Program-made: the position numbers and the translations under genes | From: Fimbriosthenelais zetlandica | Taxonomy: Eukaryota | DNA: 64,000 nt | Direction of reading: 5' to 3' | Assembly: GCA_977030845.1 (NCBI GenBank) | Contig: OZ365118.1 | Location: forward strand, 21,328,001-21,392,000 | Shown here: piece by piece, positions 1-64,000 of the stretch | Layout: each line of letters starts with the position of its first letter | Numbering within the stretch: position 1 is the first letter of the stretch | The notes under the pieces: generated by a model | Told to the model about the DNA's origin: nothing | Seen by the model: the letters and a program-made list of their open reading frames with translations, nothing else | Databases searched by the model: none

Positions 1-36
1 GGGAAGCAAGAAGTGGCATGTTTCCGCCAAGACCTG
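1..36 (-). CDS. Possible exon truncated by the window edge, with a NAGNAG acceptor (phase-2 reading (S)RSWRKHATSCF...)
   Basis: Minus strand reads CTATCATTTCAG|CAG|GTCTTGG. The frame is open to the edge. No donor is visible. Confidence 0.2.
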
Positions 37-1470
37 CTGAAATGATAGATGCTTTCTGAGGCTTGGCTGGGGAGATAGGGTTTTTGGTGAATAAAGTAGG
101 GTACAAGGAAAAGAAAGTCTGTACTGCTAATGCCTTTTGTGTGTCTGAATGTGTTGAAGTGCAGTTTCCTGCAAAGTGAGAGATGGTGTGGTCTGTTTTA
201 TAAAGATATGCACGATTAGCATTGGGTAACTCACTGTATCTTTATTATGAAATAGACCCCATGAGTTAGGCTAGTTTATGCAATAAGCAACTGGTTGGCC
301 ACAGTGAAGACACTCTATCCCTCACCCATTGACTAGTCGAGTAAAAACAGCCAACACTAAACCATTGTTGAATGGGAAGTGATCTTTTTTAAAAGAAAAC
401 GACAATTTGTATCTTGTCTGGTAGAAGTTCAGGGAAGATATATAGGTTTTTAAAAGGCATGTATACCGATACTCTGTCAAGTTTTGTGACATATCTTTCT
501 AAACTAAACTGTCAACACTTAGAGACATAATGACAGTGGTGTCACAGTATTGTCACACATTGGGGAGGAACTAAATGTATCAGGGACATTTTCCCATAAC
601 TTTTTTTGTGCACACAAATTGTTTACATTGATAGAACTGATAAGTGCGCCAACCAGGCACCAATCTAACAAAAAGATACTGTAAAATGGTCGATGATATA
701 TGACTTATTGTGACAAAAGTATATGAAAGAAGAGTGGATAACTAACAAAAGACAGATGATCAGCTGTCAACAATCGCAGGTCAATAGCAAGACATGGAGC
801 ATTGCTACAGTCCAGAGACAGAGACAGAAATAACAGTTGCTACCCCAGAAACACATATCTACAGACACACATTTGCATTTTGACCCATGCCCCCACCCCC
901 GAACCATCAAGAACCCCCTATTGTTATTTCCTTGCCCTTGGAAAGTTTATATCCGTCAAAAGCTGGTCAAAGCAGAAGTCTTTGTTCTGTGTGATCCTTG
1001 GCCCCACCAAATGAAAACACACATCCGTCTTGTTGACTTAGCCAAATAATATTTGAAATACTTTAAAGAAACAGCCATTGGATTGAAAAATAACAAAGAA
1101 TATTGCCTTTCAAGGAATATGTCCAGGAGAGAAAACAAGACATAGAACGTTAATGAATAACAAATGTCGCAATCTATTCAACGAGTGCATGGGCACGCAC
1201 AGCCACTCAAAACAAGGGGTAGGTAATTTTAAGGTTCAGATAATATTTGAACCTAATATCCAGGTCCATTATATAAAAGAATTAGAGCCATGGTGGACAG
1301 CACCCTGAGATATATTTATGGTATGTTGGGAAATTTGAGCCATATGATGCAAGAATAATTACATGCAAAAATGCTGCAGACTACAGAGAGATAAGTATCA
1401 AAATGGACTGACTGTTCTATTCACCACATAACAAACACCTAGAGGTGTGAAAAGGTATTTTTCTTCTCAC

Positions 1471-1518
1471 CTGGAGTCATCCACGATAGGGTACCAACTG
1501 CCAAAAGGGGCTACATAC
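1471..1518 (-). CDS. 48-nt symmetric phase 2-2 exon, (R)YVAPFGSWYPIVDDS(R)
   Basis: Acceptor TTTTTTGTCATTTCAG| and donor CAG|GTGAGA. Only the phase-2 frame is free of stops. It could instead be the 3' extension of a first exon starting MFWKSYQINSDVFCHF. Confidence 0.55.
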
Positions 1519-1828
1519 CTGAAATGACAAAAAACATCACTGTTAATTTGGTATGACTTCCAAAACATGTATAGACTCCAACCAGCCAAATAATATAAAG
1601 AGATATTCAATTGACAGATCTGCAGGAAAGTCATTGAGTTTTCAACAGAAATCTTCAAAACAATACAACAGTATCCAATGCTTAATATTTAACAAGAGAA
1701 ATTGTCAAATATAAACACAAAGTCAACACAGAAAATTGAACAGAAATCTTTTTAAATATATAAACATCCAGTGTAATGTATACAATAAAGTATATAATGT
1801 CAATGAATGGATGGAGGCTGTCACTCAC

Positions 1829-1950
1829 CCCTTGTCCCCTGTATGACTAGTTGATCTAGCCTTTGACGGGGCGGGACATTTGTTACCCGTTCTCTTACTC
1901 CTCCAGCTAGTACCACCATGGCACCATACCCCGTCACCTACACTCATCAT
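1829..1950 (-). CDS. Candidate alternative first coding exon, MMSVGDGVWCHGGTSWRSKRTGNKCPAPSKARSTSHTGDK(G), phase-2 donor
   Basis: GCCATCATG start context, 40 open codons plus 2 nt, donor GG|GTGAGT. Confidence 0.5.
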
Positions 1951-2259
1951 GATGGCTAGACACTAACAACAATACCCTGGAGGAAGCCTTTCATCCCCAC
2001 CATTAATCCAGGGTGGTCTCTTCACCTTCCTCCATGGGGGTGGGTATACACATACACACCTCCAGTGTGTGTGGATGTGTTAGTGATAGTGGCTGAGGGA
2101 ACACACTACATGTGTGAGATAAGGTAGTGAGTGAGAGAGTGAGTAAAAGTTTTCCTCCTGGGTTAGGGATGGAGCAGTGCCACCACCAGTCGCTACTCCT
2201 CCTGTGACTGGAGTTGGTGTGACTGGTGGGTCTCCTCCTCCTCCTCCATCACCCCTCAC

Positions 2260-2381
2260 CACTCCATCCTAATCCTCCAGTGGGAGCTACAGTCCCTCTC
2301 CACCCATACTGCTGGCACACTTCCAGGGTAAAGAACTAAAGTAAACCCACCAACTTCCTCAGTGGTTCTAAAATATACCAT
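2260..2381 (-). CDS. Candidate alternative N-terminal exon, MVYFRTTEEVGGFTLVLYPGSVPAVWVERDCSSHWRIRME, phase-2 donor
   Basis: Donor TG|GTGAGG. A strong acceptor TTTCAATTTTTCAG| at 2502/2501 lies upstream, and the frame is open from it to the donor. Confidence 0.35.
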
Positions 2382-2865
2382 CACCCATACAACCCCGTCA
2401 TTCTGGTGTCCATCAAATAGACTGACCAAGCGCCAATGACCATCAAAATATTTGTCAAGACAACCACTCTTCGAAGCTTTTGCTTGTTGCCTATGGGCAA
2501 CCTGAAAAATTGAAATGAGAAATCTTGAGTTTACCAAGCCTGCAGTTTTCTAAACAACAACTTCAGAACCCTTCCTACACCCATAACCTTCCCAATATAT
2601 CAGCCTAGGTATAAGATGTATGCCACTTTCTCACAGAAGGACTGTAGTCGTCCAGCGTGTTGCTAACCCATTGAGGGCCCTGTGAGAGGAGTGAGAGATA
2701 GGGCTGATCCTACTCCAGGGTGTACGTCCAGGTGTGAGCACTACATCTATAAACACAATGAGTCAGGAGGCTTCACAAGGCCGTCATACAACCCACCTGG
2801 CTGCTATCTCTATATGGTCTTATCTATCACACACTTTATCAATCACAGCTGTATGAGTTATCAAT

Positions 2866-2990
2866 ACCCAGTGCTGCTAACTGGGATATAAAAACCCCAG
2901 CCATGTCTCCCACTGTCTGTGGTGGGATCAAAAGAACTACTGCAGCCGTTGGGGAAAAGCAGGCCATTGTGACCAATAACGTGTTTCCTT
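2866..2990 (+). mobile_element. SINE family body copy
   Basis: CCCAGTGCTGCTAACTGGGATAT...GCCATGTCTCCCACTGTCT...AAAAGAAC...GTGTTTCCTT matches the other copies. Confidence 0.8.
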
Positions 2991-4252
2991 CTCGTCTCTT
3001 TAAACAACCTTGTCAGAGGACAATTGCATCTCTGTTCAGATAATCTTTTATCCATAATTCTCTAGTAAAATTTCATTAAAACTGAACAGGGAAGATAATG
3101 TGCAGCCCCTGGGAGAGGGGGAAACCCCTAAGGAAGATGGGTAGGAGGGAAATGAGTGTAGATCCATCCATCAAAGGCCTGTCATTGATATACTCCGTGA
3201 CACCTAGTGTTCAGGGTAGGTCTCTACAGGGCTAATATATGAGGTGCTTCAGGTTAAAGTGTAGCTGGCACCGAGTATAGAGAGGGTGATAATCTATGCT
3301 GATTATTAACGGGGGAGGCTGTCTCATCAGTCAGGGGAGGGGATTTGTCAGTACTGTCAGCAGATATGCCAGTACTGTCAGCTGTTTCCGTCTAACTTTA
3401 GTGATAATGACAAAGTGAGTATCAAAGCGATCTTTGTAGAGATGATCTCAGCAAGGGCCCGTTTCATAATTTGTGGGATATTTTTTATGAAACAAGTCCT
3501 AAGTTAATGGAAGGCTGGGTAATCCTTTTAGTACTAGAAACACCCAGATCTTAATTTACATAAAGTATCAAATCTTAAATCCCAATTGAAAGGTCCAAAA
3601 TACGTGAGAAATATATTAGAAAATCCACTCAGAGATATATAAATAACTATGGTAAATGTATTGTACTTTAATATGTTAGAGAAATCAATTTATGGACAGA
3701 AGAAGTTAATAGAAATGTACCCAACACCTGAGGCTTTGGAACAAAAGCTTCTCAGCGTTGAGAGATGTGAGCATGCACACCCAACACTGGAGTTTCTCAT
3801 GCCACATGCTCCTCACAGGCTCCATCTTTACCCCGGTGGGTCATACGCCAATCACCTGGATCTCAATCTGCTCACAGATGCCCCTGAGACTGAGTTACTC
3901 ATGTGTTAGAGTGAGTCAGTGAGGGATAACAACATATAGTATACTCTGTGATGGTTCAACTTCAGGGATGGCACCAAGGTTTGGTAACTGGATGGGTAGA
4001 GGATGAGCAGCTCTGAGCATAAGCTGGCAAGGACTATACTCGGAGTTGAGAAGGTAATATATGCATCAAAACATATCGCTTCAGGGTTTTGTTTCTAATG
4101 TTTCTGACTCATTTCGTTATTCATTCACCAGAGTTCGGTGACTATTCAGTCGACTTGCTCGTTCCAGTTTTCATAGGAAGTTATAAGATAAATGAGATAT
4201 TCTTTCTTAATTAGATAATGACAAACTGACTTATAATTTATGGATATTTGTA

Positions 4253-4380
4253 NNNNNNNNNNNNNNNNNNNNNNNNNNNNNNNNNNNNNNNNNNNNNNNN
4301 NNNNNNNNNNNNNNNNNNNNNNNNNNNNNNNNNNNNNNNNNNNNNNNNNNNNNNNNNNNNNNNNNNNNNNNNNNNNNNNN
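4253..4380. other. Assembly gap (128 N)
   Basis: Run of N. Confidence 1.
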
Positions 4381-6705
4381 GATGGGTAAAGTTGATGGCA
4401 TTGAAGCTATTGAATGGGTAATAAGTTACTACGAATGCTTCCCACTCAGACAAGACGAGAGGGCAGTAGAGTGATTCAGGCACCGCTCACCTCCAGCAGG
4501 GACCGTGGAGCCACCGTCAACTAACGTCCTCCAGAGCATTCACCCTAGACTTGCCCTGGTCCACACATACAAATATTCGGAATGTATTTATCAATACTTA
4601 GACAAAAGACCAGGGACTCTTTCTGCCCCAAGAATCCATGATGAAAATACAATTTCGTTTCCTTGTTTTCATGATTGAAAAGAATGCTTTTTACATTTGG
4701 AAATTTGATTTAAACAAAATCAAGGACTTGGTAAAGTCTACACTCTATTCTGACACTCTAAGGACAGGTGCAGGAGGAGAAGGACCAGGAGAGAGAGGGT
4801 GGGAACTTTAGTGGATGTACTTATAAAAAGTACGTCAAACACTTATAGAGGGAGACAGTTTCAATAGGAGGAGGCTGTATGAAACAGTAGCCCACTGAGC
4901 GTTATGAGATTCATGTGTAATAGAGATAGATACAAGCTTATCTTCAATCCTTACTGTCTAAATAAAGCATTTACCGCAGTAAAGACCGCAGGAAGATAGC
5001 TTCCATACTTTATGGGGAAGTCATTGATAAAAGCCATATTTCTGCTTTAAGTTCCCTTTGACTCAGGATTTTTTCATCTTCATTTTTGAAGTTAATATCT
5101 TGATTAACCCAGCCATGTACGTACATGGCTGTGGAGGCAGAAGTTGTCAATTCATCATCTACCCCCCCCCCCCCCCCCCGCCCATTCACCCATGTTTTAT
5201 CAATTATACAAGACTTCACAATGTCTGATCCACCATAACCCTCAACATAGCTGACACTAAAAACCAAACAATCACTACATAAAGGCTGCCCGACACGGGG
5301 CCTTTACCACAAAGCTTTCACAACACCCATCTGGAAATGATACGACCATATGACATAATATCTTTATACATTCTAATAACATGGGCGAGACAAAGAACTT
5401 TCCCACAGCACCACAACTTTTGTCTTACTTCTCATTTTCATATCTTTTTAACCGCTCGGTTTGGTAAGATTTTAGAACAACTAGAGAAGATTTTTTAGCT
5501 ATTGGCCTTATTGAAACTGCTGAAATTTGAAAATTCTACTTATTAAAATGGGATGATTTTAATTTATAATATATATGGAAAATACAAATATATTCAGATG
5601 CAAATATACAAAGAAAAAATGCATGACGTGAAGAAGAGGGGCGTTGGTTAACCTGCATGAAGTAAGACTAAACCCTTTGATGTCCAGAAGATCAAAGGTC
5701 TGGAGCAGAGAGAGAACACTGCGTGTCCACTCCACATCTAGTATCATATTGGCACCAGGGCCTTTCTCCCCTTACCCACCCTAGACTTGCCCAAATTTTA
5801 TCTTTGTTTTGCTCTTTTAGACAAAAACCTGCCAAATTAGAGTCATTTCATAGAAGGGATCCAAAATAAGGCGAGCCAGGAGAAGGGGCGTCCGATGGAA
5901 ATTGTAGATTGCCTTAGTATTATTTTATTGGACTGATCATTCAATCAAAGGATCAATCAATTAGTGATGTCGGAGGGTGGGGGTTGAGTCAATGATCAAT
6001 GGAGCTGTGACTCTAGTCCTATCACAGGGACGAGGGCTAGAGTAGGAAAGTACATATATATAGGCCACTACTGTCATAGAGAGGAGGGCTAGTCTACCCT
6101 CCCGCCCCACCCCCACCTGTCAGTGGGGGTGATAAGTTTCCCCTTACAAGGATCTTTACACCCATTCCAGGGTTATAATAAACCAGGATCTAACCGTGAC
6201 CAGAGACTCGCTGACATCCACCATCAACACCACCACCAACATCAACACCACCACCAACATGGCCTCGTGTCTCATCCAAATCTCATGATTCATTCACAAA
6301 TTAATTGAAATATCAATAGTTCTGGAAGACAGTAGAATAATGATTCGCAATCGAACTCTGAAATGATGTCCACACATTAGACCTTTTTTTACTCAATAAA
6401 TGTGTTACGTAACATCAAAATCAGCATTGTTTCTCTATTTAAAATTTCATAAGAGATGATGTTTAGAATCCCTTTGTTAAGCATATGATATATAGACAAA
6501 CTTTTATGATGAATATCTGAACTTTTATAAAAGTTTCCCTTATAATAGAGATATATATGTGTAAGGTTTTGTGATTGTTGTGTGGTTGTCATCCAGTCCC
6601 TCGCTTGACTGACCACTCCACCCAGCCACACACCCCCATACTACACGAGATGCTGACCCCCTGACGACCACCAACCCAACCATGATGACCCCCGCCAGCC
6701 TCCCA

Positions 6706-6719
6706 GTTACCATGACAAC
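6706..6719. promoter_or_regulatory. RFX X-box
   Basis: GTTACCATGACAAC matches GTYNCCATGRNAAC. Confidence 0.6.
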
Positions 6720-6837
6720 ACAATAACAAATCACTTCTAGGAAATAGAAGGGCTCACTGACAAGGTGCAGAATCACGGGCTCGGCTGCCAGGATATCTTA
6801 ACCGCAAAATACATGTCAACAAGGCCATGTTAATACA

Positions 6838-6934
6838 AGTAATGGTTCTTTTACATGCCCCTCGCCATAGATAGTGGGAGACATGGCTGGCCTTTGATAT
6901 CCCAGTTAGCAGCACTGGGTGCAGGAGGACAATG
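6838..6934 (-). mobile_element. SINE family body copy
   Basis: AATGGTTCTTTTACATGCC...GACATGGCTGGCCTTTGATATCCCAGTTAGCAGCACTGGGT is near-identical to the copy at 8.2 kb. Confidence 0.85.
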
Positions 6935-7409
6935 CTTGGGTAATTGATTATGAATACGATTGAAAATCTAAGCTAATTTATTTTTTCTGGATTACATCCC
7001 ATTTTATTGCAATCAAGAATGACTTTCCTAAAAGAAACTCCAGAAAACTGCGAGTTTCTGTCAACAGAATTTAAGAACGTCTATTCCTTACAATACCTAA
7101 GTTTTTCTGCGAGGATTTTTATGAAAACAATAGGGGTGATATACAATATCATTGGTGGGCATTACAATACGCCCTAAGTTGTCTAGGAGATGTTAAACAA
7201 ATATTTATGAAAGAACTGCATCACCATTGGGGATAAAACAATTCGCGTCCTGTCTATTTCCCCCTATATTTCTTTGTAAAAAAGCCATTTTGGGACATAA
7301 ATCCAGGGATATCTGGCAGATAACAGTGAGTGATATCGATTCATCAGAGTGGTATGTCTAGGTCTATTATCTGATTTTCATTCAGTCACTCCCCCAGGCC
7401 CGTCCTGGT

Positions 7410-7550
7410 GTTGACATGGTCCAGAACTATGTGAGCTAACATGACGTCTGGTAACAGCTGGTTGCTAAGGAGCAGGCGTCTCATCTGTTGACATGGCAAC
7501 CAGAGCCAACCTGGAGATGACTAGACCTGGTCCTGTCTACGTCACTAGGC
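7410..7550. promoter_or_regulatory. RFX/CRE-like enhancer module
   Basis: GTTGACATGGCAAC at 7487-7500 (1 mismatch), GTTGCTAAGGAGC at 7461, GTTGACATGG at 7410, TGACGTCT at 7442, and TACGTCAC near 7540, in a GC-richer patch. Confidence 0.5.
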
Positions 7551-8170
7551 GGCGACATGTCCGCACTTTCATCTCAACAAACTTATACAGGGTGTCCACG
7601 TGATTTAGTTTTTCAAATTTAATTTTTACAAAGCTTAAATTTTCATCTCAAACCTTTAAGGAAATCCAATGTTTTCCACATTATATTCCCTACAATTCCT
7701 TATACAGTCTAAATCAATAGGGATTTAATAGTCTACATGAAGGGACATTGAATGATCAGAGCAGCATTTAGGTGCTTAAAGCCACGTGAATAACCTTGGA
7801 AAGCTGTGGGTGAGGTACTTTACACAGGGGTTGGATTTGAACAACCTTGCCCTCCTCTATTCGCCAGAGAAGGCAGGAAAACAATATTGTCAGGTGATAA
7901 TATTTAGTTCTGGATTAGTGGCAGTGCAGGGTATTCAGCCTTGAAGGTTGGCAACCGTAGGAGGGATTTCTCTACCCTCCTACTAGACCCTCCACGGACC
8001 CTCATGACGATAGGCCAAGGCAAATTAATGTTTCTGGTAACAAAGCCATTATTTCAATCTATTCGACTTGACAATGCAGATACACAACTAAGTTATGGGA
8101 AATTAGGCATGGGTGATTAAATGACTTGCTTCACGTTCAGACAGAAATTTATCAGATATCTCAGGGCGAT

Positions 8171-8311
8171 AGGAAACACGCTGTCGGGAGACAATAGCAT
8201 CCTCATATCGAATGGCAGCAATGGTTCTTTTACATGCCTCACCATAGACAGTGACAGACATGGCTGGCCTTTGATATCCCAGGTAGCAGCACTGGGTGGA
8301 GCAAGACAATG
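8171..8311 (-). mobile_element. SINE family body copy (longest, least diverged)
   Basis: Shares the full core with the copies at 38.5 kb and 61.9 kb. Confidence 0.85.
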
Positions 8312-8712
8312 ACAATGAAATCAGATATTTTAAATAGACCAAATATATATGGACAAATTTAGTGTATAATATGGAACAAGTATGTGTTTTTCTTGGCCTG
8401 ATCATGATCCTTATCATTTTGGGGTTTGCCAAGGACAGTAGAAAGGGCCACCAACGACCTCGCCAAGATATTTATACATAAATAAGAGATAATCCTGGTG
8501 AGGCGGCATCATTTCTGGCGTGAGAAAAGAGAAGGGAAGTTAAACAGGGAAAAAGAGAGGCCCTTTCCTTTATGTTTTAGCGCCTGTTTAATGTTTTAAG
8601 GCTGGGATCATATGTTTTTTAACGCCTGGAACATGAGGATAAGAGAAGACAGAGGGGAGCGAGGCGGGGGGGCAGGCGCCTGTTATTAACAGGCAAACAC
8701 CGTGTATGTGGA

Positions 8713-8713
<1 letters not shown>

Positions 8714-8782
<69 letters not shown>
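8714..8782. repeat. (TA)n microsatellite, about 34 units
   Basis: Directly visible. Confidence 0.97.
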
Positions 8783-8785
<3 letters not shown>

Positions 8786-9318
8786 AATGTGAGCCGGCAA
8801 TATTAGCACTACTTACTCAAATATGGGCTGTATTTCTTTTATTGCTTGGGTTGTTATTTTGTTTCTTTTTAGATTAGATTTTTTCTTTAAATTGTGTCTT
8901 TTTTAGGGGGAGGGGTGCTGGGGGTTGGGTGTAGGTCCCCAGTCATGGGGTGGGTGTGTGTTGGGAGGTGGGGCTGGAGAAAGTACTTGGGATGTTGATG
9001 ACATTCTTGTGTATTATTCATTTTTTCAGCATCCCTCTTCACCTCGCCTCTCCAGTTAGTGTATGGTGAATGTGAGGTGGAATGTTGCCAAGCAGGCTAT
9101 GTTTTAATGTTGACCAGTCAATGTCGGCAATCATGACAAAAACCATCAAACTGTCAACATTCTCTTGTCAGATGTAAACTTCATGGCAGGACTAAGGAGT
9201 AGGCATCATTGTCTCCCCTCCTCTCTTCAATGCCTCCACTTTGCCACGCTCTTTGAGAGATGGAGACGAAGGGAGGTAGAGAAGAGAAGATCCCATTGAT
9301 GAGACGGGGCTCAAAACG

Positions 9319-9354
9319 GGTTCAAAGGTCAAAGGTTATCAAGGGTCAAGGTCA
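9319..9354 (+). promoter_or_regulatory. Chain of five nuclear-receptor-type half-sites (DR1-DR1-DR4-DR0)
   Basis: GGTTCA-a-AGGTCA-a-AGGTTA-tcaa-GGGTCA-AGGTCA; includes TCAAGGTCA. Confidence 0.35.
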
Positions 9355-12300
9355 GAAAATGAGCCCTCAGTGTGGCAGAAGAAGAGTGCATAGTGACAGA
9401 TGCAGATCTTTCAGTGCACCCCGTCATTTTTTTCTTCTGAACAGAGATAAAAGATGGGAGAATGAGAGTTGAGTTTCTGTCGCCAGGTCTCGGTTTCTCT
9501 GATGGATAATCGCCCGCCGTCCTTTCTCACAGAAGTAATTTCTTTTCTGGGCTCGTAGCACACAAACCCCAATCATAAGGCATGACTATCTATGATGATG
9601 AGCTCAATGATCAGAAGAATTTCTAAAATCTTGGTGCTTTACATTTGCTTTAAGGCATATATGCATTGGTGCAGTGTAGGCCCTACTCCCAATGGCCCAA
9701 ACTAATCAATAGAACATTTCATTGATGCTTTTTGCCGATCTATTTTCCCATTGGTTTAAGGTCAACCGATGTCAAACCGATGGACAAATCGGCTCAGGAG
9801 AGTCCGTGCTTAACCCATCTTTAATTGGACCTGCCGTATGTGTATTGAAAATGATTTCATATTGAGTTTTTTTATTCCGAGAGAGCAGGCCTAATGATAA
9901 ACAGACCAACAGCTGTGCTGTCATTTTTTCCACCTCAAGGCCCATTTATAAGGCATGTAAAAACACTTATATCTCATTTTTCAAGCGGTGAGGACTTTTT
10001 TTATACCTTAGGGCATGAAAGACATAGTATTTGGGTATGTGTACTTAAGACAATATAGCAGGAAAAGATCTATACCCCCATACCAATGCTTTGTTGGATA
10101 TTGTATTTGGTGCTTCCAAGAATTATATTTGAATAGACCTGAAGCATCCCATTTATTTTCTATACCTGAGACTTGGGTTAAACAAAGGCGATTTCTCTAT
10201 CAGTTGGAAAATGATTCCTTCATAAAAGAATCCATTACTTTTGTCTCAGTTAGTTGACTACTCTAAATCACTTTAAGGGAGAAATCACAAGGCATTTCGA
10301 TGAATTTGTGTTGCATTTTAAGGTTAACAGATATCCTACCAATTGCTGACTGGTCTGGTGTAACCGAGCCCTAACTGGGAGTGTGTTGGGGCGCCATGGG
10401 CGTGCCTTACAAGGCTGGGAGGAACACAAAGAGGAATCATATCCATCAATGTTGATTGGTGATTCTGCCAGAGGGGCCAATGTTAAAAACAAACCAGCGC
10501 AAATACATACACCCACAGACCCCTCCCTGGCTAAAACAATGAGGTTTAATTTTGAAAATCATGCTTCTTTTTTGATTGATTGGTGGAGCGGCAGCAGCAG
10601 GGGCCATATAACCTAGCCACCCCTGTAAATGATAGTTTCCACGGGTCATCGGGGCCGCATTATTTAGTACCAAGGGCCGTATTATTTTTTGCCTCCAAGC
10701 ACCGCTCGTTTTCCATTACATTAAGATAGCAATCCCTACATGAATCCATCTCCCGTGGAAGAAAAGTGACATAATTCTTTTCTTTGATAAAAATGTGGCA
10801 AAAAAGACACGTGTCTGGAATTGCTTGGAATTTATTTCCCATGAGCTAAGCTAATATACATCTACGCTCCCAGAGATTTTTTTTACGTGCATACCTAAAA
10901 CAAGAACAAATAAACTGTGCCATGTCTTGTTGGTTTAATTCCTTCCATCTTCTCTGCACTAAGTTTTAGACCACATGTCTATCTAGGGCTGAATAAATAT
11001 ATTTCATTTGCAGCACTTATAAAACGCCCAACTGATAATCGCCTGGGAAAATTTCATTTCTTATCCTTCAGGATTCAATTTATATCAGTCCAGAGCTATT
11101 TCTGTAAAAAGAACAATATACATAAAGATTGCCTCAAAGGCTGTGAGTTTTTTAAATGAAATTCTCCAACCACTTGTGCTGATAACGGAAATACTTTTGA
11201 TAATTGCATCATTATAAGAATGGGATGGACAAATCACTTTTGCTTTGAGTCCATGAAAAAAGTGGTGGACTCGAAATCGTAATTGCTTTGGCTACACTAG
11301 ATGCAATTTTATCTAAGTGTATCATTTGGTTTTATAACCAAATAATGAAGAGTGAATGAGCAATTAGATGGGATGACTATAACTCAGGAGTGGTGAGTAA
11401 GAGGTATGTAAAAGAAGGCTGAAGAGCGATAGAGCTGCAGCTCACTTAGTCTGTTAACAAGGCGTTTCAAGATCTATTCTGACAAATGGGAGAAAAGAAC
11501 AAAGCCTGTCTATAGCAAGCTAGTGAGGACTTAGACTTAAAGGTTTAAGCCAAGCAGGAGATGCGGAAGACTTGTACTCAGAAGCATGTTTTACTTAATA
11601 TGGGTAGTCCCAAAATCAGAGAGAAAACATGTGAAAATATCCCCAAAACCTCAAATCCTAAACGTTACTTGGCCTTACTATTGACCTACAGTATTAGTGA
11701 AAAATCTGTGTACGCTTTAGAAAAATTTGTGTACGAAAAGGTCATAGGTTGATGGGACAGAGAAAGTTGTTATACCTACCTTGAAACAAAGTACATATCT
11801 TAAAGTGTGTAATTCATTTTTGGTGATACTGTACAGTGTAGGAAAGGGTAACAGTGCATAATCGTAGATTTTCAGCCACTACCAGAAACTTTTCTATCTT
11901 TTAGACCTAATATTAGAGACTGTGGGACTTGTATAAACTGTTGAAGCATTCAGACACACTCTCACACATTCATCATCATTTATAAAGCTGGAAGTAAATA
12001 AAGCCGTGAGAGATAAAAGAGGAGGGCGGGGGGGTAGGACAACTTGGGTGGTAGAGCAAATTAGTCAGCGTCCCATGTAAGACGTGGGTTTGTGAATAGG
12101 GAGGTGGGTGGACAGGGAGAGGTATGGCTACACAGGACAAAGCGGGGCTGGCAATGATGTACTGTATACACTCTACTAATAGTTAGAGAAATGTGTCTGA
12201 AGGAGGGGAGGAGATACATGGAAAAGTATGGGTGATTTTAACATAACACAAAATATTTTATTTTGAATTATGTGAATATTAATAACATTTTTGAATTCTA

Positions 12301-13202
12301 AATTTATCAAAAATATATTCTTCCCAGAGGCAAAACACATGTGGTTCAAGGGAAATAAATTTTCAGGTGCATGGACTTGAATTGCGTTCATGAATGCGAT
12401 GTAGCATTCCCACTTTAATATTTTATAACTACTAAATCTCAGTCATGTTTTGTGCTATTATTTGAGCTTGAATTATGAAGCCTGGGATTTGCTTGCAGTG
12501 CTTGTAATGAAGATTAACATTTTATGATTAAATCAGAGTTATTTGTTATGTTTTTGCGTGGTGGGTGATGGGTAATAAATGTGTTTATTGAGCCTGGTTT
12601 TTTACCGCTCCGATGAGCTGTCCGACAATGATAGATTCTTAATAACCTCAGCTGCTTTCAATCCTGGCTTTAATCTCTGGGCTTGCCTAAAATATCAACT
12701 CCACACAGGCCGGAAAACAGCGCAATCAATGAAAATTATCAATACCACCCGCCTAATTATTTCAATTTTATATTTTTTGTTTGTTAAAATATGCTCGCTT
12801 AAATGTCGGCTCAGTTCAGTAAATTGGGAACACATTGTAAAACCTAACTGTAACAAATTATTCTCATGTTTTTCTCAACACTGTTAAATAAATTTACTGT
12901 TTTCAACAATAGAATAGCGGATAAACTACAAATGATTCAGGCCTCAATCTATTGGAAAATACATTGAAAAGTAGACATTTCGGAATGTATAAGATGCTTG
13001 CCTGTAAGGTTATTGAAGGAAATTTGACCAAGTTATATTTACAGTGCATGAGTATACGAGTTAGCCATATCAGAGGGACTTTATTTCCCTAAACCCAACT
13101 TCAAAAGCATACAGCTCGGTTTTCATCAAGGAAATGAACATGTACAAAGTAGCCTATGAAACCTTGCTTCGGGGATCACCACGGTCATATCGACCTGTCT
13201 AT

Positions 13203-13216
13203 GTTCCCATGGAAAC
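13203..13216. promoter_or_regulatory. RFX X-box followed by TAATCC
   Basis: GTTCCCATGGAAAC then TAATCC. Confidence 0.5.
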
Positions 13217-13562
13217 TAATCCCAAAGAGGACGGAGATTCCTTTGTCACAAATCCCACGCTCTCCACCCGTCATCTATCATCTCTAGATTGTTCAAAAGC
13301 TTTCAAATCTCTGGCCACCAGATGTGCCAGCCTCGAAAAAAAAATATTTAAAAAACGCCCAGAAAGAATGTTGAAATGATAATGGGCAAAGGAGAAACAC
13401 TTCAACAAGCGAATGATATCTCTTACTCGGTACACAATCAAATATAATAAAATTGAATACTTTGGACATTCCTCGGGGAATGATTTGATTTGTCCCGGAC
13501 AAATATGTGTAAAAAGGACCCTGGTTTTTCAAGGGGAAAAATGCTGCATATAAATGAAATGT

Positions 13563-13600
13563 GTTTACCTATGAAAAAGATATAGAAAGAGAGATAGAGC
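13563..13600 (-). other. Candidate recursive splice site
   Basis: TCTATCTCTCTTTCTATATCTTTTTCATAG|GTAAAC, a long pyrimidine tract abutting a GT donor at 13569/13568. Confidence 0.3.
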
Positions 13601-16600
13601 GCTTTATGTTATGGGTGAGGGTAGTGTATAGGGAACTAGGTGCAGTGTAAAGGGTGCATTGTGGTGAAGATGAGATGCAATCACCACCTTTACAGAGAGA
13701 AGTCAGTGGATGGATAAAAGGTAAAAGGACAAATGACATCGGGAAGCTGTGGATTCCTATTCAAATATTACACACCTAGTCTGTTTGCTTCTTATTATGT
13801 TAGGTCGCACCAGCCAAAATGCACTCCAACAAACTTTCTAAGGTATTCATAAGTTTGTTTTTTTCCCATTTTTTTTTGGCCAGGTTCGGTCGTATCTTTC
13901 TCTTTTTGTTCAGAATAAGTGTCATTTTGAATTGAATGAAGACACTTTTCAATGGTTGTTACATCGTGAAGGTGGTGAGAGCATTTCAATTGAGACTTGA
14001 TTTTTTTCAGATGCATATCATTGATTCACAGCAAGTAGACCACCAAAGTGTTTTTCAAAGAAATAGACAATGAAGGGAAGAGAGCATAAAATGTAGATTT
14101 TCCTTGACACATTTTGAATAACAGAAAGTCTAATGCATTGAGAATACGATTAAGAATAGTGTTACTGACATAAGAAAATAATGTATTGGAAAACATCAGA
14201 GTAAATGCATTGTTTTTAACCCATATTTCAAGGGCGGAAAAAATATGTTTTTGCACTCTCACTTATTCGTAAAATCACTCTTTTGTCAACCATGTCGATG
14301 GCTTTGTTTGCAAAGTAAGTGAGACAGCATTAGGAGACCTCAGTGGGACAGCGAGTACTTATTGAATCCCTAAGTTTCTTTTCATCCTTCCCCAAGCCCG
14401 TAAGGCAAATACATTACATAGGGGAGAAAAGGAATAAAAGATACACGTCTGTCCCTGCCTGGTCCGCGTGTGGGTTCTCCTTGTGAACTGGCCACGAGTT
14501 GGATGTCCCTCGAGCCTTAACACAAACGTGCAATGATTTAAATGTGTCTTCTTCAAGCGTGGAATTTATGACCTTTTCTTTGATGGTTCTACAATGCTTT
14601 TGAATGGGAACTGGTAACTCAGGGAATCACGGAGTTTTCCCATTAGTTTTGGGTGCAATATAGAAGTGACACAATGAAGGAGGAAGGAGAGGAGAGATGA
14701 GTCATCGTACGTGATGCATGGAGCCACACATACGACACCTCAATTCAAAGAGGTAAAATGGGCGCAAAAAATCATAAGCTCATCATCTTTCATATAAATA
14801 AACTCAATACAAATATATCCCATTGTACCTACAAATATGAATCTAGTATTCTCAAACTGATATTCCTCCCTACCAAACATTGATCTTATCTCAGATGTGT
14901 TACGTTCCTTTGAGACTGTAAACTCTTTTTGAAATGTAAATTCTGAGGACAAACTCCCGGAAGTCAGCTGTGATCTTTTTTATTCGTTCTCCCCACTGTC
15001 AAGTTTCTTCCTTGCTCTTCTCTATTTCGATGTGAATAGAGAATGAGACAGGAGTGGGAAGGATGGAAAAAGGCAGCAAGTTTTACTGCCGAGCATGTCC
15101 CACCTCATACAAGACTTCCACAGTTTCTGAATCACCTATTCAGACTTTTTCCTAACCATTTTGAGTTTTTTTCGACAGGAAATGAGATATAAATCTCCTA
15201 AGAAATGAGATGGAAATGGGCTGCAGAGGAAAGGTTTATTATAGGTTTCTAAATCCAATTATTGCAGTAAATGCACTGTCTATCAGTCGGGGGCTCAGCT
15301 CGCTGCAAAGGTGAATTTCAGAAACACTATACACAATGAGGCATTGTTGTATTCCCATTACGATGCAGCGATCTAAGCCCATTTAGTGTTCAATCAGAAC
15401 GGGCATCAGATCCTTGTGTTGCATAAAGCATTTACACTTCATTGTAAGTGTGGAGGAATGCAGTATATATTCAGAAAGCAATAATACACAAAGCAGGGGG
15501 CATTCTATAATAGATAATCTTACAATACATTATGAAATGGCTCCCCATGATGCTCACAATGTCCACTAATGATTTCAGCCAACTTCAATGGTAATACCCG
15601 AGGCTGGACAATGTACACAATGGTCTTCTTCAGAGGGTCTTTCCCAGTCCCCTACCGTGGCCATCTATAGGTACTGGGACTGTCTATTAAGGGCTGGATG
15701 CACTAACGGGATGGCATCAGGTTTATCCTCTCATTTTATACACCTAAGCTTAATAAGTGGTTTAATTACAGGATTGAGTAATGTCAAATACTGACCACAG
15801 CTGGAAGTATTGACTCATGTATTGTGGTTCAACTTTGCATCAACAGCTTTGGGCATATCCCAGCGAAGAGGAAACACGTTGTTGGTTCTCATAAGTCTCC
15901 TCAAAGTTCAGCAACAATTTGCCTTGAAGTAACCTGTAAGTTGGGAACCTGTAACCTGTCGCCTAAGATATGGGAAAATGTATGTCGTTTTGATGAACTT
16001 GAATGGGTTAGAATCTGGTGAGAAATCGGCTAAGTGGAGCTGGGGCTTATAAAGAGTAGATTGTAGGTAAATATGATGGTAGTTTGAATCCATTCTCTCA
16101 TTATCTTTATTAGGGGCGCTTCACATAATGCATGACAGGCAGGGTAATTAAACACACAAAAGACAAGTAAATTCCCACATTTACCTCACATGAATGACCA
16201 CTAATTTGTAGCAGAGACTTTGATGGATTTATCAGGGGGGTATATTAGGTCCATTATGGATCAGAGTGTCATGAGGGAAACAAATATCATTATCCTAATT
16301 GCGGCTCATTAATATCTCTACAATATGGTATGATAATGGAAAATAGGCTGGGTGAAAAACTGAGGGGAATGTATGTACATGTGTCCCATCCACGAATTGA
16401 TTCATATCTAATTTACCAAAATTTATATATAGATTTTTTTACATTTAGGCCTATTTATAGAGCATATGTCAACCTAGGCTCTAGTAAGATTCTAACTTGA
16501 ATGTTCATGTTTACGATAGAAGTCATTGTTTTGCTTAAAATACACTTTTTGTCTGTCGAGCGATCACTTTTAATAGACATACCATACAAAATAGAGAAAA

Positions 16601-16632
16601 TTTCCCAATTTTTTTTCAATTTTTGTTCTCAC

Positions 16633-17051
16633 CTTATTCCATCTCCTTCCCTGAGGACGGGTTTACTCCTGTCGCTTGCCCCAAAAGAGTTAGACTTCAC
16701 CTTGGCCGTGTGGGGGCGCTTCCTGGCCTCCATGCACCCATTCCACAGTAACTGCCCTCTACCTTGGCCCCCGACTATATCGGGAGGGGCAGGCACCAGC
16801 AGGTTGGCATCCCAATGATCGGGAACACTGAGTCTGTGGGGGTTGTTTTTGCCTCCTCGCCCACTGCCTCTCTTCTCATCCCGGGCTAGCTTGGGAAGGT
16901 CACTGATAGCCCTGGCTGATTCAGACCTCTGGCACCTCCCTGGAGAAGGTGAGGAAGAGGAGGAAGAAGAGCGAGACTTGGGAGGAGAGAGTCTACATTT
17001 CTCTGACATTTTTGCCAAATATTGCTGGAAAATATTGATGTGTGGCATCAT
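16633..17051 (-). CDS. Large alternative first coding exon (139 aa, Ser/Arg-rich and probably disordered; MSEKCRLSPPKSRSSSSSSSPSP...HRLSVPDHW...RKRPHTAK...REGDGI), phase-2 donor
   Basis: The ORF spans a GC-rich island and ends at AG|GTGAGA exactly where the sequence turns AT-rich. ATGs at 17051, 17048 and 17009. Confidence 0.7.
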
Positions 17052-20000
17052 CTGGGTGTTAAGGGTATTCCTCTGTTAGTTGACAAGTTCAATTAATGTT
17101 GGTATATCCATACTGTGAGAGGTTCAGTAGAAATAGTGCTTAGAATTCTTCAATCAGGTTTAGCGTAAATCCAGAAACTTTTTAAGGATCCTCTGCCACT
17201 GTTTCCTCTGTGAAGATATATATGTTCATCAACATATGCAGTAACATTGGTCCATTGTTTGAGGTCACATATTATGACCAATTAAACGGCTCAATATCTT
17301 GGCGGCAACGACCAAATTAAATATGATATGAACATCGCAGCGTCCACATTTGCTACCCCTGTTCACAGAATTTGTTAATTATGCTTTCTGCTAACTAAAT
17401 ACCACTCGAATATTCCCCTTTAAAGCACCATCCGTGAAATACCAATGTTCCAGGGGTCCAGATTGGGGGAGTATGTGAGTAAATACTATAGCCTACACAG
17501 AGGCACACTCCGGTGTTTGGGCCTTTTTTCCTTCCAGCCAAATAGCAGATGAGAGGTGGGACGGAATGGAATGTGATTCATTATGTTTTAGTCACACTCA
17601 TCTGCTCGTCTGATGTACACTTCTTGTGACAGGTGGGGACATCGTTATATAACATGTCAAACTCGAGATCAGTTGGTCTTTAGTGAGCAAAAAGGTGTTA
17701 AAATCATTTAATTACATTAATAAATTGCCTGAAAATATTCCCAGGGAGGTGTGAGGAAATCTCGTAGATTTTCCAAGTAAAAGTTTGGAGATATAGAAGG
17801 GAAAGTGGTGAAAATCCAATTGGATATTGGGTATTTAATCAGGTATTAGAAGGTATGTTTGGGCATATCGTATCACTCTGCAGAGATGTGATTTTTATAG
17901 CAGAATTGGGAATGCAGAAGCATCAGATCGTGCCCAAGTACAGGTCCAGACCAAGGCTAAACTCAATTAATCCCAGAAACATTGTACATTACAAGGCCGC
18001 GGATTTACTTGTCAAAGTGTAGACGGGAGAGAGAGTGCACGTTGAAGTGTATCTCAGAACACACTCGAGACACTTGTTTTTTGAGAGCTTCCCATGTACA
18101 TACATCTAAGATATCACAAGTGGGGGTATAGGCTTATCTTACAAGATCTTGGCAAAAGATCCTATCCTCGATCCAAGCTTTCAGTGAGTCTATGTAAGAC
18201 AGGGGAATAATCACATTCCTACCTTGCCGTTATTCACGGCTCTTGTGAAATGAAAAATGAGGACTGAGGAGCCAGCACATGGTCTGTCAATCTTTGAAAA
18301 TTGGTATTTTATGAATGTTCTGTACTACCTGAGACTTTGAAGCATCCGGTGGTTTTGGATTCAAAGTGTATGGAAAGTGACATTAATGGGGGGCCTGAGT
18401 ATAGAGGTTTTTGACATGTGATAAGGGACGGAGTAGGTTATATATAGGGATCAAGTTTGCTATGTATGTTTTTACTTGTCCACCTATTCATTAGAGTCAA
18501 CAGAGCATTGGTTCCTCCTGAAATTCCCTTTTATATCCCAGGTAAATGAGCCTAATTCTGTTTATTTAAATGGCCATGAATCACCTAGCTTTTCTTTTCA
18601 ATGAGAATGGAAGTTTAGAATTGCCAAGTTTCATGAGAATAACCATTGGTCCATATATATGAATTAAATATTCCATAAATCAATTAAAGCTGCAAGATCT
18701 ATGGAATATCTACGCAATTATCTCAGGCCATGTGAAATTCACAGATATTTCCACAGGTAAATCAAGGTGTTCTTATGTCATATCCCAAGGAATATTGTTG
18801 AGCATAATCTATATATCCAGTGGTACACTGAAGATGCATGGAAATCACATATAAAATCCTCATATATTTCTATAGAGAGATGTCATTTATGATAGTTTGA
18901 TATATCTATGGAGCTCTGAATCACAGATGTATGAAGTATTTTCGAGTCCAAGATATGATTGTAGAGAGCACTTTGATTCATGGCATGTCCACATGGAGCG
19001 GAGATAAATGGGAAGGAATGCCAATCCACTCTCTTAGCGAGCCGTAGTGACGCCAGAGTCGGGGGTAGGGGTAGGGTTACAGGTAGCTCTTATACACCAC
19101 CTACCTGCCCACTACTCCATATAGATCGTATATCTCACCTGGATTCAGTGACAGAGGTATAAGGTGACTGTCCTAAAGTCGCTGTAAACCCCTATAGACG
19201 ACATGTGTATACATGTATGCGTGTGGTAGAGGTGGGTGGGGGTCCATGCTCTGAGGAAAGGATCACAACCGTTATGGTCTATGGATGCATTGTCCACTAT
19301 ACAACATGTATACTCCAGCTGTCCACTGTCCAGTGGTGGGAGGTCGACCCAGGGCAATGTCCACTCACTGGGGGAAAGATCCAAAATCAGTCCAAAGTTT
19401 TCAATTGGATCTCATTGCAATGTTTAATGTTCCTCTTCATCCATGCGTTAGATCCATACATCCATGGCTGTATACCATATCTATGTATCGTAAGATTATG
19501 CTTTCTGAAAGTGAAGAGATAACCGTTTTGTCGGACGAACGTACAGAGCCCTAAGCCAGTGGATTCTACCCTTAAGTTAACAAAAGAAATGTTATCCAAA
19601 CATGCAGCTGGTGCCGAAAAGTGACATTTACATGTAGAGACAGACAGACACACGGGCACCGCGAAAACACACAGAGTGAGAGAGAATGCTACAACCGGCG
19701 CATTACACACACAACTGTGAACAAGTCTTCAAATAAACTCTGGTGCAAGCTTGAGTAACCTCCACACACTATCTGAGGTCCCAGGAGTCAGCTGTTCCCA
19801 TATAGAAAACATAGATATATATGTATGGCGGGGAGAGCAAGGAAGTGGAAACGAGGGAGGTGGGAAAAGAGCACACGACCGCTTTAAATATCAAGCCACG
19901 TGGAAAGACCCATTTTATGTGGAGATGTGGGGAAAAATGAAATTTTGAGAAAGAAATATTGAGTCCATTGTCAGGATGAATATTCAAAAGGATTCACCCC

Positions 20001-20335
20001 AAATGCAGTGGGGTATTCCATGTAAAGAAGCGTTGGAATATTATATGTAACTCCTAGATGGTATGGGGTTTTGGTATTGTGGAAATAAATCCAAAGTTGC
20101 AGCTGTTTTGGGAAGAATATTGGCAGTGGAGGTTTGGAGGTTGATCTATATAGAGTGGAGTACTGATATAGTCAGTGCTCCTGTGTGTGGGGTGGGGTGG
20201 GGTGGGGCGGGGGGGGGGGTGGGGTGGGGCGGGGGGGGGGGCGGGGAAGCCTATAATAGATCTACAGTAGGAAGTCAATACAATCTACCATCATGATTTG
20301 TCCATATAACCAACAGGGCCAAACTTTTTCAACTT

Positions 20336-20500
20336 CTCTCTCCACCCCACCCTCTCTCCATCATACCTCCCTTCTCTCTCCACCCTACCCTTTCTCCATC
20401 ATACCTCCCTTCTCTCTCCACCCTACCTTTTCTCCATCATATCTCCCTTCTCTCTCCATCCTACCCTTTCTCCACCCTACCTCCCTTCTCTCTCCCCTGC
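20336..20500. repeat. 38-bp pyrimidine-rich minisatellite, about 4 copies
   Basis: Unit CTCCATCATACCTCCCTTCTCTCTCCACCCTACCCTTT. Confidence 0.85.
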
Positions 20501-20769
20501 CCTTCTTGCACCAACTCTCTCCTGTCTCCTATTCTATGTTCTTTCAGTTCCCTTTGCTTCTCTGTCTCTCTTTCTCTGCCACTGACTGTCCCTGTCATTT
20601 TTTCTGTACCTCTGTCCCTTCATCGCCATCTACAGTCTCCCTCCCTCCATCCACCACCATATATACCCAGCCTTTGTTATCAGTATAGATACCTTTGGCT
20701 AGCATCAATGTTCAGCTCTCGCTTGCTACCAGCCAAACTTTCGATCAGTCAGAGTTGTGTATGGCTCAC

Positions 20770-20804
20770 CTGTTATATAGGAACACCTCGTGGCTGTACA
20801 ACAT
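20770..20804 (-). CDS. Candidate short alternative first coding exon, MLYSHEVFLYN, phase-2 donor
   Basis: ATG, 11 codons plus AG, donor CAG|GTGAGC. Confidence 0.45.
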
Positions 20805-20904
20805 TACTGGATCAATCAATCCAGCTATTTTATATTATTGCTGCACTTTCCACGACCAGATGCTGAGGCACAGAGGGTGTGGTGACCAAGTGAATGTATG
20901 TCTA

Positions 20905-21180
20905 CACAGATGAGACCAGTCCTGACACAGGACAGACCCAGTCCTGTCAGAGATCAGACCCAGTCCTGTCACAGATCAGACCAAGTCCTGTCACAGATCA
21001 GAAAAAGTCCTGTCACAGATCAGACCCAGTCCTGTCACAGATCAGACCAAGTCCTGTCACAGATAAGACCAAGTCCTGTCACAGATCAGACCAAGTCCTG
21101 TCACAGATCAGAAAAAGTCCTGTCACAGATAAGACCCAGTCCTGTCACAGATAAGACCCAGTCCTGTCACAGATCAGACT
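20905..21180. repeat. 22-bp minisatellite, about 12 copies
   Basis: Unit CAGTCCTGTCACAGATCAGACC. It explains the ORFs at 20894 and 20898, which have a 22-aa period. Confidence 0.95.
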
Positions 21181-21842
21181 CAGCCTTGTGACAAAAGGAC
21201 AGCGTTTCGTTCCTGGTATTTTTACTCGTATCATTTTTGATATAGTTGGTGAGTTGTTGGTCAGTAAGGTAGATGTGTAGTACATGACTGGGAATGACCA
21301 CATGGCGCCACTGACCGCCATCACGTCAATCTGTCTCCTCTTGTGTCCATACCTCATGACCAGTCATCAAAAATAGAAACTAGTCATTTTTTAGTCACGT
21401 GATTTATACATTTAGGTGCGGATCCATTTTCAGATCCTAGAGACTATGATATAGATATCTGTAGTGTACCCATAATGTACATTTGTACATTATATATTCA
21501 TCTGTGTTCAAGTTCACAAAAACTAGGTCTTAGGTCTGTACTGTTTCTTTCATTCTATCTCTTTATATTCTGTCCATTTATATGGGGACAGGCTCTACCA
21601 TAGTTAGCTCTATAGTCGCTAATATATGGAGATACATTAATGTATGGTATAGATGTAAATGAATGCATGTACACGCTATATGTGACATGGTTGAGAGTGC
21701 AGCATGACATGTGGTCGACTCATCAGTAGATAGAATGATGACAGTGATGATACAGCACCACGCCTGACCTGGATCTCAATACACCATGCTGTAATGATAT
21801 AAACTAAACATATATTACACACGTATTGTAAACTGATATAGG

Positions 21843-22058
21843 CGAGGGTGGCAGGAGATAGGGTAAGAAGGGGAAGGGGAGATTGGGGAACTAAAGGAAA
21901 GTGGAGGGATGGGTGGATGGGGAGGGCAAGGGAAGGGTTGGAGTAGAGTTAGGGGAAAGAGGCAGTAAGGGAAAGAGGAGGGATGGGTGGAAGGGTAGGG
22001 CAAGGGAAGGGTTGGAGTAGAGTTAGGGGAAAGGGGCAATAAGGGAAAGAGGAGGGAA
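21843..22058. repeat. Purine-rich tract with an internal duplication of about 70-75 bp
   Basis: GGCAAGGGAAGGGTTGGAGTAGAGTTAGGGG...AAGGGAAAGAGGAGGGA occurs twice. Confidence 0.8.
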
Positions 22059-23324
22059 AAAAGTATGAAGGTCAGGAGGAAGATCAGGGATAAAGGAAAG
22101 ATGGCAGGAAGGAAAGGTAGGCCTATACTGAGAAGGGCACGAGATAAAAGAAGAGAAATGACAGATAGTTTGGGAGAAGTAACAGTGCATGTGACTTGGT
22201 GATTGTGGTGGGAGGTGGGAGGTCAACAACCCCCCAGGTGAAAATGGTACTAATTAAAGTTGTACAGGTACTTATTACGCTACCAGGTGATCATTGTGGT
22301 TACTCATACCGCAATCACCTGCCAAGGTGAGACAGAACTGTGTAGCACCAGAAAGTAACAAAGAAATCATAGGATGCGCCAGTATTCATTCTCTTTCGGG
22401 GAAATGCCCCAAATCGGTGAGAGACCGGCTTGGTGGATCGTGAGACATTGTCTGGGAGTAGTACACCTCTCATCTCACATTAGGGAGAAGCACCTCACCC
22501 TACATACAGCACCTACATACAAGGAATCTCTCACACTCAGGTGAATGGAGTCTAACATCAATATAATATAGGCGTCACCAGCAAGGTGACAACTATACAA
22601 TCAATCCACTGACTTAGGCTGAGACTAAGACAAGTAATTCTTATGTTTAATGTTTCTGAATTTAATATATGGTTTTAGCATCAAATATCAAAATTCTCCA
22701 AGTCAACTTTACCTCATTTACTGGTATAAGTGAAAATATATCCACACTATAACCAAAAACACTAAGTTACTTCTCTTTGGCCTGAACAATCATATGACAA
22801 AATGGTCGATGTATTTGTTAAACAAATGAGCAAAAACCTATAGATTCGGCGAGCTGTGTGGGCAGAGACACGCTCCAATGATGTATCCTTTACTTTTATA
22901 TCAAGTCTCGTATTGCCTGGTTCCTGCCTTGTACGTGACTTATGTAATGTCACATCTATAGATGTGTCGAGGGTGACAATGACTGACACCCTATCAATCA
23001 ATAGCGGGGTAACTAGCCGGATAAATCCTATATAGCTGCATTATCCATGGTAAATAAGACCTTTTGTTAAGGGTGTAGGTTGGGGTGGTACACCCCAAGT
23101 GAACTTAACATAGGGGTGTTGGTTTGGGGTAGAAATCCATGCACGTACTGGAATAACCCAAGTTTGTGTTTTCAGGCACTGGAGGAATGAGTAGGGGAAA
23201 CACTCTCGGCACTCCAGTGAGTGTTCAGGAAGTGATGGTCTCAGGTTGGTTGACTTAACGTGTGTGGATGGGGGAGTAACGTTCACCCATGTGTTGGTAC
23301 CTTGGATGGTTGTGTGTGATGGTG

Positions 23325-23368
23325 GGTAGAGTGAGTGGGTAGAGTGAGTGGGTAGAGTGAGAGTGAGT
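23325..23368. repeat. 13-bp tandem repeat, 3 copies
   Basis: GGGTAGAGTGAGT x3. Confidence 0.8.
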
Positions 23369-26300
23369 GTAGATATACCAAGCAGTGAGTGAATCTCTCA
23401 TGACGGAGTCAGTATATCTATAGGTATCTGTATCCAGGTACTGGTCTATTACAGGTATGACATCAGCGCGGGTTCCTATAAACTATACTAGCCTCTCCCA
23501 TCACCTGGTAGCTACCGCCACACAAAGGTGTTCACTAGTATTGATGAACACTCTTAAAAATACATGCGTGTCCTAATGAACACTGTCAAAAGATGTGGCA
23601 GTGAATACCGTTACGTCATGTGGCACTGTACACTGTCAAAATATGGAGCAATATACACTGTTAAAAGATGTTCATTTCAGCAAACGACGCATTGTCTATC
23701 CACTGACATTGTGAGCTACAACAGAATGCATCATTCATAGACTTTGGCAATTGAAAACTTTTTAAAAAAACAACCCAAATCGTCAGCTGAGTTTACAGAG
23801 CTCAAAGTTCCCAAGTCTGACGGCAGTGATCAGGTATTAATGATATAAATCCAGGCCTTAATCCGCGGATTTCCCCTGGTATTATCGTCTGGATTAAAAG
23901 TTGGCTGAACTCTGGGTTATGAGTGTAATAGGTTGGTCATGCATGGTGCGGTATGGTGGTGTGGAGGCAGCAGGGTGGGTTAGATCTATTATGGCGCCTA
24001 TTTTAGCATGTGCACCCAGCGACAATCTGTAGGTTTAAGGGTGCGCTCCCACTCTAACCTCTCTCCCCTCCCTCTCCCTGGATCTCCCCATGTTTCTACC
24101 TATATTTCTCCCCTCTCTTTTACAGCTTCTTTGCTATTTTCTCTCCGTCTCTCCCTAACACTTCCCCTCTGTGGCTCTCTAGCTTTTCCCCTTCCCTCTA
24201 GCATGCTCTCCCTTCTCTCTAGCTCCTTCTCTCTCCCTCCCTCTCCCTACTCAGCATGCAAATCACCATAGCCATGATAAATCACCATGCTTCATATTGT
24301 CAATCTACTGCAGCTCATAAGTCAGTCACACTATTTACACAAAACACTATCAAAAATACATGTCTGTAAATGAACAATAACTACTGAAGTATACTATTAA
24401 ATGTATCCCCAACTTTTGCAAGAAAGAGCCTTCTAAATACCGTAGAATGTCATAGGTTGTTCTGAATAAAGTTTCACAAATATTGTGAACTCGTTAAAAA
24501 GAGATACTCGCGTGGTTAGGTGAGTATTTTTGTGAGAAAAACCTTTTCTTATAGTGTACACCATCCAATTTAGAAATGAGCCACATATCATTAATGTAAA
24601 TAAATCATATTTTATAACGTACAGATTAAGTAATATTTTACAGTGCATGACAGGCCTGGTGGAGGGGGAACTTCTCACATAGGTTCAAGCCTGGCTTTTC
24701 TTTCTTTCTTTTTTGGCAGGTGAACATCTGGCCGTTGTATAGTGGTGCCATATACTGGCCATGGTTGATGATGAATGGTAGACTGAGAGCTTGATGGTAT
24801 AAGCTATATAAGAGGGCAACATGAATGGTTTGTGGTGTGTGTCTCTAGGCTAGTTATTGTCGGTTGTACCCAGTGTTCTGCATGGCCTGGTTCTATCTCT
24901 AAACTTCTCCATCAGGCCACAAGAAAAAAATACCAATTGTGTTTTGGTTTCCATACAAAAAAAGAGAGAAAAAAGCATCAAGTTGTTTGGGGTGCCTGAT
25001 TAAATAGTCATGGACTTGGAGCACCACAACATAAATTAGCCTTGACCTAATAGTTTTTAAATATAAATACAAATTTTGTACCATATTGCAATGCATATAT
25101 AGTTTCAGAGAAAAAGATATATTTTGTGTTAAAAAGGTAATATTTATATGGAACAGTCTTTTCTTTCATGAAACACAGAAAGTTGTATTCAGCCTAAGCA
25201 TGGGATTACGCCGGAGGACAGCATTTCCAGAAAGACATTTAACAAGAATAGCAGAACTAAACTGACATCTAACTATATCTGAACACCTCTAAATCCCCCT
25301 CCCATTATCTCCCTATAGGGGACCATTTCTTAAAAAATAATATGCAAAACTAATGCTATTCTTTAGCTTCTATTTATAAAATGAGCTTTTTATGAAATGA
25401 TCCCCAGTTTCATAACAAATCTTTGCACCCATACAAAGTTTGCCCTCACTATTTTCCCTTGTCTTCTCACATCCTATGGGAAACTAGGTCGGTTCTACTT
25501 CCCCTATACTTTATACCACCATTGTAATGACTTACCTATTCAATTTAAAAGGGGATTTAACTGTAATATCTTTTGCAAAGGAAGTATATTAAATATTCAA
25601 CTATAATCGATGCCAATTGGTGCATGGCAAACATTTCATATAGGAAATAGTCTCTCAGTTTAAAACTTAATTAAGTCAAGTGACAGAAATACTTGACATG
25701 CGTCAGGAAAGCCCAATAAAAACAAGATTTAGTCTGAAAAGTCACTAAAAGCCTTAAAAGTATTTTCTCAAGTTGTTTGTAATTAATGCACTAAAAGTGG
25801 CGTAATTGTGGGTAAGGGTGACACTTTTTACATAACAAAGGTACAGAGTGTGAGGGCCCATTAATCTTAACCCACAAACTAAGCTATAGTGAGAGGGTGT
25901 AATGTAGGAGAGACGGATGGGGGACTTAGTCCATGTCATAGCTGTATTGTCAGCATATATTCCACCTCTCTTACATACAGTCTCCTCGCCAGGCCTATTG
26001 TTGCCGTGGAATGGCTCTCCCCTTTCATGTTTCGCCGACCACTTAAGCTGGAGACCTGTGTTGGGTTGGGGGATGGAGTGGGCAGCGGGGCCATCTATAA
26101 ATGCTTGTATTGTGCCCCATGTTATAACATGACAAGGCCTGGTATAGTCAAGTTATCAAACAGTGGGATCAAAACTTTTGTCTGCTTTCCAAACACAGAG
26201 CTCTGGGTATTAAATGAGAAATGAGTTATATTGTATCCAGGTTTTTCAATCTCTCAAGCTGAATGAATTGTTTGATTGCACACAAATTCCATTCTTATTC

Positions 26301-29300
26301 ATTCGATTGCATTCATATTTGCAATCTTCAATTGCATGAATTGTATTGGTAATTGAATATTTGCAGCCATATAAGTGGTGCAAGCTCTTTCAATAAATCA
26401 CCAAAAGTACATGGCAAAATGCATTAAAAAATTGTAAAATAAAATATGAGGGCTTGGTAAAAGGGCCTTTATTGAAATAATGGTAACATGGCATCCACAT
26501 TGCAATTACAGGTCTGAAACAACTCCATTACATGGACGTATATAAGGAAGTCATTGAGACTATCTTGGCCCGCCAATCTTCTAAGTTTTTTTGGTCTGTG
26601 TCTATAGTTAGTTGGGAAGGTATCCAGGGCTATTATGGAGGTGCGTGTGTTTTTCTCATTAGCTTAGCATGCCTGCGCTTCTAAATACATGACGCGGGCC
26701 AGGCGGGATGCTGGTCTGACCCCTACTGAGCACGAAATGAACTAAGATCCAACCAGTACCATGAGCACAGCTACTCCTCCACAACCTAGTCATGGTGACT
26801 CCCTAAAGCTGCTAGAGATTAGTCTCATGACATGTTCTACCAGTGCTGGGTCCAGAAGGGGAATGTGGAGGTTGCAAACCCCTTTAAAATTGCTTAAAAT
26901 AAAGAAATGGTGTAAAGCTTTTTGTACTTGGTGTATATGAGAGACAGAGTGAGAAAGGGAGAGGCAGAGAAAAGAAGCAGGAGGAAGGGAGATAGTGGGA
27001 GAGACAGTACAGGTAGCGCATCAAGCCTCGGGGACTGTATAAAGCTGGTCATTGTATTAAGCTGGTATAGGATCATGTCATGTAGTACATTATCTATTAG
27101 TGTAAGATGTTGGTATACATGATGAGTGGACGCGTGCCGGGCGGGCAGGGATACGGTGAAGTAGATTGGTTTGAGGGATAATTCTCGTCTTGGTTTTCGG
27201 GGAAATATTGGCAGGGACACAAGACATGAGTCAAATTAAGTCCGGCACTGGTGAATAATTCCCTTCTCTGTCTACACATTCAAACATGGGATTTCCATCA
27301 TATGACGAAGACAGACAATGGCTGGAGTCTCTCTCATTCACAAACCACCATTTTCTGCTGAATGTATTACAACACTTCTGAAAGGCTGGCAAAGGGAGCA
27401 AATTTCTAGGGCAATAGAAATTGCTAGCACAACTATTGGCCTGATATCTTGGCTAGCTGTGGAGGTCGACAGGAAGGGGTAGGGTGTGAAAGTATCCAAT
27501 AGAGGTCTGTATCCATGTTATGATCCAAGTTTTGGGGGTAATTGTCGGGGTGGGTGGAGGTCAAATAGGCTTTGCTGGCTGTGGTATTGGTGGTTGGCAA
27601 CTGACCAGGCCATATCATGCGCTATAGCAATTAAGGTTGGAGGAGGGGGGATATATTCCAAGAAAATGACAAGATTTTGAGAGAACTTGAATATCAAAGA
27701 TTGGATCAGTGTCAAACAAATATTCACCGAATCTGCTAGACAGAATATTTAAATTTCTAAAAGCTGTCAGACATTTCAAAATCCGACTGTAAGGACCATT
27801 CTTGTGAAATAGCGATCAGATGTCAGTGGGAATGTTCCAATAAGAAGGCCCCCTATCAGTCGCACTCTCCAGCCAGCCCTGGAAGCATTTCTTCATTGGA
27901 TCCATCAGTGGTGTGAGCAGTGGTGAGCAGAAGGCAATAAGGCAGAGCAGCTCCCACAGAGGCAATGAGCCTGATCACGGCGACAGCAGGAAGATAGCTG
28001 AGAGGGACTGGTATAAGTCAGCCAGGGGTGGGGGGTGGGGTGGGTGGGTGGGTGAGAAGATGGGATCAAGAGAACAAGAACACATGTACATGTACAAGAC
28101 ATGTACAATGTGTAAGTGTATCTATAGAGAGGAGGGACGGGATGAGACTAAGAGAGGATGAGGGAGAGGGAGTGTACGGCAATATAGGCCTATATCCTAA
28201 ATGTTCATTTATACGGTTATAAATCAGTGGTAAAATAAGCCACTACGTCTTGGCTGAACATTTATTAAACAGATAATGTAAGGATATATAGCCTATCAAT
28301 TGTTACAAAGCAATTATAAGACTACACATAATTGGCAATGCCATTCATATGATGTGCATTTCATGCCAATTAATTCTGACTCGAACCCCTTGCCAACATA
28401 GACCCCCGATCCCTTACAAATTAAGGCAAAAAAAGAAAACCATGGCTAGATGGATGACCAAGGGTATCCAAGTGAAATGATAAAGCAGAGTCATTGGTGA
28501 GACTGAGGCATTTATGTGATATTAGAGGGAAGCCAGATGAAGGAGGAGAGAAGCCATGTGGCTTATATCTAGGGCTGTAATCCCAGTATGGTATCATCTG
28601 TGTAGATGGTGGCTTCACAATGCAGGAAGCCACCTACTATCACCAGCACCGTGTCACCGCGTCCATTCATCTTACCTCTATTAGCACAGGTTCAACCTGT
28701 GTTTCTTGGACACGGCTGATAATTCGCTGACCAATATGTTGGATATAATGATTTCCTCCATTATTGAAATATTAGGAATTATGTATTCAAAACACTATCA
28801 GGTTTTAATATGTTTTTTTTTTTACTTTTGCTTGTGGCCTCGGATGGAGAAGCAATTTTTCTATGTTCTTATTGCCGGTAGCTTTGTTCTGATGCTACCA
28901 AGCACCTTGTTTTTAATGCACACACATGTATCAAGGGAATGTTTTTGTCTGCCTCTAATCTCCAAGCTAATTAACTGAAAACTCCACTGAGCTTGGAGAG
29001 AGCAGATTAGCAGCAGCTAGGGCAGACCAGGACAGTAAAAATCACAAGTAATTAAACCTTTTCCCTCATATTTCTCCACAGGTAATTATATTCTGGTAGC
29101 TGGATCATATTTTCCCATGCATTTTTTCAAGTTAGTTCTCTGTCTCTCTCACTCTCTCTGTCTTTCTCCTTCTATCTCTATTTTCTCTCTCTCCAAAATC
29201 TACCTCTCTCTCACTCTGCAACCCTCTCCATCTATTTCACTCTCATCACCCTCCCCCCCCCCCCCCTCTCTTTCACTAAACACTTGTCTCGGCTTCGTGT

Positions 29301-29364
29301 AAAAGCTGCCCCTGGTAGATGGCATGAACAGGCACTCTCCCGAGCTGGAGGAGAGATTGTTCTA

Positions 29365-29401
29365 ACTTCCGGTTCATCACGTGGTCTAAGACCACTTCCG
29401 G
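29365..29401. promoter_or_regulatory. ETS / E-box / ETS module next to a CT-rich tract
   Basis: ACTTCCGG at 29365 and 29394 flank TCACGTG (CACGTG at 29378). Confidence 0.45.
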
Positions 29402-30385
29402 TAGCAGGTTCTATAGCTAACACCCCGCACAATGAGAGGGATCTCTGTGATTAGATCATATGTTAGAGGTATTCCCGGTATGGCTGAGCTAATTCAGAGG
29501 AATTGAAGCATTAATGCAAGCAATGGGAGGCCCCTTTTAGGTGCTAGTCAATCACAATTGTTCCATCGCTTCCCCATGAATGGAAAAATATTATGCATTC
29601 CTCCTCCAAAAGAATAATGGACGTGGAATCTAAAGTATAGCTGCAGCGGCAAAGAACCATATACTGGCTTTGTTGATTGAAATGAAGTTTACAATATTAT
29701 ATTCAGTCAACACACTAATCTCGATCCTATCTGTCTATTTTCCATCCCAAAGGCAACCAATGCATCAGTAGTTTTTATGACATATGTATTGTATTTCACA
29801 TTTTTTCAGTTTTAATTTACACCAAGTTGTAAATCAACCCCTTTTTGTGTAACGATTATTAAATTACACCCTAGTATAATTGATATTTTGTCTGACAGCT
29901 GCCCAGAAACATTACCTCCTTCTGATTTCAAAACATCTTTCCTTCTCGGAGACATCCATTTCTTAAAAGATGACATACGATCTGTGCTGCGTACGTTCCA
30001 GTGGGTAATCAAATCTCTTACAATGTAAAAACATCTATGGCCATATGCATAATTCTTGGGTAACAAATTACAACAAGGCTGGAACATAATTCTTGGCTAA
30101 TGGCTTCATAAAATATGTCCAAAGGAGCTTTGTGAAGGTATGAAATAAAAGCCGAGGCTGGAATGGATGGAAGGCATTATGTTCGCTCATTATTAAGTTG
30201 TTGGAGAAGATGAATGAGTTATGGCTAAATGTGGTGATAGCAGACACTCATCCGTTACTTAGGAGATAATTAATCTTGGTCAACTTAAGTAGGAACATGG
30301 GTTGGGTAGTGGTATTGTGTTGTAATTGAATGAGGGAGATTCCGGGTTCAATTCCGAAATTATTTTCCAAATTTGTCATTATCTG

Positions 30386-30434
30386 CCCAGAGCTGCTAAC
30401 TGGGATATCAAAGGCCAGCCAAGTCGCCCACTGT
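30386..30434 (+). mobile_element. SINE family fragment
   Basis: GCTGCTAACTGGGATATCAAAGGCCAGCC. Confidence 0.75.
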
Positions 30435-31262
30435 ACAAATATTTCTGCTCAATCTCGGTAGAAACAAAGCATTCAGTTATTAATTCATCCATGTTATTTT
30501 CTCATGGCGTGTTATCATTTTTTTCCAGGTCACTTCATCTCAACAGGTCATGCCCACACCTCCCTTCTCACCCCTCCAGTCCAGGGTGTGACCCACACTC
30601 CTTCCCCCTCTCCAGATTCCCTTCTCCCTAGGGGTTCCTATCCAATCATCCGACCTGAGACCTTCCCCCTTTGGTCTCCAGGAAATGCCCGGAAACCAGG
30701 CCCAGCTGGAGAGTGTTCCGGAAAACGGCTCTGTGTCACACTCTGACCTGCCGCCAACCGGTTCTGGGGCGTATTACGACACTCGGGAGGTCCCCATATA
30801 GCCCATCTGAACCGGCCATTCATTAGAGAGCTGGGCTGGTCATTCTGTTCCACTGCGCCAGTGGACGCTATAGGTACACATAAGGTATGACCATCACTGA
30901 TAGAAGCGTGGAGGAACTAGCCATTGATACGGACCTACTGACCCTAGAGAGTGTAAAGCTAAATTAGGTGTGGATAGGTAGAGGCCAGTAGGACAACATT
31001 ACTCCTCATACCATCAAATGAGAAAATTCCCAATGTCCCATCAGGGATAAAACCCTATAGCTCGGTCCGGTTTGGAATTAAAGAAGGATTCCCACAACTT
31101 GTTGAAAACATGTTCCATGGCCATTTTGTTTTTACCATGACTATCTAAGAATAGTCAAGATAGTAAACACTGCGGCTAACATAAGCGAGTTATGAATAAA
31201 TGCAGAAAATATAAGCTCCTGTGGATGAGATCCTTAAGACTGTGAACATGAACAGAACTTAC

Positions 31263-31378
31263 CTCACTTACATATTAAGTATGAGAACAATATAAACCAA
31301 ACCTTTTTAAGTCAAACCTTTACTCCCTGGTTCTCAATTCACCGAAAGGGCAAAACTCACCTGAAATGACAAAGAGTG
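31263..31378 (-). other. Candidate recursive splice site (3'ss directly followed by a consensus 5'ss) with a downstream RS-exon
   Basis: CACTCTTTGTCATTTCAG|GTGAGT at 31361/31360. Further donors AT|GTAAGT (31271) and GAG|GTAAGT (31262) lie 89 and 98 nt downstream. Confidence 0.45.
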
Positions 31379-32088
31379 AATATTTAGAAAATCATCAAAA
31401 CAATTACATTCATAGTGATCAGTACAATTCAATAAAACAATAGATGGTTGCATTTCTAAAGTTTTCAAGTAAGAAATGTTGCTAAATTGAGGCAATTCAC
31501 CAAACAAACTAAAGGGCATAAACATATGTTATTCCCTTGGCTAAAATCCATCGTCGGGCCATTACTTTCTGCGGCAAAAACATGTATCGCTTTGAAATTC
31601 AAAACCAGGACTTGATGGCTATATAAGTTGGTAGATGAGGGTGGGAGAGGGACACAGGTGGCAAAAGGTACCACCCAAACTCGCATGCTGCAGCACATAG
31701 CCCTCTCTAATGGAATAATAATGAAAATATTCAAGTATCTAATAGTCAGGTTGCCTTTGAACAGCCCCACGCCCGCCGTCTATTTTATGACCCGTTTTAT
31801 GATGTCAAAACTCTAGCAGGAGTATTTTAAAATGCCACTCTGGTTAAAATGTTTGATTTATTATGGTTAATTATTTAGATGTCGGACATAACTTGTGCAA
31901 TAATGGTGTAAATCATGATGGTTTTGGACATGGGGGTAAGAATGCAGGCCTTTGAGGAGCCATCAACGTGAGTTATGCTTCCTGTGGGTGGTTTACATGT
32001 TCAGGGAGTATTTTTTATTTTGGTAATCGTTTGGAACTAGTTGGTTACTTGCTGTGTAGGCAGGTTTTGACAGGCACAACTTAGCGTA

Positions 32089-32172
32089 TACATGCCTCTT
32101 AGCACAGAGAATGAGAGACATGGCTAGCATTTGATATCACAGTTAGCAGCACTGGGTGGAGAAGGACAATGG
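32089..32172 (-). mobile_element. SINE family body copy
   Basis: CATGCCTCT...GAGAGACATGGCT...GATATCACAGTTAGCAGCACTGGGTGGAGAAGGACAATG. Confidence 0.8.
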
Positions 32173-32670
32173 CAATCTAATAGAAAGGAACGAAGTGATC
32201 CTGGTAACAGAAAAGAATCCCAGAAATGAGTAAAGTGATTGTGTGGCAGGTATGATCCAACCCCTGATGTACATGTCTATCTACCCATGTAACATGGGGT
32301 ATCTGGTCGATACAGGAGTATATCAGCTGAAACAAGGTATACAAACAACCCACACCCTAACCAAACCCACACACGCGCCTTAAACCATCCCCGACCAGAG
32401 ACAACACCACCTCACAACACATCAGCAACATCAACATCACCTCAGACCACATCAACATCCCCCCAGAACATAAACATCAACATCAACCGCGGACTACAAA
32501 GCTGCGGTGGAGAGGTGCAGGGGACGTAATGAAAACTTGGTTCTTCAGATCACTGCAGGTGATTTATATGACACATATAGGGCCTTCATGCAACAAAGAA
32601 ATCCCCATAGGCAGGCCTGCACCGAGACTTGCTGCAGACTCACGTATTTCTCTATATGAGAATCACTTTT

Positions 32671-32704
32671 TTATATCCCAGTTAGCAGCACTGGATAGAG
32701 AAGG
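32671..32704 (-). mobile_element. SINE family fragment
   Basis: ATATCCCAGTTAGCAGCACTGG. Confidence 0.65.
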
Positions 32705-33761
32705 AGTAAAGCAAATTGCGTGATCCAACAAAACAATTCAGAAGAGACTCCTTTGAGGGAGATTCACGCAACAATCTGGCATATTCCTTTCACATCTATT
32801 GATTTTAGATTCATACCAAGCATTTTAAAAAATGAAATATTTGAGGGAATACGGCTCGTCTAGTGTGGCACTTGTGATCCCTGAATTAAGGCCTGGAGAC
32901 CTGGTAGGAACCCTATTTGAGCCAGTGTTGATCTAGGCTACAGGCTGGATGTAGGAGTGTTGGTGTAGGGCAGTGAAGGGTGAGTATAGCCTTCACCCGG
33001 GAGGATGAGAGCGCCGCCCTGGAGGATGAGTGGGGAGGTCTGGGTGTGTGGATGGAGACTACAGGAGGACTGGCGGGACGGGGGTGGGGCATGATGGGGA
33101 TATGCTTTCATTATAATACGGCAGTACACCACCAAGTGCTGGACAGCAAGAACAAATCTCACTAAAACTTCTTAAATCTTACCAAACTTTTACGACATTA
33201 TTATGGCAATATCAGACCAAGCAACTTTTCAAGTAGGTCACAAACACGGAAATTCAATTATGAAACCGACTTGTAAACATCTAGAAATTTGAGCGACCAG
33301 AACAATTACTCAGAACCTCTCCAAAACATTAAGGTGTTTATTTCGGAAAATATTAGTGTGTCACACTTAAGTTTTCCTTCAATCTACCACCCCTTGACAC
33401 AACATTTTATATTCTATTTGGCCTATAAATGATAGAGAAAGTTTTCCTTCTATATGGCCTGTTTGCTGTGTCACCGCTGAAGCAATTGGTACAAAAGTTC
33501 CCCCCTATAAACACAATGAACAAACCAGGAGCGGTCCCATCCATCACCTCTCTTCATTTTATACCGCTCAAAAGAGGTGGATTATTTATAGGTGATCAAT
33601 CAGGGCTCACTACAGCTGACTCTCAATCCACACACCGCAACAACCCACAACAACACACAATCTAACAACAACATCCAAGCTTAATTAATTTACTCTTTGT
33701 TAATTAAGGGTATGAGGATGTAATCTGGGAAGATGATGGTTGATATGTACATGTATCTTTT

Positions 33762-33915
33762 CAGCAATTGTTCTATTACATGCCTCTCACCATAGACAGT
33801 GAGAAGCATGGCTGTCCTTTGATTTCTCAGTTAGCAGCAATGGATGGAGGACTGGAGAACGATTGGGGATTTGAACCTGGGAACTCCAGCATTCAGGTCG
33901 AACCCTCTACTGCCC
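33762..33915 (-). mobile_element. SINE family copy retaining its tRNA-like head (Pol III B-box)
   Basis: The core is followed on + by GGGGATTTGAACC, which is GGTTCAAATCCCC on the minus strand. This places the head 5' of the core on minus. Confidence 0.75.
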
Positions 33916-34149
33916 CAACGGTTAAAATGAGAATCTTTGGTTTAATGTTAAGAGACCCATCCTGTCAGTTAAGTCCACAAATGTTGCCATCCCCCGTGCA
34001 TTAACGGACTATTTGCTGAACAATATCAGTCAATATTATTAGAGACGGGCGAGTGTTCTCTTCTAATTTCTCTGCTTGCTTGGTAAACACATTTCCTGCC
34101 AGCATCGAGACGAGCAAAGTGAGAAAAATAGCAGTCAGATACAAATTAC

Positions 34150-34187
34150 CTCCCCAAACAGCTGTCTCCCTGAGGGAAAAAAGACAT
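34150..34187 (-). CDS. Candidate short alternative first coding exon, MSFFPQGDSCLG (frame open back to an ATG at 34427), phase-2 donor
   Basis: Donor GAG|GTAATT. The 93-aa ORF of the track ends at this donor. Confidence 0.35.
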
Positions 34188-34703
34188 GAGAAATATTGGC
34201 GGGCATGGGAGAGTGGAAGCGGGCCGGCTTCTGGGAGCTAATTGTAGACCCCCACGGTCGATTGGATTCTTTATACGGTCGGGTGAACAGCGAACCTTCA
34301 TCTTCACACAGAGGGGGCAGGAGAGAGAGATGGAGAGAAGCAAACTGTCTGTTGATTCCTCCAGCCTGAAGTAATGTATCTCATACCCCCTCCACATCTG
34401 CTCACACATGTGGCCACCTTGATCCATTGGTGGTCTTCACACATCCAGCCGGCCGACCAACCGATTAGCAACCGACTGTAAATCAGTGATCGACCGACCA
34501 ACCGATTTTCAACCAGCTGACAGATGTAGGCCCTATGTAATGTTGCCTCAGTTTACCATAGGCAAATACATTAAAACCTTATCGACTTTATGTATACTTT
34601 TATAGTCTACATTATCTTTCAAAATAGACGAGAAAGTCTTGATTGAAGCACAATACACTTTATATGTTCTGCATCTCCCATTCTATATAAGTAAAGAGAA
34701 ACA

Positions 34704-34927
34704 NNNNNNNNNNNNNNNNNNNNNNNNNNNNNNNNNNNNNNNNNNNNNNNNNNNNNNNNNNNNNNNNNNNNNNNNNNNNNNNNNNNNNNNNNNNNNNNNN
34801 NNNNNNNNNNNNNNNNNNNNNNNNNNNNNNNNNNNNNNNNNNNNNNNNNNNNNNNNNNNNNNNNNNNNNNNNNNNNNNNNNNNNNNNNNNNNNNNNNNNN
34901 NNNNNNNNNNNNNNNNNNNNNNNNNNN
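34704..34927. other. Assembly gap (224 N)
   Basis: Run of N. Confidence 1.
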
Positions 34928-36457
34928 CAAGGGTCATGTAAGTGATGCCCCTAGCAAAGAACACTTCTGGGGGCTGCCCATCTTGATATTTTTTTATCAT
35001 TATTTTTCTCTCTTTGAGCCATATTTTCTTTGAGCAGGGCACACATATGGCAACCATAGCGAGATCCTAATATATTCCTACAGATTCCAGGCACGTTCAC
35101 CGACCGCTCCCTTTACATAAGTTCAATACTTATATTGGCAGATACAGAAGAAGAATATGGCAAGTGTTTTCCCAAGTACATGGCGTATACCAATACAATT
35201 CATACAAGTGTCTCTTACACAAGTCAATCTTTAACGAACTAATTCAACTGCACTGAGTTCTACCATGTATTTGTGCATGCCATGCACATGTTACGCATCT
35301 TGCCCTTCTGACCCACGCAGAGTCCTACCATGGTCAGGGCAGCCATAGATTGGAGATATCTCCGGCATAAATCAGAGGAAATGTCCATTGTTCCGCCGGT
35401 AAGTGTCGTAAATCTGATGACTAAGTATGACTAAAGGCATCAGAAGCTCAGGTCACATGGATGGGGAGAAATCTAGCCCTCAGCCATCATGTGTAAGTCA
35501 CCTGACTATCTCGAGTCTCAGACAGAATTCTTGTGATCATCTGGCACCGATCTTACATAATCATGTCAGGAATATTTCTGACACCTGATGTTGCATACAA
35601 TAGATTCATGCTCTCGTGGATCAAACGCGCTAAAATGTATATGAAGAAACATGAAAAGTCACTATGTATGGGTTCCATAGATGATTTCTGTAAGACTTGT
35701 TCAAATTGAGATACAGTCGATGAGTAATCCATGAAATCTCTTGGATACCTGAACAATATTTCATGTTTGTGGCACATTTTTTCACAAAAAATATTTTCGA
35801 CAAAATAGCCATTGATAAAGCCTAGGCGGTGCTTGGGTGAAGAAGGACCTTTCTTCGTGTGACCTAATTCCACCCCTTGCCTGGAGCCAAGGCTGTGATT
35901 ATCTTGTTTTAAGATCCTAATGTCCCATATAACAAATTGCCCCTTCTCATGCCCAGCCTCAAACACACACCTTCCTTCCTGCCAGAGACTTCAGAAAATG
36001 GCTGATAAACAAAGGGGACCACAAGTCCAGGCACCCAATGTCCCACTGAGCAACTACTCACCAATTTAGTGAGTGAGTTTTAGAATGGCAAAATTGGATG
36101 CTTGGGGAATGAACCATAGACCTCTCATATTCAGGTTGAACATCCAATCTGACATATATTGGTTTTGTGAGTTGCTATTTCATCATAGTTACATTCAGGC
36201 TACATGCATGGCCCATGGAAACTTATGTTGAGGGGAAAACAAAATCTACATCTAAAATCAATTGCTCAGGAGAACCAACTGCCCAGGGCGATTCACAGTG
36301 AACGGTTCGGATTTTTTACAGTGTTTGCAGGATTAATGATCAGTCTGCGGTGAAAGGAGAGAAAAAGCACGGGCAAGAAATCACAATGACTGCCATCAAG
36401 AACTCCTATATCAAAGTCTGAACTAGTCCACACAATGCTTTACTGAAAACCTCCCAG

Positions 36458-36558
36458 CAACCAATCACCGACGCCGTTACAAACAACCGACCAATCACGG
36501 ACTCGGTTACAAACAACCGACCAATCACTGAAGCTCTTACAAAGACCCAACCAATCAT
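36458..36558 (+). promoter_or_regulatory. 30-bp tandem repeat carrying four phased CCAAT boxes and Myb-like sites
   Basis: CCAATCA at 36461, 36491, 36521 and 36551; CCGTTA at 36474, CGGTTA at 36504, CAACCG at 36484 and 36514. Confidence 0.55.
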
Positions 36559-38509
36559 AGCCGCCGAGACATGTCTTCCATCTCTATTATTCGCCACACT
36601 TAAAAGGAGAAGCGCATTCAATGCTGGCAGATGAAACAACTGAAATTAATTTACTCCATGAGTTGTGGCAGGGGCTATTGCGCATAATGGTCTACTCGTA
36701 TCGATAATTCACCCCCTTTTTTGTAACCGCCATTCACTGAAAAGTCCCATTTAAAATGTATCTATAGGCAGTCTTTTACAAGTCTGCAGGTAATGACATG
36801 TCACATAAAACCTCTTATCTATGACTTGGAGCTGGGTATTTGTGTTAACTTAGTGCTTGCTGGTAATTATCCTGTGCCTACGTTGTAGTTGAATGTCATA
36901 TAAAATAAACTTATCCCGCATAGCTCCCAAGGTGGCAAAAAGTATGATTTATGTCCTACAGGGATTGTTGGTGTTCCCCATTGATAATCCCTGGTGGGAA
37001 AAAGGCAGAGTAGTTTAATATTGTTACTCGAGGTTATGGGGGAATCCCCCTCTAGCCTGCTTCTGGGAATTTTGTACAAATGGTCATATTATACAATGAC
37101 ATGACATCCAGAAAATTTAATGCATATTCTAAAGGGACAAAATGGAAAATTCTCAAAGGTTTCATTTGACAAATGTGACAAGGCACGAAATGCTACATAA
37201 CCTAACAGCCTTTGGTATTTGAACAGCAAATGATATTATGTAACAAATCGAAGGGTAAACTATGCGGAAAACTTGCCCAACATTCCCAATTATCGGAGAC
37301 GAATGACTTTGCCATCTTACAGCCAGTGAATTTCCACTTCGACCTTAAGAGTTCATTGAACGGATGCAATTTTTACCTTGTAGGAGGGCTATAAAATGGG
37401 AATAAATTTCCATTGCTGCGGGAATAGATGGGAACACAGTTGGGTGAGGCTGTTCTAATGCTGCTTGGCTAAGCAGTGATCGGTGATATTAGGTATTTTT
37501 TATTCCCATCCTTCCCCACACCTTGCTCTAAGAGAGAGAAAACCACTATCTAAAATTGGAGAGAGGGGGAGAGGATGGCAGAGAGAGAGCGAGACTTATA
37601 AGAGGCTTTCAATGAAGAGCAACTGCCCAATATATCCTAAAATGAACTTCACATCTGCTGCATTTAATTAATGTCCAGTAAATTTCTATGGGAAGTTTTC
37701 CATGATATCTGGACATTAATTGATTAGATCGGCAGACCATGTGAAGCTTTTATACTATAGATAGTGGTAGGTGGGGCCGTGCGGGGATGAGTGATCGGGA
37801 GTGGGTGAGAGACAGGGACCACCATCAGCTATGATGGGCTGATGAAAAGCTAGCCTTGTTTTACATGCCTACTCTCCTCCATCACCTGAGAGACAATTAG
37901 ACCTGCTATCCTCCACACATCGGGAATGAGAGACAGATTAGATAGTGTGGGAGCGACTCGAGCATCTCTGCCACCATCACGTCTGTAGGCAGGGATTCAT
38001 AGCGTCTACTCTATAAAGCTATCCATCAGATCTCAGGGTGGGGAAAGCCGCCTTTCTGTTTCATATCTGAGAGATTAGAAAATCATTTTTGACAAATTCT
38101 GGACTATATATGTTAGCAAAGCATTAACAATTATCATGCCTTTCTTTGGGCAATGTATGGTGTCCTATTTTGGGACATTATTCTTTCAATGTATGCGCTA
38201 AAACTGTGTTAAAGATTTGGATATCCATTTTCAGGGAAACCAATTTCTCTGAATCAAATCAATTTTTCGTTTGTCCTTACACATAGATGAGAACCTAGCG
38301 CCTGACTGGCAGAATCATGAACAATAGAGCAAGACAGGGAGAGGGAGAGCTGTTAACTACAGCTTCACAGAATTGGCTTTTTATTTGACAGTAATTTGTC
38401 TACTTGAAGCTCTCCCATCAATCCTTCAGCACGCAGGTTGTCTGCAGCAGGGTCAAAAACCAGCACCGCCAATATTTGTTTAACGTCTAGTCAGCGATTT
38501 TCGGATATG

Positions 38510-38644
38510 AAGGAAACATGCTGTTGGCACACAATGACCTGCTCCTCTCGAAAAGTAGCAATGTTTCTTTCACATGCCTCTCACCATAGACATGGCTGGT
38601 CTTTGATTTCCCAGTTAGCAGCACTGGGTAGGGAAGGACAATGG
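38510..38644 (-). mobile_element. SINE family body copy
   Basis: AGGAAACATGCTGT...AGCAATGTTTCTTTCACATGCCTCTCACCATAGACATGGCTGG...CCCAGTTAGCAGCACTGGGT. Confidence 0.85.
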
Positions 38645-39895
38645 TATATTTGGAGTGAATATAAGGAACACATTCTACCAACCCATTCCCTATCAGTGTT
38701 CCATAATTAAGATGCATGATATCGATATTAAAAATATCATTAATGAGTCGATCTATTTTAGTTGTCATAGAGAACCCATTAACATCTTATTTCTCATTTT
38801 CTGGGAATCGGCGGAACTGGAACAGTGGGAAACCACAGTAGATATATTTCACATATTTCAGGCATTATAGAACTAATACAGGCAGGGGAGGAAAGCCCTC
38901 CGTCAGCCTAAACGTCCAGAAAATAGTCAAATAACTCAAAGTGATATAGCGACAACATCAAGAGAGTTGTGTGTTGAATATTTCACGACACATCGATCCC
39001 TCATGTTGAGCCGCACCAGTTAACGACAATGGTTGATATGTTTTTCGGGGTAATGAATAAGACCATTGATGGAGGCCTCGCAAAGATGGTGAACACAGAA
39101 TAATGGATCCACTTCCCATAAATTTATACTCCAAATACAACGAGCAGGAAAAAACCCGTGATGAATTATCGATGGACTTTATGAGCAGGCAATTTATTTA
39201 AGTTCAGGTATTGTAAATGTGATTAGAACTATGGTAGTGGCAGACAATATATGTGCGAGCAGATATTTGGTTTCTTAGTTTGATCCAGATAATAGTATAG
39301 TAGATATCTGAGGCATTTCTTTGTTGATCTAAATGGTTCGACTTTCAAAGAGATATACATAGTATACTTCCTATCCAAGATATGTATAGTCATTTTTTAA
39401 TATCTAAGTTAAAATCTTTCTGTAGTGCTATCGTTTTTTTAATATTTATATGTTAAAATATAGTGTTGTGTTATATCTATTGTAAATCTAGTATGACAGA
39501 TGGACTGTCTCGTACTATTGTGAGAAGACAAAGCTCAGAAGTTCCCCCTCTTCCTCCTCTCCTCTTCTTTGTTGTGAAACTTTACCAATTTTCTCTTCGT
39601 CTCTAATGGCATTATGAGGAAGGAGTGGGCATTACCCTGGGGGGAGAGGCTTGTATATAAGCACAGTAAACCCCTCTCCTTCCCGTCTCCTTCAGGGAAG
39701 ACACATTTACACTTGATCAAAAGAGATGAGAGTTGGGCTATGGTAGTAGTATAGGGGCGAGCGCCCGGCGCCAGGCTATGCATACAAAGTGTCCCGTTGC
39801 ATGAGACAGTCGGAGATATACAGTGTTTCCGCACATCCGACCACCCCCTAATCCGACCATATATATCTGGACACATTCTCCTTCTAATTATTATT

Positions 39896-40027
39896 GTCTT
39901 TAAAGCGACCACTTGTTTTTCTGGTCCCATTTTCTTCATGTTTAAGGTACCTTCTGAAGCGACCACCTCCAACAGCACCACCTCTGGTCAGTCCTAGAGG
40001 TGGTCGCTTTAGAGAAGGAGGACTGTA
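39896..40027. mobile_element. Non-autonomous DNA transposon (MITE) fragment with a Tc1/mariner-pogo-like end
   Basis: Inverted repeat TAAAGCGACCAC (39901) / GTGGTCGCTTTA (40000), internal AAGCGACCAC copy, and terminus ...GGACTG followed by TA (CAGT start on minus). Confidence 0.55.
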
Positions 40028-41082
40028 TAGACACTACTCCCGTCTTGTGTGGCTCCCAGTGTTTACAAGGCAACGTCCAATAATGTCATCACAGTGAGAA
40101 TTCCTAACGCCAGCAATCTGGCTGCAGTTCCCCCCAAGGGGTTCCCCCTCCACAATTAGCCCGAGCCGGCTCCGATCCTTCAGCGAGAGAATGACTTCCT
40201 TCAACAAGTGGCTGCTTGCCTGAAAGCCAGGCAAATCCGCTGACAGCTGCAAAGCGTCCTGTTCAGGTTGTTTTTTCATACAAGAGCATTTGAGATTACA
40301 GAATGGAATAACAATGACCTAGCTTTAATGTCACAATGTCCTTAATATGACAAAGGTTGGACTTTCAAGTTTGGCACTTGGGATAAAACTGTAATATTCA
40401 GGGGTTAGGGATTTTTACTGATCAAAGGGCATAAACCTGGGCTTAAGGACTGACTTGCCATGAAAGTATAAAGCCTTTCTGAATGACTGACCATAAGCGT
40501 TTATCATAAGCCATGGCATAACCTAATGGTCGCCAACAAAGGTCAGGACAACTGCCATTATGGCCGGGACAAAAGTCATCAGCCCTGGTCCGCCGACAAT
40601 AGCTCGGCCATTTCTGAGCCCATTAGTTCCTTTCATGAAGATAAAGTAGAATCAGAGAAGCTGTGAATATATTTTTCTGGGCGGCGGACGATTGTTATGC
40701 ATAAACAGAGTGAAGAGAAGGGAGTGAGCGGGGGCTGAGAGGGCTGAGAGGGCTGGGGGATGATGGAGGGCCTAATTTGGGTGGAAAAAACACCGGAGGC
40801 GACCTATCATTTATGTAGCTCACGTAGCAACTAACGAGTAGCTCAGACAATTAGCATAACGGTGGCAAACATAACTTACTAAGTATGAAGGAGTGGTTGG
40901 TCGGACGGCCCGAAATAACGGCCATCAACAAGTATCAATTATAGCGGGAGAGTGGGATCAGAATACATAGTTTTTTTTGTTTTTTTATACGTTCAATAGT
41001 TACAGAGGGAATGAATGTATAAAGGTTTTATGTCACGCCACCTACTAAGGCTAAGTTACAGAGGGATGTTATGCATCTCTCT

Positions 41083-41120
41083 CAGTGCTGCTAACTGGAA
41101 TACCAAATAGCATGTCTGCC
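41083..41120 (+). mobile_element. SINE family fragment
   Basis: CAGTGCTGCTAACTGG...AGCATGTCT. Confidence 0.6.
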
Positions 41121-41642
41121 ATACCATGTCATAGAGAGCCCAATTTTAGGAGACTATGAATTGTAGCAACTTCTCTACAATGGATTCTCATATGAACTTG
41201 GTTTTGCTTCAAAGACAATGGAGAACATATTATAAAGGGTAATTGCTACATTGAGAAAGCGCTCATCCCAGGGAGGGGATATCAGTTGAGGTGGTGCTTA
41301 ATAATGCATTATAATGGGCAGTAATTAATCCATACATTGCCTATGTGTCTCAGAGCTGGAGCAGCCAGCACAATCAATGAATCTAATTAGGAGATGAATG
41401 GCCATGGGAATATGTGATCTTTTTACACAATCTTCATCCGTAGATGATGGATATTTGACGGAATGGAATTAATAGATGTATTGATTCGAGTGAGTTGGAC
41501 TAGGATGTGAAGGAATGGGTAGAAGCACAGGTGGCTTATGTGGATCTCAATTAAAAGTTTTCAACCCAGCTATATTTAACATGATAGAAATCAATTAAAT
41601 ATAACTTAATTAATAATCAAACTATTAAAAATATTTCCTTAC

Positions 41643-41680
41643 CTCTGGCAGCACCACTTAATATGCTTATTACCCATCAT
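41643..41680 (-). CDS. Candidate alternative first coding exon, M(M)GNKHIKWCCQ, with Gly2 and di-Cys signature, phase-2 donor
   Basis: ATGATGGGT...TGCTGCCAGAG|GTAAGG, strong donor. Confidence 0.55.
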
Positions 41681-44600
41681 TGGAGCGGGTACACAAGTCA
41701 ATGAATCAGTCCAATAATAAGTTCCATCGGACAACTATGGCTATATATATTTGTTATATCCCTGGTAATCAAGGAAGCTTGTTAAGATATTCCTCCATGG
41801 AGTTCACACATCCACATAGCTCCCCCTCCTCCTCCACCTCCACGGGCTCTGTTCCAATAAAGAATTGTGCCAGCTTCTCCAGGGGAAGAAAGCTGACCGA
41901 CTACACCCCGGCATGTTTTGCAGTTAGTCAGTCGCAGACAAAGCAACTGGGCTCGGTCAATGCTTCTTATGCCAATCACGCACATTCACAAAGGCCGGTG
42001 GCAATCCCCTCTTAAGTTTAAGGCATGAGCAGATGATGTCAACCACTAACTGGGATGGTCTGGCATGCTTGTCCACTGTGTCCTAGCATTGCTTGAGCAA
42101 CTCCCAGTCAACCGAGCCACACGCATAGATAGCAAGAAGTGAATGTGAGACTCGGTCAATTGATGGCTGGAAGAGCAGCCCAGGAGAGTGAGTGATTGGC
42201 CTGACAGACAACGTGGTAAAGCGATTGGCTCAGGCGAGTGGCTCTAACTAAGCTAATGGCCCCCGCCACCATGCAAGATTCAGAGCTGCTCGCTTTATAG
42301 GCTCTTTAATATGGAGAGCGATTAAACCCTCAGGGTTTAAAACTTGTGCAGCACAGCAGTGAAACAAGACTTAGCACCTCCCAGCTGCTTCGTGAGTCTT
42401 GCTATGCTCTCAAGCACCCAATCTACAGCCGTCCAAGGCTGGTCTAACACAGGGAGATAAAAGGCTGAGTGTGTCTGTGTGTCTCCCCACAGGTGCCCTA
42501 TCACTGCCTGACACACCTGAATTGATAAAAGTAATCCATATACCATAAGGACAGTCGCGGTTAGGTTCAATACATGCAGATGGCCGAATTCCAAGAAAGG
42601 CTTTGCTATTATCTTGCCCTCCACTGCACTCTTCACCCCCTCAAGAAGTAGTCTTACTTGGTTAATGATCCAAGGCTAAGCTCTACTTTGCCCTTAGAAT
42701 CATGACATTTTGATGAGAATAAATTAGTCAGAACAAGGGTCTAATTGTAGTAATTATCAGCCTGAATAGGCAAGTGTCTGTTATTTATCATCATTGGCCT
42801 GCTAATGGGCCGAGGCACTGTTTATTTCCCACTTTACCTGAACTGAGAAATAACCCATGAAGAATGTAAAATATACATGTGTATTCCAGACTAAATGGAC
42901 AGAGATATTAGAGGCCTTCTGTATCTCCATGAAAAATACATGACCCAGAAGTAACACTCTCAGTGGCCATTTATCCACTTTGTTCTCTCAGGCTTCCTCT
43001 GGTTGTTTTTAGGCTGAAATGGGAGCAGATTCTTCTGTAGATATCTCCAAGATGAAGTATTAAAGGGACTTCCCAATGGGAGAGTAGAAACACTGCAAGT
43101 GGTCTTACAAATGACAAGTCATCCGTCTTCCTCTTACAAAAGACAGTGAAAGACCCCGGCTCATGATAGTGGAGCCAATCCACACCCGATGTAAATTGAT
43201 TTATCGGTCTTGAACACATACAGTTCTTTTCCTCTCGGTCATTTTTTCTCTCTCTCACAGTGTCTTCTACAAAAGTAACAGACCACATTTGGCAGGTTAT
43301 GTTTGTTGTCAGGAATCCTCGCCTGAGGTCAGTGAATATATTGTCTGGTCATTTTCAGAGTTCCCTTGTCAATTGTTGAAGGGACAGACCTCCGATCCTA
43401 TTCACAAGGCAAATAATGAAGGCAGTTGAGGCTGGAGACAAGGTTGGGCGGGCCAGGCCTGGAGTGATCAAGGGCGGCGGTAACTGGTAAGTGCTCTCAA
43501 TGTTGACCCTCTCCTCGCTTCATAACATATGCAAGTGTTCCTCTCCTACATCATCCGACCCCCCAACAGTCGGATCTCCCCTTAAGGTAGCATTAGTGGC
43601 AGTGCTTGTGAACAAGAGGGCCTTGCTGGTCTAAACAGCGGCTTTTATATTATCATGTGAACAAGATCTCTACACAAGACTCGTGACAGGCGGGTCAATG
43701 GTCCTGATTGCTGAGCCCCCTTCACTCAGTACCACGCCAATAGATCGTATTGCAAAGACCCGCTAATGAAAGGAATTGATTGGATCTATTCCAATTACTC
43801 CTCCAAATAGAGATCCGCCATTTGAAATATCATCGCTCTTTCAATTTATAGAGACAATAGACAGGGAGTGATTTGATTCAGATGGGGAGTTGCTTCATTA
43901 ATTGTAAGGAAACATTGAGGGCTGGTTTTACATGTGCTTGGATTAATTCAGAGTCGTGGTTGTATTGAATTTCCTTGCGAGGCTCCTCGCCAAGACAGGG
44001 ATATTTCTTGTTCATTTCCTCGGGAAATGAATGCAAGGAATGGAGGGACCACGACTTAAACTGTCACTGCTAATTTATGTCATGTTGCTTGATTAGCATG
44101 AGGTATATTCCCTTATGCATATTCAATATGAATGAGTACAATATAGCAATGAGTATCAGAGCTATCTGCAGGGTCGGGCTTCTCATGCTAGTTCATATGA
44201 AATGTGGCTCTGATAGAAACAGGAAGCCAAATGAGAAGCCACATGGGCAGGAAGCAGACACGAGTGAGATTATCATGTTCGACCCATCAGAGTGTCCATC
44301 CTGGTAGGGGCCTCCAGCAGGAAGGATCACAGACACAGTCATGCACGGCTCTCAGCAGAAACGCAAAAAGGCTTTGACAATCTGAATGAAGGTACTTTGG
44401 ATGGAAGCCACATGGCTTCTACCCAGCCAACAATTCCTGACTCGGCCCTACAGTAATGGATTGGAATTACTGGCGAGTTGACGGCCACCAGTGACTGAGA
44501 GAGAGGGAGAAATGAATGCCTCTTCCTGGGCCGTCTCTTAGTGCAATCATCAGCCCTAGTCTGTCTCCCACTGCCGGCCCCAGCTGCAGTAGAACTGTAG

Positions 44601-45858
44601 TTATGGCCAATTAGTACGGCCTAGCAAGGCCACAGTAGATACTTGGAGGAGACCGATGTTTAACCCTCTTTTGAAGATGATCCATAGACACAAGCTTGTT
44701 TTGGCTGAGGCTGGTTGAGGATGTTGCTTGGTGAAGCGAGATTAAATGGATTTTAATGGTCGTCGTCGGGTGAGGAGAGGTATTCCACTTGGTTCGATGG
44801 GACAGAGGTCTTCTCTTTGAGGCTGATACTGTGTCTGAGATAAATGTCTTTGAAACCAGTAACGGAATCCTGTTGAAATTTGTCACTTCTGTAAAAGGCA
44901 GTGGTCTAAGAATAATCCTTTCATCCAGAAACTGAACTGTTGGTTTGTGAATTAAAAAATGCATAAAACATGAGTTGAATTCATATCAACACCTGCTCAA
45001 TATAACAGATGTGTGTAGTGAGAATGATATCCCGATATCAATATGACATGTGTGTAAATAACAAAGATTCCACTGATACACTATTGACATGTATTCCACC
45101 GAGGTGGTTCATTCCATGGCTGACTGACTGGGCTGTCCCATTGCCACGAGGTACCGCAGCTTCCTGCAATGATGTGGATCCATGTATGCCATCAAAATGA
45201 CTATTTCTGTTTAATGTGCACTCAGCAAAGTGACTGGAGAGCAGGAAACACGCTATGGGCACACAATGGCCTGCTCTTCTTTTAGACGCTTCCCAGTGCT
45301 GTATGATAGCCACTGATCCATGTGGTGGTATGAATGATGAGAAGCAGCCCAGTTTCTTTACAAGCACTACCTCCACCAGCATCTCCTGCTGGTCTGCTGG
45401 CTGGAGCCACAATGACTGGTGACATGGAGGCCCGCTACTCTAAACACCAGGCTATTGTGGTGGGAGTTAGACGTGTCCACCACGGTAGGCAGGTAAGCCA
45501 CTCCCCGCTCATGGTGGTCATGTGGGGGGGTGGTACTGGAGGTGCCATCTATAATGCCTCTTCACACCAAACTATCACCAGGTGATGGCCAGTGTTAAAG
45601 ATCAAACTGCTTTGTTTGAACTTTCAATTAATGCCCAGTCAGCAATATCTTAGATATCTGGGGCACTGTTCAACGTCAGAGTCGATTATGAAGTGCCAAT
45701 GCATGATTTATGCAGAATGCTTATGGGAAGCATGTGACACATAAAGGGCCTGAATAATGAATAGCCTGAATAAAGCCTAGCAGTGCAGGTCAATATATAT
45801 AAAATATCATGGGCTGACAGGGCTGGTATTGCTAATACAATCAAGGTACGGGTCACTC

Positions 45859-45872
45859 GTTCCCATGGGAAC
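45859..45872. promoter_or_regulatory. Palindromic RFX X-box
   Basis: GTTCCCATGGGAAC is a perfect 14-bp palindrome. Confidence 0.55.
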
Positions 45873-48800
45873 TCCGGACTCCTCCAGACACTCGTGGTTC
45901 TCCTCCAGGAGCTGTCCAGCGTGTCCAGGAGTCCTGTTAATGGTGTGGAGATCCTCCACGGTTCCTGACAGGAGGAGAAGTACCCAGTTACAGGTCTAAA
46001 AGTCCATGTCTGTTCATAAGTGGACTGTAGAATCACATCTACACGGGCACTTCATCCAGACAGGGTTTGACAGGCTGTGGGAGGGTGAAAGATGTCAAGC
46101 AATGAGGGACATTGGTCTGCATAATCCGCAAGAATCTCATTTAATGAGATTTGCTGGAATGTACCGTTTTACCTCATATAAGCCACAATACCTGCAGCCT
46201 TGTATTCCAATCATTTCAACTATTGGCACAGAACAATTTTTTATATTTTTGTTCCTAATTCCTTTTAGATTTTTAATGTATGTTAGGTTTTCTTAACATA
46301 GAAACAACTTCAATTGTTTTCTAGAAAACTTAGCACACTGAGAAGTTCCCAATCTGGAGCCACTTGAGTTAGGCACTTATAGGTGTGACATATATGCAGA
46401 TTGGTGCTTGTCTGTAAGGGATGGATTGCCACAATGCAGCAGATGATTAGCTGCCGTGAATACATTAGGCGGGCTCCATGTACGATATACCTAGAACAGG
46501 AACAGTGAATTATTTAGCGGATCGCTTGGCGCGGACCTTGATGAATGGAGAAGCTTATGTTGCACACAGAGTAAGGTGCTTCTGCCTGTCAGGAGAGAAG
46601 CAGAACACTTCAAGGTGTGGCCAATGTTGACAGCCATTAGTGGCGGCCAATAGAAGTGGCGGGAGAGAGCCAGCACAGGGCCTTAATGAATATAATGTAT
46701 CACAGTAATTAGATTATACTTGATGGATCAATCTACACCAGCAAGTATAGCATTGTCCCTCAATGATAGCAAATCGGGTTAAAGAACTGCGATGATTCAT
46801 GGCATTTATAGACCGGCCCGTGGCCCGTGGGGGATCGGACCTGATTAAGTTGATAGAGTTAGCAAGCAGGTGAATAATCGACAGCCCAAGGCTAAGTAAG
46901 GTACGCTACAAATTGGAGAAGCGGGCTTGATTTAGGCTTTTCTTTGGCTTTTTCCAGCGAAAGTCAAGACCATTTTTGGTGTCTGTCAATCTCTTGAAAA
47001 CTTTGTTCACTTAAAAGGCTGTGAAGCAACAGGTGGTTGGGGTTTTCTGAGAGAAGGGGAATCCAGGGAGATGAGTGTTTCATAGTACAGGACTGCCACC
47101 TTGACTCTTAAAACAAGTGCCGGGCATAAAATGGAATCAACACAACCCAAACAAGTGCTACGAGAAAATCTTTTCCGGTTAATGTCTTCCAAAGCGGCAA
47201 ATTAATGTCAGACAAGTAATTCATGGGTCTTGGAAATGAACTACGGCACATTGACTGTCAAGCAGTTCTTGCCAATCATCACAAAACCCCATTAGACGTT
47301 CGTGATCCGTCAATAAAAGAGGGGCTCGCTGGTAAAAGGGGCGGAGTAAATAAGCAAGTGGGCGTGGTCTGGCTGATCCATTAAGCATGGAGTCTGTGGC
47401 CGGCCTAGCCTATAGAGTGGTGTGTTGAGACAGTAAACATGACCAGTAATAGTGCTCATACCGGGGGTCAACCTGGCAAAGTAAGGGGCTATCCCCACTA
47501 AAGTACATGCAACTGCAAACCTTTGCAATTGTGGGTAAGCCTGGGCAAGCCAGGGCCAGATACAAGGGTGGGGTATATTGACTTTAGATAGGCGACCTAT
47601 TGAAGCCACCCATGCCCAACCAATAACCCGCTGTTTGCTGAGCTCCTAGTTCGTCCAGGAGATCCAGAAAGCCCTATAGCTGGGCCCTCTCATTGCCTGC
47701 CTTTGTTGACTGGCCTCACTGTGCCATTAATGATATCTGCTTCAACCATCGGCTTTTCTGCTTGAGCTCCTCAAACTCAAACTCGTGGCAGTGCAGTGAG
47801 CTGCTCAGGGACTCAGTGGAGCAGATAACAGTTCCGGGTTTGGGGGATTCAAATTGTTCCCCAGAGCGGTCTGCCGGTTACGGTAGATTGAGATAGGAGG
47901 TGAAGGGAGGGTTCATTTAGACGCGGTGAATGGGGGCGATCATCATCAAGACATGCGAGCCATTCAACACGAAGTGGCAACACATATACACCCACTTCTA
48001 CATTGATTCTCTCCATCACGTCCCTCCATTTGCGCAAACTGCATTAATCAAGCCTGGAAAACAAGACCCGGTCTTGTCTTTATCCCCCAATCTTAACCCT
48101 TCAAGAGTCAGAGGGAAATACAAGCTTTCACAAACATGAGAATCCACTTCCCGCTCCTCAAAATGTATAAGCTTTCAATGAGAGAATAAATATTCCGAGA
48201 GCATGTGTCTACATGCTATGTAAGCGCAGGTCTGTTGCTGAGAATATTCAGCAGACTTAAGTGGGACTTTTATATGATTATAACTGACGATTCAAGAATA
48301 GTTTCGAGTCATTTTCAGCAAAAAGGCGTAAGGAACCTTGAACCCAGTTGTATGGGTGAACGTGTGATAAGGGTTGGGAGAGGTTAGTAGCACTGAAATT
48401 GGATTTCTCACATTACACTGAAGTGTAGAACTGAGATTTGTGAATCACAAGAGGACGGGGAGGGGATTCCCCAGCAGAATGGGCTTTATCTTGTCTCATG
48501 CCCAGTCAGAAGGACCACGATTAATCAGAATAAATGTAGCAACATTCCCTTCACAAACGGAGCAAACAAGGCTCTGTACCAAATTGGAAGAGGCATTCAG
48601 CAACCAACATCCATCCAAGCAAATTGCAATTTAATAAGGTTTGCATTTCTACTGTCCGACCAATCAAGTGTAAATAATGGGATTGTAATGGTAAATAATG
48701 GGTATTCCCTAAATCCAAATGAATATCCTCCGAAGATACTTCCTTCAGATTGGCGATGCCGTGGACAAATTTTTCTTTGAAGTATTCAATTATCTGTTTG

Positions 48801-51105
48801 CAATGGGAAGGTTGCTCTGCTCAGTTGCGCTCTTGGCTGACTTAAGTGGATTAGTGGGGGAGAGTGTTGAGAATATCACACTCCATAATCTAAATTAGCA
48901 CAAGTGGGGGAAACATTCCCAAGTGGAAACACATTTAGCAGACAATCACAATTAGTGATTTTGCCAGGCTGGTGACTGATGAACTGAGCCGGGGCTATCC
49001 CAGGCTGAGCCTGGAGCATGTTTAAATGTTACATTCTAATATGAACAGTTAAATTCTACAATGCTCGACTGTTACATCCCAATCAAGTGATGCTTTGTTA
49101 GAGATTTGAGATAAAAAAAAACCTTTCAGATAGGAAGGCCAATAGTGAGAGGCAATATCAGCTGAATTGGAAATCTTCCTCCAATGTCTAAAGCAGAAAT
49201 ACAATGACTCTCTCCATTTCGAACGGCAATAGTAAGCACAACTGTAGTCAGTCACAGATTTAGTTTACAAATGCTTTGCCCAAACATTTGGTGCAAGATT
49301 TAATCAATTAGATATCCCCCAAACGATGTCTGGGATTGAGAATCAAGACCTTACAGACATTGATTACAAGAAACAATCGGCAATCTGGCTGTCCTAGAAA
49401 CCCACCACCACCAGCTATAATTCAATTAACTATTTTGTTCACTGCATTCTGGTGTCGGTTGAAGCAGCTAACAGCATCTTAGCATGCCCGTGACATCCCC
49501 AGAGAGAGAAACTCATTCCACCGTCTCACAACCCACGGCGTGTCTGCCATTCACAAGGAATGGTCACACTTTGCCATACAGTAGGACTCCCAATACTTTT
49601 TTGGGAAATGAGTTCCACAACCATTTTGGTTTCAATGTATCATTTCAAAACAGAAATAAGCTTAAAACGTAGCTGTGCAAATTAACTAAAAACCATCATT
49701 TGCCCATACATTTTTTGACAAATTTTCAATTCCATGACTTCCAAGGCTTCTTAAATTTGTCCTGGGTTTTCCTGGGATCATGAATATACAGAGGATAGTT
49801 TGAAGTAGCTATACATTCATTTCCATGAGAAGAAGCCTTCACCTCATGGACCCTTGTCTATCTCACAGTAACAGACCAGGGTCTATGACATTTGCCTTTC
49901 AGCTCTGTGTAATGAAGTGTACTGGGCAGGGGATCTAATGTTTGCCACCTTTTGTAAGGCTTTTCCTATTCCTCGTGCCCTCGTGGAGGAGCACGAGTGA
50001 CTGCTTTTACGAGTGTTGCCTTTATGTGTTGCGCTTGAAGTCTGACGGTGGTTTTGAGGGATGCAGACAGGTATGAAGGTGTCCCAGGGCAAAGGTTGGA
50101 AAGACAGTCCCTAGCTATGAGCGCAATGATTGCCTCAGATGACACGACCTTTCCTCTGACTGGAGACAGGAGAGAGAAATCTGTTTGGATTAGCAAGGCG
50201 TGGGTGGAGCCAAATGACTCCTTTATTACCAGTGGCACCGGTGAAAGGATTGCCTCAAAGACATAACAAAACAGAGACATCTGTCTTCACAAATCCAATG
50301 ATTCCTCACCATGTGCTTAGAATTTTGATTTTCAACACAAATCAGTAAGTTTTAACACTGGTCTGTAGCTCTGCCATTACAAAAGTACAGACTCCATGAT
50401 TCAATGGTAGAGGTAATGGGGAAACATTTTGCTGTCTAGCAACAAGTAGTATGGTCTGGTTGGAGGGGGGGGGGTGGTATGAGGCCATCCTTCACCTGCC
50501 CTCTCCCCGCCATCTCACCATCTTTTTTCTCACACACCCTCAGCCCGCGGGGGTTCAAATTGTGCTCTCAGATCATCAAAACCGGGTCCCACAGTGGACC
50601 TCTCTCAAGAATAACAGGGGGCGGGGGTGGAATGATTTAGATCAAAATACTATAAGAACAGTCAAGCGACCCCTCCCAAGGCAAGGATCAGGCGTTGAGA
50701 GGAATGCCTTCATCTTTCTCCTCTTCCTTCCTTCCTTCTTACAGCCAGGAGGCAGTCTATGAGAGGCATTCAATGATTTACCAGGGTTTGATGGTGGCCG
50801 TCTTTTTGGACTGGTGCAGTACTTGCACTGCCGTCATGAACTCCCATTCAGTTCATTGCATGCCATGTCAGGACAATGGACAGGCTCATATATTTTACAC
50901 CAATTCACATTTACTGCACACCAGTCCCGGTTTCCTCTTGCAAAATGCACGAGGACCCGCAGTGCTTCGGAACGAGAGGGAAAAACTCGACCCTCATAAA
51001 TGTTTGACCGCGGCGGGGATGAAAAGCTGGCATGGAAGTTGTGCACGATATATCTAGGGGCGAGTGCTCATGAAATAACGGTAAAAAGCTAGTCTGCCAG
51101 TTTAT

Positions 51106-52347
51106 GGCGGTGGGGGCTGGGGTTGGTGGGGTGGGGTTGGGAGAGAGGGAGAGGCTGGATGGGGGGGGGGGGTGGGTAGAGAGGGAGAGGCTGGATGGAG
51201 GGAGAGTGGGGAGGGGTGGGGAGAGTGGGGAGGGGTGGAGAGAGAGGGAGAGGCTGGATGGTAGGAGAGTGGGGAGGGGTGGGGAGAGAGGGAGAGGCTG
51301 GATGGTAGGAGAGTGGGGAGGGGTGGGGAGAGTGGGGAGGGGTGGGGGCTGGGGTTGGTGGGGAGGGGTGGGGAGAGAGGGAGAGGCTGGATGGTAGGAG
51401 AGTGGGGAGGGGTGGGGAGAGAGGGAGAGGCTGGATGGTAGGAGAGTGGGGAGGGGTGGGGAGAGTGGGGAGGGGTGGGGGCTGGGGTTGGTGGGGAGGG
51501 GTGGAGAGAGAGGGAGAGGCTGGATGGTAGGAGAGTGGGGAGGGGTGGGGAGAGAGGGAGAGGCTGGATGGTAGGAGAGTGGGGAGGGGTGGGGAGAGTG
51601 GGGAGGGGTGGGGGCTGGGGTTGGTGGGGAGGGGTGGGGAGAGAGGGAGAGGCTGGATGGTAGGAGAGTGGGGAGGGGTGGGGAGAGAGGGAGAGGCTGG
51701 ATGGTAGGAGAGTGGGGAGGGGTGGGGAGAGTGGGGAGGGGTGGGGGCTGGGGTTGGTGGGGAGGGGTGGGGAGAGAGGGAGAGGCTGGATGGTAGGAGA
51801 GTGGGGAGGGGTGGGGAGAGAGGGAGAGGCTGGATGGTAGGAGAGTGGGGAGGGGTGGGGAGAGTGGGGAGGGGTGGGGGCTGGGGTTGGTGGGGAGGGG
51901 TGGGGAGAGAGGGAGAGGCTGGATGGTAGGAGAGTGGGGAGGGGTGGGGAGAGAGGGAGAGGCTGGATGGTAGGAGAGTGGGGAGGGGTGGGGAGAGAGG
52001 GAGAGGCTGGATGGTAGGAGAGTGGGGAGGGGTGGGGAGAGAGGGAGAGGCTGGATGGTAGGAGAGTGGGGAGGGGTGGGGAGAGTGGGGAGGGGTGGGG
52101 GCTGGGGTTGGTGGGGAGGGGTGGGGAGAGAGGGAGAGGCTGGATGGTAGGAGAGTGGGGAGGGGTGGGGAGAGAGGGAGAGGCTGGATGGTAGGAGAGT
52201 GGGGAGGGGTGGGGAGAGAGGGAGAGGCTGGATGGTAGGAGAGTGGGGAGGGGTGGGGAGAGAGGGAGAGGCTGGATGGTAGGAGAGTGGGGAGGGGTGG
52301 GGAGAGAGGGAGAGGCTGGATTGTAGGAGAGTGGGGAGGGGTGGGGG
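51106..52347. repeat. G-rich minisatellite: 44-45-bp units arranged in a 133-bp higher-order repeat
   Basis: Unit GAGAGAGGGAGAGGCTGGATGGTAGGAGAGTGGGGAGGGGTGGG and a variant with GGGGGCTGGGGTTGGTGGGG. Identical + ORFs recur every 133 bp (51342, 51475, 51608, 51741). Confidence 0.97.
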
Positions 52348-52797
52348 TATATATATATATAGGGAGCGTAGTGGTCCCAAGCACACCAAGACATTATTTG
52401 CCCCAACCAACAGCGATCCCAGTCTAAGTTAATTAAGGCTAGGAAAGCCCATGTCAAGCCTTGGCTTCCAACTTAACTCAATCTTACAGGTTGTCAGTCA
52501 AACTTACTATAAAATGCCAAGCTAGCCAGACTACTATAGGTATGTATATGGTGGGGAGGCTAGAGGGTGGAGGCTGAGGTGGGGGGTGGGGGGGGGGGGG
52601 GGCTCTATCAACCCCTCCACCCTGCCAATAGCAAATTACCTCCCTTCCTTTTATGACGTGAGCAGATCTATGCCCACACTTGCCATGCCTTCTGCCAATG
52701 AGAATGGGAAACTATCCATTAAGGGGTGGAGCTGGGGATCCATATAGGCGGGAGTGATGTTAGGTTTAATATCCCGGCATGATTTACACCTACTTAC

Positions 52798-52841
52798 CTA
52801 CAGTAATTAGCAGCACACCTGCCGCACCAAAACACATCCAT
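52798..52841 (-). CDS. Candidate alternative first coding exon, MDVFWCGRCAANYC (Cys-rich), phase-2 donor
   Basis: GTAATGG start context, 14 codons plus AG, consensus donor TAG|GTAAGT. Confidence 0.6.
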
Positions 52842-53095
52842 TACACAAAGACTCCAGATTTATATTATGGTTGTTTTGATACGAGTACATTGCAATTAAA
52901 GATTATTGGCTTTTGTTCTTTGCAGAATATTAATTATGAATTTTCCAAAGCAGCAGTCCTTCATATTTTATTAGGATCAAGGGGACGATTTCTTTATCGT
53001 TTAAAGTCAGCTACCTTAGAAAACACACTGTCTGCAAACAATGGCCTGTTTGTCACAACGGCAGCAATAGATATCTTACAAGTCTCTCATCACAG

Positions 53096-53136
53096 GCAGT
53101 GAGAGACAGTGAGAGGCAGTGAGAGACAGTGAGAGG
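53096..53136. repeat. 10-bp tandem repeat (RCAGTGAGAG) x4
   Basis: Directly visible, next to a SINE fragment. Confidence 0.75.
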
Positions 53137-53146
53137 TCTGGCCATG

Positions 53147-53194
53147 TACATGCCTCATACCAGAGGCAGTGGGAGACATGTCTGGCCTCTGATA
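53147..53194 (-). mobile_element. SINE family fragment
   Basis: TACATGCCTC...CAGTGGGAGACATGTCTGGCCTCTGAT. Confidence 0.65.
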
Positions 53195-53759
53195 GACCAT
53201 GTATTTGCTCTATTTTGATATTCAATATGGATCATATGATTTTTCTCATTAGAAGCAATTACGGGGCCTGCCACCAGACGGAAATATCCACCTTAGATTG
53301 GGCCGTGCCTGCCTGGATGACAAATCCACGTGGCTACGGTAGTAGGCAGGAGGAGGGAAGTGATCCATCTTTTTGTTTGTTTGGATCGCGGGGGTAAATC
53401 CGGGGGTTAATCTATAGGAGCTGTTTAAGGAGGCTGGCAGCTTGATACATCCCTCTAACTAATGCTAGTCCTTAACTAAGGCAAACAAGCTTAGTCACAT
53501 AGAGCGGGCAGGCTTACCTAATGCTGACTGATCAACCTGGTGATAGAGGGATGAACGGTGCAGCAAGTTCAACACTACCAAACTAGGTTAATGACTGTAA
53601 TATAATGCATTCTAATTTGTATATCATTTAAGATATCATATATTCAATGATATTCCGCTTCCGCCTCTGAATGATTTCTCAGATGTCGGAAAGCAATTGT
53701 CAAAAAGCATCATGGACTTGATACAGAACAAACAGAATCGGGTTTCATTTTAGGACATC

Positions 53760-53910
53760 GCATGGGTTTTTTCTGGGGTAGAATCATCCAGCTTGGGTTA
53801 CATTTGGTGCATGGGTTTTTTTCTGGGGTAGAATAATCCAGATTGGGTTACATTTGGTGCATGGGTTTTTTTCTGGGGTAGAATAATCCAGATTGGGTTA
53901 CATATGGTGC
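53760..53910. repeat. 49-50-bp tandem repeat x3
   Basis: GCATGGGTTTTTTCTGGGGTAGAATAATCCAGATTGGGTTACATTTGGT; units start at 53760, 53809 and 53859. Confidence 0.92.
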
Positions 53911-55834
53911 AGGACAGAAGAGGAATTGGGATAATATGAACAAGGGAATTGTGAGAGGAATAAGGCGGAGTCTCATGAATGACTTTTAGGGTAGTTTTTT
54001 TGGAGGGATGAAATATGATTGAGATTGAAATATGAGAATGTTTACATATAGATCGACATAGTTCAGGAAATCCAATACTGTCTTATCTCAAATTTACAAT
54101 GCTCGCATCAAAAAGTGTATTAGGCAAAAATTTATAGGCAATACTTGATCTCCGAATGCGCTACCCATTCAATGAATGCATAAGCACAAGAACCCATGAA
54201 TTGACACCAGTATATGTAATAGAACACCAGCACCTTACACCTACCATTCACCCATGTGTGTGACAGTGAACATACGTGTGAATGTGGACGACTGGCGCAA
54301 AAAACCCACCTTTGATCACAGTTACCCGGCAAGCCGTACAAAGCACTTGAGGCTGATTGAGAAAAACAGATAAAGAAATGATAGGATCTCACTATACATA
54401 TAGCCGGTGGTATTATGTTTCATTAGTGGTAATATCCCTGAGAGAGGAGAGGAAGATCTGAGGTATCAGATGACATCCCCACCCCTCAGCTATTGCTATG
54501 TTTTCTATATATTCGGAAATATATTGCCGTTATTTAATATGAAATAAGCTACAGATACTAGTCTAAGTGCACATTTTTCTTGCTTATGGATAGAGAAATG
54601 TCAGATTTCTATGTGAAACTTCACCAAATAAATATCCAGATACATGTAAAATGCAGTAGTTAGAAAGACTGCCTTAATGTTGCTTGGCCTATATGGCTGA
54701 GCCTGTGATCGGGGAGAGACAAAGGCAAGCTTCTCCAGGCGGGCTAATGTAGGTGTGTGTGAACCCTATAGGTGATCAAAGTGGCGAGCAGCTCACCAGT
54801 AGTCTCCTGTAGAGATTAATCCCCGCCCATCTCCCGTCACCAATCAGATCATTGCTCTCACAGTCCGCCACATCACAGACAGCATATATAGCTCTGCTCT
54901 TTACCCCTCTCTCAACAATTAGGCATGAAACGAAGGTATTTTCTTTGTGGGTCTGTGTCTGCCAATACAAGCATGGGGTATGGAGCGAACATGTACTGAT
55001 TCCAGTTCAAGCACAGCGGGAAATTCATGGCATTATTAACATGGTAATATGGGTTATTCGTAGGGGGTTGATGTGCCTTTTCCAGACAAGGAAATATGAT
55101 AAAATTATTGGGGTAATAACATTGTATAGGGTATTCGTAGGGGGCTGGTGGATCGAAGTGAGTAGATAGAAAAGCAAAGTTGAAATATATACCTGGAACA
55201 GTCCAACATTTTCTTATACTACTTACTGTTTTATGGGCATGTTTTAGGTGAATTAAGCCAACAGAATCTAACATACTCCTGGGACAATTTGATTGCATAT
55301 CCATTTGGCCAAAGCTTTTCTATGGATAATTTAGTATGGGTTTTTCACCATCAAAAACTCAAGGTAAGTGAAAAACTCTGAGGTCAGTTGGTATAAACAC
55401 AGTGTAGTTGTTAGAAGTCGGCAGTCTGAGGTAGGAGGTGGGAGGCAACATGGTCCATTAATCTATGTCAGGACTAGCCATGTAAATCAAGCTAATCCTT
55501 CTATGTGATCAGCGATAATCTTAGCCTGATTATCAAGGCAGGACTGGCATGAGATTAGCTCAGTCTTAAATCCTCACCACCGTCCTGGACTGTCAGTGAG
55601 GACGTGTATATTATAGAGGGTTTATCAGCCATCTATACAGACTATCAGACATCCACCATATTATACCTCATAATATATGTGGGGCTGAAGGTGGAATGAT
55701 TTCACTATAGGAGTAGATAAGCTTCCATATTAATCCATAAACCAGTGAGTGGGAGTGAGTGGATATTTAATGTAGAGTCAAAATATTTTCAACTGCCTCA
55801 GGTGAAGTAGAAAACACGCTGATGTCCACTTCTC

Positions 55835-55925
55835 CAAGGGACAATAGCAATGCGAAGAAAGCTTGGGGAATTGAACTGAAGACCTGTCATATTCAAGTCG
55901 ATCAATCTATGACTTGCGCCAAGGC
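55835..55925 (-). mobile_element. Degenerate tRNA-like SINE head
   Basis: Minus strand has A-box-like TGGCGCAAGT, B-box-like AGTTCAATTCCC, then TTGTCCCTTGGAG. Confidence 0.4.
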
Positions 55926-55995
55926 CTGACCACTTTATTATTTAGTATGTGACAGGTCTTGAATGGATATATTTCAACAGTAATACTTCGGTCCA

Positions 55996-56220
55996 CCTAT
56001 AAAGGTAGATCCATCACTAGGAATTTCCTGCCATGACGTCCTATATATGACGTAATAAAACCACCAGGATATGACGTCACGTCATATATGACGTCACTCA
56101 GGGCTGACGTGACGTCATTAAGGAGCGGCGTCCATTAATGGGAGCGTTTCACCCCGGGGTAAACAAGGGTGTCAGCGAGGCGTCACGCACTGTCACGGAC
56201 CGTCACAAAAGTGACGTGTG
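55996..56220. promoter_or_regulatory. Dense CRE (CREB/ATF) and CArG (SRF) module of the immediate-early type
   Basis: TGACGTCA at 56072, 56089 and 56110; TGACGTCC at 56034; TGACGTAA at 56048; CCTATAAAGG at 55996; CCATTAATGG at 56132; GGAATTTCC at 56020; GTAAACAA at about 56159. Confidence 0.75.
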
Positions 56221-56857
56221 AATCAATAGCTGACATATATACTGACGGCGCCTTAACAAACACAGGTGGATTTCAATCTATTCCCAGCTGATCCTGGAGA
56301 GAGGCGCCGGTCAATAATGGGCCCATTGCAGCTGGTTTCACGGCCAGTTTCTATTCTTTGAAGTGGGTGTTTCTTATAGGTTTTACTCAGGGAGGGAAGA
56401 GGGCTTCCAAGGACAGCTATATAATATATGCTATTTTAAAAAGAATACTTCATATATATATATATATATATTTAAATAAGACACCCATCTTATCATCGAC
56501 CAAAAAACTTGCTTCAGAAAAAGTGCTTCAGAATATTCATTTTGAAGCGCATGAAATTACTTTCCGACCAAGGAAGAAATATAAGATAGGATAGCCATAT
56601 TCTGAATATTACTTATGAAAAAACAATGTATAGTATATTAAGGTAAAATGGCTGGATATTTTAAGCACAAGCAGGAACAGTTATTTTGAAACAGAGAATA
56701 TTGTTTCAGCCTACACATATATATGTATTGACACATTATACCGGGCGGACCAAGTGCGCCAGCCATAAACAGATGTAGTGTGCAAACTCTGACTCGCCAT
56801 CATGTTTACCTAGCGGCCAAACCCTATAGACAATGTGATGATCAGCACAAAGTAATA

Positions 56858-57078
56858 GAGAGAGATGGAGAGAGGATGGAGAGGATGGGAGAGATGGAGA
56901 GAGAGAGGATGGGAGAGATGGAGAGAGAGGATGGGAGAGAGGAAGAGAGGAGAGGAGAGAGAACAGAGTCGGATAGAGGAGAGAGGAAGATGGAGAGAAA
57001 GAGGTAGAGAGAAGACTGTGAGTGGGAGAGAGGGAGATGGGAGAGATGAGAGAAAAAGAGATGGAGAGAGGAGAGACT
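56858..57078. repeat. GA-rich low-complexity polypurine tract
   Basis: GAGAGGATGGGAGAGATG-type units. Confidence 0.9.
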
Positions 57079-58953
57079 AAGATAGTTGTCAAGTATAACC
57101 ATGGGGCTGTATGTATATTGTGGGAGGAACACATCCATCCTGCCGCCTAATGACACTATCTCCTGTACGACTCACAGAGGAGCAAGTCTTATTACACGTC
57201 ACCCCGCCCACATGTCCCAGGTGAATGTTCTCTAAATATCTGCTGAAATACTGGCTAAACTGTTGCCATCTTGCGTTGAAAGTAGAAATCTAAATTCTAC
57301 AACATTGGTCATATTCTATACACAAAGTGACATCATAGAGATAAGAATTAGTTGTTGCATTCATGGCATCATAAATATATGAAATAAACAATCGAAATAC
57401 AATATTTTTCTGAAATATGTTTGACCAGGAATTTCCTGGTATTTTCCAAACCATAAATACACCCCACACTTCAAAGCATCTCTTCCATATCCAAAACCCA
57501 ATGAAAAGATGAAAGGAAAAGAACATGGCAAACCTTCGCGCAAAATTCCTAAATGTATTTTTTCGGGATTATGATCTACTTCGGGGGAAATAAAGAGAAT
57601 GGGAAAAACAGAAGCCTGGGGGTTTGTGTCTTTGTGTGGATCCTGATGCCCACTTCTGGAGATCATCAGTGAGAGCTCAACATCAGAACATGAAAGACAA
57701 GTGCTGTCACCTCGCGTGTCAAAACAGAACTAATAAGCTGGCGAGGGGGCAGACTAAACTTGTTAGAGCACTCGTCAAAACCAGGCGAGGATCGTGTATC
57801 AGGTGAGAGCCGTCAACATGATTAATATAGCCGGCTGTACAGGTATTAACACACGTCTGTACTGGCAATATTCTAGAATATTCAGCAAGAAATAATCTTT
57901 TATTAGAATACTCCATGTGAAATTATAGAAATTAAGAGATATAATAAAATTCCCTGATTTTAGGCGTTTTATCAAAATGTCCTGATTTCTTCCTGATGGG
58001 ATAAAGGTAAAGGATTTTCCCAGTTTTCTCACGACGGGTGGGAACGATGGTATATACAACCTAGTATATAAAGTAGTTAACATTCCATGGCAAATTAATC
58101 TATACATATGATATTACATGTTATCTAACCATATGAATTCATTTGTAGTGTTTAGTTTCATTGAACCTAGAAATTGTAATATATTGAGATTGAAGGCAGT
58201 ATTAAAGGTATACTTGTATAAAATATGATAAGGTGCCAGTAAGAACCTGAGCGTGGTAATGGCTAACATGTAAATCTATACAAATTTAACCTTCAAAGGA
58301 AAGACACGGCACAACATCCAAAGATAAGATAACCAAACCAAACTGTCAACAGAATATTGAACTACACAACTATAAGTTTAAGAGATACTATGCGGCAATG
58401 CTGGAATGGTACAGCACTGCCATCTAGAGCCAAATATGAAAATCATATTGATCCTCGATCACAGTGGATTCTCACGACTGGTGGCGATGGGGTGAACTGA
58501 GTCAAATCATCCACAAAAAACCTAGATAGAACAGAAGGGGAACCATTGACTGGGGGAAATAAACTATAAATAAGGCTGAAACTATGTGGAAAACCTAATA
58601 TACAGAGTGTGAAATTATACACACAACTAAAGTATACTTTAAGTTTGACTTTTAAAACTAGATTCCAAACAATATGTAGATGTACAACAATGTGATCAAG
58701 ACAACTAGTGAAAAAATATCCAAACAAACATATGATCATTACACAACCATCCTTCAATATATAGTTGTGAAATGGGTGCCAAAAAATGGCCAACAATAAT
58801 AAGAATCAAAAGGAATCAAGAAGAACAAAACAACAACAACGCAAATGGTAGGAAAGCTACCAACACATATTGAAAACCACTATGATATATACAAAGCTGT
58901 AGACAAAATGTTCACAACACTGAAGTAGAGGAAGTTGTGAGGGAGAATCTGAC

Positions 58954-58997
58954 CTGGCATTGTTGTTATTTCGGTTGTTGTCTCCTTGATGGACCAT
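58954..58997 (-). CDS. Candidate alternative first coding exon, MVHQGDNNRNNNNA, phase-2 donor
   Basis: Consensus Kozak CCCACCATGG; donor CAG|GTCAGA of moderate strength. Confidence 0.35.
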
Positions 58998-59033
58998 GGT
59001 GGGAGGAGGAGACGAGGAGCAGCCTGGTGTCAC

Positions 59034-59071
59034 CGGACCACCGACACACGCTGACACCTTCTCGATCCCAT
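59034..59071 (-). CDS. Candidate alternative first coding exon, MGSRRCQRVSVV (Gly2, Cys6, basic), phase-2 donor
   Basis: ATAATGG start; donor CCG|GTGACA, weak to moderate. Confidence 0.3.
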
Positions 59072-59830
59072 TATTGTTTGTGGCTTGATAAAAATACAGC
59101 AAGAGTATGGACTTAATTTGTAACTTGGAAATTGGGGAAGAATATTATGATATATGAATACATGTACATCAAACACTGAAATTATGTGACATATCATAGT
59201 TCCTTGACTGAAATTATGTGACACATAGAATATCACTGATTGAGATTAAGCGACACATCAAATGTGGATGTGACACAACAAATAGTATTGGTTTATATTA
59301 TAGAGCAAAAATGTATTCTGTACGTTTCAATAATATGTGATAATATTGAAAAGAAATCTAAGGAATTGTTTCATGGCAGAAACCATGATGTTCATGTAGC
59401 AATATTACAAGAAGGGTAAAATATATTCATTCTTCAGTAACTGATTCTTCGCAGATTCAAAGATGTTTAATATTGTTTCGTCTTGTAAAGTGGGGTAAGT
59501 AGACGGTTAGAGGGACTAGTTGAGGAGCTTGTCTCTGTAAATATTCTCAGTCATGTTCTGAGAAGCCTCGCCGGCTCAAATTTATCCCTTGTTTGTCATG
59601 GAGGAGAAATCTATCTTGTTAACTTTGACAGTGATAAATTTCCTCCTGGCTAGAATTTCTTTTTTCCACATAATTCCCGGCTCAAGACGGGATAACTTTA
59701 CTCAAGCTGCCAAACGCCAAGTGAAATATCTACTTGGCTTATGTCAAATGGCCAATATATCTCAGCGGGTAGAAGGGGCGAGGGGGCTCAAGGGCTTGCC
59801 TAAAAAATGAGATATAGGGGGTCGGGTTGA

Positions 59831-59872
59831 GGGGCGTGAGCAGGGGCGTGGGTTATGCACGAGTTGGGGCGT
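59831..59872. promoter_or_regulatory. Triple Sp/KLF GC-box cluster
   Basis: GGGGCGT at 59831, 59843 and 59866, about 0.8 kb upstream of the 59.0-kb candidate first exon. Confidence 0.35.
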
Positions 59873-61850
59873 CTGTAGGAAAGGGTACAAAATATATGAT
59901 TTGTTTCTATTTACAAGAACACAAACCTGATCAATCTGTCAGTCATATTTTTTTAATTATTTGATGAAGTTTTTTATATGCGTTTGTGATTTATTGAGTG
60001 TAATTTTGATATAACTTGTGCAGTAGAGAGTTTTGAAAAATTAAACATATGAAATAAAAATATTAGCAAAGATATCTTTACCTCAAATTATTTCTATCTG
60101 TGCAACGTAAAAGATGATTTTTAAATTTGAGCCTATGAGGTGTTGAAAGTCTGCGTTTCTCTAAGTACTTATTCACCCTCAGAAGTACAGACAAAACTTT
60201 AGGATTCTGTTTGAAGTTCATAAAAAAATTCCTACAAAGGTTGCTCAACTTGAGGAAAAGTTGAGCAGGGAAGGGCTGGGGAGTGTCAGAGATGTTTTTA
60301 CTGATAAAACAGCTCAAAATACCAATATGCACAGAATTAACATCCATGTTAAAACCAATAACAGAATGTTAAAAAAAAACATCCTTCTTCCATAAAACAA
60401 TTACTATTTATTGCCTAATTGTCCTTCAAAGAACAGTTTAAAGTCCAAACACCCTATAACTCTTATACATGAGAGCATCAGTCGGGATTGACAGCTAACA
60501 AATGAAAGCATCAATTATCAGCTTTGATCTGCTTGTCCAACTTTCTTGTTAGACCATCTGCCAGTTTTTTGTGCGTTTTTTTTTTGTTTCTTTTTTTCAG
60601 CTAACATGGGGAAATAATGGGCCGCTTGTAACGCTGCCTATTTCCCATAGAATTGATGCAGTAAGCTGAGGCTGGCCGTATATATGTAACACACACCAGT
60701 GGTAAAAGGCTATGAGATAAACAGGGGGAGATGATAAGCTGGAGGGAGGTGTACCAATAACAGGGTCTTTTTAATGTCTGACATCTTTACTCCCCGGGGG
60801 AGAACTATATCACAAAGGTCCCATATGCTTCACAAGATAGAAGCATGGAAACATAGTCAGTCACCACTTCATAGTACAAAGGTGTCTACTGCTAAATGAT
60901 ACGACATTTTATATAGGTTTACTTATATTCGTATAGCCATCGTGGGCATATTTCGCCCTATATTTTCCAATAAGCAGATAATAAATTTCCTGTGAAACAA
61001 CTGGCTCCAAATAAAACCCACTAATACCGAAATAACAGCCATAATTGCGCTGAGCAAAACAAAAAAAGAAACCAATTGGATGTACATGTATGTTGTTGGC
61101 CGGCTCCAGTGGTGAGACCCCCCCCCCCCCCCCCCCCCCCCTTGGCTGGTCTCCAGTAAGATAAAACAAGCATGATGACACATGTCTTGGTGAGTTAGGT
61201 CCATCTCACAGTGTGTGTCTAGACCCTCCACACTGTCAACACCTCGCGCTCCTCACCTCACTTTATACACCACTAAACTGACTTAATACCTCAAAGAAAA
61301 ACTAACCTTTACTTAACAACAATTCGCTATATAACCTTTCATGTGGTGGGGCAGGAGAAAACTATATTCTCACTCTAAAACTTCAAGGTAGAAAAATACC
61401 TAATGATACTATATGTTTCAGATATTTCACACTGTCACATGTAAGTAGTATATGAGATGGACATTATCAGAATTCTGAGATTAAAATATGATAAATCAAT
61501 GTATTTGAAAAGTGAAATTTCAATAGGATGCGTACATGGGTAGTATTGGTATCCTGGGTGAGGCATCAGCTGTGGTGGGATAGAGTCAGATGAAGTGAGA
61601 ACAGTGGGTTATACATGTCAATCATTCCTCCAGCGAGTCACTCCTACTCCAGGCACGCCATGGAGCAGTCCCCACCAGCCAGTCATAGACACACATACCT
61701 CCAGGGTGTCCTCCAGATCCCATCCACCACCCATACATTATCATTCCACCACTCTTACACTCTATACCATGTATGTGATGGTCCGAAAAAATGTCAGCTT
61801 CAGATGAATGGGTGGATATTTGTTTAAAGTTCAGACAGATTTTTCAGCAC

Positions 61851-61929
61851 AAGGAAACATGCTGTCGGCAAACAATGAACTGCTCTTGTCGAACGGCAGC
61901 AATAGTTCTTTTACACGCCTCTCAGCACA
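61851..61929 (-). mobile_element. SINE family fragment (3' part)
   Basis: AAGGAAACATGCTGTCGG...GGCAGCAATAGTTCTTTTACACGCCTCTC. Confidence 0.75.
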
Positions 61930-62780
61930 AGTTTAAAATTCAGTGATAGCATTATATTAATTCCAATATTGAGTGGATATTTCTTTAAGGTCCAGTCAGC
62001 TAGTTTCCAGTTGTCTCAGGATGAGTCATTCCAATATAATTGCTGTGCGGAACGATATAAATCACAACAGTGTCAGTGTATTTTGAGAGGATTTAGAGCA
62101 GCAATTAACTGCAGAATTACACTGTCTTTTACAGTGTAGACTGGGCTCATCAGAACAGAGTGTGGACTTGAAGACATTGGTTGAGAAAAGCGTTTGAGAG
62201 GCTCAACAAGCAGGCGCGATGAGAGAGGCACAACACGAGCCTACCACCAGCTGAGTAGTCAAGTTGTGCCTGGGCAAACACACTTAGCCAGAGAGTGTAT
62301 AGGGTAAAGTGATTATCCCTCAGCTGCTGGCATATAGATGAGCTGCTCCCAGAGTTGCTCAAGTAGCAATGAACTCAAGGCTGGGACTTGTTTGTTTGTT
62401 CATAGGCTGAGATGCTCAATGTGTCCCTCCCTGGTGGAAATGGATTGACAAAGTTCAATGTGGAAGACACAACTGGATTTTTAAAATAAATATTTTGATA
62501 AATAGAGGGCTAGGTGTTCAGCAATATATCTGAGCCCAGTTTCATAAAGTAGATTATTTATTATGTAACGGGACTCTGGTTAGCATGTATTCAGTGATCT
62601 ATTGGGGCTTCCATGTGATATATCAATCAGGGGTATCTACCATGGGGTTCTATATGATAGATTGTGGCTTCCCTGGAATAAGCGCTTCCCAAGATAACGC
62701 CGGATGATAAGAGGCAAGGGTCGAGGTATAGATGTTCTAAGGGTCTATATGAGGGGTCCCTTAGGGGATCATATGTGCTA

Positions 62781-62870
62781 CACTTCAGCTTAGTAATGGT
62801 CACTTGGCTTAGTAATCGTCACTTGGCTTAGTAGTGGTCACTTAGCTTAGTAATCGTCACTTGGCTTAGT
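62781..62870. repeat. 19-bp tandem repeat, about 4.5 copies
   Basis: Unit GCTTAGTAATCGTCACTTG. Confidence 0.9.
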
Positions 62871-63734
62871 CAATTATTGACAAGTATTTGTGGCTTTGCT
62901 GTATTTTTTCCTTTATGTAAATGAGCAAATGAATATTTCCAGTACTTTCCAATATAAATATTGCTTCCAAATCAGTTCTAGGCACTTGCCTACTGAAACA
63001 CTGCAAGGACGACAAAGATTGTCAACTGCTTCAGAAAAAGTTAGTATTAATCCAGACAATATAATCAGGAATCAATCAATATGATCCAGTATGGCTGAGA
63101 TAATCCAATTAGACATTCACATGGATATGTAGGGCGAGTTCCAGAACCAGAACTTGAGTGAAAAGAAAGTAAATATTAAACCACACTCTCTTCAAAAAAG
63201 TACATGGAATCAAGCCAATATCCTCAAGTATGGCATTAATAATCCAAATAGACATCCAGTGCTAGATCCCGACCAGAGCTCAACTTAGTGAAGAGAGAGC
63301 GAATACAATGAATATACAATACTGTCTCAGCCGGGCACCTCCTGCCCTCCAGACATTTGGGGGTTGATTGGGGGCTAGTAGTAGTAGAGATTCAATGGTC
63401 ATTGACCGCTGACCAGCCATGCAGCACTGGTGAGTAGTGACCATCTGTGGTGGTAGACAGTAGTGATATAACAGGCGTGAGTAGAGCAGCTGTAGTGGTG
63501 GTAGGTGGTGGTGGTGGTGGAGGTGGTGGGTGTGAGTGGTGGTTGGGGTGGGGTAGATGGGATATACTACATGAGCATTTCACTCCTACTGTGATCATAA
63601 GGCTATAGTCCTGCTCTACCATCTTGGCATTTATATACGTTTCATAATATATGATAATAATTATTATGAAATGGGTCCTTTGTGATATAGGCTTAGGGGA
63701 GGTCATAGGGAGGTAGCATTGGGTCGAATCTTGG

Positions 63735-63820
63735 CTGTGGCTCAAGACTTTAATAGAACAGGTCCTGGGTTCAATTTCCTAAACATTCCACAAATTTGTA
63801 TGTCGTTGCCCTTGGAGTGC
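63735..63820 (+). mobile_element. Degenerate tRNA-like SINE head
   Basis: TGTGGCTCAAG ... GGGTTCAATTTCC ... TTGCCCTTGGAG, similar to the 55.9-kb head. Confidence 0.4.
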
Positions 63821-64000
63821 CGACAGCTTGTTTCCTCACAGTGGCAATATGACGGTTAATCACCAGGCAATGTAATTCATATTTACACCTTTCAGAACAA
63901 ATACCCAATGCAACTGCTGTGATTTCAGATGTGTTCCTACAAAAGGTGTAAGGATAGAGAGGAGAGACTGTAGACATGAATACCTCCAGGGGCTGCGTAG

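What the first reader, a model, noticed from the sequence alone, without database searches (positions are those of the whole stretch)
55996..56220. Unusually dense stimulus-response module: five CRE-type sites flanked by two CArG boxes in about 150 bp
Seen: three perfect TGACGTCA (56072, 56089, 56110), two near-perfect sites (56034, 56048), further CGTCA half-sites, CArG boxes CCTATAAAGG (55996) and CCATTAATGG (56132), a kB-like GGAATTTCC (56020) and a FOX-type GTAAACAA. Established: CRE plus SRE is the logic of immediate-early genes such as c-fos and egr1. Inference: an activity-, cAMP- or Ca-inducible promoter or enhancer for one isoform, about 3.2 kb upstream of the Cys-rich first exon, or an unannotated TSS.
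Basis: partly seen in the sequence, partly recalled or inferred. Interest (0 to 1): 0.75.

Follow-up and report, generated by a model that had tools for sequence, protein, structure and literature searches.

The report
Orphan CRE-site cluster CpG island
A real, single-copy 300-bp stretch packed with binding sites for CREB-type factors sits alone in a gene-poor region of an invertebrate (probably annelid) genome; it is probably a regulatory switch or orphan promoter, but no gene, transcript or conservation could be tied to it, and this genome holds many such clusters.

Summary
All listed motifs are at the stated coordinates. The window's only three TGACGTCA lie within 46 bp. There are 14 TGACG/CGTCA pentamers in 214 bp, against at most 4 in 200 simulations.

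The cluster is single-copy. It is not part of the neighbouring SINE fragment, a tandem array, a solo LTR or a known RNA gene. It is the only CpG-island-like peak (21 CpG per 300 bp, o/e about 1.1) in a roughly 125-kb CpG-depleted interval where I found no coding ORF.

Best reading (about 0.45): an orphan regulatory element, promoter or enhancer, bound by CREB/ATF and kept free of germline methylation. A CREB-type gene and MADS-box/SRF-type genes are present in the genome.

No RNA data could be obtained.

The density is also less exceptional than it looked. Triple-TGACGTCA clusters match 1,505 times in this genome, against 2 for a control pattern. Most of those I could inspect are minisatellites or multi-copy elements, and one lies inside an ALG10 coding exon. 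A non-functional by-product therefore stays a serious rival (about 0.3).

Other first-reader notes of this scan describe CRE-rich orphan promoter-like modules elsewhere in this genome. I did not test them.

The parts
55882..56414 (.). CpG-island-like segment: at least 16 CpG per 300 bp, peak 21, o/e 1.06-1.19. It is the only such peak between C37:21304654 and 21430742.
55996..56005 (+). CCTATAAAGG. Fits the CArG pattern CC(A/T)6GG and is at the same time a perfect TATAAA box.
56020..56028 (.). GGAATTTCC, a Rel/NF-kB-like nonamer. One of two in the window.
56034..56055 (.). Two variant CREs: TGACGTCC (56034) and TGACGTAA (56048).
56071..56118 (.). Core of the cluster: TGACGTCACGTCA (56072-56084), TGACGTCA (56089-56096) and TGACGTGACGTCA (56105-56117). 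The outer 14-nt blocks form a perfect inverted repeat.
   Evidence: (I2)
56132..56141 (.). CCATTAATGG, second CArG-pattern match with a TAAT-core palindrome. A 70%-similar 27-nt copy of its surroundings lies at 56304-56330.
   Evidence: (D2)
56159..56166 (+). GTAAACAA, a forkhead-type motif. Single match, weak evidence.
56181..56218 (.). Second sub-cluster of half-sites: CGTCAC, TGTCAC (a CpG-to-TpG variant), CGTCAC and GTGACGTG. It shows a 10-bp period over 2.6 copies.
56235..56247 (+). ATATATA TATA-like element followed by TGACG. If used, it predicts a plus-strand start near 56262-56275 (inference only).
55836..55954 (-). Head fragment of a tRNA-like SINE with at least 17 copies in the genome at 71-89% identity. 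It is a neighbour of the cluster, not part of it.

Best explanation
The segment at about 55990-56250 is a single-copy, homotypic cluster of cAMP-response-element-type bZIP sites. It holds three perfect TGACGTCA, two one-off variants and about eight further half-sites. These are embedded in a 300-500-bp CpG-rich island with TATA-like elements, two CC(A/T)6GG boxes and a Rel-like site.

Most likely it is a cis-regulatory element that germline methylation has spared. It would be either an orphan promoter, more probably firing rightwards from about 56265 into a non-coding transcript, or a distal enhancer in a gene-poor interval.

Proposed mechanism (inferred, not shown). Dimers of the genome's CREB/ATF-family bZIP proteins occupy the unmethylated palindromes. 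Their occupancy keeps the CpGs unmethylated. Signal-dependent phosphorylation of the kinase-inducible domain then recruits a co-activator, with SRF/MADS and Rel factors as possible co-inputs.

Shown here: the motifs, their enrichment, single-copy status, the CpG island in a CpG-depleted background, the presence of the factor genes, and the absence of nearby coding sequence.

Inferred: binding, hypomethylation, transcription, direction, inducibility and target.
For: - Motif coordinates and enrichment.
- Single copy in the 447-Mb genome, both by 351-nt DNA search and by 29-mer with up to 3 mismatches.
- The flanking repeat family stops short of the cluster.
- No tandem period in the core, no solo-LTR signature beyond chance, no Rfam or tRNA match.
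- Highest CpG density of the window: 21 per 300 bp against mean 5.1, sd 2.8. It is the only peak of at least 16 CpG per 300 bp in about 125 kb. The background there has CpG o/e 0.31-0.47 and a TpG+CpA excess of 1.17-1.27.
- Intact CpGs sit in the core, while the flanks hold CpG-decay-type variants: TGTCAC at 56191, CTGACAT at 56231, TGTCAT at 55885. This fits the known sensitivity of CREB binding to CpG methylation and the decay route TGACGTCA to TGATGTCA (PMC1796609, PMC9729108).
- A CREB-type gene: pKID exon at C1:44734569 and bZIP exon at C1:44737348 on the same strand. MADS-box genes are present.
- In the 264 kb around the window, TGACGTCA occurs 12 times against 1.9 expected. Some of the nine isolated sites lie near CpG-rich segments or 5' exons, for example about 1.6 kb from the KLHL-type BTB exon, at 21430991 and a pair at 21416263/282.
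- The plus direction has no poly(A) signal for 1.1 kb. The minus direction has two within 204 nt.
Against: - There is no transcript, accessibility, methylation or conservation evidence. No sequencing run was listed, and no related genome was reachable.
- No exon or ORF lies near the cluster, and no strong splice donor within 750 nt on either side. If it is a promoter, its product is unknown.
- Triple-CRE clusters are common in this genome: 1,505 matches against 2 for the control. Most of those I could inspect are minisatellites or multi-copy elements, so a cluster can arise here without being a gene switch.
- CpG richness could also reflect a recent origin instead of protection from methylation.
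- Most of the isolated CREs in the flanks sit in ordinary low-CpG sequence, so the promoter association there is only partial.
- The CArG, kB and FOX calls are single motif matches, and two of them have alternative readings (TATA box, homeodomain site).
Confidence: 0.45

Rival explanations
1. Non-functional by-product. The cluster is one more output of whatever process fills this genome with TGACGTCA arrays: slippage or hairpin-driven expansion of palindromic units, decayed minisatellite, or a remnant of an extinct mobile element's promoter. Its CpGs are intact because it is young, not because it is used.
For: - 1,505 triple-CRE matches against 2 for the control.
- By my reading of the list, about 18 of the 24 distinct loci in the first 2.2 Mb of C1 are tandem arrays with diverse 15-30-bp units, and 3 are copies of one complex element.
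- One cluster lies inside an ALG10 coding exon, so clusters do not imply promoters.
- Small internal duplications are visible here: ATATGACGTCAC twice 17 nt apart, a 14-nt perfect inverted repeat, and a 10-bp period at 56181.
- The single strand folds far better than shuffles, z = -5.6. This is the kind of structure that favours slippage.
Against: - The core shows no tandem period and no second copy.
- It is the sole CpG island in about 125 kb.
- Several unrelated rare motifs co-occur with it.
- The decayed half-sites in the flanks suggest it is not brand new.
Confidence: 0.3
2. A regulatory element read mainly by other ACGT-core bZIP factors (ATF6/CREB3/XBP1-type stress factors, ATF4, PAR/E4BP4-type), not by the cAMP-CREB pathway.
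For: Several sites are of the TGACGTG type (56105, 56211) or the TGACGTAA type (56048). By general knowledge these are preferred by ATF6/CREB3/XBP1-type and PAR/ATF-type dimers. The genome has at least 21 bZIP matches.
Against: Three perfect palindromic TGACGTCA, two of them with ATGACGTCA flanks, form the optimal CREB/ATF1 site. Nothing here discriminates between bZIP subfamilies.
Confidence: 0.12
3. One reading: an inducible alternative promoter for a protein isoform whose Cys-rich first exon lies about 3 kb downstream (58937-59071).
For: A TATA-like element lies downstream of the CREs, and the plus direction is free of poly(A) signals for 1.1 kb.
Against: - The proposed exon has no ATG and no coding-type codon usage.
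- There is no Pfam match.
- No recognisable downstream exons lie on the plus strand before a minus-strand DUF229-like gene.
Confidence: 0.05
4. Remnant of a viral or retroelement promoter/enhancer, such as a solo LTR or an integrated DNA-virus immediate-early enhancer.
For: CRE arrays combined with kB and SRE-like sites are typical of viral enhancers and some LTRs (PMC9729108 for CRE in IAP LTRs). A TATA box and an AATAAA (56054) are present.
Against: - No second copy in the genome.
- No TG...CA ends with target duplication beyond chance.
- No viral or transposon ORF in the window.
- No exact 29-mer in the viral contig collection.
Confidence: 0.05

Closest known systems
ICER P2 intronic promoter of the vertebrate CREM gene (cluster of four CREs next to a TATA box, immediate-early kinetics; PMC3941242)
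   Same: A tight homotypic cluster of CRE sites within about 100 bp, with a TATA-like element nearby.
   Different: No bZIP exon lies anywhere on this chromosome piece, so this is not CREM/ICER. No downstream exon is known, and there are more sites here (5 full or near-full plus about 8 half-sites).
c-fos / egr1-type immediate-early promoters (SRE/CArG plus CRE)
   Same: CC(A/T)6GG boxes and CREs co-occur within 150 bp.
   Different: No immediate-early gene or any coding exon lies within 26 kb. The 'CArG' boxes have other readings (TATA box, TAAT palindrome). Only about 12 loci in the genome combine two CREs with a CArG pattern within 30 nt, and about 7 of those matches are copies of one repeat.
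Orphan CpG islands of vertebrates (unmethylated islands far from annotated promoters that act as alternative promoters or enhancers; PMC5927659, PMC8286816)
   Same: An isolated CpG-rich segment in a CpG-depleted background, far from genes, rich in methylation-sensitive factor sites.
   Different: It is much smaller (about 300-500 bp) and dominated by one motif. The animal is an invertebrate, and the methylation state was not measured.
Viral immediate-early enhancers and LTRs that exploit CRE sites (for example the CRE in mouse IAP LTRs, PMC9729108; cytomegalovirus major IE enhancer with CRE and NF-kB repeats, from general knowledge)
   Same: Dense CRE sites alongside a Rel-like site and a TATA box.
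   Different: Single copy, no repeat ends, no viral genes nearby, and no match in viral contigs.
TGACGTCA-bearing minisatellites and multi-copy elements of this same genome
   Same: The same 8-mer at the same spacing range. One locus (C1:347522) even shares the order TGACGTCACGTCA ... TGACGTGACGTCA.
   Different: The window's core has no period and no second copy. The flanks of the look-alike locus and of a metagenome look-alike are unrelated.

Membership tests
CREB-regulated cAMP-response element cluster | Full palindromic TGACGTCA and/or CGTCA half-sites | tested here: met
   Three perfect sites, two one-off variants and 14 pentamers in 214 bp.
CREB-regulated cAMP-response element cluster | Central CpG unmethylated, since methylation blocks CREB binding | tested here: inconclusive
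   Only indirect evidence: local CpG o/e 1.1-1.2 against 0.31-0.47 around it. No methylation data.
CREB-regulated cAMP-response element cluster | Sites within about 200 bp upstream of a transcription start with a TATA box | not testable with these tools
   TATA-like elements lie at 55998 and 56235, but no RNA run was listed.
CREB-regulated cAMP-response element cluster | A CREB-family factor (kinase-inducible domain plus bZIP) encoded in the genome | tested here: met
   pKID at C1:44734569-44734631 (26.7 bits, over cut-off) lies 2.7 kb upstream of a bZIP_1 exon at C1:44737348 (56 bits), on the same strand.
CREB-regulated cAMP-response element cluster | Induction by cAMP or Ca2+ that depends on the sites | not testable with these tools
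   Needs a reporter assay or expression data.
SRF serum-response element (CArG box) | CC(A/T)6GG | tested here: met
   55996 and 56132. These are 2 of only 5 in the window, but each has an alternative reading.
SRF serum-response element (CArG box) | SRF/MADS factor in the genome | tested here: met
   SRF-TF domain matches at C1:35424470 (74 bits) and C11:53183402/53187902. SRF and MEF2 were not told apart.
Immediate-early gene promoter (fos/egr/ICER type) | An immediate-early gene directly downstream | tested here: not met
   No coding signal in the window, no bZIP on this chromosome piece, and the nearest coding exons are 26 and 89 kb away.
Transposable element or dispersed repeat | Multiple copies in the genome | tested here: not met
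   Only a self-hit for the 351-nt query and for the 29-mer with up to 3 mismatches. The SINE fragment at 55836-55954 is separate. Very diverged copies cannot be excluded.
TGACGTCA minisatellite class of this genome | Head-to-tail repeat units each carrying the 8-mer | tested here: not met
   Tandem Repeats Finder at minimum score 30 finds no array over 56030-56120, only a 10-bp period of 2.6 copies at 56181-56206.
Solo LTR or viral enhancer remnant | TG...CA ends with target-site duplication; viral or retroelement genes or relatives | tested here: not met
   Five 5-bp candidates, close to my rough chance estimate, none plausible. No Pfam hit. No exact match in viral contigs.

The most novel reading that the evidence does not exclude
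The locus is one visible member of a lineage-specific, genome-wide class of TGACGTCA arrays: at least 1,505 triple matches, about 750 times the control. The class spans unrelated minisatellite units, multi-copy elements, unique orphan islands and even a coding exon.

This would point to a dedicated process acting on this one palindrome. One candidate is a CRE-binding bZIP factor that marks recombination or minisatellite-generating hot spots, as the ATGACGT M26 site does in fission yeast. Another is a methylation-protected CREB platform that is repeatedly born and co-opted as orphan promoters.
Probability: 0.12. Interest if true: 0.7.

Novelty: new member of a known kind. Interest (0 to 1): 0.3.

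Why it matters
If active, this would be a compact natural multi-CRE switch in a spiralian-type invertebrate, where signal-dependent transcription is little mapped. It would also be an example of an orphan CpG island outside vertebrates.

On its own, the locus is an unannotated candidate element with no known target. The broader point may matter more than this copy: dense TGACGTCA clusters are hundreds of times more frequent in this genome than a control pattern and occur in very different sequence contexts. That affects how every CRE-rich 'promoter-like' note in this genome should be read.

Tried and rejected
- **RNA evidence.** Two run searches listed nothing, one on the locus and one on a neighbouring UBE3A exon. 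Read laying could therefore not be used.
- **ICER/CREM idea.** No bZIP match on this chromosome piece.
- **Hidden gene.**
  - The 150 longest ORFs gave only one weak sub-cut-off DUF3960 hit far away.
  - A codon-usage scan found only repeats and the cluster itself.
  - Exact look-ups of two nearby ORFs found nothing on record.
- **TE origin.**
  - Cluster and flank searches were run.
  - An alignment of the SINE copies shows they end before the cluster.
  - The solo-LTR test found nothing beyond chance.
- **RNA genes.** ARAGORN and Rfam were run at a permissive E-value on 6 kb and at gathering score on 64 kb. All were empty.
- **Virus origin.** No exact 29-mer in viral contigs.
- **Homology of look-alike clusters.** The only other genomic locus with the same motif order (C1:347522) and one metagenome contig share the motifs but not the flanks.
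- **20-nt imperfect direct repeat around the island** (55970 / 56432). I judged it to be chance in AT-rich sequence.
- **Bacterial-type promoter/terminator scan**. Not relevant for an animal genome.
- **CRE+CArG loci elsewhere.** Their gene context stays unknown.
- **Literature.** Searches for TGACGTCA minisatellites or annelid CRE clusters found nothing relevant.

Full report
**1. Observation**

These are:
- CCTATAAAGG at 55996
- GGAATTTCC at 56020
- TGACGTCC at 56034
- TGACGTAA at 56048
- TGACGTCA at 56072, 56089 and 56110
- CCATTAATGG at 56132
- GTAAACAA at 56159
- a second group of half-sites: CGTCAC at 56181 and 56201, GTGACGTG at 56211, TGACG at 56243

The three perfect octamers are the only ones in the 64-kb window. 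The shuffle mean is 0.53 and none of 100 shuffles reaches 3. Fourteen of the window's 54 TGACG/CGTCA pentamers lie in 214 bp. In 200 first-order Markov simulations of the window, no 214-bp stretch held more than 4.

The pattern CC(A/T)6GG is not enriched in the window as a whole: 5 found against a shuffle mean of 8.6. Two of the five do bracket the CRE core. The Rel-like nonamer and the forkhead octamer are each one of two in the window.

The CRE enrichment is therefore beyond doubt. The accessory motifs are suggestive but were picked post hoc. Two of them have other readings. CCTATAAAGG contains a perfect TATAAA. CCATTAATGG is a TAAT-core palindrome.

**2. What kind of genome and neighbourhood**

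The window is C37:21328001-21392000 of a 447-Mb assembly. CpG is depleted throughout, with o/e 0.2-0.6.

I fetched 100 kb on each side. The neighbouring genes there have long invertebrate-style exons:
- a UBE3A-like gene, whose AZUL domain matches human UBE3A at E about 2e-19
- an ISWI-type SNF2 gene
- a GLIS-like zinc-finger gene
- a DUF229-like gene
- a KLHL-type BTB gene
- ALG11
- a copper ATPase

Earlier follow-up notes of this scan call the animal a marine invertebrate, probably an annelid. I did not verify that.

The window itself shows no sign of coding sequence:
- Its 150 longest ORFs gave only one weak, sub-cut-off Pfam match far from the cluster.
- A codon-usage scan trained on about 4,000 codons of the neighbouring genes found only tandem repeats and the CpG-rich cluster itself.
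- No Rfam family or tRNA is present.

The nearest recognisable coding exons are a DUF229-like exon 26 kb to the right (minus strand) and a BTB exon 89 kb to the left (minus strand).

**3. Is it a repeat?**

The cluster is single-copy. A 351-nt DNA search of the whole genome returned only itself. So did the central 29-mer with up to three mismatches.

The flanks do contain repeats:
- 55836-55954 is the head of a tRNA-like SINE on the minus strand, with at least 17 copies at 71-89% identity. In an alignment with eight copies, similarity ends at about 55935-55955, before the first motif.
- 56857-57076 is an AG-rich 20-22-bp tandem repeat with more than 100 related places.

Tandem Repeats Finder sees no array in the CRE core, only a 10-bp period of 2.6 copies at 56181-56206. 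A test for TG...CA ends with target duplications gave five 5-bp candidates. That is close to my rough chance estimate, and none is plausible. The viral contig collection holds no exact copy of the 29-mer.

**4. The CpG-island signal**

The cluster is the most CpG-dense part of the window: 21 CpG per 300 bp, o/e 1.06-1.19, against a window mean of 5.1 and sd of 2.8.

In the contiguous 264 kb, peaks of at least 16 CpG per 300 bp are common in the gene-bearing flanks. Between C37:21304654 and 21430742 the cluster is the only one. That interval has CpG o/e 0.31-0.47 and a TpG+CpA excess of 1.17-1.27, the footprint of long-term germline methylation.

Inside the core all ACGT centres are intact. The edges carry variants of the kind CpG decay produces: TGTCAC at 56191, CTGACAT at 56231, TGTCAT at 55885.

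Published work shows that CpG methylation blocks CREB binding and that methylated CREs decay to TGATGTCA (PMC1796609, PMC9729108). The pattern fits a core that has been kept unmethylated. It equally fits a sequence that arose recently. I could not separate these two readings.

**5. The factors exist, and CREs are over-represented nearby**

A pKID exon (26.7 bits, over the cut-off) lies 2.7 kb upstream of a bZIP_1 exon on the same strand of C1. That is a CREB/CREM-type gene. MADS-box (SRF-TF) matches are present on C1 and C11.

In the 264 kb, TGACGTCA occurs 12 times against 1.9 expected from a first-order model. Some of the nine isolated sites lie near CpG-rich segments or 5' exons:
- one about 1.6 kb from the BTB exon, just beyond a CpG-rich peak
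- a pair 19 nt apart to the right of the DUF229-like exons
- one within the CpG peak at 21430742-21431204

Most of the isolated sites, however, sit in ordinary low-CpG sequence. This gives only modest support to a promoter-type role for CREs in this animal.

**6. The genome-wide picture changes the weight of 'unusually dense'**

The pattern TGACGTCA-N(1-30)-TGACGTCA-N(1-30)-TGACGTCA matches 1,505 times in this genome. The same pattern read backwards matches 2 times.

Only the first hundred or so matches are listed, all in the first 2.2 Mb of C1. By my reading they fall into about 24 loci:
- about 18 tandem arrays with many different 15-30-bp units, each carrying one octamer
- three copies of one complex element
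- three aperiodic unique clusters

One of the unique clusters lies inside a coding exon of an ALG10-like gene. The Pfam DIE2_ALG10 match has E = 3e-78 and is continuous across the cluster.

Only one other locus shares the window's order TGACGTCACGTCA ... TGACGTGACGTCA, and its flanks are unrelated. A metagenome contig with the same motif order is also unrelated outside the motifs.

About 12 loci combine two CREs with a CC(A/T)6GG box within 30 nt. About seven of those matches are copies of one repeat.

Dense CRE clusters are thus a recurrent sequence class here. Most of those I could inspect are not obvious promoters. Other first-reader notes in this genome describe CRE-rich 'orphan promoter' modules without ORFs. 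I did not test them.

**7. Direction and product**

A TATA-like ATATATA at 56235 follows the CREs. It would place a plus-strand start near 56262-56275.

The plus direction has no AATAAA or ATTAAA for 1.1 kb. The minus direction has two within 204 nt. Neither direction has a strong splice donor within 750 nt, and no ORF follows.

If this is a promoter, its product is most likely a short non-coding transcript. All of this is inference.

**8. Verdict**

- **Best-supported reading (about 0.45):** an orphan, CpG-island-like CRE array that acts as a regulatory element, either promoter or enhancer, bound by CREB/ATF-type bZIP dimers.
- **Main rival (about 0.3):** a non-functional product of the process that spawns TGACGTCA arrays across this genome. 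Small internal duplications and the strong hairpin potential of the palindromes (z = -5.6) would fit that.

As a kind of element it is a new, untested member of a known kind: multi-CRE regulatory modules and orphan CpG islands.

The more novel possibility is that the whole class reflects a dedicated, lineage-specific process acting on this palindrome. It is not excluded, but it rests on one pattern count and one control.

**Limits**

- No RNA, chromatin, methylation or cross-species data could be obtained.
- The 352 N at about 34.7 kb were left untouched.

Noticed in passing
Genome-wide; examples C1:84551, C1:124794-125023, C1:763966-764093, C1:2066879, C1:2080715: Triple-TGACGTCA clusters match 1,505 times in the genome, against 2 for the reversed control pattern. 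Many are minisatellites with unrelated 15-30-bp units, each holding one TGACGTCA.
   Followed up: partly
L030 (C1:2133524-2135594), cluster at about 1000-1070, ORF 309-1259 on the minus strand: Three perfect TGACGTCA plus many half-sites lie inside a coding exon of an ALG10-like gene (Pfam DIE2_ALG10, E = 3e-78, no insertion relative to the profile). They encode ...LHDVTFLLVVLRRVMTSLRHDVRDVMRLVMTCVSDVW....
   Followed up: partly
L028 (C1:346472-348572), cluster at about 995-1100: The only other locus in the genome with the order TGACGTCACGTCA ... TGACGTGACGTCA. Like the window's cluster, it is followed by an (AT)n microsatellite. The flanks are otherwise unrelated.
   Followed up: partly
C21:30054685-30054738, C25:51693-51739, C25:33438950-33439012, C27:7118434-7118494, C11:42551693-42551742, C1:66142707-66142781: Unique loci that pair two TGACGTCA with classic CArG forms (CCTAATATGG, CCATATAAGG, CCTTATAAGG, CCAAATATGG, CCTTATATGG) within 30 nt. 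They are candidates for true immediate-early-type or TATA-proximal promoters. The sequence around them could not be fetched.
   Followed up: no
C11:48711387, C11:48726451, C13:31513863, C25:22877156, C25:22892592, C27:14878010, C27:15999328: A multi-copy element carrying a 25-bp unit TGACGTCAAAAACCCAT(T/A)AAAC(C/T)ACTC repeated twice. At least seven copies.
   Followed up: no
window 55836-55954 (minus strand): Head fragment of a tRNA-like SINE (GGGGAATTGAAC... T-arm-like box) with at least 17 copies at 71-89% identity. ARAGORN does not call it a tRNA.
   Followed up: yes
window 50911-52457: A G-rich tandem repeat of about 1.4 kb on the plus strand (GC 0.67, GC skew 0.89). It gives long spurious proline/serine-rich ORFs on the minus strand in all three frames.
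   Followed up: no
window 56857-57076: An AG-rich 20-22-bp tandem repeat with more than 100 related places across the genome.
   Followed up: partly
L041 (metagenome contig Ga0209365_1084443), 560-700: An environmental contig of unknown origin carries a similar dense CRE cluster with the same motif order but unrelated flanks. Such clusters therefore arise independently elsewhere.
   Followed up: partly
L029 (C1:546659-548690), 880-1050: A triple-CRE cluster lies next to two copies of CAAGATGGCGGCC (YY1-type motif, read on the minus strand). This looks like a housekeeping-type promoter pointing leftwards. No gene was identified.
   Followed up: partly
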